A stretch of 64,000 nt of DNA from Gemmatimonadaceae bacterium (GCA_051859245.1 JBHYGA010000004.1:128001-192000), one strand, 5' to 3'. Shown: positions 1 through 64,000, counted from the stretch's first letter. Notes: generated by a model from the sequence alone, not told the origin. Numbers and translations are program-made.

Positions 1-1506
1 GCGACGGCCGAACAGCTGGATCCGTCCTGCGCCATGTGCGCGTGGGGCGTCGCGTGGATGCTGCGCACCGAAGCCATGGCGCGGCAGCTGGACCATGAAA
101 GCGCGCTCGTTCGCACCGGCCTCCCGGCACCACCATCCGATTGGGCAGACACGATCGCCGGGAGCGAAGAACGCGCGGGTGATGTTCGCGAAGCGCTCGC
201 GCACGACGCGTTGCTTCGCGCGCAGCGTCGAATGCGTCGTCTCGCACCGCGCGAAGCCGCGCTCATTCGTGTCACCGCTGAATCGTTCGCACCCGGCGTA
301 CGTCGTGCCGAAGCATGGCACGGTTATGCCACCGCATTGGCGCAACTCGCCGAAACGTTTCCCGACGATGACGAGCTGCGCGTACTCCACGCGGAGGCGC
401 GGCTGCTGGCGCGCGGCAGTGCGTTGTGGCCACTGTCATCACGAGCAAACGTACGGATGTCCAGCAGCCTCGGATCCGACCTGCGAATAGTGCAGCAGGA
501 TCTGGAACGCGTACTGGCACGCTCGCCGTCCCACCCTGGCGCATGCTTGCTCACGGTGCACCTGCACTACTGGCTGTCTCCCGAACGCGCAGTCGACTGC
601 TCAGAACGACTGGTTGAACACACGCCCCGACTCGCGCGCGCCACGCTGTTGCAGAACAACCTGTACATCCGCACGGGACGGTATCGCGAAGCAGTACGCG
701 CGGGGGAACGTGCGCTCCAGGCCGTCGCCGGAAGCTGGGGTGATGCCGCCTCGTTTGCGCTGCTGCGCGAAGACGCGCAGACACGGGCCGCGATGCTGCA
801 CACGCACGCGTACGCGGCCATGATGAGTGGCCAGAAGCGCGTGGCCGTGGCGTCTGCGCGCGACGCAGCGCGCATTGCGGCAAGTCTGTCGCGTGAAGAA
901 CAGTGGTGCGAATCGTCGTTGGTGCTCACCACCACAACGTTGGCTGCCTTCGGTGATTGGAACGCGGTGCTCGCTGAACCGATTCCGGCATCGTCAACAC
1001 CCTTTGCACGCGCGTTGGCGATGTATGCACGTGGCGTGGCCTTTGCCGCGAGACGCCGCACCTACGACGCCGAACTTTCATTGGGCGCACTACGCGATCT
1101 CGCACGCAGAGTGCCCACCACGCTGCAACGCGACATTATTCGCCTCGCCGATCACGCGCTCCAGGGCGAAATCGCACTTCGCCTCGCACGTCCAAGCCTG
1201 GCCGTCACCTACTTTGAGCGCGCCGCTGTGATGCAGGATCAGTTGGCCCCACATGCAGCCCTCGTGTGGCCATACCCTGTTCGCCAGGCACTCGGCATGG
1301 CACTGCTTGCCGCCGGTCGTGCCGCCGACGCTGAACGTACGTACCTGGATGATCTCTCGCAGCATCCGGACAACGGATGGTCGTTGCTTGGCCTTTCTTT
1401 CTCACTGCACGCGCAACGTCGCACCGATGAAGCACGACGGGTGCACGAGCGTTTCGCCACAGCGTTCGCCGATACCGACGTTACGATTCCCGGTTCGCGC
1501 TACTAG
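1..1506 (+). CDS. TPR-repeat protein (5' end outside window)
   Basis: Frame is open from base 1 (ATAEQLDPSCAMCAWGVAW). Helical Ala/Leu-rich TPR-like repeats, e.g. PVRQALGMALLAAGRAADAERTY..HPDNGWSLLGL. Confidence 0.75.
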   Translation, partial: ATAEQLDPSCAMCAWGVAWMLRTEAMARQLDHESALVRTGLPAPPSDWADTIAGSEERAGDVREALAHDALLRAQRRMRRLAPREAALIRVTAESFAPGVRRAEAWHGYATALAQLAETFPDDDELRVLHAEARLLARGSALWPLSSRANVRMSSSLGSDLRIVQQDLERVLARSPSHPGACLLTVHLHYWLSPERAVDCSERLVEHTPRLARATLLQNNLYIRTGRYREAVRAGERALQAVAGSWGDAASFALLREDAQTRAAMLHTHAYAAMMSGQKRVAVASARDAARIAASLSREEQWCESSLVLTTTTLAAFGDWNAVLAEPIPASSTPFARALAMYARGVAFAARRRTYDAELSLGALRDLARRVPTTLQRDIIRLADHALQGEIALRLARPSLAVTYFERAAVMQDQLAPHAALVWPYPVRQALGMALLAAGRAADAERTYLDDLSQHPDNGWSLLGLSFSLHAQRRTDEARRVHERFATAFADTDVTIPGSRY

Positions 1507-3398
1507 CCCTGCGCGGCACGCTGCGCCGCCTCGGAACGCAGTGTCGCATCATCCCATGCCTCGTCGCGCAATGGTTCGGCATTCGGACCGAACTCACGCT
1601 GCAGGTCGTCTTCGAGAGCGCGAATATCGCCGCGAAGCCGATCCACATACGTGGACATTTCAAGTCGCGTGGCCGCAAGGTTGCGCACAATCAGTTCGTC
1701 CTGACGGCGAAACGACTGCGCCAGCCGATGCGCGTGATGACGCGGTGTTCCGAGCACCGCTAGCGCATCCCGCCCCAGACGAAGCGCGGTGTCCGTCGTA
1801 TCACGATAGACATCATCGATACCGGCCTGCAACAGCTCAAAGGTCCCGGAGCGACTCACCGCGCGAGCAAGCACTCGAACCCTTGGATATCGCTCACGCA
1901 CCACTTTCGCGAGCGTGAGTGTTTTTTCATCGTCACCAAGCGCAATGATCAGCAGGCGCGCGCGTTCTATGCCGGCCGAGTGCAACAGCTCGAGACGCGA
2001 GGCATCGCCGTAGTACACATCCAGACCAAGTCGCCGTAACAACTCCACGCGATCGGAGTCACTTTCGAGCACGACTGGGCGAATTCCCTGTGAGCGAAGC
2101 AACCGGCCGATGGTGCTACCGAACTGTCCGAAACCGGCGATGATCACGGCGGACTCATCGTGAATCTCGTCGGCGGCACGCGACACAGCACGCGGTGTGC
2201 CAATGCGTGGGACAATCAGACGCTCGTACGCCAACAACATGATCGGCGTGGTCGCCATCGACAGTGCAATCGCAGCAACGAGTACGCTTGCCACGGGCGC
2301 CGGCAGCACCGCGTTCTGACTGGCGTACGAGAGCAGCACAAAGCCAAACTCGCCGCCCTGCGCCAACGCTACCGTAAACAACAGATTCTGGTCGAGTCCC
2401 ATACGGAACACCCGACCAAGCACAAACAACACCAGCGCCTTGCAGAGCACGAGCGCCGCCACCAGGGCACCAACCGTCATGGCCTGTTCGCGAACGAGCG
2501 CAAAATCAATACTTGCACCAACCGCCAGAAAAAACAGACCGAGCAGCAAACCCTTGAAGGGCTCGATATCGCTCTCGAGCTCATGGCGGAACTCACTCGT
2601 GGCCAGCACCACGCCGGCCAGAAACGTGCCGAGCGCCGGACTCAAGCCTACGAGCTGCATCAGAAGCGCAATGCCGATCACAAGCAGCAAAGCGGCCGCC
2701 GTAAATACCTCACGCAACCGTGTGCGAGCGAGGAAGCGGAACATTGGCTGCACAACCAGCCGTCCGCCCAGCACCACACCGGCAACCGCTCCCAGCACCG
2801 CGATCGCGCGTAACCATGCGGGCGCGGAATCAATCCATCCAGCGTGCGCGCCATCCACCGTGGGGGGCACCACACCCGGTGCGGCGAGCAGCGGCAAGAG
2901 CGCAAGCATGGGAATCACGGCCAGATCCTGGAACAGCAGTACCGCAAACGCCCGCTGACCAGCGTCACTTTTCATATGTCCGCGTTCAGTCAACGACTGC
3001 AACACAATCGCCGTGGAGGACAGTGACAGGATCAGTCCGATTGCCACCGCACTTTGCCATGACTGTTCAATGCTGAGCGCAATGCCAACGGCCACCGCGG
3101 TGGTACCAACCACTTGCAGCCCGCCCATACCGAGCAGCGTACCACGCAATCGCCACAACAGCGAGGGCTGCAGCTCAAGACCAATCACAAACAGCATCAT
3201 CACCACGCCAAACTCGGCGAAGTGCAATAGATCCTGGGTGTCGTTGCCAATCAGCGCCAGTCCGAACGGACCAATGGCAACACCAGCCAGCAGATATCCC
3301 AACACGCTGCCAAGCCCGAGCCGAGAGGCAATAGGCACGACCACGACGGCTGCGGCCAGAAACACGAACGCCTGAAAGAGCAATCCGCCGTCGCTCAT
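1503..3398 (-). CDS. kefC: Kef-type K+/H+ antiporter, CPA2 family (KefB/KefC-like)
   Basis: Multi-TM N-terminus (LGLGSVLGYL, FAEFGVVMMLFVIGLEL), regulatory loop HELESDIEPFKG, C-terminal KTN domain IIAGFGQFG. KefB versus KefC cannot be resolved. Confidence 0.9.
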   Translation of the reverse strand: MSDGGLLFQAFVFLAAAVVVVPIASRLGLGSVLGYLLAGVAIGPFGLALIGNDTQDLLHFAEFGVVMMLFVIGLELQPSLLWRLRGTLLGMGGLQVVGTTAVAVGIALSIEQSWQSAVAIGLILSLSSTAIVLQSLTERGHMKSDAGQRAFAVLLFQDLAVIPMLALLPLLAAPGVVPPTVDGAHAGWIDSAPAWLRAIAVLGAVAGVVLGGRLVVQPMFRFLARTRLREVFTAAALLLVIGIALLMQLVGLSPALGTFLAGVVLATSEFRHELESDIEPFKGLLLGLFFLAVGASIDFALVREQAMTVGALVAALVLCKALVLFVLGRVFRMGLDQNLLFTVALAQGGEFGFVLLSYASQNAVLPAPVASVLVAAIALSMATTPIMLLAYERLIVPRIGTPRAVSRAADEIHDESAVIIAGFGQFGSTIGRLLRSQGIRPVVLESDSDRVELLRRLGLDVYYGDASRLELLHSAGIERARLLIIALGDDEKTLTLAKVVRERYPRVRVLARAVSRSGTFELLQAGIDDVYRDTTDTALRLGRDALAVLGTPRHHAHRLAQSFRRQDELIVRNLAATRLEMSTYVDRLRGDIRALEDDLQREFGPNAEPLRDEAWDDATLRSEAAQRAAQG

Positions 3399-4039
3399 GG
3401 TGAGTCTCCGAGTGCGACGCTGAAATCCGCGTTGATGCGCGTCAATGTCTCGGCCGCGTCAAAGCGTACGTGTCCGTCGCGCAACGCACGCAACAGGCGT
3501 CCATAGTCTGCTGCGGCATGTGCCAGATCCACATCGGATAACACGTGCGTTCCGTGCACAACAAATGGCGGCAGCCAGCGCATGCCGCACAGTTGCGCGG
3601 TTTGCTGCAGCGGCGCGAGCAACTGCTGCACCGTATGTCGGTTGCGCCCACTTTCCTGATAGGCCTGCTCACCACCGCCAGCGCTGACGGCATGACACCA
3701 TACCTTGCCCTGCAACGCGTGGCCCGTGCGCCCGTAGGCCCAGCCGTGCTCGAGCACCAGATCCTGCCATTGTTTCACGAGTGGTGGCGTGCTGTACCAA
3801 TAGAACGGGTGCTGCCACACGACCACATCATGCGCGAGCAGCAGCTCCTGCTCCCGCTTGATGTTGACATCAAAATCCGGGTACGCGTCGTACAGATCAT
3901 GCACCGTGATGTGGTCAACCGCATGCGCAGCGGCAAGCAGCGCGTGGTGCACGCGCGAATGGTGCGCCGCTGGATGCGCGAACAGCACCAGCACACGCTG
4001 CGTTGCATCAGGTGAACGCTTGCGCGCGACGTCGTTCAC
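3395..4039 (-). CDS. kefG: Kef ancillary flavodoxin-fold NAD(P)H oxidoreductase (KefF/KefG-like)
   Basis: VLVLFAHP, DLYDAYPDF, WQHPFYWYSTPPLVKQWQDLVL motifs. 4-nt overlap with the kef gene. Start set at the GTG at 4039, just after the upstream stop. Confidence 0.88.
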   Translation of the reverse strand: MNDVARKRSPDATQRVLVLFAHPAAHHSRVHHALLAAAHAVDHITVHDLYDAYPDFDVNIKREQELLLAHDVVVWQHPFYWYSTPPLVKQWQDLVLEHGWAYGRTGHALQGKVWCHAVSAGGGEQAYQESGRNRHTVQQLLAPLQQTAQLCGMRWLPPFVVHGTHVLSDVDLAHAAADYGRLLRALRDGHVRFDAAETLTRINADFSVALGDSP

Positions 4040-4041
4040 AA

Positions 4042-4890
4042 TCAGGCACCCAGTTTGGCAGCACAACGCCGACAATAGAGGGCGTCGGCGCGGTGCCCTT
4101 CGGCGCCGCAGTCGGGACACGCGGTATTCGTCACAGGCTCACGCGCGGTACGGGTGAGCTCCGATGTCACGATGCCGGTTGGCACTGCAATCACGCCGTA
4201 TCCCAGCAGCATCACGAGCACCGCGAGAAAGCGACCAAGCGGCGTAATCGGCGCCACATCACCGTAGCCCACCGTCGTCAGCGTCACAACCGCCCAGTAC
4301 ACCGAGGTTGGGATATCAGTGAATCCACTCGCCGGACCTTCTACGAGATGCATGAGTGCGCCAACAATCACCACGACCGTACTGACCGTGAATAAGAAAA
4401 TGGTGATCTTGCGACGACTCGCAATCATGGCTTGCCACAGCTCTGACGATTCCGCGAGATACGCTGACAGCTTCAGAATGCGAAACACACGCAACATGCG
4501 GAGAATCCGCACCACCGCGAGCCCCTGCGCACCTGGAACAATCAGGCTCAGGTAGGTGGGCAGAATGGCGAGCAGATCCACCATGCCGTAGAAGCTGCGC
4601 ACGTAACGCCACGGCTTCCGCACGGCGAACAATCGCAACACGAACTCGCACGTAAACAGCAGCGTGAACGCCCACTCCAGCAGGTAGAACGTGCGGAAGT
4701 GTTCAGCCTGCACCGCTTGTACGCTTTCAATGAGTAAAACGGCGACGCTGGCCAGAATACTCACGAGCAGCACGAGATCGAACGTGCGGCCAGCGCTCGT
4801 GTCCGCTTCGAAAATGATGTCGTGCAGGCGCCGTCGCCACGGCGCAATCGGGTATTGCGGGTCCTGATCGTGCGGCAAGTGCTCCGTCAT
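4042..4890 (-). CDS. 6-TM potassium channel (ion transporter family) with C-terminal CxxC..CxxC
   Basis: Selectivity filter TTVGYGD, S4-like RILRMLRVFRILKL, C-terminal CPDC..CRRC. Confidence 0.92.
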   Translation of the reverse strand: MTEHLPHDQDPQYPIAPWRRRLHDIIFEADTSAGRTFDLVLLVSILASVAVLLIESVQAVQAEHFRTFYLLEWAFTLLFTCEFVLRLFAVRKPWRYVRSFYGMVDLLAILPTYLSLIVPGAQGLAVVRILRMLRVFRILKLSAYLAESSELWQAMIASRRKITIFLFTVSTVVVIVGALMHLVEGPASGFTDIPTSVYWAVVTLTTVGYGDVAPITPLGRFLAVLVMLLGYGVIAVPTGIVTSELTRTAREPVTNTACPDCGAEGHRADALYCRRCAAKLGA

Positions 4891-4912
4891 CGCGTGCAAT
4901 ACCCCAGGCGAT

Positions 4913-5419
4913 CTAGGTGAACAGTGGCGCTACAGCAACGGCATCGATGGAGCGAGCATCGCCCGTTACCACTCGCCGATGTGTATCCAACTGTCCGAGA
5001 TGGTAACCGAGATGCACGGCGAGGTGCAGCAAGAAAATCCGCGTGTCTGGATGTCGCCCGCCGAGCGCAACGGGAAATGGAGCATCAAGCTGAGCCGGTT
5101 CGCAGGTCGCGAACGCTTGCTGAACTTCCGCGATCGTCGCATCAACGAGAGCGCGCAACTCCTCGCGGGGAACGTCGCGACGAGAGAACTCGACATCACG
5201 CTCACGTATGTACCCGCTGTGCCCCAGCGCGGCGCCAATAAACCCTCGCAAATTGCCGGCCAGATGCAGCACCAGCGTACCACCGCAGTTGCTCATGCCC
5301 GGTACCGTGCGCCACGGCCCTTCGTCATCGTTGTACGCGTCGATTTCCCGCCCAACGGCCTGCAAGTCGCGCACAAAGATGCGGACGAGATCATCGAGTA
5401 GCGCGCGTGACGCATCCAT
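4913..5419 (-). CDS. DinB/DUF1572 superfamily protein (putative thiol S-transferase fold)
   Basis: SNCGGTLVLHLAGN and LLHLAVHLGYHLGQL His-triad motifs. Confidence 0.8.
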   Translation of the reverse strand: MDASRALLDDLVRIFVRDLQAVGREIDAYNDDEGPWRTVPGMSNCGGTLVLHLAGNLRGFIGAALGHSGYIRERDVEFSRRDVPREELRALVDATIAEVQQAFATCEPAQLDAPFPVALGGRHPDTRIFLLHLAVHLGYHLGQLDTHRRVVTGDARSIDAVAVAPLFT

Positions 5420-5421
5420 GT

Positions 5422-5622
5422 TCAGCTCGTTCGCGGCGGATACATCGCCTCATCGAGCGGCGCCGCTTCGTCAACCAGCATGATCGGAATCCCGTCGTGC
5501 ACCGAATACACGAGCTTCGATTCGCGGCACACCAGCACTTCCGGCGGGCCAGGGTAGTACTCAAGCGGCGCCTTGCTTTTCGGGCAAACCAGCAGCGCCA
5601 ATAAATCCGGGGACAGCGTCAC
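5422..5622 (-). CDS. Trm112/YcaR family protein
   Basis: LLALLVCPKSKAPL...LVCRESKLVYSVHDGIPIMLVDEA. GGAG RBS before the GTG at 5622. Confidence 0.88.
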   Translation of the reverse strand: MTLSPDLLALLVCPKSKAPLEYYPGPPEVLVCRESKLVYSVHDGIPIMLVDEAAPLDEAMYPPRTS

Positions 5623-5696
5623 AGTGTTCTCCAGGAGACAGTCAAACAACCTGACGCAATCTGATGGCAGGCACCGCTCAGCCGCCACCTCACGCC

Positions 5697-6689
5697 TCAT
5701 GAACCTCGCCGCGGCAACGCCAGGGGCACAGAGAGAGCGTCAATCCAGTCGCCGTACGTCGCGAGCGCCTGTTGCCGTGCGGCCGCGCGCGAGAGAAACA
5801 CATCATGCACGGCCTGCGCGATCGGAACCTCCGTGACCGAACGACCAAGTTGTGGCACCGCGCGGTGCATCTGCTCGACATTCAGCACGCCATCGCACAC
5901 ATGCATGCGATCGTCCCAACCACGCACTTTGAGGGATTCTGCACTGCGCAGCAACAGTACCGGAACGCCGATAGCGAGCCCTTTCGCCACCTGCGCGTGG
6001 CCCGCACGCACCGCACGCATCCAGCCCGCGTAGGCAGGAAATCCGCGTTCCGGCTTCCAGCGCAAATCAAACGTCCATTCGCCGCGAAAATCGCGGTGCA
6101 GACTCTGCACATACGCCGGCGAGAGCACGCCAGGAATCGGCAAGGTGGTGAGCACGCGGCCGATGGTCGTAACCGCAAGCAGCGCGGCGCGCTCCAGCAC
6201 ACTCGCGTTGAAGTCCATGAACGGACTGTTCAACACCAAGGCCTGCACGCGATCGCGCGATGCGCCGTTGTGCATGTACAGCGCAGCGGCGAGGCCGCCG
6301 GTGGAGTGACCGGTGAGGCACAGGAGCCGGTGGCCCGGCTGCGACGTGATCACGGCAATCGCAAGCGTGATTTCCTGATCATACTCGCGCAGGTCACGCA
6401 CAAAGTACGGTCGATTGCCCGCGCGCAGTGAGCGGCCGGAACGCCGCAGATCCAGCGCGTACACATCCCACCCGCGCGCGTTCAGAAAGTGTGCGACGTG
6501 CGCGTGAAAGAAGTAGTCCACAAAACCGTGCACGTGCAGCACCGCACGACCATTGCCGTTTCGCGCGCGCTTTCGTACCAGCGTGGCGACCAGCGTACCA
6601 TCGTCTGCGCTGGGCAGCGGCATCGTCACGGCTTCGAATCCGGCGAGCACCGGATCCAGCACCCAGCTCACGATTGGCGCGTCGCTCAC
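5697..6689 (-). CDS. Alpha/beta hydrolase (lysophospholipase-like)
   Basis: HVHGFVDYFF, ALDLRRSGRS, nucleophile GHSTGG, HDVFLS. GTG start overlaps the mogA stop. Confidence 0.85.
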   Translation of the reverse strand: MSDAPIVSWVLDPVLAGFEAVTMPLPSADDGTLVATLVRKRARNGNGRAVLHVHGFVDYFFHAHVAHFLNARGWDVYALDLRRSGRSLRAGNRPYFVRDLREYDQEITLAIAVITSQPGHRLLCLTGHSTGGLAAALYMHNGASRDRVQALVLNSPFMDFNASVLERAALLAVTTIGRVLTTLPIPGVLSPAYVQSLHRDFRGEWTFDLRWKPERGFPAYAGWMRAVRAGHAQVAKGLAIGVPVLLLRSAESLKVRGWDDRMHVCDGVLNVEQMHRAVPQLGRSVTEVPIAQAVHDVFLSRAAARQQALATYGDWIDALSVPLALPRRGS

Positions 6690-7261
6690 GCGGTCGCGGT
6701 CCCGCTCTCCGCGCGCGGCCCACGCACCGGGGCGCGGTCCGAGTTGGTAAAGGTTGATCCGCCAAGTAGGCGCAACGCGGGGGCAACGCCCGCCCAGATC
6801 GCAGACAGACACACTTCGATCGACGCCGGTTTGCCTGGCAGGTTCACAATCAGCGACGTGCCGCGTGACCCGGCCACTTGTCGCGAAAGAATCGCCGTAG
6901 GAACCGTACGCAGTGATTCCGTTCGCATCGCTTCACCAAAGCCGGGAAACAGCCGCTCGCACACCGCCATGGTTGCATCCGGTGTCACATCGCGAATCGC
7001 GGGTCCGGTGCCACCCGTGGTGATGATCAATCGACACTGATGCCAGTCGGCAAGCTCCAACAACGTGGCTTCCACCATGGCGCGATCGTCTGGAATACAC
7101 CGGTACATTTCGGTAAAGGGCGACGCGATCCAGCGTGACAACACATCACGGATGGCCGCCCCCGAGAGATCCTCGTACGTGCCAGCTGCCGCGCGATCAG
7201 AGACCGTCACAATACCAATGCGCATCGAATCAACGGGGACCTGTTCCATCACCGCGCTCAC
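6686..7261 (-). CDS. mogA: Molybdopterin adenylyltransferase MogA
   Basis: GIVTVSDRAAAGTYEDLSG, TTGGTGPAIRDVTPDAT, PTAILSRQVAG, NLPGKP. Confidence 0.92.
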   Translation of the reverse strand: MSAVMEQVPVDSMRIGIVTVSDRAAAGTYEDLSGAAIRDVLSRWIASPFTEMYRCIPDDRAMVEATLLELADWHQCRLIITTGGTGPAIRDVTPDATMAVCERLFPGFGEAMRTESLRTVPTAILSRQVAGSRGTSLIVNLPGKPASIEVCLSAIWAGVAPALRLLGGSTFTNSDRAPVRGPRAESGTATA

Positions 7262-7443
7262 CCGTTGGCGCGACGAGAAAAAAACATGGCCAGCCCGACA
7301 TCACTCACGGCCACAAACATGATCATGGCACCGACTACGTAGTTCTGTCGTGCCGCCATGAAGTACACACCGAGCAACGCGAGCAACAACGCGGAGCCGA
7401 GCAACATGAGGGAGAGCATGCGAAATCGCGGGTTCGACATCAT
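7258..7443 (-). CDS. Small two-TM membrane protein
   Basis: MMSNPRFRMLSLMLLGSALLLALLGVYF... has two hydrophobic helices. Stop overlaps the mogA start. Confidence 0.6.
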   Translation of the reverse strand: MMSNPRFRMLSLMLLGSALLLALLGVYFMAARQNYVVGAMIMFVAVSDVGLAMFFSRRANG

Positions 7444-7495
7444 GCAGTCGGGTGTGCGGTGAAGGGCGTGGACGCCTCGCACCGCGAGGCAATGA

Positions 7496-9832
7496 TCAGA
7501 GATGTCCGACGCTGAATCGCAACTGCACGCTGCGACCCGGAGCATCGGCAAACTCCTTGTAGCGACTAAGGAACGGACGATACCGCTGATTCGTCAGGTT
7601 CCGAACGACCACATCAACATGCACGGGTCCGCGCGCGGTGGCGAGCGCTACACCGGAACTCGCGTGCCACAACGTGAACCCCGACGGGGCGATATCAATC
7701 GGATCCAGACGTGACTGCGTCGCATGCGACTCGCCGTGGAGCCGAACATACGGCAAGGCAGACCCCGGCAGCCATCCGCCACGCTGGCGCCCCGGATCCG
7801 TGATGCGCACCCCCCACGTGGCGCGTGCTGGCGGCACGAACGTGAGCGGGATGCCGGCCGACCGATTGTCACCGAGCGTCAGGTCCGCGCCAGCGTCGAG
7901 CGTGAGCCAGCGCGTGGGCTGCACCGTGGCGGCCACCTCGCCGCCGCGCAGCCAGGCGTTGCCCTGCACGACCTCCAGCGAATCAAACACGCGGCCAGTG
8001 GTGGCAAACGGACGCAGATAGATGTAGTTCCGCACCTGGTTCGAGTAGACACCCGCATCGAGCGTGAACGAACGCTGACGCACGCGCACACCAACATCTG
8101 CATTGAGCGACGTTTCCAGATCGAGCTGCAGATTACCGCGTTCGTAGGCCCGCGTGCCTTCATGGAATCCGTTCGCAAACAGTTCGTTGTACCACGGCGA
8201 ACGGAAGCCGCGCGCCACCGCAACCACGAGTGCGACATCGTCTCGCAGCGCGTAGGTCGCGCCGAGGTTGCCGCTCCACGTATTCCACGTGCGACGCGTT
8301 GGTTCGAGCGCGAGGACCGCATCTCGCTCGGCCGCGACCGTGCGTGAATCCCATCGCGCACCAACACTCAGTGTGAGTTTGCCGAGCGTCGCCTGCTCGT
8401 AGCCGTAGAGCGCAAGGTTGTTCGCTGAGGCATTCGGAATAAGCGTGCTGGTTCCGGATTTTCTGAACGACTGTCCCATCGCGGCGACACCCAGCATGCC
8501 TTGCCATTCACCACCAAATGCGTTGCGCACTTCGGGCAACCAATGCGCGGTGAGCGTGCCAGTGTGCGCGGTCAGGCCGAGCACATGGTCGTCTGCGTCG
8601 ACGGCGTCAAACTCACGCCGCACATTGCGCTCGCCCGCCAGATCAAGCTCCACGCGACCGTCGCGTACCGGCACACGCCATTCGAGTTTGGCCCGATCAC
8701 TCACAATGCGCTGATATCCTGAATAGCCGGGTGCCGCGATCGGATCGTCGTAGATTTCAATGCGTTCACTTCGGCGTGAAAGACGCGTGGACACACTGCC
8801 CCAGCGCCCTCGTACGCCAGCCGCGCCTTGCGCATTGAACGTTTCATTTTCGGTGTTGAGCAACGCGCCATCGGGCGTGCGCATGTCACCCATCGCCCGA
8901 CCCGTCATTGATGCGCGCCAGCCGAGCGAACCAGCGCCGCCTTCCAGCGTGACCGTGGCTTCAGGACCGCGCAGATTCGCGTCGTAGAGCGCCGCAACAC
9001 CGGTCGTCATGAACGGTGCGCGACCGGTGGCATCGGGCAGCGCACGCGCAATCACATTCACAACGCCACCCAGCGCGTCAGAACCGTACAACACACTCGC
9101 GGGTCCCTTGATGATCTCAATGCGTTCCGCATCGCGCGTTTCGAGATTCGGAGCGTGATCCGTTCCCCACTGCTGACTTTCCACGCGCTGTCCATTGTCG
9201 AGCGTGATCACGCGCTGCGACGACAGACCGCGAATCACCGGCTTGCCGATGCCCGTTGTCATGCTGATCGAACGAACGCCGGCCACCGGTTCAAGCGTCT
9301 CACCGAGCGATCGTCCCTGCGCCTCGCGCAGCGGTTCACCGCCCAGCGTGGCCATGGCTTGCGGCGCCGTGAGCGGAGTGGTCGCGCGCGGACTCGCGCT
9401 CACCTGCACCGCACTCAGCTCGACGCGGCCCTCGCGCAGCGTAATGCGCAATCGCTCCGGTGCACTGTCCACGCGAATCGTCTGCAAGGCCGGCGCGTAG
9501 CCAATGCGCATCACCGACAGTCGGTAACTGCCGGCCGGCACAGCGCCGAACACAAACCGGCCGTCCGCGCCAGTAATGATGTGTCGCTGCAGCTCCACGA
9601 GCTGCACGCGGGCGCCGGTAATGGGTGTGCCATTCTCCTCAAGCAGCACACCGCTCACGGTGCCGGGTGCGAGTACCGGCTGCTGGGCGGCCACGCCTGA
9701 CGGGATTGCGTGGGCCACACTGGCGAGCGCCGAAAGCGCCAGCGCCGAAAGCGCGAGCAGGCCGAAACCAGCCATCAGACCGACCACGAGCGGGCGGCGG
9801 CGACACGAGCGAACGAGTGGAGACAAAACCAT
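7496..9832 (-). CDS. TonB-dependent outer-membrane receptor with N-terminal carboxypeptidase-regulatory-like domain
   Basis: Signal peptide, plug motifs KPVIRGLSSQRV and IEIIKGPASVLYGSDALGGVVNVI, C-terminal NLTN..PGRSVQLRF. Confidence 0.92.
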   Translation of the reverse strand: MVLSPLVRSCRRRPLVVGLMAGFGLLALSALALSALASVAHAIPSGVAAQQPVLAPGTVSGVLLEENGTPITGARVQLVELQRHIITGADGRFVFGAVPAGSYRLSVMRIGYAPALQTIRVDSAPERLRITLREGRVELSAVQVSASPRATTPLTAPQAMATLGGEPLREAQGRSLGETLEPVAGVRSISMTTGIGKPVIRGLSSQRVITLDNGQRVESQQWGTDHAPNLETRDAERIEIIKGPASVLYGSDALGGVVNVIARALPDATGRAPFMTTGVAALYDANLRGPEATVTLEGGAGSLGWRASMTGRAMGDMRTPDGALLNTENETFNAQGAAGVRGRWGSVSTRLSRRSERIEIYDDPIAAPGYSGYQRIVSDRAKLEWRVPVRDGRVELDLAGERNVRREFDAVDADDHVLGLTAHTGTLTAHWLPEVRNAFGGEWQGMLGVAAMGQSFRKSGTSTLIPNASANNLALYGYEQATLGKLTLSVGARWDSRTVAAERDAVLALEPTRRTWNTWSGNLGATYALRDDVALVVAVARGFRSPWYNELFANGFHEGTRAYERGNLQLDLETSLNADVGVRVRQRSFTLDAGVYSNQVRNYIYLRPFATTGRVFDSLEVVQGNAWLRGGEVAATVQPTRWLTLDAGADLTLGDNRSAGIPLTFVPPARATWGVRITDPGRQRGGWLPGSALPYVRLHGESHATQSRLDPIDIAPSGFTLWHASSGVALATARGPVHVDVVVRNLTNQRYRPFLSRYKEFADAPGRSVQLRFSVGHL

Positions 9833-9833
9833 G

Positions 9834-9883
9834 GATGAGTGTTTCCTAGAAGGTTATTTAGGATACACTAAATCACCCGCGCG
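9834..9883. promoter_or_regulatory. Candidate DtxR/MntR-family metal-repressor boxes upstream of the TonB receptor
   Basis: Palindrome ATTTAG-GATACA-CTAAAT (9866-9883) plus a degenerate copy GATGAG-TGTTTC-CTAGAA (9834-9851), 32 bp apart in an AT-rich patch. Confidence 0.6.
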
Positions 9884-9910
9884 CCTCGGGCAAGTCCCGG
9901 CCCCGCCAGC

Positions 9911-10987
9911 CTAGTCGAATCGTGGGCGCGCGTGGCGTGTCACACGCCAGCGGCCGTCGTCCAGACGCTCCGCCAGATACACCGACTGCGCGCCCAGGCC
10001 GACCACACGGTGGTAGAGCGGCACGCTCACATCGTGCGTCTCGGCGACACCCGGCCGAAACACTGTGTACCGCTCTTCCTGACGGGGCGACGCCTGCGTC
10101 CGCCAGGTCCACACCTCGCCATCGCGCGCCGCCCGCGCTTCGATGAAAGGCCCTTTGGTGGGCGCGTACTGAATGGCGTCCTGCGCCACAGATGGTCCCG
10201 CTGGCAGGCCGCGCAGGAAGCCCTTGTCCGCGTCGGTACTGCGAATCGCCGCGTAGGCGCGTGGACCACCAATCGTCTGCGACCCGTCGGGCATCCGGTA
10301 GTCGATCTGATGCGGTCCACCGCGCGCAATCCAGACGGTGCCGTCGGCCAGCACCCCCCACAAGTCACGCGGTGCGTACTCCGGTGGCGCCACGTATGAG
10401 CGCTGCCCCATCGGAATGGTCACCGTGGCTTTGGGCACATGAATGCGGGCAATTGTATCCACCGTGTTTCCGGACACACGAACCAGCGGCACCGAATCAT
10501 TGCGGGCCGCGCTCGACAACGCCGACACCAGGGCTCCGAGTGTGTCACGGCGCACCAGAAACTGATCCACTTGCTCCGGAATGGTAAACACAGAATCGGC
10601 CGCGCCGTCACGTGCAAATCCCACCATCCGCTTTGCCACGCCGTCGAGTGCAACAACACCGCCGTCACGCGCATCCATCACCGCAAAGGGCATGCGAAAC
10701 TGACCCGGAGCATTGCCGAGTGCGCCAATCGTATCCGCCGTTGTTGACTCACCGAATGTTGCGCGCAGCAATCCGGGCTGTTGGTACAACGCAATCCACA
10801 CACGTCCGTCCACGTCTTCATGCAGTTCTTCCACCTCCGCGACAATCAGCGGCGCCGCGTCGGTGAACGACAGCGCAACGGCCGCCGGCTCGGGGTTCGT
10901 GACGGATGTGTCGGACGCCGAATTGTCTGCACAGGCGACAAGCGCGAGGCAGAGCACCAATGGTACAACGCGAGTACGCAGCATCAT
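9911..10987 (-). CDS. Hypothetical lipoprotein, probable beta-propeller
   Basis: Lipobox LALVAC, NHL-like GALGNAPGQFRMPFAV, repeated beta-strand motifs. Confidence 0.65.
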   Translation of the reverse strand: MMLRTRVVPLVLCLALVACADNSASDTSVTNPEPAAVALSFTDAAPLIVAEVEELHEDVDGRVWIALYQQPGLLRATFGESTTADTIGALGNAPGQFRMPFAVMDARDGGVVALDGVAKRMVGFARDGAADSVFTIPEQVDQFLVRRDTLGALVSALSSAARNDSVPLVRVSGNTVDTIARIHVPKATVTIPMGQRSYVAPPEYAPRDLWGVLADGTVWIARGGPHQIDYRMPDGSQTIGGPRAYAAIRSTDADKGFLRGLPAGPSVAQDAIQYAPTKGPFIEARAARDGEVWTWRTQASPRQEERYTVFRPGVAETHDVSVPLYHRVVGLGAQSVYLAERLDDGRWRVTRHARPRFD

Positions 10988-11055
10988 CTATCCGGGAAGT
11001 TCGATACGGTGCGGCACACTCACGGCCGCACATCTGAAAAGCAGCACGGCAGGAC

Positions 11056-11742
11056 TCACCGCGTCCAGCGTCGCACCGGGCTGGTGGTCCGGCGTGTGCC
11101 CGCCAGCAACGCGACCATCACCAACACGCACGCCGCCACGATCGCGCCCAGGAACGCCTGACGCGCCACACCAAACCGCGCGCGCGAAACCGTATACGCT
11201 TCGCGCGTGACACGTACCTGCAACGCCACCAGTTCACGCAGTGACTGACTGAACGCATCAAACGCGGGGAAAAAATCGCCGTTGATAAAAGGCGTGAGCG
11301 TTGTGCGATCCGATGCCACCAACGTGTCCTGCAGTCGCTGCGCGACCACAAAACCATGTTGGATGGTCGGCGTGATCTGCACAACAAGTGTTGATTCAGC
11401 AGGCGTGAACCACGTGTGCAGGTACGCGCTCCACGACGATTCCGCACGCTCGCGTGCGCTACGCACGGCGATCACGGCGCTGTCACGCGACACCAGTCCA
11501 CGGTCGACCTTCACCGCCATATCGACCAGCGTGTGTGTCATGTCATCATTGACCGTGTGCAGCAACGCCAGCGCTTCAACACGATCATGAAACACGCTTT
11601 CGAGACTGCGCAACGAGAGCCCAAGAAAACCCCACGCGAGCGCCGTCGTCACGAGCACCACGGCCAGCAAACCAACCAGCGCCGACGGCAGCCGTCGTTC
11701 AGCTGAGAGGCGTGCACGTGAAGAAGCAACGGGAGCAGTCAT
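11056..11742 (-). CDS. Membrane protein with MCP four-helix-bundle sensor domain and no signalling domain
   Basis: TM - SLESVFHDRVEALALL...AESSWSAYLHT..TPAES - TM, followed by a ~14-aa tail. Confidence 0.65.
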   Translation of the reverse strand: MTAPVASSRARLSAERRLPSALVGLLAVVLVTTALAWGFLGLSLRSLESVFHDRVEALALLHTVNDDMTHTLVDMAVKVDRGLVSRDSAVIAVRSARERAESSWSAYLHTWFTPAESTLVVQITPTIQHGFVVAQRLQDTLVASDRTTLTPFINGDFFPAFDAFSQSLRELVALQVRVTREAYTVSRARFGVARQAFLGAIVAACVLVMVALLAGTRRTTSPVRRWTR

Positions 11743-11747
11743 GGCAT

Positions 11748-13139
11748 TCAGTAGCGGGCCAGATAACGATCAAGCTCCCAGCGCGTGACTTGCATGTGAT
11801 ATTCGCGCCACTCCGTTCGCTTCGCCGCCAGAAAATGCTCGGTCACATGGTCACCAAGCGCGTTCGTCAGCACTTCGTCTTTCTCCAGTTCATCACACGC
11901 TTCGTCGAGCGTGCGTGGCAGATCGTCAATGCGCAGACGACGACGTTCACGGTGCGACATTTCCCAGATGTTCGCGTGCACGGGTTCGCGCCAATCGGCT
12001 TCCGTGCGCACACCGTCAAGCCCCGCCGCCAGCATGGCCGCGAGCGCGAGATACGGATTGGCACTTGGATCCGGCGTGCGCAACTCAAGCCGCGTGCCGC
12101 TGCCGCGACGATCAGGCACACGAATCATCGGCGAACGATTGCGCAGTGACCACGCCGCGTGCACTGGCGCCTCAAATCCCGGCACCAGTCGTTTGTACGA
12201 ATTCACGATCGGATTCGTAATCGCGCACAACGCGCGTGCGTGACGCAACAATCCGCCAATGTAGTGCAGCGCCGTGATCGACAACTCCCACTCACGTTGC
12301 GGATCCCAGAATGCGTTTTGTCCATGACGAAACAGCGACTGATGGGTGTGCATGCCGCTGCCGTTCTGCCCGACAATCGGCTTGGGCATGAACGACGCAA
12401 ACAGTCCAAACTGTCGCGCCACTTGTTTGACCACGAATCGGAACGTGGCGATGTTGTCCGCCGTACGCAGGGCATCGGCGTAGCGGAAATCAATTTCATG
12501 TTGACCGTGCGCGACTTCGTGATGCGCACCTTCCACTTCAAAACCGAGCTGCTCGAGCACGTCCACAATTGCCCGTCGCGCTTCTTCACCCAGATCCATG
12601 GGCGCGAGGTCGAAGTAACTGCCGACATCGTGCGTGGTCGTGGATGGCCCACCATCGGCCGTGGCTTTGAACAAGAAGAACTCGGCTTCCATGCCCGCGT
12701 TCATGGTGAAACCAAGCTCGGCGGCGGCTGCGATCTGACGTCGTAGCACACCGCGGGGGTCACCCGCGAATGGTGTACCGTCCGGGTGATTCACATCGCA
12801 GATAAGGCGCGCCACGCGCGCCGCCGGATCGCCCCACGGATACACCTGAAACGTGCTCAGATCCGGCGCGAGCAGCATGTCGGACTCTTCCACGCGCACG
12901 AATCCTTCAATGCTCGAGCCATCGAACAGGATGTCGCCCTTGAGCGCCTTCCTGAACTGCGACGACGGAATCTCCACATTCTTGATCACGCCAAGAATGT
13001 CCGTGAACTGCAAGCGCAGAAAGCGAACCTGCTGCGAGTCGGCCAGTTCGAGAATGTCGCTCGCGGTGGCACCGCTCAAATCAGCGGGCACGAGGGATCG
13101 GGGAGTGCGGGGCACGAGCCTGGGAGAAGGGCGAAGCAA
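11748..13139 (-). CDS. glnA: Glutamine synthetase type I
   Basis: VRFLRLQFTDILG, FDGSSIEGFVRVEESDM, HHEVAHGQHEIDF, NGSGMHTHQSL, NSYKRLVPGFEAP, RLELRTPDPSANPYL. True start may be a GTG at 13091-13115. Confidence 0.95.
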   Translation of the reverse strand: MLRPSPRLVPRTPRSLVPADLSGATASDILELADSQQVRFLRLQFTDILGVIKNVEIPSSQFRKALKGDILFDGSSIEGFVRVEESDMLLAPDLSTFQVYPWGDPAARVARLICDVNHPDGTPFAGDPRGVLRRQIAAAAELGFTMNAGMEAEFFLFKATADGGPSTTTHDVGSYFDLAPMDLGEEARRAIVDVLEQLGFEVEGAHHEVAHGQHEIDFRYADALRTADNIATFRFVVKQVARQFGLFASFMPKPIVGQNGSGMHTHQSLFRHGQNAFWDPQREWELSITALHYIGGLLRHARALCAITNPIVNSYKRLVPGFEAPVHAAWSLRNRSPMIRVPDRRGSGTRLELRTPDPSANPYLALAAMLAAGLDGVRTEADWREPVHANIWEMSHRERRRLRIDDLPRTLDEACDELEKDEVLTNALGDHVTEHFLAAKRTEWREYHMQVTRWELDRYLARY

Positions 13140-13230
13140 GCAGGCGGCGCATACAAGGCGCCGATCACACTCTAGAACCTGCCGATCATCAATGGAAGTG
13201 CGCGGGCCGCTCGCCTAACTTCCGGGTCAC

Positions 13231-14025
13231 ATGACTGCTTCGACTTCGCCTTCGACCGGGAGCCCTCTTGGCCCTGGCAGCTTCTGCGCCGCTTGCGGTG
13301 CCCCTCTTTCAGCCGGCGCCCGCTTCTGCCACCGCTGCGGCACGCCAGCCGGTGAGGGCGTGCCGATCGCCCGCGCCGTAGCCGCCGGTGCGCCAGGCAC
13401 GGGCGGTGGCCTCGCGGGCGTCCTGCCGTGGGGCGTGGCCTTCGTTGCGCTGATGGCGCTGGTGGCCATGGTGGCCGGCCGCAACTTCGGCGCGGCCAAG
13501 GGCAGCGCCATCGACGGCTCCGCCAACGCGCTCCCCACGCAGGCCATCGACGGTCCGGCCCTGGGCGGCGCCGCACCCGGAAGTGGACCCCGGGCGCCCG
13601 ACATTGCGAATATGACGCCTGAGGAACGGGCTGACCGGCTCTATGAACGCATCATGGGCTATGACGAGCGCGGGGCGCGCGACTCCGTCCTCATTTTTGC
13701 GCAAATGGCGCTGCCGGCGCACGAACTGCTTGAGAACATCGATCTTGACCGGCGCTATCACGCCGGGCGCATCGCCGAAGCGGCCGGACTTCCCGATATG
13801 GCGCTCGCGCAGTCGGACACCATTCTCCGCACCGACGCCAACCATTTGCTCGGCATCATTTTGGGCATCCGCGCCGCACGGCTGAACAACGATGAGGCGC
13901 GCGCGCGCGACTACGAACAGAAACTGCTGCGCGTGATCGATACGGAAACGGCGCGTCAGCTGCCCGAGTACGAGCAGCACCCGGCTGAGATCCGATTAGC
14001 CCTTGAACGCGCGCGCCAGAAATAA
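13231..14025 (+). CDS. Zinc-ribbon membrane protein
   Basis: FCAACGAPLSAGARFCHRCG, one TM helix, helical C-terminal domain. Confidence 0.7.
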   Translation: MTASTSPSTGSPLGPGSFCAACGAPLSAGARFCHRCGTPAGEGVPIARAVAAGAPGTGGGLAGVLPWGVAFVALMALVAMVAGRNFGAAKGSAIDGSANALPTQAIDGPALGGAAPGSGPRAPDIANMTPEERADRLYERIMGYDERGARDSVLIFAQMALPAHELLENIDLDRRYHAGRIAEAAGLPDMALAQSDTILRTDANHLLGIILGIRAARLNNDEARARDYEQKLLRVIDTETARQLPEYEQHPAEIRLALERARQK

Positions 14026-14028
14026 GGC

Positions 14029-16713
14029 ATGACCGGCGCCGCTGTGATCCGTGAGCGGCGCGAGCTCGACGCACTGCTGCAGCTGGCGCGCGAAATGGCC
14101 AGCGGCACGCCGAGCACACGACGTGTGCTCGAACAGCTCGCCGAAACGGCGCAGGAGTTCACGCAGTCGGAAGGTGCCTGCGTGCTCGAGCTGCGCGACG
14201 ATGTGTATCATGTGGTCGGACCGTCCGGCATCGCATTGCCGTACGACGGACAGTCATTTCAGATCATGCCTGCGCCGTCAATCTTTCGTGAAGTGCTGGC
14301 CACGGGTACCGTGGTGCTGACAAACGATGGCCAGAACGATCCGCGTGTTGATCCGCGCTTTCGAAATGCGCTGCGTATTCGTCATTTGGCCGCAGCGCCG
14401 ATCGTGCTTGAGGGTCGCATTGATGGTCTGCTGGTGCTGCTCAACTCGGCGCAACCGGGTGGCTACAGCGCGAGCGACGCGTCGCTGTTGCAAAGACTGG
14501 CGGAGTTCAGTGCGGTCGCGCTGCGCGACGCGCATCTGGTGCAGCGCGCCGAGCGTGCCGCAGCCGATGCGCAGGCGCGCGCGCATGAAGCGGCGATCGC
14601 CTCGCGCCGACACGCCGTGCTGGCACGTACGGCCGACGCCCTCGCCAATGCCGGCACACCCGATGCCGTATACCAGCGCATCAGCAATATCATGAGCGAG
14701 TTGCTCGGCGCGGGTGGCGTGGCGATCTACGACGTCAATGTTGATACGCGCACGGTAAAGTTGTCCTTCCAGACGGGCATCGGGACGATGGATCCCGAAA
14801 CCGTGGTGCGTCTGTTCTGGAAAACCCGGCTCGCCGACGTCGTACTGGCCGGCGTGCCGGCGTTCGTGGACGACATGCTGAAGGGCACCGAGGTTGAGCT
14901 CGCCGTTACCGAACCCATGCGGCGCGCTGGGATTGGAGCGTTGGCGTTGTTGCCACTGCGCGTGGATGGTCGCGTGATTGGCTCGATCGGCATTCGCTTT
15001 CTTGGCACGCGTGAGTTTGACGCGGCCGAGCGTGCGTTTCTCGAATCGTTCTCGTCGCAGGTGGCGGTGGCGCTGCGCAATGCGCAGCACGTCAGCGACC
15101 TGCAGGATCGCGCTGAACGGCTCGACAATCTCGCGCGCGAGCGTGAAATCGAACAGCAGCGTGCAGAGGCAGCGGCCGATGTCGCGCGCACCGCGCTTGC
15201 GCATGGTGGTTTGCTCGCCGGCGTGCAATCGCTGCTTGGAATTCTTGAGCGCATTGTGCCGTCGTCAGGCAAAGCGATTGGTGTGGCGCGTGCGCGAGAC
15301 GGTCGTCTCGAATACGTTGGCGCGCACGGATCGCTCGCGTCATTGCTCGGACATCGTCCAGCTGGCCTGCGCGGGGTGCTTGGCATCACACCGGACGGAC
15401 TCCCGATTGAGCTGGAGAGTCTGCGAAGTGAAGCGCCAGCGCCGTTGCGCGACGCTGTGCCGGATGAGCGCGCACTCGTGCTGCCGCTCGTGGCCCGTGA
15501 CCGCGCCCTCGGCGTGTTGCTCGTGAGCGCCACGCCGGACGCCATGTGGAGCCACACGCAACGCGAAACGCTGGAGCGCGTCTCCGCATCACTCGCGCTG
15601 GCTATTGACGCCCTGCTGCTTGATGAAGAAGAACGTCAGGCGCGCGAACGCGAGGTCATGCTCGCCACAGCGCTGACGACGCTCGATCACCCCGTGTTTA
15701 TTGTTGAAGGCAACATCGTGCGTTATGCCAATCCCGCCGCGGCACGCGAGTACGGCTGGAGCACGGGAGAGTTGATTGGTCGACCGTTCAGCGACTTTGT
15801 CGCCTCTGATCAACCGTACAGCGGCGACGATTTACTCGTGTCAGCAGAACACGAAATCGAACCGCGCGATCATAGGCATCGCCGTCGCGATGGCAGTGAG
15901 TTTGCCGCCGTGCTCACGGTGAGCCGCTTGCGCTCTGAAGCCGGTCAGACAACGGGCGCTGTTGTTTCCGTGCGTGATGTGACGCGCGATCGTGCGATTG
16001 CGGAGCAGCTGCGCCATTCTGAAAAAATGATTGCGCTCGGCGAACTCGTGGCCGGCGTTGCCCACGAAATCAACAATCCGCTCACCGGCATTTCAGCCTT
16101 TGCGGAGTTGTTGTTGGAAGACGCGCTCTCTGATGAACATCGCGAATCCGTGCAGCTGATCAAGCGCGAAAGCGATCGCGCCACGGCGGTGATTCGCGAT
16201 CTGCTCATTTTTGCGCGCAAAGCCGACGCGGCAACCGGTCCGGTTGATATCAACGAGCTGGTCGAGCAAACACTGCGACTGCGCGCGTACACAACGCGTG
16301 CGCTCGGTGTGACGGTCGATCTCGACCTCGATCCGTCGCGGCCCCATGTGGAGGGCGACGCGCAACGGCTGCAGCAGGTGTTGCTCAATCTCGTGGTCAA
16401 CTCGGAACAGGCCATGCACGGACGGGAGACTCGAATACTCTCCCTGCACACACGCGTCGATGGGGATCAGGTCCGCGTCATCGTGGGCGACACGGGCTCC
16501 GGCATGTCGGCCAATGTGAAGCGTCGATTGTTCGAACCGTTTTTCACCACCAAGCCGCTTGGCGTGGGCACCGGCCTGGGGCTGAGTGTGAGTTACGGCA
16601 TTGCGCAGACGCACCGTGGCACACTCGAGGTGCAATCTGAGGAGAACGTTGGTACATCGATTACTCTGACTCTGCCGGTCCTGCCGCCACCCGATTTTGA
16701 TCCCCAGACTTGA
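14029..16713 (+). CDS. Multi-GAF/PAS sensor histidine kinase
   Basis: Three GAF-like segments, PAS (YANPAAAREYGW), H-box GVAHEINNPL, QQVLLNLVVNSEQA, DTGSG, FEPFFTTK..GTGLGLSVSYGI. Confidence 0.93.
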   Translation: MTGAAVIRERRELDALLQLAREMASGTPSTRRVLEQLAETAQEFTQSEGACVLELRDDVYHVVGPSGIALPYDGQSFQIMPAPSIFREVLATGTVVLTNDGQNDPRVDPRFRNALRIRHLAAAPIVLEGRIDGLLVLLNSAQPGGYSASDASLLQRLAEFSAVALRDAHLVQRAERAAADAQARAHEAAIASRRHAVLARTADALANAGTPDAVYQRISNIMSELLGAGGVAIYDVNVDTRTVKLSFQTGIGTMDPETVVRLFWKTRLADVVLAGVPAFVDDMLKGTEVELAVTEPMRRAGIGALALLPLRVDGRVIGSIGIRFLGTREFDAAERAFLESFSSQVAVALRNAQHVSDLQDRAERLDNLAREREIEQQRAEAAADVARTALAHGGLLAGVQSLLGILERIVPSSGKAIGVARARDGRLEYVGAHGSLASLLGHRPAGLRGVLGITPDGLPIELESLRSEAPAPLRDAVPDERALVLPLVARDRALGVLLVSATPDAMWSHTQRETLERVSASLALAIDALLLDEEERQAREREVMLATALTTLDHPVFIVEGNIVRYANPAAAREYGWSTGELIGRPFSDFVASDQPYSGDDLLVSAEHEIEPRDHRHRRRDGSEFAAVLTVSRLRSEAGQTTGAVVSVRDVTRDRAIAEQLRHSEKMIALGELVAGVAHEINNPLTGISAFAELLLEDALSDEHRESVQLIKRESDRATAVIRDLLIFARKADAATGPVDINELVEQTLRLRAYTTRALGVTVDLDLDPSRPHVEGDAQRLQQVLLNLVVNSEQAMHGRETRILSLHTRVDGDQVRVIVGDTGSGMSANVKRRLFEPFFTTKPLGVGTGLGLSVSYGIAQTHRGTLEVQSEENVGTSITLTLPVLPPPDFDPQT

Positions 16714-16794
16714 CTCGGCGTTTCCGTTCAAGTACTAGGGGGTGCATGGTTTTGGTGCAGAGTTGTTTTCGACGTTACCCGAGAGGAGGCGGTC

Positions 16795-17820
16795 ATGCCG
16801 CGCAGTGACGAAGTATTCGGAGAGGATCCGTTTCTCCAGAGCGATCAGCCAGTCGCTCGCCTTGATGGCTATGGCGGCTCCTACGATGACGACGAGGAGG
16901 AGGACAGTTACCGGATTCCCGATGAGGAAGACGGCAACGGCCTCTGGGATAGCGCGGACGACTCGGATGACGATGAGGACGAGGATTACGGCGTCACAGA
17001 AACCGAGGAAGAGGAGGACGACGTCGAGGAAGAGGAAGACATCTTTGGTCGTCCTCCGGCTCGCCGTGGCCGTCCGCCTGGACGCACCAAGACCGCCGTT
17101 CCGTTGATCGTGGAAGACGAGGTCGAAGCCGATGACGATCTCGGCATCGACGATACCGACGACCTTGATGACGACGGCGCGGACGACCTCGAAGACGACG
17201 AAGACGGTGTGGATGACGAAGATCTCGGCGACGAGGATCTGGGCGACGAGGACGACGGTCCGCCGATGAAGGCCCCGAAGGCGGCCAAGCCGCCCAAGGC
17301 GCCGCCTGCGCCCAAGCCGGCGCCCAAGGCGGCGCCGGAGCCGAAGCCTGCCCCGGAGCCGAAGCCGGCGCCGGCACCAAAGCCAGCGCCCGCACCCAAG
17401 CCGGCTCCGGCCGCGAAAGCGCCAGCGCCGGTGAAGGCCGAAGCCAAGGCCCCGGCCAAGGCGGAACCGAAATCAGCCGCCAAAACTCCGGCCAAGGCCC
17501 CCGCCAAAGCACCCGCTAAGGCACCTGCCAAGGCCGCAGCGAAGGCTCCGGCCAAGGCTCCGGCCAAGGCTCCGGCCAAAGCGCCAGCCAAGACACCGGC
17601 GAAGGCTCCGGCCAAACCGGCGGCCAAGCCGGCTGCCAAGGCACCTGCGAAAAAGGCGGCGCCGGCCAAGAAGGCCGCGCCGATGAAGAAGGCCCCGGCC
17701 AAGAAGGCACCGGTCAAAGCAGCAGCAGTGAAAAAAGCGGCCCCCAAAAAGGCCGCCGCGAAGAAGGCGCCGGCGAAGAAGCCCGCCGCAAAGAAGGCCG
17801 CCAAGCCAAAGCGTCGCTGA
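16795..17820 (+). CDS. Low-complexity polyampholyte: acidic N-half with AT-hook-like motif, histone-H1-like PAK/PAKK C-half
   Basis: GAGGAGG RBS before the ATG, Asp/Glu tracts, RRGRPPGR, then PKPAP, PAKA and KKAPAKK repeats. Codon usage is strongly GC3-biased. Confidence 0.8.
17300..17810 (+). repeat. Coding tandem repeats (12-, 15- and 18-nt units)
   Basis: AAGGCTCCGGCC x3 perfect at 17542-17577, CCGGAGCCGAAGCC.GC. 18-mers near 17335-17370, degenerate copies around them. Confidence 0.85.
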
Positions 17821-17893
17821 GACGCGGCCTGGTCAGCACTCTCAGCCGCCCGATCACGGAGCAACCCGGGGTCGGGCGGCGTAGTATTCCGAT

Positions 17894-19435
17894 ATGACGC
17901 CAAGCGTGATACCTCCTGTTGAGCGGCTGGACGAAGCGCCGCTCTCGCGACGCGTCCTCGACGCGCTCCCGCTCACCGTGTACTCCGTCGACCTCGAAGG
18001 TCGCATCACGGCGGCCAATCGTTCGTGGTCGCGTTTTGCGTCGGACAACGGCGCCGAAGAACTGGCGGCCGAAGCAGAAATGATCGGCTGCTCGATTTTT
18101 GCCGCGATGGCCGACGACGCGTCGCGCGAGCAGATCGAACGGGCGATGACCCTGCTTCGGGAAGAGCGGGTGCCCATGGTGCGCTGGGAGTTTCCCTGCT
18201 CGTCGCCCGAAGAAGAGCGCATTTTCCTGATGCACATTTCGGCGCTGTCCGGGCCGGACGGTGTGGACGGATTCGTTTTTTCGACCGTCGACATCACCGC
18301 CAGCCATCGCTCGCGCGAAGCCCTCATCGAAACGGGTATCGCGCTGTCGCACGCGATCGATGTTGGCCGCGTGTACGAAGAAGTGTCGCGTCAGGTGCGT
18401 CGCGCCGTCCCGAGCACCGGCGTGGTCATTGCGGTCGCTGATGACGAGACGGCGGCGATTCGCATCGTGCATCGATGGGGGTTTGGTTCGGCCGGGAACG
18501 GCGCCGCGCTCGAGACGCGACTGATGCCGTCGTGGCTGGAGGCGCTGGCCGGCGGCAGGGTGGTGCTACGCGAGGTAGAAGGGCGACTCGAACTGACCGT
18601 GCCCCTCACGAGCGCCGAGGGAGTGCTTGGCGCCATCACGCTCGTCACCGAGGCCCTCGACTCCGCGCAGCAGCTCGACGAAGCAGAACGCGTCATTTCG
18701 GTGATCGCGGCGCAGACCGCGGTGGCGATTGAGCGCGCCTGGCTGGTGCGGCGCGTGGAGCATAAGCGCCGACTCGAGGCCATTGGTGAGGTGGCGGCCG
18801 GTGTGGCCCACGAGCTGCGAAATCCACTGTTTGGTATCTCCTCGGCCGCTCAGTTGCTGCGCTTTCGGGCCCGCGAAGATCCGGTGGTGGAAAAAAACGT
18901 GCTTCGGATTCTGCGCGAAGTTGATCGCCTCAACAAAATGGTGACGTCGCTCCTGGACTTTGGCCGGCCAGCCACGGCCCATCTGCAGCCGGGTGATCCT
19001 GAGGCGCTGTGGGACGAGGTGCTGGAGGCAGAGCACGATCGGTTGTCCAACTCGGGGCTCAAGCTTCGTCGCACGCGCCCTGAACAGCCCGTTCGGTGCC
19101 TCATTGATGCGGAACAACTCCGCCAGGTCTATCTCAACATCCTGGTCAACGCCGTCGACGCCGCTCCGTCCGGAAGCGATCTGATCCTGACCTCTGGTTT
19201 GCTGCCGAACGGTAGCTGGCGTTGTCGCCTTACCAACGGTGGCCCCGCCATCCCACCCGAGGTTCTGCCACACGTCTTCGAGTTTTTCTACAGCACCAAG
19301 CCTGGCGGCACCGGTATCGGCCTGGCGCTCTGCCAGCGCATTCTCGACGAGCATGGCGGCTCCATCAACATCGACTCCGCACCCGAGATGGGAACCACAG
19401 TCACGCTGGCGCTTCCGCCCACGGCGGCCTCGTGA
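17894..19435 (+). CDS. PAS/GAF sensor histidine kinase
   Basis: PAS (DLEGRITAANRSW), GAF, H-box GVAHELRNPL, QVYLNILVNAVDA, FYSTKPGGTGIGL. Confidence 0.92.
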   Translation: MTPSVIPPVERLDEAPLSRRVLDALPLTVYSVDLEGRITAANRSWSRFASDNGAEELAAEAEMIGCSIFAAMADDASREQIERAMTLLREERVPMVRWEFPCSSPEEERIFLMHISALSGPDGVDGFVFSTVDITASHRSREALIETGIALSHAIDVGRVYEEVSRQVRRAVPSTGVVIAVADDETAAIRIVHRWGFGSAGNGAALETRLMPSWLEALAGGRVVLREVEGRLELTVPLTSAEGVLGAITLVTEALDSAQQLDEAERVISVIAAQTAVAIERAWLVRRVEHKRRLEAIGEVAAGVAHELRNPLFGISSAAQLLRFRAREDPVVEKNVLRILREVDRLNKMVTSLLDFGRPATAHLQPGDPEALWDEVLEAEHDRLSNSGLKLRRTRPEQPVRCLIDAEQLRQVYLNILVNAVDAAPSGSDLILTSGLLPNGSWRCRLTNGGPAIPPEVLPHVFEFFYSTKPGGTGIGLALCQRILDEHGGSINIDSAPEMGTTVTLALPPTAAS

Positions 19436-20751
19436 CCCTGAGTGTGTTGGTCGTAGACGACGACGAGACAGTACGCGAGACGCTGGTGGAGTTTTTCGAA
19501 ACGTTTGGTTACACCGCCCGAGGCGCGGGCACGGCGTCGAGCGCGCGTGCGATGGCGGCGGAACACGCGCCAGACGTTGTCTTGCTCGACCTTCGATTGC
19601 CTGACGCGAGTGGATTGGTGCTGCTCGATGCGCTGCGCGCTGACGACCCGGACATTGGCGTTATCGTGCTCTCAGGCTTTGCCGATGTGCCCACAACGGT
19701 CGGCGCCATGCAGCGCGGTGCCGTGGATGTGCTCGAAAAGCCGGTGGATCTCGAAGCCCTCGCCGCATCGGTTGAGCGTGCGTCGGAGCGCGGTCGACTC
19801 AGGCAGGAGCTGGCCGTACTCCGTGCTCGCGATCGCGGGCGCGATGCCCCGTCTGATGGTTCGCTCCCGAACGCGAGTCTGCCCCGAACGTTTGAGCAGC
19901 TGGTCGAGCTGGCGGCGCGCAACCCTGACGCGCCCGTGCTGCTGCAGGGGGAAACCGGCACGGGAAAGGGGTACGTGGCCCGGCAGATCCATGATCGATC
20001 GACCCGGCGCGACGCGCCATTCGTGGAGATCAACTGCGCCTCGCTCACCAGCACCTTCTTTGAAAGCGAACTGTTTGGGCACGAGCGCGGTGCGTTCACC
20101 GACGCGCGAACGGCCAAGCGCGGCCTGCTCGAAGTAGCCGGCGACGGAACGGTCTTTCTTGACGAAGTGGCGGAGATGCCTCTGGAAGTGCAGCCCAAGC
20201 TGCTCAAGGTGATCGAAGACCACAGTTTTCGGCGCTTGGGCGGCACGACAACGCTTCGGTCGTCCGCCCGGCTTCTGGTGGCAACGAACGAACCGCTGCG
20301 GGAGGCCGTAGAAGCCCGTCGGTTTCGTCCAGACCTGTACTACCGCCTGCAAGTTCTCACGATTTTACTGCCACCATTACGTGATCGTCGTGACGAAATA
20401 GCGACACTCGCCGCGTCATTGCTGCCCAGGGGGGCTTCTCTGTCGCCATCAGCATTGCACACGCTGATGGAATATCCGTGGCCCGGCAACATCCGTGAAC
20501 TGCGCAATACGCTGTGGCGCGCCAGCATTCTGTCCGACGGCGCGCCAATTCGCGCCGAGCATCTGGGACTGAGCACGTCAGTGGCGCCGGCAGCGTCGGA
20601 GACCGCAGCCTTGAGCCTGGCGGAGGCGGAACGGCGCGCCATCCAGGCCGCGCTGGCCTCCGCCGAGGGCAATCGCACGAAGGCGGCGGCGCTGCTGGGA
20701 GTCGCTCGCTCCACACTGATTGAGAAGCTCAAGCGACATCCCGAGCTGTGA
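19432..20751 (+). CDS. Sigma54-dependent NtrC-family response regulator
   Basis: GTG overlaps the HK stop. REC domain (VLVVDDD, LLDLRLPD), GETGTGK, ELFGHERGAFTDA, FLDEV, YPWPGNIRELRN, Fis-type HTH. Confidence 0.95.
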   Translation: MTLSVLVVDDDETVRETLVEFFETFGYTARGAGTASSARAMAAEHAPDVVLLDLRLPDASGLVLLDALRADDPDIGVIVLSGFADVPTTVGAMQRGAVDVLEKPVDLEALAASVERASERGRLRQELAVLRARDRGRDAPSDGSLPNASLPRTFEQLVELAARNPDAPVLLQGETGTGKGYVARQIHDRSTRRDAPFVEINCASLTSTFFESELFGHERGAFTDARTAKRGLLEVAGDGTVFLDEVAEMPLEVQPKLLKVIEDHSFRRLGGTTTLRSSARLLVATNEPLREAVEARRFRPDLYYRLQVLTILLPPLRDRRDEIATLAASLLPRGASLSPSALHTLMEYPWPGNIRELRNTLWRASILSDGAPIRAEHLGLSTSVAPAASETAALSLAEAERRAIQAALASAEGNRTKAAALLGVARSTLIEKLKRHPEL

Positions 20752-20766
20752 CCTGGCCAGCGCGTG

Positions 20767-20844
20767 TGTCCGCGCACCGACCCGTCGTCACCCAACCACA
20801 CGCCTCACAGAACCGACCGGAATCAGATGACCGATTTCCGGTCG
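20767..20844. promoter_or_regulatory. Candidate enhancer (bEBP upstream activator) sites
   Basis: TGTCCG-N4-CCGACC (20767-82), TGACCG-N4-CCGGTC (20828-43), inverted repeat CGACCGGAA/TTCCGGTCG (20814-44). About 110-200 bp upstream of a -24/-12 site. Confidence 0.4.
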
Positions 20845-20952
20845 TTTGTGGATTTCTCCGTACGAAAACCGGCCGCAAAAAAAATCACTAATGTGATGTT
20901 GTCTTCGCGTAAGTAGATCAAAGACAACTGTTTACCTGCTGCAGCGCATTTG

Positions 20953-20967
20953 TGGCGCGAATCTCGC
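20953..20967 (+). promoter_or_regulatory. Candidate sigma54 -24/-12 promoter
   Basis: TGGCGCG-AATC-TCGC (GG-N10-GC), downstream of a sigma54 activator gene and an AT-rich tract. Confidence 0.6.
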
Positions 20968-20980
20968 GCTATCAGTCACC

Positions 20981-21430
20981 ATGAGCAAAGCCGACTGGAA
21001 GCGAGTGCTGGTGGTAGAGGACGAGCAATCGATCCGGGACATCTTGGTGGAGCTGTTTGACGTGGAGGGGAACGCGCTTGTCGCTGCCCAGTCACTGCCA
21101 GACGCCCTCGAGGCGCTACGCACGCAAACGTTCGATTTCATCGTGACGGACTTGCGGCTCGGCGGAAAGCGGGATGGTGGGCTCCAGGTGATGGCGATGG
21201 CTGGAATGGTGAGCCACGAAGCTACGGTTCTGGTGCTTACGGCGTACCCAGATGACGCCAACCGTCAGGCGGCTCATCGGTTGGGCGCGCTGCATTTTCT
21301 GGAGAAGCCAGCGGATCTGCATGTCATCGCCACCTTGGCGAATGAGTGCGGTGTGAGTACGGCGTTTGGAGCGAGCGAGCGCGAGGTGATTCGGCGCGAG
21401 ACGGTGCCGGGATTGAGCGCCGTCAGCTGA
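20981..21430 (+). CDS. Single-domain response regulator
   Basis: VLVVEDE, IVTDLRL, VLTAY, FLEKP receiver motifs. No output domain. Confidence 0.9.
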   Translation: MSKADWKRVLVVEDEQSIRDILVELFDVEGNALVAAQSLPDALEALRTQTFDFIVTDLRLGGKRDGGLQVMAMAGMVSHEATVLVLTAYPDDANRQAAHRLGALHFLEKPADLHVIATLANECGVSTAFGASEREVIRRETVPGLSAVS

Positions 21431-21476
21431 GCTCGGCGCGCTGTTGATGCGACTGATGTGCCAACGAAGGTTCACG

Positions 21477-21562
21477 GCACCGGAAGTGGTTGTCAGGTCT
21501 GTTCCGCGGGGTGGTGGTGATACTGGGGAGTGTCACGTGGGCGGCCTGGCAACTTCTGGTGT
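21477..21562 (+). other. Long G-U-rich intergenic hairpin (possible sRNA or 3' structure)
   Basis: GCACCGGAAG/CTTCTGGTGT, GTTGTCAGGTC/GGCCTGGCAAC, GTGATACT-GGGG-AGTGTCAC. Confidence 0.4.
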
Positions 21563-21596
21563 GCGAAGAACTCGACGGTTTCAGTCGCCGAACGGC

Positions 21597-22334
21597 TTAC
21601 GCGTTGCGGCGCAAATATTGGATCCGACCGAATGTGTGGTCGTAGAGCGCGCTCAGCGAGCCGAGGCCCTCCAGTACCAACCGGAACTGGCGCACGCCTG
21701 GTTGTGCCAGATCAGCGTCGAGCAGTGCCAGTTCCTGCTTCAATCGCTGCTCAAGGCGCCGACTGAGCGCCGCGGCCGTCTCGTTGGGCTGCGCGTAAAT
21801 CGCCTCCCCAACCCGAACGAAGCATTCGGCGCGCTGGTCCAGTCGGAACTCGTACCGAACGGCCACGGGAACGAGCGGCACTTCGGGAATCGAACGCGCG
21901 AATCGCGCCATCAGCGATCGGAATACCAGCGGCGTGCGCGCCGGCAGCAGTTCACCCTGCGGCAGCACCCAGAGTGTGCGCGACGGGCCGCCGGTAAGCA
22001 GCGCGTTGGCGTAGGGCGGAAGGGCGCGCAGGTCGTCCAGCCGATCCGTGGTAATGCCGAAGCAACCCAGTCGGCGAAAGAACGGGTACCGCTGCAACTC
22101 TTCGCCGCGGAACAACCCGTACGCGTCGCGCCCCAAAACGGAGCGCGACAAAAACAGCGTCAGGATGGGGTCCCACCAGGCGCTGTGATTCAGGAACGCA
22201 ATACTCGGCGCCGGGCCGTCCGGAAATGGGACGCCCCCAAGCCACACACGAGCAAAGGCTCGGCGCAGCAGGAATCGGAAGTAGCGCGCCGCCGCACGCT
22301 CCGCCATGGGGAGCTTTCGCGCCTCGAGCAGCAT
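21597..22334 (-). CDS. Lysophospholipid acyltransferase family protein
   Basis: NHSAWWD (HX4D), FFRRLGCFGI, WVLPQG, LVPVAVRYEF. Start set at the ATG at 22334. Confidence 0.85.
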   Translation of the reverse strand: MLLEARKLPMAERAAARYFRFLLRRAFARVWLGGVPFPDGPAPSIAFLNHSAWWDPILTLFLSRSVLGRDAYGLFRGEELQRYPFFRRLGCFGITTDRLDDLRALPPYANALLTGGPSRTLWVLPQGELLPARTPLVFRSLMARFARSIPEVPLVPVAVRYEFRLDQRAECFVRVGEAIYAQPNETAAALSRRLEQRLKQELALLDADLAQPGVRQFRLVLEGLGSLSALYDHTFGRIQYLRRNA

Positions 22335-22524
22335 GTCTCGACGATGCGTCAGACGGGCCGGGAACGCAATGCACAAACCGTTCTCGGTGCACGCCTCTTG
22401 CACTGGTCGGGTTCTGCCGCGACAGTGGCAGGATCTTTTCCATGGGGCTTTGCATTGAGCGTGTGGAGGTCTCCGGCGTCCCCCGATCTGCCATCTCACT
22501 CACATCTTCACTCTTTCTCGATCC

Positions 22525-23070
22525 ATGGCTGACTCTCCGGTCTCGCTACTCCGTGCCCACTCGCGTCACGCTCCGTGGAACGCGCGCGGACTCGCCTCAC
22601 ACGCCTCAGCGCTCGTTGACGCCGCCGGAATGCGACCGACGAATGCGTCGGCACGCGCCATGCCGAGTGCACGCGCCGTGCGCTTTTACGTGGCGAACGG
22701 TTTGCTTGATCGACCGGAAGGCGCGGGCACGGCCGCGACCTACGGCTATCGGCATCTGTTGCAGTTACTTTCCATCAAGATTCGTCAGCGCGAAGGACAA
22801 ACGCTCGACGCCATCAAGCAGGAGATGCGCGAGGTCACGGGCGACGCACTGGAGCGTCGTGTCGCCACGTCGCTCACTCCCGCGCTCATGCTGAACGGTA
22901 ACGGCACCACCACCACGAGCGATGCGCCGGCCACGTGGCGACGCTTGCCGATCAGCGATGGTGTTGAGATTCATGTGCGTGATGATTCTCCGGCGGCGCG
23001 CGAAAGTGTGCTGCTCGCAATGCGTGAAGCGGTGCGTGGCGCTGTGGGCCGCGCACAAATCCCCGACTAA
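22525..23070 (+). CDS. MerR-like HTH transcriptional regulator
   Basis: PSARAVRFYVANGLLDRPEG..ATYGYRHLLQLLSIKIRQREGQTLDAIK. Confidence 0.8.
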   Translation: MADSPVSLLRAHSRHAPWNARGLASHASALVDAAGMRPTNASARAMPSARAVRFYVANGLLDRPEGAGTAATYGYRHLLQLLSIKIRQREGQTLDAIKQEMREVTGDALERRVATSLTPALMLNGNGTTTTSDAPATWRRLPISDGVEIHVRDDSPAARESVLLAMREAVRGAVGRAQIPD

Positions 23071-23085
23071 ATCACCCCTACCTCG

Positions 23086-24687
23086 ATGCTCCGCGTCCTG
23101 GTCACTGATGACATCGACGCGGAAGGCGTCGCGCTGTTAGCTGCTGAACCGCTGTTGCAGGTTGATGAAGTGGCGACACTCCCGGTTGCGGAACTCCACG
23201 CGCGCATCGGCGACTACGATGCGATCGTGGGTCGCAGCGCCACGCGCATCACGCGTGAGCTGCTTGAGCGCGCACCTAAACTGCGAGTGGTTGGACGGGC
23301 CGGCGTTGGCGTGGACAACATCGCGATTGATGTTGCCACCGCACTCGGCATTGCGGTCATCAATGCACCAGCTGGCAACACCGTGGCCGTCGCTGAACTG
23401 GTGTTTGGTGCGCTCATTGGATTGCTGCGCCAGATCCCGCGCGCCGCTACCGGCATGGCCGATGGCAAGTGGGAACGCGCCGACTTGCTCGGCCGCGAGC
23501 TCAAAGGCAAAACACTCGGCATTGTAGGACTCGGTCGCATTGGCAGCGAAGTCGCGCTGCGTGCGCACGCTTTTGGCATGCCTGTCATTGCCTACGATCC
23601 GTATATCGGCGACGAACGCTTCACCACCCTGCGCGTGCAACGCGCGGCCACGCTCGACGAGTTGATCGGCGAAGCAAATATTGTCACGGTACACACGCCG
23701 CTCACCGAAGAAACCCGCGGCATGATCGGCAAAAAGCAGCTCGATCATTTGCAACCGCGGTCGGTAGTGGTAAACATGGCGCGCGGGGGAATTATTGACG
23801 AAGACGCGCTCGTGGCGGCGCTCCACGCGAATCAGTTGCGTGGCGCCATCATCGATGTGTTCACGAGCGAGCCGCTGGCCAAGGATCATCCACTCCGCAC
23901 CGCGCCGAACACGCTGCTCACGCCGCACCTCGGTGCGAACTCCATCGAAGCGCAGCGCAACGTTGCGAAAGACGTCTGCCTCGGAGTGCGTGACGCATTG
24001 CTGCGCCAGGATCTTTCGCGCTCGATCAACGTTGCCGCGTCCGCTGGCGACTGGACCGATCTCGCGCCGGCCATGTTGCTGGTGCGTCGCTGCGCGGCCG
24101 TTGCACGCGCGCTGCTGGCCGATCAGGGCACGCGCGCCATCACGCAGCTCACGGTACGCTGTGGTCCCGCGCTCGCGGGTGGCAGCAGTGCGTTGTTGTC
24201 GTCGGCCGCCGTTGGTGCGCTCGAAGGCGTGCTCGAAACCGATCGTCTGAATCTGATCAACGCGCGCACACTGGCCGATGCGCGCGGCATTTCACTGTCA
24301 GTGGGCGTATCGGCGGAGCTCGGACATCCGCGCGCGGTGGAAGTATCGCTTGGCGGTGGCATGCAACAACTCACCGTGGCCGGCATTGCCACGCCCGATT
24401 CGCTGCGCCTGACACGCATTGGTGCGTTCCATGTAGACGTGAACCCGAGGCAAACGTTGATCGTGCTCACGAACCACGACGTGCCGGGTGTCATCGGTCG
24501 CGTGGGTACCGTGCTCGGCGAAGCGAAGGTCAACATTGCCGAGTACCACCAGGCGCGACTCGCACAGGGTGGTGATGCACTCGCGGCGATTACGGTAGAC
24601 GGAACGGTAGATGACTCCACGAAGCAGGCGTTGCTGGCGCTGCCCGATGTGCGTTCGGCCTCGATCGTGCAGTTGCGGGACAAGTGA
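23086..24687 (+). CDS. serA: D-3-phosphoglycerate dehydrogenase (ASB + ACT domains)
   Basis: VGRAGVGVDNI, GKTLGIVGLGRIG, TPHLGA, C-terminal NHDVPGVIGRVGTVLGEAKVNIA (ACT). Confidence 0.95.
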   Translation: MLRVLVTDDIDAEGVALLAAEPLLQVDEVATLPVAELHARIGDYDAIVGRSATRITRELLERAPKLRVVGRAGVGVDNIAIDVATALGIAVINAPAGNTVAVAELVFGALIGLLRQIPRAATGMADGKWERADLLGRELKGKTLGIVGLGRIGSEVALRAHAFGMPVIAYDPYIGDERFTTLRVQRAATLDELIGEANIVTVHTPLTEETRGMIGKKQLDHLQPRSVVVNMARGGIIDEDALVAALHANQLRGAIIDVFTSEPLAKDHPLRTAPNTLLTPHLGANSIEAQRNVAKDVCLGVRDALLRQDLSRSINVAASAGDWTDLAPAMLLVRRCAAVARALLADQGTRAITQLTVRCGPALAGGSSALLSSAAVGALEGVLETDRLNLINARTLADARGISLSVGVSAELGHPRAVEVSLGGGMQQLTVAGIATPDSLRLTRIGAFHVDVNPRQTLIVLTNHDVPGVIGRVGTVLGEAKVNIAEYHQARLAQGGDALAAITVDGTVDDSTKQALLALPDVRSASIVQLRDK

Positions 24688-24715
24688 AGAACTTCACGCG
24701 GCTTTTGCGCGAGTC

Positions 24716-26152
24716 GTGAGCGGAGTATCCTTCGCGCACGATGCGCTGACGACCGACATTGATGTGCGTCGAGCCTACGCTCGCGACGTCTCTGGGTTGG
24801 AGCTTGTGGCTGATGCCATCGCACGTCCGCGCTCAGTGGCTGAGGTTGCCGATGTGCTCGCAGCCGCGCATGCCTCGCGCACGTGTGTTACGCCCGCCGG
24901 ACTCCAGTCGAGCACCACCGGTGCGTCGATCACCGATCATGGCGTACTGCTTTCGCTCAGCGCGCTCAACCGTGTGTTGGATGTTGACCCGGTGTCTCGC
25001 ATGATTCGCGTAGAAGCGGGTGCGCGCGTGGCCGATGTACGTCGAGCCGCCGAGCATGCGGGACTGTTGTTTACGCCCGATCCCACGAGTGAAGAAGAGA
25101 GCACGATCGGCGGCGCGATTGCGTGCAACGCCAGCGGGGCGCGCTCGTTTCGTTATGGCGCCACACGCGCGCATGTTCGTGCACTCACCGTGTTGCTCGC
25201 GAATGGGGAACGAATGGACGTGCGCAGACCTGCGCTCGAAAAAAACACCGTGGGTTTTCCCATGGCGCACGATCCGGTGGACTGGTTTGTTGGCAGCGAA
25301 GGAACGCTCGGCGTGGTGGTCGAAGCCGAACTGGGTTTGCTGCCGTTGCCGGAGCGTGTGGTGGGACTCGCGATACCCTTTGCCAGCGAGCACGATGCGT
25401 TGGCGTTTGTTGTCAGCGCACGCGAAGCAGCGTACGGCGGCGGCCATGCGAGTGACGTACCCGTGCACTCGGCCGCTGTGGCGCCTCGCTGTCTGGAATA
25501 CTTTGACGGCCGTGCGGTAGAACTCGTGCGGGCGCACGATACACAGGTACCCTGGAGCCACCACGTTGGCGCGATTGTGTACACGGAAGACGCCGGCGAC
25601 CACGCGCACGATACCGACGCCGCACTTGATGGCTGGTTGGCGCTCGGCGAGGCGCACAACGCGCTGACCGGTGATATTCGCGTGTATGACGGCGAGGCGG
25701 CGCTGGCCGATGCGCGCCGGCTTCGGCATGCCGTACCGAGCACCATGAACGAACGCGGCGCGCGCTATCGTGCGGATGGCGGACGCAAGGTGTCGACAGA
25801 CTGGGCGGTGCCGTATCGTGCGCTCGCCGGTGCCCTGGACATGGCGCATGCGCTGGCAGATGCCGCGGGCATTGAGCGGTCGGTCACTTATGGACACGCT
25901 GGCAACGGGCACCCGCACCAGAACTTCATTGCGCGAAATGCCGAGGAGCTCGCGCAACTTGAGCGTGTGCTGTACGACACACTCACGCGCGTGGTGCAGA
26001 TGGGCGGCACGGTCGCGGCGGAGCACGGCATTGGCAAGCTCAAGCGCAAGTGGCTGCCACTGCAGATGTCGCGCGTGCAACAGGATGTGATGCGATCGCT
26101 CAAGCACGCACTCGATCCGCATGGATTGTTGGCGCCGGGGAATGTGTTGTGA
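24716..26152 (+). CDS. FAD-binding 2-hydroxyacid dehydrogenase (GlcD / D-2-hydroxyglutarate dehydrogenase-like)
   Basis: PDPTSEEESTIGGAIACNASG..RYG, GSEGTLGVV, GHAGNGHPH, AEHGIGKLK, LDPHGLLAPG. Start uncertain (24647 or 24716). Confidence 0.85.
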   Translation: MSGVSFAHDALTTDIDVRRAYARDVSGLELVADAIARPRSVAEVADVLAAAHASRTCVTPAGLQSSTTGASITDHGVLLSLSALNRVLDVDPVSRMIRVEAGARVADVRRAAEHAGLLFTPDPTSEEESTIGGAIACNASGARSFRYGATRAHVRALTVLLANGERMDVRRPALEKNTVGFPMAHDPVDWFVGSEGTLGVVVEAELGLLPLPERVVGLAIPFASEHDALAFVVSAREAAYGGGHASDVPVHSAAVAPRCLEYFDGRAVELVRAHDTQVPWSHHVGAIVYTEDAGDHAHDTDAALDGWLALGEAHNALTGDIRVYDGEAALADARRLRHAVPSTMNERGARYRADGGRKVSTDWAVPYRALAGALDMAHALADAAGIERSVTYGHAGNGHPHQNFIARNAEELAQLERVLYDTLTRVVQMGGTVAAEHGIGKLKRKWLPLQMSRVQQDVMRSLKHALDPHGLLAPGNVL

Positions 26153-26177
26153 GGAACAGTGCGCCGTGGGCGAACAC

Positions 26178-26858
26178 ATGAGTGGCAACACGACGGCTCG
26201 GCCGGCCTTTGCGAGTGTCGTGTTTGACGCGGATTCGACGCTGGCGGCCATCGAGGGCATTGACTGGCTTGGTGCGCGCCGTGACGCTGCGGTTTCCGCG
26301 CAGATCGTTGAACTCACCAATCGGGCCATGGACGGCCACGTACCACTCGATCAGGTGTATGCCAATCGCGTGGCGCTCATTCAACCAACGCGTGATGAGC
26401 TTCGGCTGTTGGGTGAAGCGTACATTGCACATGTTGTTCCCGGTATGGCGTCACTCGTTAGAGAGCTGCACGCGTTGGGTGTGCGCACCGCAATCGTGAG
26501 CGGTGGCATTCGTGACGCGTTGCTTCCGCTCGCCGCGCATCTCGGTGTCGCGCACGACAGCGTGCACGCGGTCGATCTCACGTCGTCTGCGAACAATGAT
26601 CTGCTGGATGCGTTGCTCGGCGAGCAACCGTTGGCTACGCAGCGGGGCAAGGTGCAGGTTGTAGAGCAGCTGTTGCGAAACGGCACGATCGTCCCGCCGG
26701 TCGCGATGATCGGTGACGGTGCCACCGATGCGGCGGTTCGTGAAGTTGTGGCAACGTTTATTGCATTTACCGGCGTGGTTCGGCGCGCGAGTGTTGTAGG
26801 CGTGGCCGATCATGAGGCCGTTGATATCAACGCACTACGATCGCTACTGCTCACATGA
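26178..26858 (+). CDS. serB: HAD-family phosphoserine phosphatase
   Basis: VFDADSTL..IEGIDWL, TNRAMDG, IVSGG, MIGDGATD. Lies in the serA operon. Confidence 0.85.
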   Translation: MSGNTTARPAFASVVFDADSTLAAIEGIDWLGARRDAAVSAQIVELTNRAMDGHVPLDQVYANRVALIQPTRDELRLLGEAYIAHVVPGMASLVRELHALGVRTAIVSGGIRDALLPLAAHLGVAHDSVHAVDLTSSANNDLLDALLGEQPLATQRGKVQVVEQLLRNGTIVPPVAMIGDGATDAAVREVVATFIAFTGVVRRASVVGVADHEAVDINALRSLLLT

Positions 26859-27955
26859 CCTTCGGACACTTTTTTCTACCTGGCCCAACGGATGTGCGCG
26901 CGGCAGTGCTCGCCGCGCAATCGGGACCAATGCTGCCGCATCGCGGCGCCGAGTTTGAAGCGCTGTTCGCAAACATTCAGCGTGGGCTCAAGTTGGTGTT
27001 GCGAACCGCGCGTCCGGTTTACGTATCAACGTCATCGGCGACGGGATTAATGGAAGCGGCCGTGCGTTGCGCGAAGCCGGGCCCGATTCTCTCGCTGGTG
27101 AATGGTGCATTCGCCGAGCGCTTTGCAGATGTCGCGCGCTCGTGCGGTCGTGACGTGACCGTACTTGAAGCGAAGTGGGGCGATATCGTGCCACTCGAAC
27201 AGGTCGAGGCGGCGCTGCGCGGTGGTTCGTTTGCCGCGGTTACGGTGGTGCACAGTGAAACGAGTACTGGTGCGCTCACGCCGCTGCCAGAGTTGGCGGC
27301 GCTGTGCAGCCGCTACGGTGCGCTGTCACTGGTGGACTCTGTCACGGGCGTCGCCGGCGCACCGATTGAGACCGACGACTGGGCGCTTGATTTCATTTTT
27401 ACCGGCTCGCAGAAAGCACTGGCGTTACCGCCTGGTCTCGCGTTCGGCGTGGCGAGCGAGTGTTATCTCGCCACCGCGCACGAATCACCAAACCGCGGTC
27501 GCTACTTCGATGTGTTGGAGTTTGAGCAGTACGTGCACAAAAATCAGACGCCCAATACGCCCGCGACGTCGCTACTCTACGCAACCGCAACGCAGCTGGA
27601 GGCGATTGCGCACGAAACGATGGTGGCGCGCTGGCAGCGTCATGCTGACATGGCGGCGTACACCAACGCGTGGCTGGAGGAAACGCGCGACGCGCTCGGT
27701 GTCGCGCTGTGCACGCAGGCCCGCGAAGGAGAACGGTCACCAACGGTCACGTGTGTCGCGTTGCCGCCTGCCATTCGTGGCGAGGATGTCGTGCGCGAAA
27801 CCGCTGCGCGCGGTTTCGTGATTGGCGGTGGCTACGGCAAGCTGAAAGCCTCGGCCTTTCGCATCGGTCATATGGGCGATCACACCGTGTCTGGCCTGAC
27901 CGATTGTCTGCATGCGGTGCGCGACGCATTGTCTCTACTGAGTACACGGAGCTGA
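26855..27955 (+). CDS. Class V PLP aminotransferase (serine-pyruvate/alanine-glyoxylate type; probable SerC substitute)
   Basis: FLPGPT, HSETSTG, VDSVT, TGSQKALALPPG, FRIGHMG. Confidence 0.88.
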   Translation: MTFGHFFLPGPTDVRAAVLAAQSGPMLPHRGAEFEALFANIQRGLKLVLRTARPVYVSTSSATGLMEAAVRCAKPGPILSLVNGAFAERFADVARSCGRDVTVLEAKWGDIVPLEQVEAALRGGSFAAVTVVHSETSTGALTPLPELAALCSRYGALSLVDSVTGVAGAPIETDDWALDFIFTGSQKALALPPGLAFGVASECYLATAHESPNRGRYFDVLEFEQYVHKNQTPNTPATSLLYATATQLEAIAHETMVARWQRHADMAAYTNAWLEETRDALGVALCTQAREGERSPTVTCVALPPAIRGEDVVRETAARGFVIGGGYGKLKASAFRIGHMGDHTVSGLTDCLHAVRDALSLLSTRS

Positions 27956-27956
27956 G

Positions 27957-28679
27957 ATGTCTGAGTATCAGGGCAAACTTGTCGTACTCACCGGCGTTGG
28001 TCGCAAAGGTCAGGCCGGTGAAATGATCGCGCGCATGTTCGCGGAACGTGGCGCGGCACTCGCGCTGCTTGATGTCGCGCCTGACGAAGTCAACGCGCGC
28101 GCCGACGATCTGCGCGCCGCTGGTTTTGTGGCCACGGCACACGCCGGTGATCTCAGCAACGCGGATGAAGCCGTGCGCATCGCACAGGCGGTGCTCACCG
28201 CGCACCCGTCCGCGAATGGCGCGGTGCACGCACTCATCAACGCCGCCGGCGGATTTGGGATGACCGGCCCGCTCGACACGAGTGATCCCGCCGGCTGGCG
28301 CAAAATGTTCACCATCAGCGCCGACACCGCGTACTGCGCCACACGCGCCTTTCTGCCGGCGCTCAGAAGCGGCAAGGGTTCAACCGTCTACTTCGCCTCA
28401 ACCGCGTCATTGCCGGGTGGCAAAGCGGGCGGAATGGCCGCCTACGCCGCTGCCAAGAGCGCCGTGGTCACGCTCATGCGCAGCGTGGCGCAAGACGAAC
28501 GCGCACACGGCGTGCGCGCAAACGCAATCGCACCGGTCGCGATTCGTACCGCAGCCAACGTGGCGTCCATGGGCGAGAAGGACAATTACGTGGATCGCGA
28601 GTCCGTGGCCGATGTGCTGCTTTTTCTGTGCAGCAACGCTGCGCGCAACGTGAGTGGGCAGGTGATAGAGTTAGCCTAG
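27957..28679 (+). CDS. Short-chain dehydrogenase/reductase
   Basis: VLTGVGRKGQAG, NAAGG, YAAAK, RANAIAP. Confidence 0.88.
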   Translation: MSEYQGKLVVLTGVGRKGQAGEMIARMFAERGAALALLDVAPDEVNARADDLRAAGFVATAHAGDLSNADEAVRIAQAVLTAHPSANGAVHALINAAGGFGMTGPLDTSDPAGWRKMFTISADTAYCATRAFLPALRSGKGSTVYFASTASLPGGKAGGMAAYAAAKSAVVTLMRSVAQDERAHGVRANAIAPVAIRTAANVASMGEKDNYVDRESVADVLLFLCSNAARNVSGQVIELA

Positions 28680-28690
28680 CGCGTCAGGGA

Positions 28691-29167
28691 CTACGACGGT
28701 TTTACTACCATCACCCACACCGCCACCACCAGCGGTACGGTTGCCACAACACCCCATCGCAGCCAGCGTGTTGCGTCGCGGCGATAGTCGTCAGGAATCT
28801 GCCCCCCGTTCGCAAACGTGCGCGCTGCACGCGCCTGACGAATCTGCGCCGGCAACAACACGAACATCCAGAGTAAAGCGGAGCCCACGAACAACAGTTG
28901 GCCCCACACCAGCCAACTCGTGCTGAACAGCGCGAGACCGCCAACGTACGCCGCACCATAGCCGCCAATCACGATCATCGCGATGCCGCTGGCGGTGAGC
29001 CACCAGTCGGTGAGCGTGACCAGTCGCTGTGCGAAGGCGACGATTCGTGGATCCCGCGTGCGATCCGCCATCACTTTCCACACCGCCGTCGCGATCGCAT
29101 TTCCCAACAGCACGACCACGCCCAGCACGTGCACTGCTTTGCAAGCCGCGTACAACGCAACGTTCAT
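28691..29167 (-). CDS. DUF2269-like integral membrane protein
   Basis: KAVHVLGVVVLLGN, four TM helices, C-terminal WVMVVKP. Confidence 0.75.
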   Translation of the reverse strand: MNVALYAACKAVHVLGVVVLLGNAIATAVWKVMADRTRDPRIVAFAQRLVTLTDWWLTASGIAMIVIGGYGAAYVGGLALFSTSWLVWGQLLFVGSALLWMFVLLPAQIRQARAARTFANGGQIPDDYRRDATRWLRWGVVATVPLVVAVWVMVVKPS

Positions 29168-29275
29168 CGGTGTGGCTCTCCCATCGTGTGGCGACCGGCG
29201 ATTACCTGCTGAAACGTACGACAGAATACCTCGCCCCTCTGGCGCCGTCTCGCTGTCCTCCCCAAATTCGCCCGG

Positions 29276-30139
29276 ATGACTCTTGCCGCGCGTCGGCGAC
29301 CGGCCGTTCGCGGAGTAGTGCTCGATCGCTCCCTCGAGGCCTTGCCGCTATTCCGGCTGAGTGACTCAGCCGACGACTCGCCCGTCGCCTTCACCGCCGA
29401 TAACGGCGGCCGATGGCGTGTAATCGCGGCCCCCGATGATCGCCTGCCAGGCACGTTCGATCAGGACGTGTACGTAGAGATCCTGCACCGCTGGCAGGAA
29501 GCGGGCACCCCGGCCGACGGCGCCGTCTCCTTCACGCTGCACGCGTTTCTACGGTCCATGGGTCGCCGCGCCGACGGACGCACCTACGAGCAGCTCCGCG
29601 GGGCGCTCACGCGCCTCGAACGCACCACGCTCGAGTCCAATGGCGCGTATTGGACCGCCGCGTCAGGCGACAGCCCTGAGATGTCGTTTACGCTGCTCTC
29701 CAGCGTGTCCGTACAGCGTCGACGCGCCGCCGAACGGGAGCAAATGAACCTCTTCGCCAATCTGGCCACTGGCGAGCCCGGAGACGCGCGCGTGGTGCTC
29801 TCACCCACGCTGCGCGCCAATCTGTTTTCGCGCCATGTGGTAGCGCTGTCGCTTTCACGCTACCACGCGCTCTCGTCGCCCGTGGCACGCCGGCTCTACC
29901 GTCTGCTTGAAGTAGCCCGCGCCGAGGGGCGCCTCTCGTGGCGCGTGCCGCTGGAACGGCTGGCGGAGCAGCTACCGCTCTCGCAGCGCTACCCGTCGCA
30001 TTTGCAGCGCGTGCTGCAGCCGGCGCATGAAATGCTACTCTCCGCCGGCCTCGTACGCGATGTCGCCGTGCGGCAGTATGACCGCACGTGGTTCGTGGAC
30101 TACGTGCTGTCGATCCGCCCACGTGAGGATGTAGAGTAG
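29276..30139 (+). CDS. Plasmid-type replication initiator-like protein (RPA/TrfA-like winged helix)
   Basis: LEALPLFRLS, LPGTFDQDVYVEIL, FTLHAFLRSMG..GRTYEQLRGALTRL, YHALSSPVARRLYRLL, LQPAHEML pattern typical of Rep initiators. Family assigned by eye. Confidence 0.65.
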   Translation: MTLAARRRPAVRGVVLDRSLEALPLFRLSDSADDSPVAFTADNGGRWRVIAAPDDRLPGTFDQDVYVEILHRWQEAGTPADGAVSFTLHAFLRSMGRRADGRTYEQLRGALTRLERTTLESNGAYWTAASGDSPEMSFTLLSSVSVQRRRAAEREQMNLFANLATGEPGDARVVLSPTLRANLFSRHVVALSLSRYHALSSPVARRLYRLLEVARAEGRLSWRVPLERLAEQLPLSQRYPSHLQRVLQPAHEMLLSAGLVRDVAVRQYDRTWFVDYVLSIRPREDVE

Positions 30140-30254
30140 CCCAACCCCTCGCGGGTTTGATTCGGACGGCCATGATTTGGTGACGTCCCGCCACGTGTGC
30201 ACCGCCATCATATCACATCGCAGCTCACTGACACCAACGCCTGCGCCGCTCGCG

Positions 30255-30292
30255 TTGACATGTGAATCACATGCAAGCATGTTTGTCACATG
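30255..30292 (+). promoter_or_regulatory. Leaderless sigma70 promoter with two palindromic TA operators
   Basis: TTGACA(30255)-17bp-CATGTT-6bp-ATG(30290). CATGT-N5-ACATG at 30259-73 and 30278-92. Confidence 0.75.
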
Positions 30293-30520
30293 CCAAAGAT
30301 GATCCAGATTCGACACGTACCCGATGCACTCCATCGGAAACTCAAATTGCGCGCCACCGAGGCCGACATGACCCTCTCCGATTACATCAAGGCTGAGCTC
30401 GAACGCATGGCCGAACGCCCCACGCTCGGCCAGATCGCCGCTCGCCTCGGCGCGCTCGAACCCGTCGAGTCGGATGAGTCTGTCGTACACATGCTGCGCG
30501 AGGCTCGAGAGGAACGGTGA
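30290..30520 (+). CDS. vapB: Ribbon-helix-helix antitoxin (FitA/VapB-like)
   Basis: MPKMIQIRHVPDALHRKLKLRATEADMTLSDYI. Overlaps the PIN toxin gene by 4 nt. Confidence 0.88.
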   Translation: MPKMIQIRHVPDALHRKLKLRATEADMTLSDYIKAELERMAERPTLGQIAARLGALEPVESDESVVHMLREAREER

Positions 30521-30945
30521 TTGCACCGGCCGTCGCATTTCCGCGCAGTTCGACCGTGGTGCTCGATGCGTCGGTGGTCGTTGAGCTGCTCCTGAACTCA
30601 GCGGCCGGCAAGAGCGCTATGGCGCGCCTTCTCACTGATCAGGCCGAGCTCCACGCACCTGAACTGCTCGACGTCGAAGTGCTGCACGTCATGCGGCGAC
30701 TTGTCCGAAACGGTGTCATGAGCGAACCGCGCGCTCATCAGGCGATAACGGTGCTTGATGCGCTGCCCCTCACGCGACATGCGCACGGCGCGCTCACGCG
30801 CCGCTGCTGGCAACTGCGCGCCAACCTCTCGGCCTACGATGCCACGTACGTCGTGCTAGCCGAGGGGCTGGGTGCAACGCTGCTCACACGCGATGCCGGC
30901 CTTGCTGGCGCACCCGGAATCGCGGCGCCGATTGCCTTGGTGTAA
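30517..30945 (+). CDS. vapC: PIN-domain toxin VapC
   Basis: VVLDASVVVELL, APELLDVEV, LSAYDATYVVLAE..LLTRD. Confidence 0.92.
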   Translation: MIAPAVAFPRSSTVVLDASVVVELLLNSAAGKSAMARLLTDQAELHAPELLDVEVLHVMRRLVRNGVMSEPRAHQAITVLDALPLTRHAHGALTRRCWQLRANLSAYDATYVVLAEGLGATLLTRDAGLAGAPGIAAPIALV

Positions 30946-30986
30946 CGAGCGTCGAGAGACCATCAAGGGACCAAACCGCGGAACTG

Positions 30987-31014
30987 GCAACATTCGTGGG
31001 GGTCACAACGTCTA
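30987..31014 (+). promoter_or_regulatory. Candidate ECF-sigma promoter
   Basis: GCAAC-N17-CGTCTA, ~95 bp upstream of the S41 protease start. Confidence 0.4.
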
Positions 31015-31109
31015 ATCCCTAAGACCTTGTGCTTTTTCGCAGAGCTCCGCAGGATGCATGGTGATGCACGCGCGCGAGTTCGCGAATTCCCTTCTGTTTT
31101 GAGGCCCGC

Positions 31110-32726
31110 ATGACCCGATTCCGCAAAACCGCCCTGGTGGCCGGTTTCCTCGTGGTCCCCGTGCTCGCTGGCGGCTTCGCGCTGCAGGCGCGCGACGTGC
31201 GCGGCGGGGCGCAGCTGCTCGATCAGGTGCTCACGTTCGTCCACATGCGCTACGTCGATACGCTCGACGCCAACGCGCTGTACGAAAAGGCCGCGCGCGG
31301 TCTGGTCAAGGAACTCGGCGACCCGTATACCGAGCTCTTCACGCCGAAGCAGATGGAAGAGTTCACCCGCAATACCAACGGCCGATACGCCGGACTCGGC
31401 ATGGAAATCACGCCGATCGGCAACTACGTCACCGTCGGCAAAGTCTTTCCGGATACACCGGCGGAACGCGGCGGTGTGATGGAAGGCGACGCGATCGTGC
31501 AGATCGACACCTTCCCAGCCCGCGGCTGGACCACACAGCAGGTGCAGAACAAGCTGCTCGGTGTGCCGGGCACACAGGTGCGCGTGACCTTCGGTCGCCC
31601 CGGCGTGCCGGAGCCGATCACCATGAACTTCCGCCGCGCCGAAGTGAAGGTGCCGGCCGTGCGGTACACGCTCATGCTCGATGATCGCACGGGTTACATC
31701 CCGATTGAGCGCTTCAGCGAAAACACCACCACCGACGTGGCCAACGCCGTCGAGTCGCTCAAGGCGCGCGGCGCCAAGGGCATTGTGCTCGATGTCCGTG
31801 GCAATCCGGGCGGCATTCTGGATCAGGCCATCTCCACCACGAACCTCTTCCTCCCCGCGGGCAAGGAAGTGGCCAGCGTTCGTGGCCGCGGCGACGTGCA
31901 GAACTTCATCTCGGAAAATCAGCCGATCGCGGCGGACATCCCTCTGGTGGTGCTCACCGACGGTTACTCCGCGTCGGCTTCGGAAATCGTGGCCGGTGCA
32001 CTGCAGGACTATGACCGCGCCCTCGTGATCGGCACCACGTCGTTCGGCAAAGGACTTGTGCAGTCGCTCTATCCGCTCGACGGTGGTTACGCGCTCAAGA
32101 TCACCACGGGCAAGTGGTATACGCCGAGCGGCCGCAGCATTCAGAAGGACCGCAAGCAGGGTGATGCGTTTGTACTCGATGCGATTGCCGACACCGCGGT
32201 GACGGATACGTCGCGCAACGATCGCCCGGTGTACAAGTCTACGGGCGGACGTGTGGTCTACGGCGGCGGCGGCATTACGCCTGACGTCATGATCGTGCCC
32301 GACACGATCAGCTCGGCGGAACAGGCCGTGCGTCGCATTTTCCTGCCCAAGACGGGTGCAGTGTTCAGCATCGTGGGTGAAATCGCCCTGGAGCTGAAAG
32401 ACAAAGTGAAGCCGGACTTCACGTTGCAGCCCGAGTGGATCGAGACCTTCTACACGCGCCTTGATACGGCCGGCGTCAAGATCGATCGCCCCACGTGGGA
32501 AGCCGGTCGTCGCGAGGCGGAACGGTACCTCGAAACGCGCATTGCCCGCACGGCCTTTGGCGACACGCTGACCAAGCGTCGCGAAATCAAGGACGACAAT
32601 CAGCTTCGCAAGGCCATGGAACTGCTGCGCAAGGGCAACACGCAGAGTGAGCTGTTCGTCGCGGCCAAGGCCGACATGGCCAAGCCGGTCGCCCGCACCG
32701 GGGCGAATCGGGGCGGCGCGCAGTAA
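31110..32726 (+). CDS. S41 carboxyl-terminal processing protease (CtpA/Prc-like)
   Basis: GDPYT, PDZ domain, LDVRGNPGG, SASASEIVAGALQD, FGKGLVQ, GITPDV. Confidence 0.93.
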   Translation: MTRFRKTALVAGFLVVPVLAGGFALQARDVRGGAQLLDQVLTFVHMRYVDTLDANALYEKAARGLVKELGDPYTELFTPKQMEEFTRNTNGRYAGLGMEITPIGNYVTVGKVFPDTPAERGGVMEGDAIVQIDTFPARGWTTQQVQNKLLGVPGTQVRVTFGRPGVPEPITMNFRRAEVKVPAVRYTLMLDDRTGYIPIERFSENTTTDVANAVESLKARGAKGIVLDVRGNPGGILDQAISTTNLFLPAGKEVASVRGRGDVQNFISENQPIAADIPLVVLTDGYSASASEIVAGALQDYDRALVIGTTSFGKGLVQSLYPLDGGYALKITTGKWYTPSGRSIQKDRKQGDAFVLDAIADTAVTDTSRNDRPVYKSTGGRVVYGGGGITPDVMIVPDTISSAEQAVRRIFLPKTGAVFSIVGEIALELKDKVKPDFTLQPEWIETFYTRLDTAGVKIDRPTWEAGRREAERYLETRIARTAFGDTLTKRREIKDDNQLRKAMELLRKGNTQSELFVAAKADMAKPVARTGANRGGAQ

Positions 32727-32801
32727 GTGCGGCCGGACCGTTGGCAGTGACTCCGTGATCCTACGGATTGTCTGGCACGCGGGAGTCTTTTACGCTCCCG
32801 C

Positions 32802-33926
32802 ATGCCTGCCAATCCAAGACTTTCCTCGCGTGCTGCGGCGCGCGCCCTCAGCGCTGTCGCTTTCGCGCTCCTGATCACCGCCTGCGGCGAAAAGCCCGAG
32901 GCTGAAGCACCCCTCACCGCCGAAGCAGAGCCCAGCAGCTCGCCGATGGTGATGATTGAGCCTGATTCGGCGGAGCGCCCGTTCCTCGCGAACGTTCGCC
33001 AGCTCACCTTCGGCGGTGAAAACGCCGAAGCGTACTGGAGCGCCAACGGGCAGTACATCACGTTCCAGAGCACGCGTGACGGCCGCACCTGCGACCAGCA
33101 ATACGTGATGCGCGCCGACGGCTCCGATGTGAAGCAGATCTCGGTGGGTGGCAAAACCACCTGTGGCTTCTTCTACAACAACGACAGCCGTGTGTTTTTC
33201 GCCGCCACCCATCATGCGGATACGGCGTGCCCGGTGAAGCCCGATCCGTCGCAGGGGTACGTGTGGCCGCTCGACAAGTTCGACATCTACACGTCGAAGC
33301 CCGACGGCAGCGATCTGCAGCGTCTCACGAACTACGGTGTGTACACAGCGGAGGGCATTCTCTCGCCCGACGGCAAAACGATTGTGTTCACGTCCACGAA
33401 AGACGGTGATCTCGACATCTACACCATGAATGTCGACGGCACGAACGTGAAGCGTCTTACGAACACGCCCGGTTACGACGGCGGCCCGTGGTGGTCACCC
33501 GATGGCACGAAAATCGTGTATCGCGCGCACCATCCCAAGGATTCGGCCGAGCTTGCGCAGTACAACGATCTGCTGTCAAAGAACATGATTCGCCCGAGCA
33601 AAGTGGAGCTGTTCGTGATGAACGCCGATGGCAGCAACCAGACGCAGATCACCACGCTGGGCGGCGCCAACTTTGGTCCCTCGTGGACGCCTGACGGCAA
33701 GCGCATTCTGTTCTCGTCGAATCACAGCAATCCGCGTAGCCGCGACTTCAACCTGTACGTGGTGAATCTCGACGGTACCGGTCTCACGCAGATCACCACG
33801 CACCCCGAGTTTGACGGCTTCCCGATGTTCAGCCCGGACGGCACCAAGATCATCTGGGCGTCGAACCGGAACGCCAAGTCAGAAGGCGAAACAAACCTGT
33901 TCGTGGCCGATTGGGTCGGCAAATAA
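32802..33926 (+). CDS. TolB-like PD40 beta-propeller lipoprotein
   Basis: Lipobox LITAC, repeated SPDGKTIVFTS / WSPDGTKIVY / WTPDGKRILFSS / FSPDGTKIIWAS. Confidence 0.88.
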   Translation: MPANPRLSSRAAARALSAVAFALLITACGEKPEAEAPLTAEAEPSSSPMVMIEPDSAERPFLANVRQLTFGGENAEAYWSANGQYITFQSTRDGRTCDQQYVMRADGSDVKQISVGGKTTCGFFYNNDSRVFFAATHHADTACPVKPDPSQGYVWPLDKFDIYTSKPDGSDLQRLTNYGVYTAEGILSPDGKTIVFTSTKDGDLDIYTMNVDGTNVKRLTNTPGYDGGPWWSPDGTKIVYRAHHPKDSAELAQYNDLLSKNMIRPSKVELFVMNADGSNQTQITTLGGANFGPSWTPDGKRILFSSNHSNPRSRDFNLYVVNLDGTGLTQITTHPEFDGFPMFSPDGTKIIWASNRNAKSEGETNLFVADWVGK

Positions 33927-34057
33927 CGCAGTGAACGGATGCCCGCGCGCACCGCTTGGTGCGTCCGGGGATCCTGAGTGACACGGCAGCCCGTTAGTTT
34001 GAGAGGAGTGGCGCGCATGCGCGCCCGCCTGTCACCCGCTGCCTGGGAGCCTCTGCC

Positions 34058-35155
34058 GTGCTTGCGCTCGCAATACTTGGTCTCATTGCTCTGGCCGTGA
34101 TCTTCTCGTCGGTGAAAATCATCGGTCAGGCTGAAGTCATGGTGGTTGAGCGGCTCGGCCGCTTTGATCGTGTGGCCCGCTCGGGATTGAACATTCTCAT
34201 CCCGTTCATTGAGCGCCCACGATCCATCGAAGTGCGATTCTTCGATTCCGATCCCGGCGGTCTCAAGCGTGTGGTGCAGTCGGTCACGGCGCGCATCGAT
34301 CTGCGTGAACAAGTGCTGAACTTTCCGAGTCAGCCGGTAATCACCAAAGACAACGTCACGATCGATATTGACGCGGTACTCTACTACCGCGTGGCCGATC
34401 CGCAAAAGGCCACGTACTCAGTGGCGAATCTTCCGTACGCGCTCGAAACGCTCACGCGCACCACGCTGCGAAATATTGTTGGCGAGATGGAGCTCGATTC
34501 CACGCTCTCCAGCCGCGATGTGATCAACACGCGCATGCGTGAAGTGATTGAAGAAGCATCGATTGGTTGGGGCGTTGACGTCACACGTGTGGAACTGCAG
34601 AGCATTGAACCGCCGCGCGACATTCAGCAGAGCATGGAGCTGCAAATGCGCGCCGAGCGTGAGCGTCGTGCGGCGGTCACGAACGCCGAAGCGAGCAAGC
34701 GCGCTGCGGTGCTCGAAGCGGAAGGTTTGCGTGAGTCGCAGGTGCGCAAAGCTGAGGGTGAGCGTGAAGCGTCGATTTTGCGCGCACAAGGTTTGGCCGA
34801 AGCACGACTTGCGATGGCGGAAGCAGAAGCGGCGGCGATTACGCGCATTGCCGGTGCGCTTCCCGATGGACAAGCGTCGACGTACTTGCTCGGACTCAAG
34901 TACCTCGAAGCGCTGCCACAACTCGCGGCGGGCAAAGGCTCAACCGTGTTCCTGCCTGTGGAAGCATCTGGTGTGATGGGTGCACTTGGCGGATTGCGTG
35001 AGCTGCTGCGTGCGCGTGAGGCCGACGACACATCGCCGGGCAGTGCGCCGCTTCGCAAGCCGGCGCCGTCTCCATCGCTCGGCTTTCCGGACCCGATGCG
35101 CGGCATGCTCGGCACCGGTCGCGACGCGACGCGCGACGACGAAAACAAAGGCTGA
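34058..35155 (+). CDS. SPFH/band-7 (stomatin/QmcA-like) protein
   Basis: N-terminal TM, VVERLGRF, VITKDNVTI, TTLRNIVG, QMRAERERRA. Confidence 0.92.
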   Translation: MLALAILGLIALAVIFSSVKIIGQAEVMVVERLGRFDRVARSGLNILIPFIERPRSIEVRFFDSDPGGLKRVVQSVTARIDLREQVLNFPSQPVITKDNVTIDIDAVLYYRVADPQKATYSVANLPYALETLTRTTLRNIVGEMELDSTLSSRDVINTRMREVIEEASIGWGVDVTRVELQSIEPPRDIQQSMELQMRAERERRAAVTNAEASKRAAVLEAEGLRESQVRKAEGEREASILRAQGLAEARLAMAEAEAAAITRIAGALPDGQASTYLLGLKYLEALPQLAAGKGSTVFLPVEASGVMGALGGLRELLRAREADDTSPGSAPLRKPAPSPSLGFPDPMRGMLGTGRDATRDDENKG

Positions 35156-35373
35156 TGAGCATTACGCAGGAACGTGCAGAACGTATTGCTCGTGCGCACG
35201 CGTGCTCCGGTTGCAAGGAGTACACATGGCGCAAAGTGAGCGTCAAGCCGAGCAGCGCCGCACTGCGCGAGTCGCTGCTGGTGGTGTGGAGTGCGTCGCT
35301 TAAATGCGGGATTTGCGGGAACGAGCAAGAGCTCGGGATCGACGACGACGGGGATATTGTTTTTGAGGGGTAG
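35155..35373 (+). CDS. Small four-Cys zinc-ribbon-like protein
   Basis: 72 aa, CSGC..CGIC. Start overlaps the SPFH stop (TGATG). Confidence 0.7.
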   Translation: MSITQERAERIARAHACSGCKEYTWRKVSVKPSSAALRESLLVVWSASLKCGICGNEQELGIDDDGDIVFEG

Positions 35374-36346
35374 TGCGCGTCGCGGCTCTCGGCGCGGTGC
35401 AACTGTCCTGACTTTCGTGAGCATAGCGCTCTTGGCGTGCGGTGGCACACCCGACACATCCGGCCCACCGCCAACGGCCACACGTTCCGCGCGCATCGTG
35501 ATCTCGGCGCCGGATACGATTGCGGCGTCAACACGCACACCGATTTCCGCGCGTCTCGTTGACAGCACGGGCGCGACCATCGCCGGTGGCAGCTTTGTGT
35601 TCACCGTTGAGGAAGGCGCGCAGTACGCATCGGTGTCGATCAACAGCGAACTCGCGGGAGCACCGTTTGTCACGGTTCAGCCGCGTGCTGTACGCGTCGC
35701 CGTGCAGGTGAACGACGTGCCGAACAATGTGGTGTTGCAAGAACGAACCGTGAGCAAGGCCGTGGCCGTGATAAGCCGCATTGCGTCCATGCGCCCGGTC
35801 GTGAGCGCGACGTCGTTGCTCACTGGCGACACGGCGCGCCTCACGTTATCGACCGTGTTCCGTGCCGGTGCAGAATCCGGTCCGCCGCGCGACATGCTGC
35901 TCTGGTATGTGGACAGCGAGTTTGCAGCGCTCGACAACACCGGCGTTGTTGTGGCCCGCGTGATGCCGTCGCTCTTGCCCCGCACCGCGCGCATCTGGGC
36001 GCGTACCGAAGGTGTACTCAGCGACACTGCGTTGCTCACTCTCGTGCCACCACCGGCGGTGGAGCGTTTTCAGGTGCGCACCGTTCCAGACGGTTTGTCG
36101 AACACGCTTAAGGTCGGTACGTCACGCCTGTACGACGTCGTGTTCATTGGTGCAGGCGGAGCGGTGCTACCATCGCCGCGGTACTCGCGTGCTGATCTGC
36201 TCTCGCAGGATCAGGTCACGGGTATCACGGCCGGTAACACCGTGTTCTGCGAGATTCCGGGCGTGAGTGAGGTCGAGGTGTTCTACCCAAAGCGCGACGG
36301 CGAGAATCCCGTGCGGTTCGCCTTCAACGTGACGTGTGTCCCGTAA
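35363..36346 (+). CDS. Hypothetical lipoprotein with Ig-like beta domains
   Basis: Lipobox LLAC, beta-rich sequence. Start uncertain (35357-35417). Confidence 0.55.
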   Translation: MRGSARRGSRRGATVLTFVSIALLACGGTPDTSGPPPTATRSARIVISAPDTIAASTRTPISARLVDSTGATIAGGSFVFTVEEGAQYASVSINSELAGAPFVTVQPRAVRVAVQVNDVPNNVVLQERTVSKAVAVISRIASMRPVVSATSLLTGDTARLTLSTVFRAGAESGPPRDMLLWYVDSEFAALDNTGVVVARVMPSLLPRTARIWARTEGVLSDTALLTLVPPPAVERFQVRTVPDGLSNTLKVGTSRLYDVVFIGAGGAVLPSPRYSRADLLSQDQVTGITAGNTVFCEIPGVSEVEVFYPKRDGENPVRFAFNVTCVP

Positions 36347-36381
36347 GCCGCTGACTTACGCGCGCTGAAACACGCCTCGCA

Positions 36382-36948
36382 TCAAAACGCGATCCCAATT
36401 CCGAAGTATGGATTCCACGACGCCAGTGTTCCGTAGCGCGGTCTGATTTCGTAGCGCAGTGAGAGCCCAGGTGCATCTGGTTCGCCGAAGTGCGCGCGCA
36501 CTCCATAAATGCCGCTCACCCATCCGCCGCCATTCACTCTGCCAAACTCTGACACGCTGCCACCGTATTCATGCCAGAACCAGGAGCCGGCGATGGATGC
36601 GGACGCGAACAGCTGTGCGTTACGAATGTGCACCGGTGGACTTTCCAAACCCAGTCGTGCGGTGCCCATGTCTGTGCGCCGTGTTCCTGTTCCGCCCGGC
36701 ACGGACCGGTCTTGCAGGTTGAAGGTGCCCCCAATACCGGAAATCACGCGAACTCCCGCTACTTGGAAGAAGTCCGCCTGAATCAGCGCCGTTGTCACCA
36801 GGTGCGCGCGCGAGATGTTTGAAAAGTGCCCAACACCGGCATCTACAACGAGGCCGGCATGCTGCGCCTCAAGCGGCGGTGTGATGCCAACGAGAGCAGC
36901 GAGTAACACACACGGCGCAGCGCGTTGTATCCGATAGCGCGCAGTCAC
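36382..36948 (-). CDS. Hypothetical small outer-membrane beta-barrel-like protein
   Basis: Signal peptide ..LEA-Q, alternating aromatic/Gly strands, C-terminal YFGIGIAF. Confidence 0.6.
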   Translation of the reverse strand: MTARYRIQRAAPCVLLAALVGITPPLEAQHAGLVVDAGVGHFSNISRAHLVTTALIQADFFQVAGVRVISGIGGTFNLQDRSVPGGTGTRRTDMGTARLGLESPPVHIRNAQLFASASIAGSWFWHEYGGSVSEFGRVNGGGWVSGIYGVRAHFGEPDAPGLSLRYEIRPRYGTLASWNPYFGIGIAF

Positions 36949-37011
36949 TGTTTGGTGATATGCATGCTACCGATACAACGCGCCCACGCGATCGTTCCGC
37001 CGTAGACGCAG

Positions 37012-37536
37012 TTACGCCGCGACCGCTTCCGGCGCCGCCTGCACTTCGAGCTCCAGCTTCACGTCATCCGACACCAGCACACCACCCGCTTCGAGCGCGG
37101 CGTTCCACGTGAGGCCCCACTCCTTGCGCGAGATCTTCGTGGACAGCGTGGCGCTCACCTTGGTGTTGCCCCACGGATCCTTGGCCGGCCCGCCCACTTC
37201 GCCGGTGAGTGCGACGGGCTTCGTGATGCCACGAATCGTCAGTTCGCCATGCGCCTTGAGCGATTCGCCGTTGCGCTCGGTGCTCACGAGGCGGAACGTC
37301 GCGGTCGGGAATGTCGTCACGTCAAAGAAGTCCGCCGAACGCAGATGATCATCGCGCTGCGTGGAGCCGGTGTTCAGCGTGGCGACATCCACGGCCACAT
37401 CGGCGCCGCTGATCACGCCGTCGTTTTCGTCGATCGTGCCGCTGAGCGTTCCGAATGATCCGCGCACGGTGGAGATGCCCATGTGCTTGACGGAAAACGT
37501 GATCTGACTGTGTGCTGGATCGATTGCCCACTTCAT
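37012..37536 (-). CDS. yceI: YceI family polyisoprenoid-binding protein
   Basis: WAIDPAHSQITFSVKHMGISTVRGSF, RDDHLRSADFFD, GELTIRGITKPV, DPWGN. Confidence 0.95.
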   Translation of the reverse strand: MKWAIDPAHSQITFSVKHMGISTVRGSFGTLSGTIDENDGVISGADVAVDVATLNTGSTQRDDHLRSADFFDVTTFPTATFRLVSTERNGESLKAHGELTIRGITKPVALTGEVGGPAKDPWGNTKVSATLSTKISRKEWGLTWNAALEAGGVLVSDDVKLELEVQAAPEAVAA

Positions 37537-37601
37537 GGCGGAGTTCCTCGTGATGGCGTAAGTAGATGGCGACCAATAGAAAAGTCGCTCACACGTTGTA
37601 T

Positions 37602-37660
37602 TCTCAGTACTAAGATATATTCGCCAGCGGTGGTGCGCAAGTGGGCAATAGGTACTTCGA
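37602..37660. promoter_or_regulatory. Candidate MarR operator(s) upstream of yceI
   Basis: Near-palindrome TCTCAGTACTAAGA (37602-15). ATAGGTACTTC(G/A)A occurs at both 37648 and 38252 (marR start). Confidence 0.5.
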
Positions 37661-37695
37661 CCCGCGTGACGCGCGTCGGCCTGATTGAGCGACCG

Positions 37696-38253
37696 CTACA
37701 CGCCCCGCGTCGATGAGAACTCAGCCGCCGCGGCTCCGTGACCGAGCCGCTTGAGCAGTGACGCTGCCATCGCCTGCTCTTCGGGCGTGAGAGCGCCCAC
37801 GGCGCGCTCAATCATCGCGGCATGCTCCGGAAAAATGCGAGCGATCAACGCTTCGCCGTCTGCGGTGAGCGCGGCGTAGCGCGCGCGACGATCGGAAGGG
37901 CACTCCTGCCGCTCCACGAGCCCCTTGGCCACCAAACGGTCCACCAGGAAGGTGATACCACCGCTGGAGACCAGAATGCGGCGCTGCACCTCGCCCAGCA
38001 GCATGGCGCCGCGATGGTAGAGGGCCTCGAGAATCGCGAACTCGGTGAGCGTAAGCCCGTGGCGGGCCACATCGTCGGCCACGTGTGCACTGACCGCCAC
38101 CTGGGCACGAGACAGGACCACCCACAGCTTGAGCGCTGCCGCCGTGTCCTCGCTCACGTCGAGCGGGTGCGCCGTTCCGGCCACGATGCCGTGGGACTCG
38201 GTCGGCTCGTGAAGGACTGCTGTGCTGGTATCGGATTTTTCGTGAACAGGCAT
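37696..38253 (-). CDS. MarR-family regulator (MhqR-like)
   Basis: ALKLWVVLSRA, GLTLTEFAILEALYHRG, ILVSSGGITFLVDRL..DRRA. Start at the ATG at 38253. Confidence 0.9.
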   Translation of the reverse strand: MPVHEKSDTSTAVLHEPTESHGIVAGTAHPLDVSEDTAAALKLWVVLSRAQVAVSAHVADDVARHGLTLTEFAILEALYHRGAMLLGEVQRRILVSSGGITFLVDRLVAKGLVERQECPSDRRARYAALTADGEALIARIFPEHAAMIERAVGALTPEEQAMAASLLKRLGHGAAAAEFSSTRGV

Positions 38254-38470
38254 AGGTACTTCAAGCCTCAGCATTGTCACAGCGTTGCGCAAGGGTACCC
38301 GTACGGACTCGCGGTTCGGACTCAAGGGACCGAATAACAACCGGCAATCACTGGTTGAACGGTTATTCTCTTATGGCTCAGTAGAGAGATGGACCTGGAA
38401 TCATTATTATGCGGGTGACGCGCTGGTGCGACGGTCGCACCACGCCTCGCACACCCGAAGAGGGGGGGTA

Positions 38471-38680
38471 ATGCGGAAGCCGAGGCCGAACACCTACAAC
38501 CCTGCACAGGCGCTGCACCTGATTGCGAGTGATCGCAGTGCCCTGCCACTGAGCTGTCCGTCTTGTTCCGGTGAGATCACGCGGGAACCCGCGCTGTATC
38601 CACCGCCAACCAACTCACACGTCACGCTCAAATGCGCGGTGTGTGGTCGCTTCGCTCGCTACATCGCCGGCAACGGCTGA
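38471..38680 (+). CDS. Small four-Cys zinc-ribbon-like protein
   Basis: G-rich RBS, 69 aa, CPSC..CAVC, followed by a terminator hairpin. Confidence 0.65.
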   Translation: MRKPRPNTYNPAQALHLIASDRSALPLSCPSCSGEITREPALYPPPTNSHVTLKCAVCGRFARYIAGNG

Positions 38681-38710
38681 GCGTCTCCACCTTATCACGC
38701 AGTGAATGCA

Positions 38711-38746
38711 ACAACGCCCCGGCCACTTTGGTAGCCGGGGCGTTGT
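38711..38746. terminator. Hairpin terminator between convergent genes
   Basis: ACAACGCCCCGGC / GCCGGGGCGTTGT 13-bp stem. Confidence 0.75.
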
Positions 38747-38768
38747 CGTTGTGGCAACGGTACACCGT

Positions 38769-38819
38769 GCACGCGAAACGCGCACGCGCGAAACTCGCAC
38801 GCGCGACACCTGCACGCAC
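38769..38819. repeat. Degenerate 15-nt tandem repeat (~3.5 copies)
   Basis: GCACGC--GAAACGC, GCACGCGCGAAACTC, GCACGCGCGACACCT, GCACGCAC. Confidence 0.7.
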
Positions 38820-39103
38820 TACCAGTTGATCGTGCCCTGCTTGCTCGTGTCCACGTTTTCTGCGTCGCCGGACTTGAACAAAAATCCATCACGATTGCGA
38901 CTGAGAAATGTGCGCGCTTGCGCATCCATCAGGTTCAGGCCGTAGTGATTAATCAGCATGGTCTGCTGTTTCAACCAATCGGCCCAGCACGTTTGACAGA
39001 CTTCAGCGACCAGCCGTTCAGCGGTTGCACCAACAACACCAATCGGTGCTTTCTCAAAACCAGCGCGCGTTTGTCCGCAGCGCTTGCACGTGATATCGGG
39101 CAT
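38819..39103 (-). CDS. yggX: Fe(II)-trafficking oxidative-damage protection protein YggX
   Basis: CQTCWADWLKQQTMLINHYGLNLMDAQARTFL..GFLF. Confidence 0.9.
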   Translation of the reverse strand: MPDITCKRCGQTRAGFEKAPIGVVGATAERLVAEVCQTCWADWLKQQTMLINHYGLNLMDAQARTFLSRNRDGFLFKSGDAENVDTSKQGTINW

Positions 39104-39175
39104 GTGTGATCACTCCGTGGCAACAATCGGAAACAGAACATCCGTTGCCACAATCTAGCATGCGCGCGCGCGTGG

Positions 39176-39709
39176 TTAGTGCGGCGGCGCCGGTTCCAGC
39201 CGCAGCAGCGTTGTTGGCGGTGGCGGCGTGGTAACGTTTGGTGCAATCCAGATCACGTCCACCGCGTACACACCGGCAGCCTGCGTTGTGGACAACGTCA
39301 CGCGCTCCGCGCTCCAGGACACCAGTTGGCCGCTGGCGTCAACAATCTGCCAGTCCGGGCCGGGGGCGCCGGCTTCGACCACCAGACGAGCCGGCACATT
39401 GCTGCGCACATCCACCGTGGCGATCCAGGCGCGTTGCGCGAGCTGCGCCGTGGCCGCGTCACCCAGCCGCTCACGCATCAGCGACACACCGGGCCGTGAA
39501 TGTGATGAAATTGCCGTCCGTGTGACGATCGGGACGCTACCCACGAGGGTGTGACGCACCGTATGTAGCGGCGATCCTGCAGCTTGTGCACCGCTCGCCC
39601 GTGGCGCCAACGCCACGATGGCCAGCGCCAGCCACACGCCGGCCAGGCCAACGTGCCTGTGCGGCGCGGCGGGAGGTGCGAATCGGCGGGAGGAACAGAC
39701 AGAGCTCAT
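39176..39709 (-). CDS. Secreted divergent pilin-like protein
   Basis: Signal ..ASGA-Q. HTLVGSVPIV and VDVRSN align with HTLNAVVPTL and FDVKAN of the 45784 protein. Confidence 0.5.
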   Translation of the reverse strand: MSSVCSSRRFAPPAAPHRHVGLAGVWLALAIVALAPRASGAQAAGSPLHTVRHTLVGSVPIVTRTAISSHSRPGVSLMRERLGDAATAQLAQRAWIATVDVRSNVPARLVVEAGAPGPDWQIVDASGQLVSWSAERVTLSTTQAAGVYAVDVIWIAPNVTTPPPPTTLLRLEPAPPH

Positions 39710-39723
39710 GCCGAAGCGTATCG

Positions 39724-39738
39724 GCACAGTGCGTGCCG
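39724..39738 (-). promoter_or_regulatory. Candidate sigma54 -24/-12 promoter
   Basis: Minus strand CGGCACG-CACT-GTGC, 14 nt before the ATG at 39709. Confidence 0.5.
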
Positions 39739-39852
39739 AAGTTGAGCCTCGGCGGGTGGAAATCGCCCCCGAATTCCGGCGTTGTAACGGTAGTGCCTGA
39801 CATCATCGCCGAGGACGGCCGCGAACCGTTACCGAGCCGCACAGGCTGCAGG

Positions 39853-40488
39853 CTAAGGCGCGGTCACGTTGATCGTGAGCGGCAGGCTGTACGTGCCCGG
39901 TGGATTCGTGGCGAAGATCCACCGTACACGAAAGCACAGCTGGCGCAACACACCATTCATGCCGGCATTCGATTGCAGGAGCACACGCGGTGCGTTGCGC
40001 TGAATGGCGATCGGACTGGCGCTGAGCGGGGTCATCTGGACACCGGTACACATGTTCTCGATCGTGGACACGCCGAGGTCCACATCGGAAGCGGACTTGA
40101 ATGCTGGTCCGCTGAAGATCGGTTCGTTGACCAGCGTCACGCTGATTCCAAAGTTGGACTGCGCGCGCAACGTGGGCCCGACAATCACAATGCCGGTATC
40201 GGCGGCGATACTGAATCCGACAGACGCGGCGGCGACGCCACCCGTGAGATCGGTGGTGGTGCGATTGAGTTGCACGAGCGATTGCACGGGCAATTGCACC
40301 GATGCGGTCAGACTCACCGTGCAGGTGCGCGTCTGCCGTCGTCCCGGCTGCTGCACGTTGCAACTCGACTGCGCTGACGCGGCCGTGCTGTGCAACAGGG
40401 GCGCGAACATGATCACACAGATGAATCGTGAGTACACCGTGAATCTTGCTCGGACGGTGTGCAACACACGCTCGCTCGTTGCCCTCAT
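39853..40488 (-). CDS. Pilin-like secreted protein (paralogue of 45784-46332)
   Basis: ATGA overlap with the upstream gene, signal ..ASA-Q, N-terminal Cys pair, KSASDV, QLCFRVRW..NPPGTYSLPLTINVTAP. Confidence 0.7.
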   Translation of the reverse strand: MRATSERVLHTVRARFTVYSRFICVIMFAPLLHSTAASAQSSCNVQQPGRRQTRTCTVSLTASVQLPVQSLVQLNRTTTDLTGGVAAASVGFSIAADTGIVIVGPTLRAQSNFGISVTLVNEPIFSGPAFKSASDVDLGVSTIENMCTGVQMTPLSASPIAIQRNAPRVLLQSNAGMNGVLRQLCFRVRWIFATNPPGTYSLPLTINVTAP

Positions 40489-40904
40489 GGTTGTCGCACC
40501 AGCACAAACGCGCCCGACGTGAAGGACGCGTCGAGTCCGCTGTCGTGAAACCACGTTCCGGCAATACTGTCTCCCGAAACGCGCCCGATGTGGCGGACGA
40601 CGGCGCCATCGAGCGTTGCTTCAAACTCCATGGCGTCACTGCTACGCCGACCGACAATCAATCCGGCGACGCGCTGCACCTGACCCACCGGATCTGTCCG
40701 CCGAATGTCAAGCATACCTTCGAACCGATCGCCGCCAACGCGGGTGAGCTGCAACGCGCCTTCGAGACGCAACGCGGCGGGTAGACGCTGCTCGCCTGCA
40801 TACCGCCACTGTTCCGTGCTGCCGTTCGGCTCCAGCGAGGCGTTCACACACGCCGTCGCCGATACCAGCACCATGATCAGGAGCGCACGAGGCACGCGAA
40901 TCAT
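40485..40904 (-). CDS. Small beta-rich lipoprotein in the pilus locus
   Basis: Lipobox ATAC. ATGA overlaps at both ends. Confidence 0.65.
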   Translation of the reverse strand: MIRVPRALLIMVLVSATACVNASLEPNGSTEQWRYAGEQRLPAALRLEGALQLTRVGGDRFEGMLDIRRTDPVGQVQRVAGLIVGRRSSDAMEFEATLDGAVVRHIGRVSGDSIAGTWFHDSGLDASFTSGAFVLVRQP

Positions 40905-43900
40905 TTCCGACCCGCTGCGGCCGCGGGACGTTCCACCGGCGTTGCACGGAATACGCGCACACGCCGGGGACCGAGCAGCACGCGCACGGACTGTCGCGCG
41001 CGCTGTCCGTCAAGCCGTACCGTGGGCGACGCGCCCTGTACACTCAGCGGCTCGCGCGCCGCGGAACCGTCCACGTCAATACGATAGACACCGGGTGGCA
41101 ACGCGTCGAAGAGGGCGCGACCGTCGGGTAGTAACGTGGCGAGGTGTCGACGTCCAGCTTCATCAATCGCACTTACCGTGACACCAGCGAGTGAGAGTGT
41201 GGTGCCATCAACCACGGAATCGCGCACAATCTCAAGCTGCACTTCGACTGCACCCACGGGAACAACAGGAATATCGAGGGACCCATCGCGCAGGGCACCC
41301 GCCGTCGCGCGGCTGACCTGCGGCGCAAGCATCAACCCGAATGGCAGCGAGCGTTCATCAAGCTCGGGTATTCCGGCACCCACACGAGTGAGTCGGTAGC
41401 TGCCATCGCGATCGGTTACAACCACTTCTCCACCAATGCGCACCAGGACGCTGGCCAACCCGCGTTCGCCGCGATCACGTACACCGTTGCCATTGAGATC
41501 TTCAAACACAACACCCATGCCACGTCCACCACGCAAAAACGCGGGCGCGCCAAAACTGCGTTCAACACGCAATGCGGTGGTCCAGCCGCGCGCACCGTTT
41601 AATGCGAACGCCGGATTGCGCTCGAAATCAACTCGCACGTACGTCTGAAACGGCAACAGCGATGCCAATCCCACGCGCTGTGTGAGCACTTCCGATCCGG
41701 TGCCCAGACTCACAGTGCGACCAAGGGCCGCGTTGACATACAGTCGCTTGTCGGTGAATGGCAGCGCGATCTGCTCAGCGCGCAGCGCCATGTCGTGTTG
41801 TCCGTCGCCAAGCACCGCCGAGCCGGATCGACGCTGCACCGCGGAGTAGAAGTCAATCGTACCGAATGCAGTGGGCCACAGCAGCTGCGTCGACCAGAAC
41901 AGTTGATTCTCACGCTCACGCGGCAACCGAGAATCGAAGTACGCGAAATCTCGCTGCAACTGCGTGTACGTCGCACTGGCCGATGCCGTGAACACACCAA
42001 GACGCGTTGAGCCAAACAGTCCGGCAATCTGTGACAGCGTGGACAGACGAACGGCCTCATCACCACTGCGTGAACTGCCTATGCGCGCTTCCAGGCCAAG
42101 ACTGCTCGAACGCCCAATGCGAAACTGCGGCATGACGCCCACGCCGCTGGTCTGTTGCACCACACCCTGCTCACCTTCGTCGCTCGCATACCAGCCGAGG
42201 TAACCCAGGCGCAACGCGCCCAAGCCCTGTCCGCCGGTGAACGTGATGTCCGTTTGTGCGCGGGCAAAGGCGCGGCTTCCACCGGGTGCGTGCGTTGCAC
42301 GCAGACGCCAGTCACTGCGCGGTGAACGATTGCCAAGTTCAGCGGCGGCACCCACACCACTGCCATCGTTCCAGCGACGATACGCCAGTTCGCCGCGTGC
42401 GTCGACGCCCATACTAGCAACACGTTCGGCGCCTACGGCAAACGCATCGAGTTCAGCACGCGTAATGAGCGGATCACGCAAGTGACTGGCCGACGCGGTG
42501 TACGCGATGCCACCTCGCACCGCACGAGCGCGCAAACCGGCCAGCACACCGCCGTATTGCACAATCAGTGATCGGTTCAGACGCGATGCGTTGTTGTCCG
42601 ATTCCGCGACACCAAGCGTGAATGGCCGCGCCGCGAGTGCGGAAAGCTGCCACGCGGTGTCTCCCACCGTCGCGGACACACCGCGGCCGCTGCGCGTGAG
42701 ACCGGCCATATCACCGAAATCTGCGGCCGCGTTGCCAGCGTCAACACGCCAGTTCGGATGGATGAACGCGATTGTGGGAAACGCTTGCCCACCACCAATA
42801 CGCGAGAGTCCAGGCGCACCACCCACGGCGCGCTGCGTCCACGCGGCACTCACATTCACGCGCGAGCTGATCGGTCCGGTGAGTGTGAAGCCCCAGCTGT
42901 CGAGATAGTCCTGTCCCGGCTGCTGCACCGCGTTGTAACTCAAACCGAGCACCGGACCGAACGCGCCACCACGGCTGGCCGACAGCACTTCAACCGGCAG
43001 CGAGAGTGTGCGTGGTGCGGCGTCGTTCGATGTTGCATCATCTTTGAAACGTGCGGCGTACACCTGCACGCTTGATGCACCAGACTCGTGATCACGCGGC
43101 ACAGTGATTTCGATGTCTCGCGTGACAGTCGCGCCCGGCGCCAAGACAATGCGCGCCGATTGCTGCACACGACCGCGCCATGCCTGTGGCAGGGTGAGCG
43201 AGAGACTGACGGTATCTTCCACGTTGCCGCCATTGGCTACCACGACACGCACCGCCGTCTTTTTTCCCGGCATGGCGTGCATGGTTGGTGCAGCGGGCGT
43301 GACGCTGATCGCGCGCACCGGGGCAACCATCACATCCACGGGTACCACCACCGTTTCGCGGCGTACCGCTTCCGGGCCACCGGGCATATCGAAGCGCACC
43401 TCAGCGAGCCGCAGTGTGCCCGCCAGCGCTTTACTCGGCACCGACACACTCAACGTCACACGCGCGTCGCTGCCAACCACAATGCCGGACGTTGGCCCAC
43501 CAATCACGGCGCCAGGCGATTTGTCGACGGTGTACGTGACCGAATCGCGCGCACCAAGCGTGGCCGGTGGTGCGACGCGCACCAGATGAATGCTGCGCGG
43601 CACGGCATTGAGCAGAGTACCAGCTGCCATACGAACGCTGCCGGTGGCAGCGCTGGCTGTTCGTGGAGTCCCCGAGACCATCACGTCGTTTGGATCGGTA
43701 CTTGGCGTAACCGTCAGTTCGATCGGTACAATCACGCGATCACCGGTACCGTCGGCAGCCCAGAATCGCACGTCCGCGAGTCGGTGCACACCAACTGCGG
43801 CCGCCGCCGGTGCACGCACAAGCAGTGGCACCATGGCATCGGTACTCATGAACGTTCCGTCGCCCGCACCATTCACCGCACCGGCGAGCGTACGGTTTAC

Positions 43901-44101
43901 ATGAAAACTCACCGAATCACTGCCACGAAGCAGCGCCGGCACCGGAACACGCAGTGTAGTACTGGTTCCGGATTCCAGTGTGATGCGAATGGTTGGTGCC
44001 ACCCGAATATTCGGAGGCGCCGCTTCAAGCGCGTGCGCGAATGCGGCCGAGAACGCAAGCGAGCTGCCAAACGCGAACGCAAGTACGGCGCGCGCGATCA
44101 C
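40901..44101 (-). CDS. Large usher-like outer-membrane protein (Ig-like repeats, beta-barrel, SdrD-B-like C-terminal domains)
   Basis: GTG overlaps the upstream stop. Signal ..AHA, duplicated ~95-aa Ig-like unit, VANGGNVEDT..LAPGAT domain, amphipathic strand region, GVVFEDLNGNGVRDRGE, LPPGVYRIDVD. Confidence 0.65.
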   Translation of the reverse strand: MIARAVLAFAFGSSLAFSAAFAHALEAAPPNIRVAPTIRITLESGTSTTLRVPVPALLRGSDSVSFHVNRTLAGAVNGAGDGTFMSTDAMVPLLVRAPAAAAVGVHRLADVRFWAADGTGDRVIVPIELTVTPSTDPNDVMVSGTPRTASAATGSVRMAAGTLLNAVPRSIHLVRVAPPATLGARDSVTYTVDKSPGAVIGGPTSGIVVGSDARVTLSVSVPSKALAGTLRLAEVRFDMPGGPEAVRRETVVVPVDVMVAPVRAISVTPAAPTMHAMPGKKTAVRVVVANGGNVEDTVSLSLTLPQAWRGRVQQSARIVLAPGATVTRDIEITVPRDHESGASSVQVYAARFKDDATSNDAAPRTLSLPVEVLSASRGGAFGPVLGLSYNAVQQPGQDYLDSWGFTLTGPISSRVNVSAAWTQRAVGGAPGLSRIGGGQAFPTIAFIHPNWRVDAGNAAADFGDMAGLTRSGRGVSATVGDTAWQLSALAARPFTLGVAESDNNASRLNRSLIVQYGGVLAGLRARAVRGGIAYTASASHLRDPLITRAELDAFAVGAERVASMGVDARGELAYRRWNDGSGVGAAAELGNRSPRSDWRLRATHAPGGSRAFARAQTDITFTGGQGLGALRLGYLGWYASDEGEQGVVQQTSGVGVMPQFRIGRSSSLGLEARIGSSRSGDEAVRLSTLSQIAGLFGSTRLGVFTASASATYTQLQRDFAYFDSRLPRERENQLFWSTQLLWPTAFGTIDFYSAVQRRSGSAVLGDGQHDMALRAEQIALPFTDKRLYVNAALGRTVSLGTGSEVLTQRVGLASLLPFQTYVRVDFERNPAFALNGARGWTTALRVERSFGAPAFLRGGRGMGVVFEDLNGNGVRDRGERGLASVLVRIGGEVVVTDRDGSYRLTRVGAGIPELDERSLPFGLMLAPQVSRATAGALRDGSLDIPVVPVGAVEVQLEIVRDSVVDGTTLSLAGVTVSAIDEAGRRHLATLLPDGRALFDALPPGVYRIDVDGSAAREPLSVQGASPTVRLDGQRARQSVRVLLGPRRVRVFRATPVERPAAAAGRK

Positions 44102-44613
44102 GGTCGGTACACCGACAACGTGAGCGCAATATTGCTGGCCACAAGTGACGGCGCCGGATCTGCCCAGGCGATCCGGACCCGTAACCAGATGGTACCCGAC
44201 CACGGATCGTTCAATCCGTTCGGTATCACTGTGCGTGACTCAACACTGTTGTCGAGCTGCGTCAGCGCACGCCACGGCCCCACTGGCCCGCTGCGCCACT
44301 CTACGTCGGCGCACTGTTTCGGTCCGGTGACGGCGACGCAGCGAATCAGCACGGTGGTAATACGCGTGCTGTTCTGATTGAGCACGCTCACCGTGAATGG
44401 GACGGCAACAGAATCGGTGACAGGCCCCGTCGCACTTGAAGGCCACGCGGTGTAGTTCGACATGCGCGGCGTGGGGATGGTCACAGCGCCAGTCGTGAGC
44501 GAAAAGCCCGTACTCTGACCGTTTGCCGAACGCCACGGCGAAACGCTCCCGATCAGTAGCGTCGCCGTGAACATGCAGCGTGTAATGTGCGAAGCGATGC
44601 GCGAAGTCGGCAC
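44098..44613 (-). CDS. Minor pilin-like secreted protein
   Basis: Signal ..ANG-Q, KQCADVEW motif, terminal alternating strand IALTLSVYRP. Confidence 0.6.
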   Translation of the reverse strand: MPTSRIASHITRCMFTATLLIGSVSPWRSANGQSTGFSLTTGAVTIPTPRMSNYTAWPSSATGPVTDSVAVPFTVSVLNQNSTRITTVLIRCVAVTGPKQCADVEWRSGPVGPWRALTQLDNSVESRTVIPNGLNDPWSGTIWLRVRIAWADPAPSLVASNIALTLSVYRP

Positions 44614-45495
44614 CTACCGAACCTCGTACTCCAGCTGGCCCGCCACGAGTTCACTGCCACCAAAGTCGAGGAGCGCGAGCATCACGTAGCGTCCGGCGGG
44701 TAGCTCGGGCAACACCTGTTGCAGCATGCGCCGTGAGCCGGGCAGCACGGGAAACGTGGCGACATCAGCACGATGCGCGATTGAGTTGTCGGCGCGACGC
44801 ACTTCGATTGAGCCTTTCACAAGCAACTGCACGTCGCCAACATTTCGAAAGCCAACCAGCAGAGTAGGCGGTGCAACGTGGCGCGACTTTGTTGCGGACG
44901 GCGCGCTGGATTCCGGTGGCGGCGATGCTGGCGCATCACTGAGCGTCATCGCGTCGATCAATCCGTCGCGCAGCGCACTCGTCGATTCGCCGTACACCTT
45001 GATGCCCGTGCGTACGTTGTAGCTCAGTTGACGCCCCGCCTCCACGGCGGACGCACGATTTTCGAGGAACACAATCGACCAGCAGTTCGCCGGCACCTTC
45101 TCACCCGCGGCGAGTGAGACGCGCACGTTGGCACTCTGGCCTGGTCCAAGCACCATCGATTTCGGGAACACCTCAAGTCCTGCCGCACAGCTGTTCTTCG
45201 TGGTGTGCGCGGGAAAGAAGCGATTCGTACCCGCTTCATCGCGGTCCCAGTCTTCAATCGTGACCACGGCCTGCACGGTCTTGGCCGTCTCGTTGCGTAC
45301 CGCCACCATGCGAACTGTAGGTGTGGCCGATGGCGTGATAAACAGCTCGAGCTCGTCTACGGTGAGCTGTGCATCCGCTGTGGCGGGCAGCAACAGACAG
45401 GCCGCAGCCAGCAAGACGCGGCGCCAATCACTTGTGCGCTGCGGGCGATCGGGGCGTGGTTCCTGATTGGTGCGGACAGGCTGGCGGGCGGTCAT
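44614..45495 (-). CDS. PapD-like fimbrial chaperone
   Basis: Signal ADA-Q, VRN, IEDWDRDEAG, VFPKSMVLGPGQSANVRV, CWSIVFLE, RTGIKVY, FRNVGDV, VLPGSRR, LPAGRY two-domain chaperone pattern. Confidence 0.8.
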   Translation of the reverse strand: MTARQPVRTNQEPRPDRPQRTSDWRRVLLAAACLLLPATADAQLTVDELELFITPSATPTVRMVAVRNETAKTVQAVVTIEDWDRDEAGTNRFFPAHTTKNSCAAGLEVFPKSMVLGPGQSANVRVSLAAGEKVPANCWSIVFLENRASAVEAGRQLSYNVRTGIKVYGESTSALRDGLIDAMTLSDAPASPPPESSAPSATKSRHVAPPTLLVGFRNVGDVQLLVKGSIEVRRADNSIAHRADVATFPVLPGSRRMLQQVLPELPAGRYVMLALLDFGGSELVAGQLEYEVR

Positions 45496-45699
45496 GCGAG
45501 GCGGGATGAATGCGGTGGGGCGCGAATCGCTAAAGTTCCGCGCGCTGGTGCCGATACTTGAAACCGAGGTGTCGCGGGGATGCAGCAACTAGACGCGTCT
45601 GTGCCAGCGCGGTAACGCGGCGCGTCGGTCTTCCGCAGTTTGTGAGAGAGCGAGCCATGGCCGTAACGCGGGACGATTCGGCGGCGGCGCCGTAATCGC

Positions 45700-45734
45700 A
45701 AAAGGGGAGCCCGCAGCGTGCGCAGACTCCCCTT
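45700..45734 (-). terminator. Intrinsic terminator after the major pilin-like gene
   Basis: Minus strand AAGGGGAGTCTGCG-CACGC-TGCGGGCTCCCC-TTTT. Confidence 0.8.
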
Positions 45735-45783
45735 CAGTTCCGTCATGTGTGCATCGCGCGGACGTCAGCGCCCGCGCCGTGCC

Positions 45784-46332
45784 TTACGGAGCGCTCACGC
45801 TCACGTTCAACGGCAGCGAATAGTTGCCCGGCGTATCCGAGGCGTAGTTCCACACGATGTCAAAGCAGAGCTGCTGACGTGGCGCCGTGCCGGCCGTGCC
45901 CGTGTACACGCCAACCGCCGTCGTGCTCACCGCCGCGTACGCTCCAGCAGAACCGCATCCTGCGGCACCCGTGACTCGCGCCCAGCGAACGTCACCAGCC
46001 GACTTGGCCGCATTGGCGCCGCCGTTCGCGGTGAACGTCGCATTGACCGACGCGAGCGTGATGGAATAGCCACGATTGGCTTTGACGTCAAACAACGGGC
46101 CGGCAACCTGCTGGCCGTTGTCGAACTGTGCCGCGGTGATGTTGCCGAGCGCCGTCGTGGCGTTCTCAAGCGTGAGCGTCACGAGTGTCGGCACGACCGC
46201 GTTGAGCGTGTGACCACACGCCGCGCCACCTGCGGAGCAGCTCGGGCCGGTGAGCGCCTGGGCACTGGCGTTCGAAGACAAGACAAGACCGAGCGTAAAC
46301 ACGCCGGCAACAACTGAAAGGCGACGGAACAT
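45784..46332 (-). CDS. Major pilin-like secreted protein
   Basis: GGAG RBS, signal ..NASA-Q, SCSAGGAAC, KSAGDVRW, QLCFDIVW..DTPGNYSLPLNVSVSAP. Codon usage looks like a highly expressed gene. Confidence 0.75.
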   Translation of the reverse strand: MFRRLSVVAGVFTLGLVLSSNASAQALTGPSCSAGGAACGHTLNAVVPTLVTLTLENATTALGNITAAQFDNGQQVAGPLFDVKANRGYSITLASVNATFTANGGANAAKSAGDVRWARVTGAAGCGSAGAYAAVSTTAVGVYTGTAGTAPRQQLCFDIVWNYASDTPGNYSLPLNVSVSAP

Positions 46333-46529
46333 GCGATGCATCTCCAGTGAGGTTTCACGGAATCAGGGGCGGGATCGAAAAATCTTTGGCGAAACGCTCA
46401 AGTTCTGGAGCGATGCTGCCGAGACTCTTCGAGGATTGCTATCCGTGTGTGCCCTGAAGACGCGAGCGCCGCGCTCGTCGTAACGGGCGCGGCGCAAATG
46501 TGCCAGACAGTGAACAGGTGTGCCATCGC

Positions 46530-46545
46530 TGTAATGCTTTTCACA
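46530..46545. promoter_or_regulatory. CRP-like box upstream of the pilin gene
   Basis: TGTAA-N6-TCACA, one mismatch to TGTGA-N6-TCACA. Confidence 0.4.
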
Positions 46546-46604
46546 CGATCCGTGATGCCATTCGCCGTTTCTGTAACGGTGCGTGGCACCATATCGCGTT
46601 GTCG

Positions 46605-48095
46605 CTACAGCGATTTGACCTCGGACACCAGCTTGGTGAGCGACGTCTTGGCGTCGCCAAAGAGCATGTTCGTTTTTTCGTCGAAGAACAACTCGTTTTC
46701 AATGCCGGCAAATCCGGGATTCATGCCGCGCTTGAGCACGATGATATTGCGCGCCTCATTCACATTCAGAATGGGCATGCCATAAATCGGCGACGTTTTG
46801 TCGGTCTTCGCGGCTGGATTCACCACGTCGTTGGCACCAATGACCACCACCACATCTGTTTCGTGGAAGCTGTCGTTGATTTCATCCATGTCGTACATCT
46901 TGTCATACGGCACGTTTGCTTCGGCGAGCAACACGTTCATGTGGCCCGGCATGCGACCGGCCACCGGATGAATGGCGTACTTCACTTCGCCGCCATTCTT
47001 CTCAATGAGCTCAGCGAGTTCGCGCACCTGATGCTGTGCCTGCGCCACGGCCATACCATACCCAGGCACGAACACCACGCGCCCGGCATACGCGAGCTGC
47101 ACCGCGGCATCTTCCGCGCTGATGCTCTTGGCCACCAGCCCTTCTGACGTTTTTCCGCTCGACGTCACCACGCTGCCGAACGCACCAAACAGCACGTTGC
47201 CAAACGAGCGGTTCATGGCCTTTGACATGATGATCGACAGAATGAATCCGGACGCACCGTCGAGGGCGCCGGCAATGATCAGCACGTCATTGTCGATCGC
47301 AAAACCAGTCGCCGATGCCGCAAGGCCGGCGTACGAGTTGAGCAGCGATACGACCACCGGCATGTCGGCACCACCGATTGGCAGCACCATGAGCACACCG
47401 ATCGCAAATCCGGCCGCGAGCATCACGTAGAACACACGCACGTCGAACGGATTGAAAATCATCCACACAAAACAGCCAATCGCCGCGGCGAAGAGCAGCA
47501 GGTTGAAGAAGTTCTGACCCTTGAACGTGATCGGACGGCCGGTGATGAACTCCTGCAGTTTACCGAACGCCATGAAGCTGCCGGTCACAGTGAGTGAACC
47601 GAACAACACTTCAAATCCAATGGCAGCCATCTTGAAGCGCTCGATACCCTCGGCGCCTTCAATCTGAATGGAGTGGTAGTACTCACCCACACCCACGAGC
47701 GTGGCCGCCAATGCACCAAACATGTGCGAGAAGGCAATACGCTGCGGCATCGCCGTCATTGGCACGAACTTGCCCAGCGGATAGCCCAGTACGGTGCCGA
47801 GGATCAAACCACCAATGATCCACGAATACGTGAGAATGCCGCTGTTCAGCAGCGTACCCACAATCGCGAACACCATGCCGAGCGCGGCGAGCTGCATGCC
47901 GCGTCGCGCCTGATCGGGCTTGGTGAGCGAACGCAGGCCCAGAATGAACAACACCGACGACGCGAGATACGTGAGCTGCACCATCAACTCGCGACCACCG
48001 AGTGCATCCATGGACGCACCGGTGGGACTCGACATCAGCAAATACGCCGCTGCCGCCGCGGTGGGCAGGCCGGCCAGGAACAGAAGCAGACTCAC
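46605..48095 (-). CDS. pntB: NAD(P)+ transhydrogenase subunit beta
   Basis: MTAMPQ, PIGGADMPVVVSLLNSYAG, VPGYGMAVAQAQH, HPVAGRMPGHMNVLLAEA, GANDVVNPAA. Start at GTG 48095 or a downstream ATG. Confidence 0.96.
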   Translation of the reverse strand: MSLLLFLAGLPTAAAAAYLLMSSPTGASMDALGGRELMVQLTYLASSVLFILGLRSLTKPDQARRGMQLAALGMVFAIVGTLLNSGILTYSWIIGGLILGTVLGYPLGKFVPMTAMPQRIAFSHMFGALAATLVGVGEYYHSIQIEGAEGIERFKMAAIGFEVLFGSLTVTGSFMAFGKLQEFITGRPITFKGQNFFNLLLFAAAIGCFVWMIFNPFDVRVFYVMLAAGFAIGVLMVLPIGGADMPVVVSLLNSYAGLAASATGFAIDNDVLIIAGALDGASGFILSIIMSKAMNRSFGNVLFGAFGSVVTSSGKTSEGLVAKSISAEDAAVQLAYAGRVVFVPGYGMAVAQAQHQVRELAELIEKNGGEVKYAIHPVAGRMPGHMNVLLAEANVPYDKMYDMDEINDSFHETDVVVVIGANDVVNPAAKTDKTSPIYGMPILNVNEARNIIVLKRGMNPGFAGIENELFFDEKTNMLFGDAKTSLTKLVSEVKSL

Positions 48096-48418
48096 GCGGC
48101 CCCGCCTGTGGTATCCTGCGGTGCCGTTGGCTTGGAGTCCGCACGCTTGAACATGCTCAGCATGCGGTCCGTAATGATGAATCCGCCCACCACGTTCGTC
48201 ATGGCGCACACCACCGCGATGAAACCAAGAACCGTCGCGACGGTGCCGTACTGTCCGCCCGCAAGCACGATGCTGCCCACGAGTGAAATGCCGCTGATCG
48301 CGTTGGTCGCCGCCATGAGCGGCGTGTGCAACAGCGGGGGCACTTTGGTGATCACCAGAAAGCCGACAAAACCGGCCAGGATGAACACGTAGAGTTGAAT
48401 GATTTGTGTAGCAGTCAT
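48092..48418 (-). CDS. pntAB: NAD(P)+ transhydrogenase subunit alpha part 2
   Basis: VPPLLHTPLMAATNAISG, NVVGGFIITDRMLSMF. Confidence 0.95.
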   Translation of the reverse strand: MTATQIIQLYVFILAGFVGFLVITKVPPLLHTPLMAATNAISGISLVGSIVLAGGQYGTVATVLGFIAVVCAMTNVVGGFIITDRMLSMFKRADSKPTAPQDTTGGAA

Positions 48419-48453
48419 GTATGCAGTCCGGAGAATCGGTCGGGTACCACGTA

Positions 48454-49560
48454 CTAGCGGCGCACTACACCCGCGTGCGCGACAGCCATCGCACCAGTGA
48501 TTTCATCGTCAAGGTCCACGTGCAGTGCACCGTCTTTGTTCAGGTGCTGCAGCAACGTGAGCATGTTGCGGCTGTACATCTGGCTGGCGTGCAGCGGTTG
48601 CGTGGCCGGCAGGTTGCGAGCACCAATGATCGCCACGTCGCCTTCCATGACGGTTTCACCGAGCACAGTGAGTTCACAGTTGCCGCCGGTCTCTGCCGCG
48701 AGATCAACAATCACCGAACCCGGCTTCATGCTGCGCACCATTTCGGCCGTCACCAGTCGCGGTGCAGCACGACCCGGAATCTGCGCCGTGGTGATCACCA
48801 GATCCTGATCGGGAATGTGTCGGGCAATCGCGGCCAGCGTGCGCGCCTGTTCATCATCACTCTGCGCCTTGGCGTATCCACCCTTGTCTTCGGCGCCTGC
48901 GCTCACGAGATCCGTGGCCACGAACTTCGCGCCCAGCGATTGGACTTGCTCACGCGCCGCCGCGCGCACATCAAACGCACTCACCTGCGCACCGAGGCGA
49001 CGCGCCGTGGCAATCGCCTGCAAGCCCGCCACACCAGCACCTATGACAAACGCCTTGGCCGGCTGAATCGAACCGGCGGCGGTTGTGAGCGACGGCAGAA
49101 AACGCGGCAGTGCGGCGGCCGCCATCAAAACGGCCTTGTAGCCGGCCACGGTCGCCTGCGAGGAGAGCACGTCCATGCTCTGCGCCCGCGTAATGCGGGG
49201 GACGAGCTCCATGGCCAGCACCGTGATGCGACGCGTGTTCAGCGCGCCAACCAACGCCTGTGCACTGGCGGGCTGGAGCAGGCACGCCACCGCCGTGCCC
49301 TCCGGAAGCGCCGCCACTTCCGCGTCGGACGGTCGCTGCACCTTGGCCACCAACGCCGCGCCATTGACCGTCGCAGCAAAACCGCTGGCCAGCTGAGCCC
49401 CCGCCTGTTCGTACTGCTCGTCCGGGAAGTACGCCATCGCGCCGGCGCCGCGCTCCACGACCACCTCGTGCCCAGCCTTGACCAGCTTGGCCACGCTGTC
49501 CGGGACCAGGGCTACACGGCGCTCAAACTCTTCTGTCTCCCGAGGAACACCAATGCGCAT
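48454..49560 (-). CDS. pntAA: NAD(P)+ transhydrogenase subunit alpha part 1
   Basis: MRIGVPRE..ERRVALVP, PRITRAQSMDVLSSQ, GAGVAGLQAIATARRLGA, DLAAETGGNCE. Confidence 0.96.
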   Translation of the reverse strand: MRIGVPRETEEFERRVALVPDSVAKLVKAGHEVVVERGAGAMAYFPDEQYEQAGAQLASGFAATVNGAALVAKVQRPSDAEVAALPEGTAVACLLQPASAQALVGALNTRRITVLAMELVPRITRAQSMDVLSSQATVAGYKAVLMAAAALPRFLPSLTTAAGSIQPAKAFVIGAGVAGLQAIATARRLGAQVSAFDVRAAAREQVQSLGAKFVATDLVSAGAEDKGGYAKAQSDDEQARTLAAIARHIPDQDLVITTAQIPGRAAPRLVTAEMVRSMKPGSVIVDLAAETGGNCELTVLGETVMEGDVAIIGARNLPATQPLHASQMYSRNMLTLLQHLNKDGALHVDLDDEITGAMAVAHAGVVRR

Positions 49561-49755
49561 AACAGCAAGTGCAATGAGGAAGCGCCTGCGACCACGGCAG
49601 CGAGGCGCAACGATTGTTCAGGAATTTGATCTGATCCAACTGATCCAGGCCGCTCACCGTCAAGCGTACCAATGCCGAGCGAAGCTACGCGCTGCCGACC
49701 GGAGCGCAAACCCGTCCCAGCCCAACTCCGAGGCAGGGAACCGGGTTCCGAGCGC

Positions 49756-50676
49756 CTAGGCCGGCGACTTGAACCGATTCAGCCAGGTCACGACTTCGTG
49801 AAAGACGGTCTGTTTTTCGTAGTCAACGGTAATCACGTGTCCCGACTCGTCCAGCCAGACAAAGCGGCGAACCGGGGCGTTGACGCGCGTCCAGTTCCGG
49901 AGTGCGTCCAGTGCCGGCACACGATTGTCCTGTCGCGAAGCAATGTAGAGCAGCGGCGTGTCGATTTCCGGCAACGCCTCCTGGGCGATCTGAGTGACCT
50001 CGTGAAGCTCGCCGATGAGACGCCCTGAAACCACGCCCATGCCGCGGCTGGCCGGCCAGGCCTCGGGATTATGAATGGAGTTTCGCTTGCCGGTGCTCCG
50101 TCTGAATGGCGCCAGCGGACCGGCAATGCGCAGCAACGGGGCGAGGCGACGCACCTGCGGTGGCATGCTTAGATACGGAGAAAGCAGCACCACCGCATCG
50201 AGATCGCTGTGCTCGGCGGCCACAATCGCGCACAGCGCCGCGCCCATTGAAAGTCCCACCAGAGACACGTGCGGATAGATGCGGTGCAGTCGTGCCACCT
50301 GATCGCGAATATACCCCACCCAATCGTGCACGCGCGCGTTGCCAAACTCCGTAAGCGTACGCCCGTGCCCGGGAAGCAGGGGCACTTCAACCGTGTAGCC
50401 CTCGCGGTGCAAGACATGCGCCAGTTCACGCACCGATTGCGGTGTGTCGCCAAAGCCATGCACCACAAGCACCGCGTGTGTGGCGCTGCCGATCAACGAT
50501 TCGGGTTCCGCACCGTCCACAATTCCGTTGGCGCCCAGACGCAGTCGGTTGGCGACTTCCGCTTCCAGACGGCGTGCACGCACGCGATCGCGAACTAACA
50601 GTGCGGCAATACCTACCGCGGTCACGCCCGCGATCAGCGGGACGAGCGATTTTTTAGTAGCGCGGTAACGACGCAT
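49756..50676 (-). CDS. Alpha/beta-fold carboxylesterase with N-terminal anchor
   Basis: VHGFGDTP, LLPGHG, GLSMGA, DNRV, SGHVI. Confidence 0.88.
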   Translation of the reverse strand: MRRYRATKKSLVPLIAGVTAVGIAALLVRDRVRARRLEAEVANRLRLGANGIVDGAEPESLIGSATHAVLVVHGFGDTPQSVRELAHVLHREGYTVEVPLLPGHGRTLTEFGNARVHDWVGYIRDQVARLHRIYPHVSLVGLSMGAALCAIVAAEHSDLDAVVLLSPYLSMPPQVRRLAPLLRIAGPLAPFRRSTGKRNSIHNPEAWPASRGMGVVSGRLIGELHEVTQIAQEALPEIDTPLLYIASRQDNRVPALDALRNWTRVNAPVRRFVWLDESGHVITVDYEKQTVFHEVVTWLNRFKSPA

Positions 50677-50974
50677 CGACCTCAAGACTCCAGGCATCGA
50701 TGCCGCCTTCAAGGTTGGCCACGTTGGCAAAGCCCTGACTGCGCAACCATTGCACCGCCCGCGCACTGCGACCTCCGTGATGACAGTACACCACGTACTC
50801 GGCGTTACGATCCAGCGTGGGTGACACGGCCTGCAGTGTGCCCAGTGGAATCAGCTTCGCATTGGGCAACGCGGCGATCGCGTGCTCCCAGGCTTCCCGC
50901 ACATCGATCAGTACAGGTTGATCTCCCGCAGCCAGGCGCGCGGACAGTTTGGTGACTTCAAGGTCCTGTGACAT
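50654..50974 (-). CDS. Rhodanese-like sulfurtransferase
   Basis: LIDVREAWE, YCHHGGRS, NLEGGIDAW. Confidence 0.92.
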   Translation of the reverse strand: MSQDLEVTKLSARLAAGDQPVLIDVREAWEHAIAALPNAKLIPLGTLQAVSPTLDRNAEYVVYCHHGGRSARAVQWLRSQGFANVANLEGGIDAWSLEVDASLPRY

Positions 50975-50997
50975 GTGTCGGCTTTTGGGTCGGCTTG

Positions 50998-53139
50998 TTA
51001 GTTGGCTCGCATGATGGCCGCTCGTGCGTCAACGAGCGCCTTGGTGGCGGCTTCAAACGCTTTGGTGAGATCGGCGATTTCTGTTGTTGCACGCGCATCA
51101 TCGCGCGCGCGCACGGCTTCGTTCACGCCGGGAAAACTCATGGTGGCGTACCCATTGTCCACATCAGCCGCGTAGATCAGCGAGCGCCACCAGGGACGCC
51201 CCAACAAACCTTGCGGACGCGTAAGGGAACGTTCAACACTGCGCAGCGCGCTATTGGTTTGTTCACGCACTGTTTTGGGTAGCAGGACAGCGAGTCGTGC
51301 GTCGCGACTCGCGGAGAATCGCTCCGCCGCTGCCTGCATACTGTCGATCGCCACGGCCAGTGGTTGCACCATGGCACTGTCCCAGCCGTTTCGGGCGAGC
51401 CCTCGTGACACGAGCGGCACGTAGCCTTTCATGGTGCGCGCAAACTCCACATAGTCGTACGGGTGCACATCGGCGTTGGCCAATCGCAAAGCCATCGCCG
51501 CACCAATACGTGCCGCGGTCGCATGAAAGAGAAATCCGGGATCGCCCCACGTGCGCATCCATTCATACGTGTCATACGCCGAGTGGTACACACCCGCCGG
51601 TCCGGAAAAACCCCAGTCTGCGTGCGGAATACCAAGGTGATTGTAGAAGCCGGCAAAATCAGAACCGCCGCCGGGATCACCCATGGCGGGCTCCGCTTCG
51701 GCGCGTGTGGTGCCGGTGGTCAAGCGCCACACATCGTACACCATGCCTCGACCACGAGGGTCTGGCACCTGGCTCACCACAGAGCGCAGTGTGGAACGGA
51801 GTGACGGACTACCGCCCGCACCAAACGATGGGCCCTGCGCCGCCACGTCCTGATTCAAATACGCGACGCCGCCGCGAAGCAGTTTGAGTGAATCGTCTTC
51901 GACGTATTCCGTCGACCCGATCAGACCCCACTCCTCGGCATCCCACGTGGCGAACACTATGCTGCGACGTGGACGCTCGCCGCGCTTGGCGAGTTCGCTG
52001 AGCGCCTGCGCCGCCTCGAGCACACTCACCGTGCCACTCACATTATCCGCCGCCCCTGCACCCCACCCATCCCGATGTGAACCGATGTAGATGTACTCGT
52101 CGGGAAACTCGCTGCCCGGCAAGATGCCAAGCGTATTCCAGATCGTCTTGACACCCTTCGTATCGGCGTCTGTTTCTACCGTCATCTTTACGCGCACGGG
52201 TCCGGCGCCAATGTGATAGCGCAGCGGCAACCCGCCCTGCCAGCCCGCAGGAATGTCGGTGCCGCGCAAATCGCGCATCAACAGTTCGGCATTCTGGGCG
52301 CTGAGTGGCACCACCGGAATGCGCGGCACCGCGGTTTGTTCAAGCGGCACGCGCACGGCGGTTTTTGTGCTTGCATACCCGGGCGTGGTGGGATCACCCT
52401 GGCCGTTGAATACGCTGCCACGCTGCACGCCCGTGGTGGGACGCATCGGGCCCTGCGGATACACATCACCGCGAGCAAAACCGTCGTCGAGCGGATCGGT
52501 GTAAATGAACAATCCAACGGCGCCACGCTTCTCCGCCTCACGCGCTTTGATGCCGCGGAAGCTGCGACCGTAGCGCGCCAGGACGACTTTTCCTTTAACG
52601 GACACACCGAGTGAATCGAGCACGGCGTAGTCTTCGATCAACCCGAAGTTCACAAACACAAGTTCACCTTCGGCCGTACCCGCCGCGCTGTACCCGTTGA
52701 CCGTGGGATACTGCGGCATCGCGGTGGTTTCGTCGCCGGGAATCGGCGGCTCCTGCAGCGCGAGCTCAAGCGTGTCGCGCCCCAATCGCCACGCACGAAC
52801 CGACGTGGCATGCGGCAACCACACGTCATACGCCCGCACTTCGGTGCGCAGCCCCATGCGCTTCATCTCGTTGATCACATAGTCGCGTGTTCTCGCCTGC
52901 GCGTCGGTACCGGCCACGTGCGGCTCGGCAGACAGCGCTTTGGCGTGCGCCTGCGCGCGGACCGAGTTGGGCGTGCCAATCGCTTCGCGTTCCAACTGCT
53001 GCTGCTGCGTGCTGTTCGCGGGTGAGAAACCCGGCAATCGATCGAGCGGTCGCGGCGCGGATTGTGCGCACAGGACGGAAGCGGCTGTGAGCAGCAGCAC
53101 GCCCGCAAGCGGCAGGGAGAATTTGGGCAGAAGTGTCAT
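50998..53139 (-). CDS. M28 peptidase (glutamate carboxypeptidase II / transferrin-receptor-like)
   Basis: PHVAGT, PA domain, GSHRDGW..GAADNVSG, WDAEEWGLIGSTE, GSDF, YHSAYD. Start at the ATG at 53139. Confidence 0.92.
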   Translation of the reverse strand: MTLLPKFSLPLAGVLLLTAASVLCAQSAPRPLDRLPGFSPANSTQQQQLEREAIGTPNSVRAQAHAKALSAEPHVAGTDAQARTRDYVINEMKRMGLRTEVRAYDVWLPHATSVRAWRLGRDTLELALQEPPIPGDETTAMPQYPTVNGYSAAGTAEGELVFVNFGLIEDYAVLDSLGVSVKGKVVLARYGRSFRGIKAREAEKRGAVGLFIYTDPLDDGFARGDVYPQGPMRPTTGVQRGSVFNGQGDPTTPGYASTKTAVRVPLEQTAVPRIPVVPLSAQNAELLMRDLRGTDIPAGWQGGLPLRYHIGAGPVRVKMTVETDADTKGVKTIWNTLGILPGSEFPDEYIYIGSHRDGWGAGAADNVSGTVSVLEAAQALSELAKRGERPRRSIVFATWDAEEWGLIGSTEYVEDDSLKLLRGGVAYLNQDVAAQGPSFGAGGSPSLRSTLRSVVSQVPDPRGRGMVYDVWRLTTGTTRAEAEPAMGDPGGGSDFAGFYNHLGIPHADWGFSGPAGVYHSAYDTYEWMRTWGDPGFLFHATAARIGAAMALRLANADVHPYDYVEFARTMKGYVPLVSRGLARNGWDSAMVQPLAVAIDSMQAAAERFSASRDARLAVLLPKTVREQTNSALRSVERSLTRPQGLLGRPWWRSLIYAADVDNGYATMSFPGVNEAVRARDDARATTEIADLTKAFEAATKALVDARAAIMRAN

Positions 53140-53191
53140 ACCGCAGCTTCGCGCTCCCCCCGCGCTTGAGCAAGAGGGTGAAACCCCACGT

Positions 53192-53806
53192 TTAGTCGGC
53201 GTCGTGATCCTCGAGCGCCCGCACGAGCGCCTGCTGCAAGCGCGCTTCGGCATCGTCTGATTGACCAATCGCTGGTGACAACGCGGCGTACTGGCGCAGC
53301 ATCTCGTCTCCCACCACCGCGTCGCTGGGGGTGCGCACACCGAGCGCTTGCAGCTGCTGCAACGCCAGTTCGTGGAGCAGCGCGATGCTATCGGCTTCGA
53401 GCGCGGCCAGCTGCGGTACGACGGGTCTCGAGGTGGGCTCGATATTGCGTCGGCGCTTGGGCGCTTCGAACAACGCGCGCACAGGCGCTGGCACAATCAC
53501 AAACGAGCCCGCCGTGTGCTCCTGCCATTCCTTCACCACATTGCGTCGCCGGAGCACGGGCATCAGCGCGAGCACCGCTTCTCGCACCGGACTCACTCCA
53601 CCAATGCTCCGCATGCCTCGCCCGGTGATCACCAGCACCTCGGGTGCGCCCTCCACCTGCTGCTGCCGCAGCCAGCGCTCGCAACGCGCCACCGCGTCGG
53701 CCACGGTCGGTTGCTGCGCACGCAGGTTCAATGTGCGCCGCGGTCCAAAGCGCACCTCGTCGAAGGCCTGCTGTAGCGGGACCGAGGAGCGCGGCGTGTG
53801 AGCCAT
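53192..53806 (-). CDS. Smr (MutS2 C-terminal-like) domain protein
   Basis: TLNLR..TVADA, VLVITGRG..S. Start at the ATG at 53806. Confidence 0.75.
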   Translation of the reverse strand: MAHTPRSSVPLQQAFDEVRFGPRRTLNLRAQQPTVADAVARCERWLRQQQVEGAPEVLVITGRGMRSIGGVSPVREAVLALMPVLRRRNVVKEWQEHTAGSFVIVPAPVRALFEAPKRRRNIEPTSRPVVPQLAALEADSIALLHELALQQLQALGVRTPSDAVVGDEMLRQYAALSPAIGQSDDAEARLQQALVRALEDHDAD

Positions 53807-53876
53807 GGCGTGTGCAGAGGGTGACGCCGCGCGAGCTGGACGAGAACCTGGTCCAGCTCGGCGGTTTCGCAAATCG

Positions 53877-55571
53877 CTATCGACGAACCGGAGGCAATGT
53901 ACCTCCGCGCGGGTCGCCGCCCAACGCTTCCTCCAGCACGCGTCCGTCGATGGTCTCGATCGGGACAATGCCGAGCGCCTTCGCGAGCGTTGCCGCAACG
54001 TCGACGGTGCGCGCGGGCGCATCGTAGTGACCCGTACGAAAACGCGGCCCAAGAAACACGATCGGCACGCGCGCGTCACTGTCGTGCGGCATGCCATGCG
54101 ACGCGTTGGTCTGCGCGAACCAGTAGTAGTTGGGCTCGAGCGTGATGGTCAGCACCGCGTCAAAATCCGCCGGAATCGCGTTGTACCACCGGCGGGCATA
54201 CGTGTCATTCCGCGCCATCAGCGCTGGAAGCTCTGACACCGCGTCCACTCGCATCACACCGGGGAGTGCGCGGAACTCGGCGCGCAACGCGGCAACGACA
54301 GAATCCACCGGTACGCGCTTCGCACGCAATCGCGCCGTATCAAGCACCACCAGACCAGATTCGAACTGCAGCGCGTCGCCTTCCACACCAAAGGCGGCCA
54401 GGGCACTGCGTCCGCGTGCAAACGTGGGCCGCACGTCCACGCGCCCACGTGCGGAGTCCGTGCCCGGAAACGTGAGCTCGGGATACGGCGTCACGCCGTG
54501 GTCGGCGCTCAACGCAAACAGAATGCGCGAGGAATCGCGCATGCGGTACAGCGAGTCAATGAACTGGCCAAGATACTGATCAACACGCAGCACCTGATCA
54601 TGGACTTCGCGTGAATCCGGACCATATCGATGGCCCACCGCGTCCGTGGTAGACAACGAGAGACCCAGGAAATCAGTGCTGGTGCCATCGCCGAGCTGCA
54701 TGGCATCGATGCCAGCGAGCGCGAGTTGCACGGTGAGTGAATCCATCACCGGGTACTCCGTAAGCGATGACGCGCGGCGCGGCGCCGAGTCGGGAAGCAG
54801 GTGCGGGAACACAAAATCCCGTCCACTGTTTTCGCGACGCACCGCATCCGGCTCAGGGTACGCGCTCTCGGGCTTGAGCGTGGTCCACCGTGCGCCCTGC
54901 AATGCGCCAACAAAGTCGCGCTGATTGAACGCTTTCACCCAGCTCGGCAACGTGTCGGCGTAGTAGCGGCTGGTGACAAAACGACCATCCGTAGAATACC
55001 AGAAGGCCGATTGCTTGGCGCGGCCAATCGGAAGAATCGCGCCGCGATCTTTGCGTGCGACCGAGAGTGCGCGGGACCACTGATTATTGGAGCGCATCCA
55101 GTCGAACAATGACGAGCCACGAAAGCGATCCGGCGACGCACCGCCGCCTCGCCCGCCTTCAATCAGTGGTGACTGCGGATCGCTGACACCGGCGTCATTG
55201 CGAACGATTCCGGTACTGCGCGGATGCCGACCGCTGCCGAGCGCGGCATGACCCGGGGCTGTTTCGGTGACCGCGTGATCGTGCAACGCGTTCGTAAACA
55301 ACGCGCCCTGATTCACAAAACGAGCCAAACCACCGGTAAACTCGCCGCGCCACTTCATGAGGTAGTCAGGGCGCAACTGATCCACGGTGATCAGCACCAC
55401 CAGCTGCGGACGACTGGCGTCTGCCGCCGGCTGCGCAAAGGCAGGCGACACGGTGAGGACGGCAGCGCATGCCAGCGTCAGCGCGGCGGCGAGCACCGCG
55501 CGAGCTGACGTGAACACGGCGCACGAGCGCGCAACGTCGCGCGCCGATTCAGAGTGTAGAGAAAGTCGCAT
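53877..55571 (-). CDS. Alkaline phosphatase family protein (PafA-like)
   Basis: ITVDQLRPDYL, TETAPGHA, KDRGAIL, TDAVGHRYGP, LSADHG, SHG. Confidence 0.9.
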   Translation of the reverse strand: MRLSLHSESARDVARSCAVFTSARAVLAAALTLACAAVLTVSPAFAQPAADASRPQLVVLITVDQLRPDYLMKWRGEFTGGLARFVNQGALFTNALHDHAVTETAPGHAALGSGRHPRSTGIVRNDAGVSDPQSPLIEGGRGGGASPDRFRGSSLFDWMRSNNQWSRALSVARKDRGAILPIGRAKQSAFWYSTDGRFVTSRYYADTLPSWVKAFNQRDFVGALQGARWTTLKPESAYPEPDAVRRENSGRDFVFPHLLPDSAPRRASSLTEYPVMDSLTVQLALAGIDAMQLGDGTSTDFLGLSLSTTDAVGHRYGPDSREVHDQVLRVDQYLGQFIDSLYRMRDSSRILFALSADHGVTPYPELTFPGTDSARGRVDVRPTFARGRSALAAFGVEGDALQFESGLVVLDTARLRAKRVPVDSVVAALRAEFRALPGVMRVDAVSELPALMARNDTYARRWYNAIPADFDAVLTITLEPNYYWFAQTNASHGMPHDSDARVPIVFLGPRFRTGHYDAPARTVDVAATLAKALGIVPIETIDGRVLEEALGGDPRGGTLPPVRR

Positions 55572-55613
55572 GGGGAGAATTTACCCCGCGCACTCAAATG
55601 CGGTGCGATTGTT

Positions 55614-55798
55614 GTGCGACTGTGACGCGGCGCGCACCGCGCACATGACAAGGGTTCGGCCGGCGGTTCCCGCTCGAGCCTCGGACGCGCCGCCGGATCG
55701 GCGCATTCGAACGGGAACCACCCCGCCGGCGAACACTCAGGTCATCTGATGCGCGCACCGTCGGTGCATCGCACGCACTTCCGCGAGGCGCAGGAAGC
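55614..55798 (-). ncRNA. Candidate structured non-coding RNA (long irregular rod)
   Basis: Nested stems spanning ~160 nt in a 275-nt intergenic gap. G-U pairs favour the minus strand. CATATT -10-like element at 55805-10. Confidence 0.5.
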
Positions 55799-55846
55799 TG
55801 CGTCAATATGTGACACCACGGCGCAATGCGCCAGCGTGCGCGCCAA

Positions 55847-57061
55847 CTAGTTGTCGAGCAACGCGGATTCGAGCAGTGCGATCGCTTCGCTCAACTCATC
55901 GCGCGTCATGATCAGTGGAGGCAACAGACGGAGCGTGTGTTCACCCGCGCCAACGAGCAACAGTCCGCGCTCGTACGCACGCGCTACAATCGCGGCGGCT
56001 GGTTCGTGCGTGTCGAGACCCCACATGAAACCCATGCCGCGAATGGCGCGAATTTTTCCGGTACGCTTCATCAGCGCGTTCAACTCCGCGCTCAGCCAGC
56101 AACCCGTTTCGAGTACGTGCTCGAGCAACACCGGATCCGCGAGACGCTGAACCACGTGCTCCGCCACCGCCGCAACGAGCGGTCCACCACCAAACGTGGT
56201 GCCGTGATCACCAGGCTGCATCGCACCGGCAACGGGTTCATTCACGAGCACCGCACCAATCGGCAGACCATTCGCCATGGGCTTCGCGAGTGTGACCATA
56301 TCGGGCACGACGCCAAGCCCCTCGTACGCGAACAGATGTCCCGTGCGACCGAGTCCGCACTGAATCTCGTCGAGAATCAGCAGCACATTGCGCTCCCGTG
56401 TGAGTGCCCGCACCTCGCGCACAAAATCGGGATCAAGCACCCGCACGCCACCTTCACCCTGGATCGGCTCGAGAATCAGCGCGGCCGTTGTGTCAGGATC
56501 AAGCACGGCGCGCAACTCTTCGATATCCCGTTCCACGATCTGCACGCCGCCCATGAGCGGAAGAAACGGCTGCCGGTAACTCGCACGATCGGTCGCGGCG
56601 AGTGTTCCGGGCAAACGGCCATGAAACGCACCACGCAGGCTCACGATGCCAAACTTGTTGTCGTTGCCCTGCGCGCGCCCCCAGCGCCGCGCAAACTTGA
56701 ACGCCGCTTCGTTGGCTTCAGCGCCCGAGTTACAAAAGAACACCTGACTCGCAAACGAGTGCTGGACAAACCACGCCGCCAGTCGTTCGCCAGCGGCGGT
56801 GCGGTACAGGTTCGACGTATGAATCAATCCGGTGGCCAGCGCCTCCTGCATCACGCGCGCCACACCAGGATCGCCATGGCCGAGCGACACCACCGCAATA
56901 CCAGCCACCATATCGAGGTACGACTTGCCCGTCTCGTCGAACAGTCGCACGCCCTCACCGCGCACAAACAGTGCAGGCTGGCGCTTGTAGGTGCCGAGAA
57001 TGGCGTTGGCGGAGCTGGCCGGCGCGGTGGCGGCGTCAGGAATTGCGGTTGCGGTAGACAT
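55847..57061 (-). CDS. argD: Acetylornithine aminotransferase
   Basis: YLDMVAGIAVVSLGH, NSGAEANEAAFK, FHGR, EPIQGEGG, DEIQCGLGRTG, TLAK, HGTTFGG. In the arg cluster. Confidence 0.93.
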   Translation of the reverse strand: MSTATAIPDAATAPASSANAILGTYKRQPALFVRGEGVRLFDETGKSYLDMVAGIAVVSLGHGDPGVARVMQEALATGLIHTSNLYRTAAGERLAAWFVQHSFASQVFFCNSGAEANEAAFKFARRWGRAQGNDNKFGIVSLRGAFHGRLPGTLAATDRASYRQPFLPLMGGVQIVERDIEELRAVLDPDTTAALILEPIQGEGGVRVLDPDFVREVRALTRERNVLLILDEIQCGLGRTGHLFAYEGLGVVPDMVTLAKPMANGLPIGAVLVNEPVAGAMQPGDHGTTFGGGPLVAAVAEHVVQRLADPVLLEHVLETGCWLSAELNALMKRTGKIRAIRGMGFMWGLDTHEPAAAIVARAYERGLLLVGAGEHTLRLLPPLIMTRDELSEAIALLESALLDN

Positions 57062-57128
57062 GGCAGTCGGAGTCGATGGTCAGACAACACACAGCGTGAG
57101 AGACGAACACTTCAGCGGGAGCCGCAGC

Positions 57129-57935
57129 TCAACCGCTCACCATCGTGGTGCCTGCACTTCGTCGGAGCAGGGCCGCGAGGTCCCCAATGCGCACCTGACG
57201 TACACCAGTGTTCAGCGCGCGCAGCCCCGCTTCAAGTTTCGCCGCCATACCACCCTCGGCGATGCCGTTGGCAATCAGCTCGGCGGCGTCTTGCGGCGTG
57301 ACGACGCCAATCGGTGCACGCTCACGATCGAGCACGGCGGGCACGTCGGCCATAAAGAACAGTTCGTCCGCACCGAGTGCGCCGGCGATCGCCGCCGCTG
57401 CGTCATCACCGTTCACATTCATGGCCTGCGCACGATGCGCGTCTTCATGCGCCGCCACCGGTGAGAGCACAGGCAGAAACCCGCGCTCGAGTAGCAGCTG
57501 CGGCAATCGCGCGTCAATGCTCACCGGGGTGCCCGCGAAACCAAACGTGTCGACATCAATCGGTGTGGCGCGCAGGAATCCCGCGTCTTCACCACTGAAA
57601 CCAACGGCCGGAACACCCGCAGCAACAAGCGCCGACACGAGTTGTTTATTGGCCAGTCCGGAAAGCGCCATGCGCACGACATCGAGATCACCTTCGGTGG
57701 TCACACGACGTCCGCCCACAAAGCGTGGCGTATCGCCGCGCTGCTTTTGCAGCACCGAGATCTGATCACCACCGCCGTGCACAATCACCACGCGCCCCGC
57801 CCGCGCGCGCCACAACTCGCCAAGCGCGACCGGCAATGCGGGATCGGCCTGCGTACGTCCACCGAGTTTGACCACGATGAGTGATGACACCGTCGGCGTG
57901 TCTGCCGGCGGTGCGATGTGCGCAGGCGTTGTCAT
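57129..57935 (-). CDS. argB: Acetylglutamate kinase
   Basis: VVKLGG, VHGGG, GRRVT, NVNGD, GGMAAKL. Confidence 0.93.
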   Translation of the reverse strand: MTTPAHIAPPADTPTVSSLIVVKLGGRTQADPALPVALGELWRARAGRVVIVHGGGDQISVLQKQRGDTPRFVGGRRVTTEGDLDVVRMALSGLANKQLVSALVAAGVPAVGFSGEDAGFLRATPIDVDTFGFAGTPVSIDARLPQLLLERGFLPVLSPVAAHEDAHRAQAMNVNGDDAAAAIAGALGADELFFMADVPAVLDRERAPIGVVTPQDAAELIANGIAEGGMAAKLEAGLRALNTGVRQVRIGDLAALLRRSAGTTMVSG

Positions 57936-58936
57936 CGCGGGAGTCCGGCGGTTTCGTCGAGGCCGAGCATGATGTTGGCGTTCTGCACCGCCTGGCCGGC
58001 CGCACCTTTGACCAGATTGTCGATCGCGGCGAAGAGCAGCAGCGTGGGTGTGCGCACGTGCTGCACCGACACGGCGCTCACGCGCACGACATTGCGATGC
58101 ACAACATCGGCCAGCGCGGGCAACTCCGCGCTGACTTCCACGAACGGTTCATTGTCGTACGCAGCGCGCAGCACGCTGAGCGGATCGGCAATCGATGCCG
58201 TAAGCGGCACGGTGATGGTGCTCAGAATCCCGCGATCTACCGGTAGCAAATGCGGCGTGAAAAGCAGATCAACGTCGCCACCGAGTCGTGCAAGGCTATC
58301 CGTCATTTCGGGCAGATGGCGATGCACGTTACCGGCCGCGTAGGCTCTGAAGTTCTCCGTCACTTCGGCGAACAACAGCTCCGGCTTGGGCGACGCACCT
58401 GCTCCGCTGACACCGCTGGCGGCGGCCACCGACACCAGCGCGCCCGGTGCAACCAGTCCCGCGCGTACGAACGGGGCGAGCGCCACCAGAATGCTGGTGG
58501 GATAGCACCCAGGATTTGCGACGACGCGTGCATCGGCAATGTCGGCGCGGAACAGTTCCGGCAGTCCGTACGGTACGTGCGCCGGCACGCTGGCCGGAAT
58601 CGGATGCGTGCTGCCACCGCGACCAGGCCGCAGATCGCTGGAGAGATCGACCACGCGCACACCCGCGTCGAGCACGCGACCCACCCAGTCCACGCTGGCG
58701 CCGTGCGGCAACGCGCTAAAAACGAGCTCGACCTCATTGAGGTTTGCATCGTCTGGCGCGATCATGGGCACATCTATCAAAGCGCCGTGGCCGGAGCGCA
58801 CACGCATGGTTTGCCCCCGCCGTTCATTGGCGGTGGCAAAGCGCAGATTGCAGGAGGGGTGGGACGCAATTAATCCGCACAACTCTCGTCCAGCGTACCC
58901 GCTGGCGCCGAGGACCCCGATCGGAATACTATGCAC
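57932..58936 (-). CDS. argC: N-acetyl-gamma-glutamyl-phosphate reductase
   Basis: GASGYAG, ALPHG, DLSSDLR, YGLPE, ANPGCYPT, SGVSGAG, IDNLVKGAAGQAVQN. Start set at the GTG at 58936. Confidence 0.95.
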   Translation of the reverse strand: MHSIPIGVLGASGYAGRELCGLIASHPSCNLRFATANERRGQTMRVRSGHGALIDVPMIAPDDANLNEVELVFSALPHGASVDWVGRVLDAGVRVVDLSSDLRPGRGGSTHPIPASVPAHVPYGLPELFRADIADARVVANPGCYPTSILVALAPFVRAGLVAPGALVSVAAASGVSGAGASPKPELLFAEVTENFRAYAAGNVHRHLPEMTDSLARLGGDVDLLFTPHLLPVDRGILSTITVPLTASIADPLSVLRAAYDNEPFVEVSAELPALADVVHRNVVRVSAVSVQHVRTPTLLLFAAIDNLVKGAAGQAVQNANIMLGLDETAGLPR

Positions 58937-58958
58937 ACTGAATGCATATTCTTGCATT
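58920..58958. promoter_or_regulatory. ARG boxes between divergent argC and argR
   Basis: TGCAT-ATTC-TTGCA (58943-56), overlapping TGAAT-GCAT-ATTCT, with a partner right half ATGCA 21 bp away. Confidence 0.7.
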
Positions 58959-59006
58959 GCCGCGCTGTCAATCGTCGCGGGAAAAACCTTCTGGTGGGAG
59001 TTTGGG

Positions 59007-59465
59007 GTGAGCGACAAGAGCACGCGGCATACGGCGATTCGGGAATTGGTCGGCGAGCGGGCTGTGGGCAGCCAGGAAGAGCTGCGCAAGCTGTTGCACC
59101 AGCGTGGCTGGGATGTGACGCAGTCCACGCTCTCGCGCGATTTGCGGGAGTTGCGCCTGGCGCGCATTCCCGACGGACACGGCAGCGCGCGCTACGCCTT
59201 TCCCGAGTCCGCGCCCGACGAGTCCGGCCCGAGCCTCGAACAGCTCCTGCCACAGCTGCTGATTGCGGTGGAGGCGGTGCAGGTGCTGGTGGTGGCCCGC
59301 ACGGTGCCGTCAGGCGCGCAGCCGGTCGCGGCGGCGCTCGACAGCGCGGCCTGGGGTGACGTGCTCGGAACGATCGCCGGCGACGACACGGTGCTGATTA
59401 TCTGCCGCTCGCCGCAGGGGCGCGAGCGGGTCGTGCGCCGTCTCAAGACCCTGACGCGCCCCTGA
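59007..59465 (+). CDS. argR: Arginine repressor
   Basis: SQEELRKLL..VTQSTLSRDLREL, GTIAGDDTVLII. GGGAG RBS before the GTG at 59007. Confidence 0.95.
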   Translation: MSDKSTRHTAIRELVGERAVGSQEELRKLLHQRGWDVTQSTLSRDLRELRLARIPDGHGSARYAFPESAPDESGPSLEQLLPQLLIAVEAVQVLVVARTVPSGAQPVAAALDSAAWGDVLGTIAGDDTVLIICRSPQGRERVVRRLKTLTRP

Positions 59466-59505
59466 GGGTCTAGATTCCCCCGGAGTCGCCGACCGTCTGT
59501 GGCGC

Positions 59506-59544
59506 TTCGAATCATTATGCACATTGTATGCATAAGTTCTCAAC
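59506..59544. promoter_or_regulatory. Tandem ARG boxes upstream of argH
   Basis: TT-CGAAT-CATT-ATGCA-CA, 3-bp spacer, TA-TGCAT-AAGT-TCTCA-AC. Confidence 0.75.
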
Positions 59545-59568
59545 ATTTCCTGATCGTTCGTGGCTCCT

Positions 59569-60996
59569 ATGAACTCGTCTGCTTCTCCTGAATCGTCCGC
59601 GACATCCTCAGAAGGCACTCACAAGCTGTGGGGCGGCCGCTTCGCGAGCGGACCACATCCACTGCTCGACGCCGTGAACCGGTCGATTGGCACGGACTTC
59701 CGGCTGTGGCCGCATGACGTGCGCCTGTCGCGCGCCTGGGCGCTCGCCTTGCGCGATGCCGGCGTGTTCTCGGCGGACGAGTGCGACGCGGTGCGCGCCG
59801 GGCTTGAGCGTGTGGGCGAGCGCCTCGCCGCCGGCGAGAAGCCAGTCGACACTGACGAAGACATTCATACCATGATCGATCGGCTGTTGCACGAAGAGGC
59901 CGGCGCGCCGGCCTCCCGTCTGCACACCGGGCGCTCGCGCAATGATCAGGTGGCAACGGCCACACGTCTGTGGACCATGCACGCGTGCCAGACGCTCGAT
60001 CAGGCAATCGCTGAGCTGCAACAATCGTTGTACGCGCAGGCCGAACAGCTGCAGGACGCGGTCCTGCCCGCGTACACACACTTGCAGCGCGCGCAGCCGG
60101 TCAGTGGCGCGCATTGGTTGCTCTCACACTTCTGGGCGCTGGATCGGGATCGTGGACGCATCGTCGCCGCCGCAAACGGCGCGAGCGTGATGCCGTTGGG
60201 CTCGGGCGCAATCGCCGGCAGCGCATTTCCGGTGTCGCGCGAGCTGCTGCGTAGCGAGCTCGGCTTTAACGCGATTTCGCAGAATAGCATTGATGCCACC
60301 GGCGATCGAGACTTTGTGGCGGAGACGCTGTTTACGTGCGCACTGACCGCGGCCCACTGCTCGCGTCTGGCCGAAGACCTGATTGTGTACGGATCGAGTG
60401 AGTTCGGTTTTGTGAAGTTTGGCGATCGCTTCAGCACCGGCTCCAGCATGATGCCGCAGAAGCGCAATCCCGATGTGTTTGAACTGGCGCGTGGCTCTGG
60501 CGGACGATTGTTAGGCGACCTCGTCAGTATGCTGGCCACGCTCAAGGGTTTGCCCAGCGGCTACAGCAAGGATTTGCAAGACGACAAACGCGCGCTGTTC
60601 AACGCCGTTGATATGCTGTTGCTCGTATTGCCGGCTATGGCGGGAGCGATCGCCGAGCTGACGTTCAATCGTGAGCGCATGCGCGCGGCGGTCAGCGGAG
60701 CAATGATGGCCACGGATCTTGCCGACTATCTGGTACGAAAAGGCGCGTCGTTTCGCGAGGCCCACGGTGCGGTGGGACGACTGGTGCGTGAATCGGAGGA
60801 AGCCAATGTGGAGCTGAACGAACTGCCCCTCGCGCAGGTACGAGCGGCGCACGCGTTGTTTGGAGACGATGTGATGGACGCGTTGAGTATTGACGCATCA
60901 CTCGCGGTACGAAACGTTGACGGAGGGACAGGGCGCGACGCGGTTGCGAAACAACTGCGAGCGGCGCGCGAACGTTTGAACGTCGCTGCGCAATAG
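59569..60996 (+). CDS. argH: Argininosuccinate lyase
   Basis: KLWGGRF, EDIH, LHTGRSRNDQVAT, YTHLQRAQP, GSSMMPQKRNPD. Confidence 0.97.
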   Translation: MNSSASPESSATSSEGTHKLWGGRFASGPHPLLDAVNRSIGTDFRLWPHDVRLSRAWALALRDAGVFSADECDAVRAGLERVGERLAAGEKPVDTDEDIHTMIDRLLHEEAGAPASRLHTGRSRNDQVATATRLWTMHACQTLDQAIAELQQSLYAQAEQLQDAVLPAYTHLQRAQPVSGAHWLLSHFWALDRDRGRIVAAANGASVMPLGSGAIAGSAFPVSRELLRSELGFNAISQNSIDATGDRDFVAETLFTCALTAAHCSRLAEDLIVYGSSEFGFVKFGDRFSTGSSMMPQKRNPDVFELARGSGGRLLGDLVSMLATLKGLPSGYSKDLQDDKRALFNAVDMLLLVLPAMAGAIAELTFNRERMRAAVSGAMMATDLADYLVRKGASFREAHGAVGRLVRESEEANVELNELPLAQVRAAHALFGDDVMDALSIDASLAVRNVDGGTGRDAVAKQLRAARERLNVAAQ

Positions 60997-61090
60997 GTCA
61001 CAAAAACTCTTGACCGAAATGGACTTTGGTCGCTTATTAGTGGCACTGTAACTGATTGCAGAAGTCTCTCCCCAATCCACAAGGACACTC

Positions 61091-61609
61091 ATGCTCAAGT
61101 CACTCCGACCGTTTGCCTTCGCACTCGCTGCGGCAATCTCGCTTCCTGCCAGCGCCGCCATGGCGCAGGGCGAGTTCACACCTGGAACGAAGATCCTCAG
61201 CCTTGGTGTGCTGAGCGACAACGGAACTGGTTTCAGCGGTGCGTTTGAGTACAGCTTGCTCGAGCTGGCTCCGAACATCCGTCTCGGCGTCGGCGGCTCG
61301 GTTGGTTACTTCAGTGAAGATGTTGCTGGCTTCAGCTTCTCATCAACGCCGATCCTGGCGAACGGCAACGTGCACCTTGCACTGCCCGACGTGCCGGCGC
61401 TCGACCTCTTTGGTGGCGCATCGTTCGGTATTGTTCGCTTCTCGTATGACAATGACTTCCCGGGCGGCGATGACGCATCCGATTCCGACACCGTGTTTGG
61501 CATCAACCTCGGCGCGCGCTACTACTTCACGCCGCGCGTTGGCGCCGTCGCCCAGTTTGGTATCGGCGACGTGCCGGAACTCTTCTTTGGCGTCACGTTC
61601 AAGTTCTAA
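61091..61609 (+). CDS. Small outer-membrane beta-barrel protein
   Basis: Signal AMA-Q, about 8 amphipathic strands, GINLGARYYF, C-terminal GVTFKF. Confidence 0.8.
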   Translation: MLKSLRPFAFALAAAISLPASAAMAQGEFTPGTKILSLGVLSDNGTGFSGAFEYSLLELAPNIRLGVGGSVGYFSEDVAGFSFSSTPILANGNVHLALPDVPALDLFGGASFGIVRFSYDNDFPGGDDASDSDTVFGINLGARYYFTPRVGAVAQFGIGDVPELFFGVTFKF

Positions 61610-61636
61610 GCGGTTCTGCACTCGCGGGCAGTAACC

Positions 61637-61667
61637 AAGGGCGCTCGGCATTAGCCGGGCGCCCTTT
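61637..61667 (+). terminator. Intrinsic terminator
   Basis: AAGGGCGCTCGGC-ATTA-GCCGGGCGCCC-TTT. Confidence 0.8.
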
Positions 61668-61695
61668 GTCTTGATCAATACGGTGTCGCGTAGTG

Positions 61696-63009
61696 CTATG
61701 TTCGAACGCCGGCCAGTATCGCCTGAGCGGCCATCAAGCCACCGCGCGCTGCACCATCCAGTGAGCTCGAGTGCAACGTTTCACTCGCTCGCCATAGACC
61801 CGGTATTGCCGTGCGCGCCGTTCGCGGCGCGACCCCGCTGTTGATCACTGGCTGAGCATACTGGGCAAGCGGCACCCGCCAGATCGCAATACGCGTAAGC
61901 GTTGCTGGTGACGTTGCCTGCGACATGCGGGCGATATCGGTTCGCACCGCTGCATCCAGTGCATCATCTGCTCGTACCGCTTGTTCTCCCAACACGGTTG
62001 CGGCCAGCAGGTGTGCATCGCGTGGCGAGTATTCAGGCGCCACGTCAGAGATGGTGATCGCATGACTGACCACCGCATCTACCCGTGCGTTCAACCACAG
62101 CGCCTTGCCAGGCAACGTGGGCGACGCGACGTGATAGTACAGCGTGGTGCAGCCAAGCAGCGCGCGCGGTTCGCCCAGCGATAGCCCAACGGTATGCGCG
62201 AGCGCGTGTGCGGCGATCAGATCGGTGGCTACAACAACATCACGCGCTGGTATCACGCTTCCGTCATCGAGCACCACGCCGCGTGCCGCACCATCCAGCA
62301 CGTGCAATGCGGCCACGCGCGTATTGCAGCGTACCACGCCAGCGGGCAAATGCGCGGCGAGTTGTTTTGGAATGGCACCCATACCCGCAGCGGGCACCGC
62401 CGTTTTGCCTTCCGACAACATCTTGAAGGTGAACAGCAAGACACTGGCGCGCGTGGTGAGCGATCGATCAAGCAGAATTCCGCCGTAGAACGGCGCAAAA
62501 AATCCGTGAATCGCGCGATCGGAGAAGCCGCGCGCCGCCAGGAAATCTCGCGTCGACACACGGGCGTACTTTGCATCGAAACATTCATCCACGCTCAGTG
62601 ACATCGCGAACTTACGCAGCCGTAACAGGCGCCACAGATCGGTCATCGGCAGCGCGCCACCGGTGAGCGATGGCAGAATAAGTGCAGGGTCATTCAATGC
62701 GTCACCCACGAGTGCCGGCGCGCCTGATTCACGCGTGATTCGCGCGGCCGGCAAAAAGGGACGCAGCTGCAGCGCCGCGTGATCGAGGTAGCGATTGAGC
62801 ACCGGATACGCGGTGAACAACACCTGAAAGCCGTGGTCCAGCTGGAAACCATCACGTGTCGTGGTGCGCACGCGTCCGCCAACCTCTGGCGCAGCTTCAA
62901 GCACGATCACGTCGCGGCCAGCGCGATGCAGCTCAATCGCGGCAATGAGTCCGGCAATGCCGGCACCAACAACAACTGTGGGTTCAGTGTGCTGCACTGG
63001 TGATGTCAC
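61696..63009 (-). CDS. FAD-dependent oxidoreductase (flavin amine oxidase / phytoene dehydrogenase-like)
   Basis: VVGAGIAGLIAA, LEA..VGGRVRT, LDHGFQVLFTAYP, SSLDGAARGG. Start uncertain (62997-63036). Confidence 0.85.
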   Translation of the reverse strand: MTSPVQHTEPTVVVGAGIAGLIAAIELHRAGRDVIVLEAAPEVGGRVRTTTRDGFQLDHGFQVLFTAYPVLNRYLDHAALQLRPFLPAARITRESGAPALVGDALNDPALILPSLTGGALPMTDLWRLLRLRKFAMSLSVDECFDAKYARVSTRDFLAARGFSDRAIHGFFAPFYGGILLDRSLTTRASVLLFTFKMLSEGKTAVPAAGMGAIPKQLAAHLPAGVVRCNTRVAALHVLDGAARGVVLDDGSVIPARDVVVATDLIAAHALAHTVGLSLGEPRALLGCTTLYYHVASPTLPGKALWLNARVDAVVSHAITISDVAPEYSPRDAHLLAATVLGEQAVRADDALDAAVRTDIARMSQATSPATLTRIAIWRVPLAQYAQPVINSGVAPRTARTAIPGLWRASETLHSSSLDGAARGGLMAAQAILAGVRT

Positions 63010-63147
63010 TCGTGATGTCGCCTGGCATGTCTTCACGCCACAGACGGTTGTATTGCATGCGGGCTGGTCTTGACTCGGCGGACCCAGTGCTCATGTTCCC
63101 CCAACCTCCAGATGGTGTCCGACCTTCCCGCAACGAAGGAGCGTTCG

Positions 63148-63825
63148 ATGAAGCTAGTAACGTACGCATTGGTGTCGTTGACCGCGATCGCCGGTTCGGT
63201 CGCCACGTTGGAAGCACAAACGTGTCTCGGGCTGCCAGCGTCGAGTGTGTCGTCACGCAACATTTCACTGACCGCCGCATTTCCCGAAAGAGTGACGCTG
63301 TTTTCGGCCCGCGTCGGCGGCATCATGTCCAGCGGTGGATTCGGTGGACTCTCGGTGGCCTATGAATCCTACGACGACGCCGACGATGCATCGGCATTCG
63401 GCTTTGCCGCCGATGTTGGCAAGGAGTTCGTGCTCGCCACAGGCTCGGCCGTTCGTGTTTGCCCCACCGCGTCGGCACAACTGGCGTTCGGTCCAGACTT
63501 CGATCTTGGTCTCGGCGACGACGTGTCCGTGACGCGGTTCGGTGGCAACGTTGGCGGCGCCATCGGCACGGTCATTGCGGCAAGTCCCGGATTTTCACTC
63601 ATTCCTTACGCTCAGCTGTCGCTCGCGCACCTTCGACTTCGCGTGTCGGCGGGCGAATTCACGGAAACGGACAGCCAAACCGGCGGAATTCTTACGGCCG
63701 GTGTGGGACTTGGATTTAATGATCGCGTCATCGTGCAGCCGTTCCTCACGAAAGGATTCGGCTTTGAGGGCGACACCGATGTGTACTTTGGGGTCGGCGT
63801 TTCGTTTCCCGTAGGACGACGCTGA
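63148..63825 (+). CDS. Outer-membrane beta-barrel-like protein
   Basis: AAGGAG RBS, signal LEA-Q, amphipathic strands, VYFGVGVSF near the C-terminus. Confidence 0.7.
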   Translation: MKLVTYALVSLTAIAGSVATLEAQTCLGLPASSVSSRNISLTAAFPERVTLFSARVGGIMSSGGFGGLSVAYESYDDADDASAFGFAADVGKEFVLATGSAVRVCPTASAQLAFGPDFDLGLGDDVSVTRFGGNVGGAIGTVIAASPGFSLIPYAQLSLAHLRLRVSAGEFTETDSQTGGILTAGVGLGFNDRVIVQPFLTKGFGFEGDTDVYFGVGVSFPVGRR

Positions 63826-63883
63826 TGATGTGAACACACGTTGGGATCGCATGATCCGCGTGTTGTAAATCCAGCGAGTACAA

Positions 63884-63918
63884 AACGGGGGCTTCCGATC
63901 AGATCGGAAGCCCCCGTT
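63884..63918 (-). terminator. Perfect inverted-repeat terminator (probably bidirectional)
   Basis: AACGGGGGCTTCCGATC-A-GATCGGAAGCCCCCGTT, with a T-tract on the minus strand. Confidence 0.85.
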
Positions 63919-63944
63919 GCACATCGCCGCCGAAGCGGATCAGA

Positions 63945-64000
63945 CTAGAAACGAATACCGAACGTGATCGGGATCCAACGCGCGTCGCTATCGCCATCGC
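63945..64000 (-). CDS. 3' end of an outer-membrane beta-barrel protein (partial)
   Basis: Minus strand reads DGDSDARWIPITFGIRF*, a terminal Phe beta-signal followed by the terminator. Confidence 0.6.
   Translation of the reverse strand, partial: DGDSDARWIPITFGIRF

Follow-up and report, generated by a model that had tools for sequence, protein, structure and literature searches.

A probable chaperone-usher-like pilus locus with a predicted plug-less barrel and an embedded lipoprotein in a Gemmatimonadaceae bacterium

Chaperone-usher pili are known mainly from Proteobacteria. Here we asked whether a cluster of seven genes in a Gemmatimonadaceae bacterium encodes an assembly system of this kind, and to which known fibres it comes closest. 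The cluster lies on the minus strand at 39176..46332 of the window, i.e. the whole stretch of 64,000 nucleotides that was analysed (GCA_051859245.1, JBHYGA010000004.1:128001-192000). We consider it very likely to be a chaperone-usher-like pilus locus, and its assembly line would belong to a lineage not covered by the family databases. A description of this locus type was not found in the literature searched, which comprised few subscription papers.

Gene order and conservation of the locus

An ORF check of the window confirmed seven intact, co-oriented ORFs (A to G), as the initial annotation had described. The coupling of the middle five genes was likewise confirmed: B and C abut at 44614/44613 and four-base overlaps join C/D (44098-44101), D/E (40901-40904) and E/F (40485-40488). 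All seven proteins carry a hydrophobic N-terminal segment, read by eye as a signal peptide, consistent with the proposal that all are exported. A, C, E, F and G matched no family in Pfam or NCBIfam. A profile search of the genome (99.9% complete) found no canonical usher, and there was only one B-like gene. The promoter scan of the window stayed at chance level and Rfam gave a single chance-level match, outside the locus. One DNA run, possibly the source of the sequence and thus not independent of it, covers the stretch in one contig with zero differences.

The synteny set comprised 80 loci from related genomes, hence not independent, and the denominators are those loci with room for the respective neighbour. 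A was upstream of B in 71/71 and D downstream of B in 70/70 usable loci, with a C- or A-type gene between B and D in 63 of the 70; E was present in 49/49 usable loci and a pilin followed D in 46/49. This gene order is far beyond chance, and the synteny across Gemmatimonadota that the initial annotation had proposed to look for is strong. Other Gemmatimonadota, and Deinococcus too, have cassettes of a related type in which the lipoprotein is missing. Weak B matches in seven further loci (L055-L060, L064) covered domain 2 only and had no A, C, D or E match beside them, and a full-length B in L052 had no partner genes nearby. Among the named relatives, a protein of Roseisolibacter agri and a plasmid locus of Deinococcus deserti offer cultured entry points. 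The B profile retrieved 10,756 clusters at 50% identity (E<=0.001; loci mostly unchecked), so that Pfam usher annotation may be missing many pilus systems.

Between A and B an RNA hairpin with a 15-bp stem followed by four U was predicted at 45701..45735 on the minus strand. Compared with shuffled sequences the hairpin is real (z -3.9; 0/200 shuffles as stable), but the terminator that had been placed after the major pilin has only four U and was missed by the terminator scan of the window. The element is possibly a partial terminator or a stabiliser favouring A over the downstream genes. A hairpin with a U-run was found in only 4/71 related A-B gaps (3/11 of the long gaps), and we rejected it as a general feature of the locus type.

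Pilin-like subunits and the chaperone

A (45784..46332, 182 aa) is the probable major pilin, so called because of its first position in the cluster and the hairpin downstream of it. Its layout comprises a signal peptide, an N-terminal Cys-Cys loop, a donor-strand-like extension, an Ig-like body and a C-terminal alternating strand ending in Pro. In the pilin alignment alternating hydrophobic columns appeared at 19/21/23 and in the final strand, and 44 of 51 pilins ended in Pro. In the predicted structure of A (pLDDT 91.4) mature-chain residues 1-26 had no pairing partner, and the folds nearest to it are those of donor-strand pilins. Thus, judged by the model, A is most likely an incomplete Ig-like pilin with a free N-terminal donor extension, as had been supposed, rather than a complete Ig domain.

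When A was compared with solved structures, the best Foldseek matches were TLP-1a (E 1.2e-4), CfaB and TLP-1b. By VIA, TLP-1a/b reached Z 10.3/10.2 (rmsd 3.3/2.9, 143/142 residues aligned), a moderate score with a lead of about 2 over the following entry; Csu followed with Z 8.3. By sequence the TLP-1 matches were not significant (E 0.41 and 0.76). As best structural match, the closest solved relative of A thus appears to be TLP-1, ahead of Csu and CfaB, and not Csu or Fim; the system type of the earlier proposal, a chaperone-usher-like pilus, stands. In the ESM Atlas the nearest named family was WxL (score 0.92, 167/256 features, family on 20% of the cluster), a likeness that we take as a lead only; none of the 51 pilins had a WxL Pfam match.

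F (39853..40488, 211 aa) is a paralogue of A (about 31% identity, E 8e-12) and, by this paralogy and synteny, a second donor-strand-bearing pilin, which may act as a minor, adaptor or terminator subunit. C (44098..44613, 171 aa) clearly belongs to the same family (profile-profile probability 99.2%, E 2.5e-19), but its homology starts only at A residue 27, the N-terminal extension of about 23 residues being absent. The median distance from the cleavage site to a shared landmark was 20 in C-type proteins (42/73 scorable) versus 43 in extension-bearing pilins (74/139 scorable), and two Cys residues occurred in this segment in 1/42 of the former and 73/74 of the latter. C had been annotated as a minor pilin; the pilin homology holds, but since it has no donor strand, C is probably a tip or initiator subunit rather than a minor rod pilin. 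Unlike FimH and PapG it has a single domain.

The initial annotation counted four pilin-like paralogues, of which three (A, C, F) were borne out. The fourth, G (39176..39709), is a secreted protein of 177 aa present in 8/80 loci and confined to the closest clade. Against the pilin profile G scored 18.8 (probability 1.9%, E 0.026), above all 30 column-shuffled controls (maximum 13.9) but below the unrelated chaperone profile (19.5). G as a fourth pilin is thus not supported; at most, its sequence might be that of a degenerate pilin.

B (44614..45495, 293 aa; residue numbering starts at window position 45375) was annotated as the chaperone, and the profiles of its homologues agree with a two-domain PapD-like periplasmic protein. 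PapD_N matched 20/61 B homologues at E<=0.01 (best 2e-7), the window's own B sequence not being among the matches; against solved structures the homologue profile matched best the chaperone CupB2 (E 0.044), and a PDB search with the single B sequence gave nothing. The family has an invariant proline (Pro71, 61/61), a G1-like strand (L117-x-Y119-x-V121) and invariant R122 and K126. The B chain stops right behind its second domain and has no membrane anchor, and none of 61 B-type chaperones matched DUF916. On these sequence features B would be a PapD-like chaperone, though remotely related.

In classical chaperone-usher chaperones two basic residues of domain 1 anchor the subunit C-terminus. In a weak alignment K126 (61/61) corresponded to the CupB2 Lys, and the column facing the N-terminal Arg of CupB2 was Glu in 58/61. 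We also matched B columns to the anchor residues of archaic and alternative chaperones, through presumed equivalences. These chaperones have a conserved Arg in strand F1 (CsuC Arg89) and a Tyr/Arg in domain 2, according to the text available (PMC4654587). With a mapping that does not come from a structural alignment, the presumed Arg89 column was mostly Ser (37/61), and the presumed domain-2 column was Pro in 55/61 and Tyr in 11/24 of a diverse set. The published carboxylate-anchor residues thus seem only partly recognisable in B.

The outer-membrane protein and the lipoprotein

The 1066-aa ORF D (40901..44101), confirmed at this length, encodes an usher-like outer-membrane protein. Profiles and the model divide it into three N-terminal Ig-like domains (42986..44008), a barrel (41549..42952) and a C-terminal tandem of SdrD_B-like and CarboxypepD_reg-like domains (40967..41518), the latter also by structural alignment and homology. 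Ig-like domain 1 duplicates domain 2 and was present in 7/53 aligned rows, and domain 3 is a NEW3 domain (PF10633); instead of a PapC_N match, the N-terminus has two to three Ig-like domains including NEW3. The predicted structure reached pLDDT 86.4 with pTM 0.59, a value at which domain placement is unreliable. In the DSSP list of the model 26 barrel segments with an alternating hydrophobic pattern were counted; one hairpin could fold into the lumen. The longest loops between strands had 20 and 26 aa, and the plug domain of PapC takes up 83 aa within the barrel sequence, as described in the text available (PMC3960871, PMC3394950). The barrel of D is therefore modelled with about 26 strands and without an inserted plug domain, in agreement with the wide barrel expected of an usher.

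The first Foldseek rank for D was a ciliary multi-Ig protein and the best outer-membrane match was FimD (E 2e-13, TM-score only 0.24-0.31). The best structural match was MtrB (Z 17.7, rmsd 5.2, 396 aligned); PapC aligned with model residues 358-1022 (Z 15.7, rmsd 18.6, 442 aligned), and many porins and TonB receptors scored about as high as ushers. Among the 50 matches listed, only PapC and FimD chains extended past the barrel into the C-terminal domains, reaching model residues 1019-1022. According to the model the C-terminal pair would occupy the position of usher CTD1/CTD2. The large proteins encoded next to DUF4402 pilins have a homologous pair (99.2%, 185 columns), and one of these proteins weakly matched PF00577 (E 0.0015). 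The SdrD_B-like match is a generic motif that occurs in adhesins too.

A sequence relation of the barrel to ushers was sought and not found: 0/40 D-type barrels matched PF00577 (Usher) at E<=0.1, a PDB profile search with the barrel returned nothing relevant, and the profile comparison with the DUF4402-locus proteins gave no match over the barrel. The earlier remark that the usher shows no recognisable FimD/PapC motif was right: by sequence, D is not a recognisable member of that family.

These features of D bear on a different reading, in which the subunits would self-polymerise extracellularly or in the periplasm in a TasA- or cannula-like manner and D would be only a porin or anchor, not a catalytic platform. 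It would fit a barrel to which ushers are structurally no closer than MtrB, porins and TonB receptors, the missing plug and PapC_N-like domain, and the presence of TasA and cannulae among the structural neighbours of A. We regard it as improbable, since D follows B in all usable loci and keeps two C-terminal domains where ushers have chaperone-docking CTDs, and since conservation extends to a subunit with no donor strand between B and D. Less probable still is that the locus is of the ordinary archaic (sigma) or alternative (alpha) chaperone-usher kind, with sequences that drifted beyond profile recognition. Csu and CfaB come next among the folds that the pilin matches, the genes stand in a similar order and 1/51 pilins touches the SCPU profile (E 0.018), but the plug-less barrel with about 26 predicted strands, the N-terminal Ig/NEW3 domains, the lead of TLP-1 over Csu by 2 Z units and the Pro-ending pilins speak against it, as does the silence of PF00577, a profile that detects an usher in the same phylum (G249).

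The initial annotation noted an extra lipoprotein embedded in the operon. This is E (40485..40904, 139 aa), a lipoprotein of no known family with a lipobox Cys19, conserved throughout the usable loci. Strong E matches numbered 24 in 301 genomes; every one of them lay in a genome that also has a close B homologue, and 21 had gone into building the E profile. By sequence E appears to be accessory to the A-B-C-D locus type. It is probably a small beta-barrel; the E profile search of the PDB gave nothing, and the ESM Atlas returned avidin/OAA-lectin look-alikes below the tool's reliability threshold and with low recognition.

A separately encoded lipoprotein gates or stabilises a pore in the case of LptE and LptD. 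More tentatively, D may be the founding example of a class of ushers that have no plug and are widespread outside Proteobacteria, with a pore of about 26 strands gated or stabilised by E and assembling TLP-1-type fibrils; we hold this to be a conjecture with the odds against it. The constant presence of E in usable loci and the confinement of its strong matches to genomes with B homologues speak for it. An obligatory E is opposed by NEW3-barrel loci in which none was detected (L054, L061, L062, L145, L149-L155) and by loci in which a pilin directly follows D (L040, L134, first cassette of L101).

Assembly model and comparison with known systems

The fimbrial reading is supported by a predicted incomplete Ig fold in A, a PapD-like B and a predicted wide barrel in D; none of the three observations that the initial annotation had named as refuting it was made. 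According to the model that we propose, A, C and F would be exported to the periplasm, where B, by homology, would lend its G1 strand to complete the unfinished Ig fold of each. The complexes would dock on D at its N-terminal Ig/NEW3 domains and at its C-terminal pair, as usher architecture suggests. C, which has no donor strand and can only accept one, would go first and form the tip; after it, many copies of A would be joined through donor-strand exchange and leave by way of the barrel, and F may serve as adaptor or terminator. The product would probably be an adhesive, rod-like fibre similar to TLP-1 or class-5 pili. To our knowledge every solved usher contains an internal plug, which both gates the pore and assists in recruiting subunits. 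Since D is predicted to have no inserted plug, its pore would have to be gated in some other way, be it by an N-terminal Ig domain, conserved luminal loops or E. A plug-less, wider barrel in a complete conserved operon makes gating and catalysis without a plug domain testable.

That the same chemistry yields no long pilus but just a short stalk or an afimbrial surface layer, or has a non-adhesive role such as display or import through D with E as partner, is about as improbable as a drifted archaic locus: the locus contains no two-domain adhesin and E has its weak avidin- or lectin-like look-alike, but the hairpin downstream of A is in keeping with one subunit being over-produced in this genome, and among solved folds the closest belongs to a long fibril.

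With classical (Fim/Pap), archaic (Csu, CupE) and alternative (CFA/I, Ecp) chaperone-usher pili the locus shares extension-bearing pilins plus one subunit that has no extension, a PapD-like chaperone with the invariant proline of the family, a large barrel followed by two C-terminal domains, and the arrangement of all these in one coupled operon. It differs by a D with no PF00577 match, about 26 instead of 24 strands (predicted), no inserted plug and N-terminal Ig/NEW3 domains, by the single-domain tip candidate C, the conserved lipoprotein E and the partial match of the carboxylate anchor in B. The WxL/DUF916 (Elr) pili, reported to be confined to Bacillota, likewise use chaperone-guided donor-strand exchange, but in the text available their chaperone is membrane-anchored, anchoring is by sortase and there is no usher (bioRxiv 10.64898/2026.10.17.759780); the present pilins have no WxL match and a DUF916-DUF3324 membrane-anchored chaperone is absent here. 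Also close are the DUF4402-pilin/chaperone/large-barrel loci and a second NEW3-barrel locus type, both from the same phylum and Deinococcus. They have homologous chaperones and a homologous C-terminal pair, and the second type also shares the NEW3 N-terminus, but they have other pilin families and no detected E-like gene, and the DUF4402-type barrel is not alignable to that of D.

Fibrils of TLP-1a and TLP-1b (PDB 9IKJ, 9IKK) came from pond water and were solved with no known producer or machinery; they assemble by donor-strand exchange into a helical tube with n+4 strand donation (PMC11494351, text available). In the main text of that report 'operon' is absent, and 'chaperone' and 'usher' stand in the reference list only. 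Our plasmid searches for a genomic tie to TLP-1 producers gave only Deinococcus or nothing, and a 248-aa candidate in L165 was rejected because it had no TLP-1 match. TLP-1 chains are longer than the A model (236-237 versus 158 aa), only 11-13% identical, and their nearest database model is from Flavobacteriales. On the other hand, TLP-1 was the best structural match of A in all three fold searches, with A model residues 9/10-158 aligned to TLP-1 chain 1-236/237, the N-terminal strand included, and a weak sequence echo (E 0.41) in this strand and in a C-terminal PG-x-Y motif. The cluster thus provides candidate genes, and a candidate route of assembly, for fibres with the TLP-1 fold.

Gene layout and conservation of the locus

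The locus consists of seven ORFs, all on the minus strand: A (45784-46332, probable major pilin), B (44614-45495, PapD-like chaperone), C (44098-44613, pilin-family subunit), D (40901-44101, barrel protein), E (40485-40904, lipoprotein), F (39853-40488, pilin) and G (39176-39709), whose membership in the pilin family is unproven. Re-reading of the window bore out all seven ORFs of the initial annotation, with their lengths and four junctions. The gap between A and B holds a 15-bp hairpin and four U. GC content of the locus matches that of the window, and the flanks are formed by the transhydrogenase gene pntB on one side and a yggX-like gene on the other; the same neighbours were found in several close relatives (pntB in 11/104 and yggX in 5/104 loci tested). 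Pfam matches within the locus were restricted to parts of D (NEW3, SdrD_B, CarboxypepD_reg), and B gave a sub-threshold match to fn3_5. Elsewhere in the window, a convergent gene pair (35291-36346, plus strand; 36382-36948, minus strand) encodes secreted-looking products with no Pfam match; judged by eye, one looks like an Ig-type lipoprotein and the other like a small outer-membrane barrel.

For conservation analysis, a set of 80 loci was assembled, and loci cut by contig ends were dropped from the synteny counts; related genomes in this set are not independent, and since it may overlap the L-numbered loci of other genomes, the counts were kept separate. All named records in the set belong to Gemmatimonadota, the closest showing 85% identity in B, and the host would accordingly be a member of the same phylum. 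In the phylum survey, B was detected in 37/301 genomes by single-sequence search and in 70/301 with a diverse profile. The chaperone profile collected 10,756 representatives (E<=0.001), and one of the ten looked up came from Bipolaricaulia. Synteny in the 80-locus set is strong: A lay upstream of B in all 71 loci with room for it, D downstream of B in 70/70, a C- or A-type gene between B and D in 63/70, E was present in 49/49 loci (immediately after D in 43) and a pilin followed D in 46/49. This is a real and conserved locus of an unannotated lineage, and very probably one for a chaperone-usher-like pilus.

Variants were also seen. At L035/L036, L101 and L106 two full cassettes stand in tandem per genome, sometimes with a single, divergently oriented E gene shared by both, and at L032:5831-6394, L037:12294-12875 and L098:12072-12535 an additional pilin-family gene lies on the opposite strand just past the operon.

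Probable pilins and chaperone

A and F share about 31% identity; iterated profiles gathered A, C and F as one family, and profile-profile comparison of A/F with C gave 99.2%. Of the four pilin-like paralogues originally proposed, these three stand. The G profile reached no better than E 0.026 against the pilins, in a match over their N-terminal half that includes the invariant Asn, and G is therefore unproven as a pilin; it was present in 8/80 loci, each in the closest clade, and in 1/34 loci of the first set.

The AlphaFold2 model of mature A (pLDDT 91.4) leaves residues 1-26 of the monomer without strand pairs. In the A family, hydrophobic columns alternate at 19/21/23, a Cys pair at the extreme N-terminus is near-invariant and Pro is the last residue in 44/51 rows. 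C has no such Cys pair, its alignment to A starts only at A residue 27, and the median distance from cleavage site to a shared landmark was 20 for C versus 43 for pilins with the extension (scorable in 42/73 and 74/139, respectively). In chaperone-usher pili it is the tip adhesins that lack an N-terminal extension (PMC3960871), so C is best read by analogy as a single-domain tip or initiator subunit, and not as the minor pilin first suggested.

For B, 78 close homologues were found, and one source gives many of them the name 'P pilus assembly chaperone PapD'. PapD_N was matched by 20/61 homologues (E<=0.01), and the best PDB match of the B profile was CupB2 (E 0.044), followed by FaeE (0.42); judged from sequence, B would thus be PapD-like, in agreement with the initial annotation. 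In the weak CupB2 alignment, Pro71 (61/61), the G1-like strand L117-x-Y119-x-V121 and the invariant R122 and K126 are in register. PMC4654587 describes this proline as the sole invariant residue of the chaperone superfamily, and the carboxylate anchors as differing between classical and non-classical chaperones. The B residues fit neither anchor set fully, in a column mapping that is weak.

The host genome contains one B-like gene. In other genomes, stand-alone B-like genes with the second domain only were observed (L055:10466-11041, L056:10281-10721, L057-L060, L064:5588-6103); no pilus genes were detected near them, and several directly precede a gene of about 900 aa that by eye looks like a glycoside hydrolase. 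At L165:2021-9029 (genome G018), genes for secreted and membrane proteins surround one whose product has two chaperone-like repeats and weakly matches DUF916/WxLIP (E 3e-5). A D-like barrel was not detected there; this is possibly another fibre or secretion locus.

The predicted barrel protein D and lipoprotein E

In the D model (pLDDT 86.4, pTM 0.59), three Ig-like domains are followed by 26 strand segments (model 360-827, with alternating hydrophobic conservation) and then by a pair of small domains at the C-terminus. Of the Ig-like domains, the first duplicates the second (39% over 64 aa); this tandem duplication, at 43325-44008 of the window, occurs in 7/53 rows, closest relatives only. 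Foldseek ranked a ciliary multi-Ig protein first, and the best membrane match was FimD (E 2e-13, TM 0.24-0.31). With VIA, MtrB, a 26-stranded barrel, came top (Z 17.7, rmsd 5.2, 396 aligned), and ushers, porins and TonB receptors all scored Z 13-16; among the matches listed, PapC and FimD chains alone align on through the D C-terminal domains. The PapC plug has 83 aa and lies within the barrel sequence (PMC3960871, PMC3394950). In the D model the longest barrel loops are 20 and 26 aa, which would therefore leave no room for an inserted plug.

Profile searches found no sequence link between the D barrel and ushers, and the host genome has no PF00577 match, so that the reported want of a recognisable FimD/PapC signature is upheld; any PF00577 match was found in 2/301 phylum genomes. 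The C-terminal pair of D matches the large proteins of same-phylum DUF4402-pilin loci (99.2%, 185 columns), and one of four of those proteins touches PF00577 (E 0.0015). Since D combines usher architecture and context with neither PF00577 nor a barrel sequence link, its model is taken to indicate a protein that is usher-like in working, yet outside the FimD/PapC family as defined.

E had no family in domain, PDB-profile or ESM Atlas searches. About eight short strands can be made out in its alignment, in which Gly and Trp residues are conserved. A strict lipobox pattern occurs in 47/57 homologues and the remaining 10 also have a Cys behind a hydrophobic run. Strong E matches were found in 24/301 genomes, each of which also carries a close homologue of B; 21 of these 24 had contributed to the profile, and two weak matches lie elsewhere. 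E could be a putative plug or stabiliser of D; related barrels without E also occur.

Related cassettes and known systems

A second cassette type, in which no E was detected, was seen at L149-L155, L061 and L062 (other Gemmatimonadota) and L145:5396-9783 (Deinococcus deserti plasmid 2). Its genes encode one or two small pilin-like proteins that belong to no Pfam family, a chaperone resembling B, and a barrel protein with NEW3 and CarboxypepD_reg domains; it shares the chaperone and the NEW3 barrel with the window locus but differs in the pilins. The D. deserti chaperone carries the annotation 'FimB/Mfa2 family fimbrial subunit', which is probably wrong. A third type (L156-L163, L166-L168) has a PapD-like chaperone and a usher-like protein of about 850 aa, with DUF4402 proteins as flanking neighbours; this arrangement suggests that DUF4402 is a pilin family.

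The literature search, which reached few subscription journals, found no description of this locus type. The closest fold to the A model, in Foldseek and VIA-align alike, is TLP-1, the donor-strand fibrils from pond water (TLP-1a, PDB 9IKJ; TLP-1b, 9IKK). In the Foldseek ranking TLP-1a led (E 1.2e-4), CfaB and TLP-1b came next, and subunits of the Pap, Csu and Fim pili followed. VIA-align, with the N-terminal strand included, gave Z 10.3 (rmsd 3.3, 143 residues) for TLP-1a and Z 10.2 (rmsd 2.9, 142 residues) for TLP-1b, versus 8.2-8.3 for Csu. The pilin profile had four PDB matches, both TLP-1 chains among them, at E values that are not significant (0.41 and 0.76). The sections of PMC11494351 consulted name no TLP-1 assembly genes and describe a donor strand that comes from protomer n+4. 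In the ESM Atlas, look-alikes of A fell into clusters from Acidobacteriota, Pseudomonadota and Gemmatimonadota, and the nearest named family was WxL; according to 10.64898/2026.10.17.759780, WxL proteins form a donor-strand pilus whose assembly is guided by a chaperone and involves no usher.
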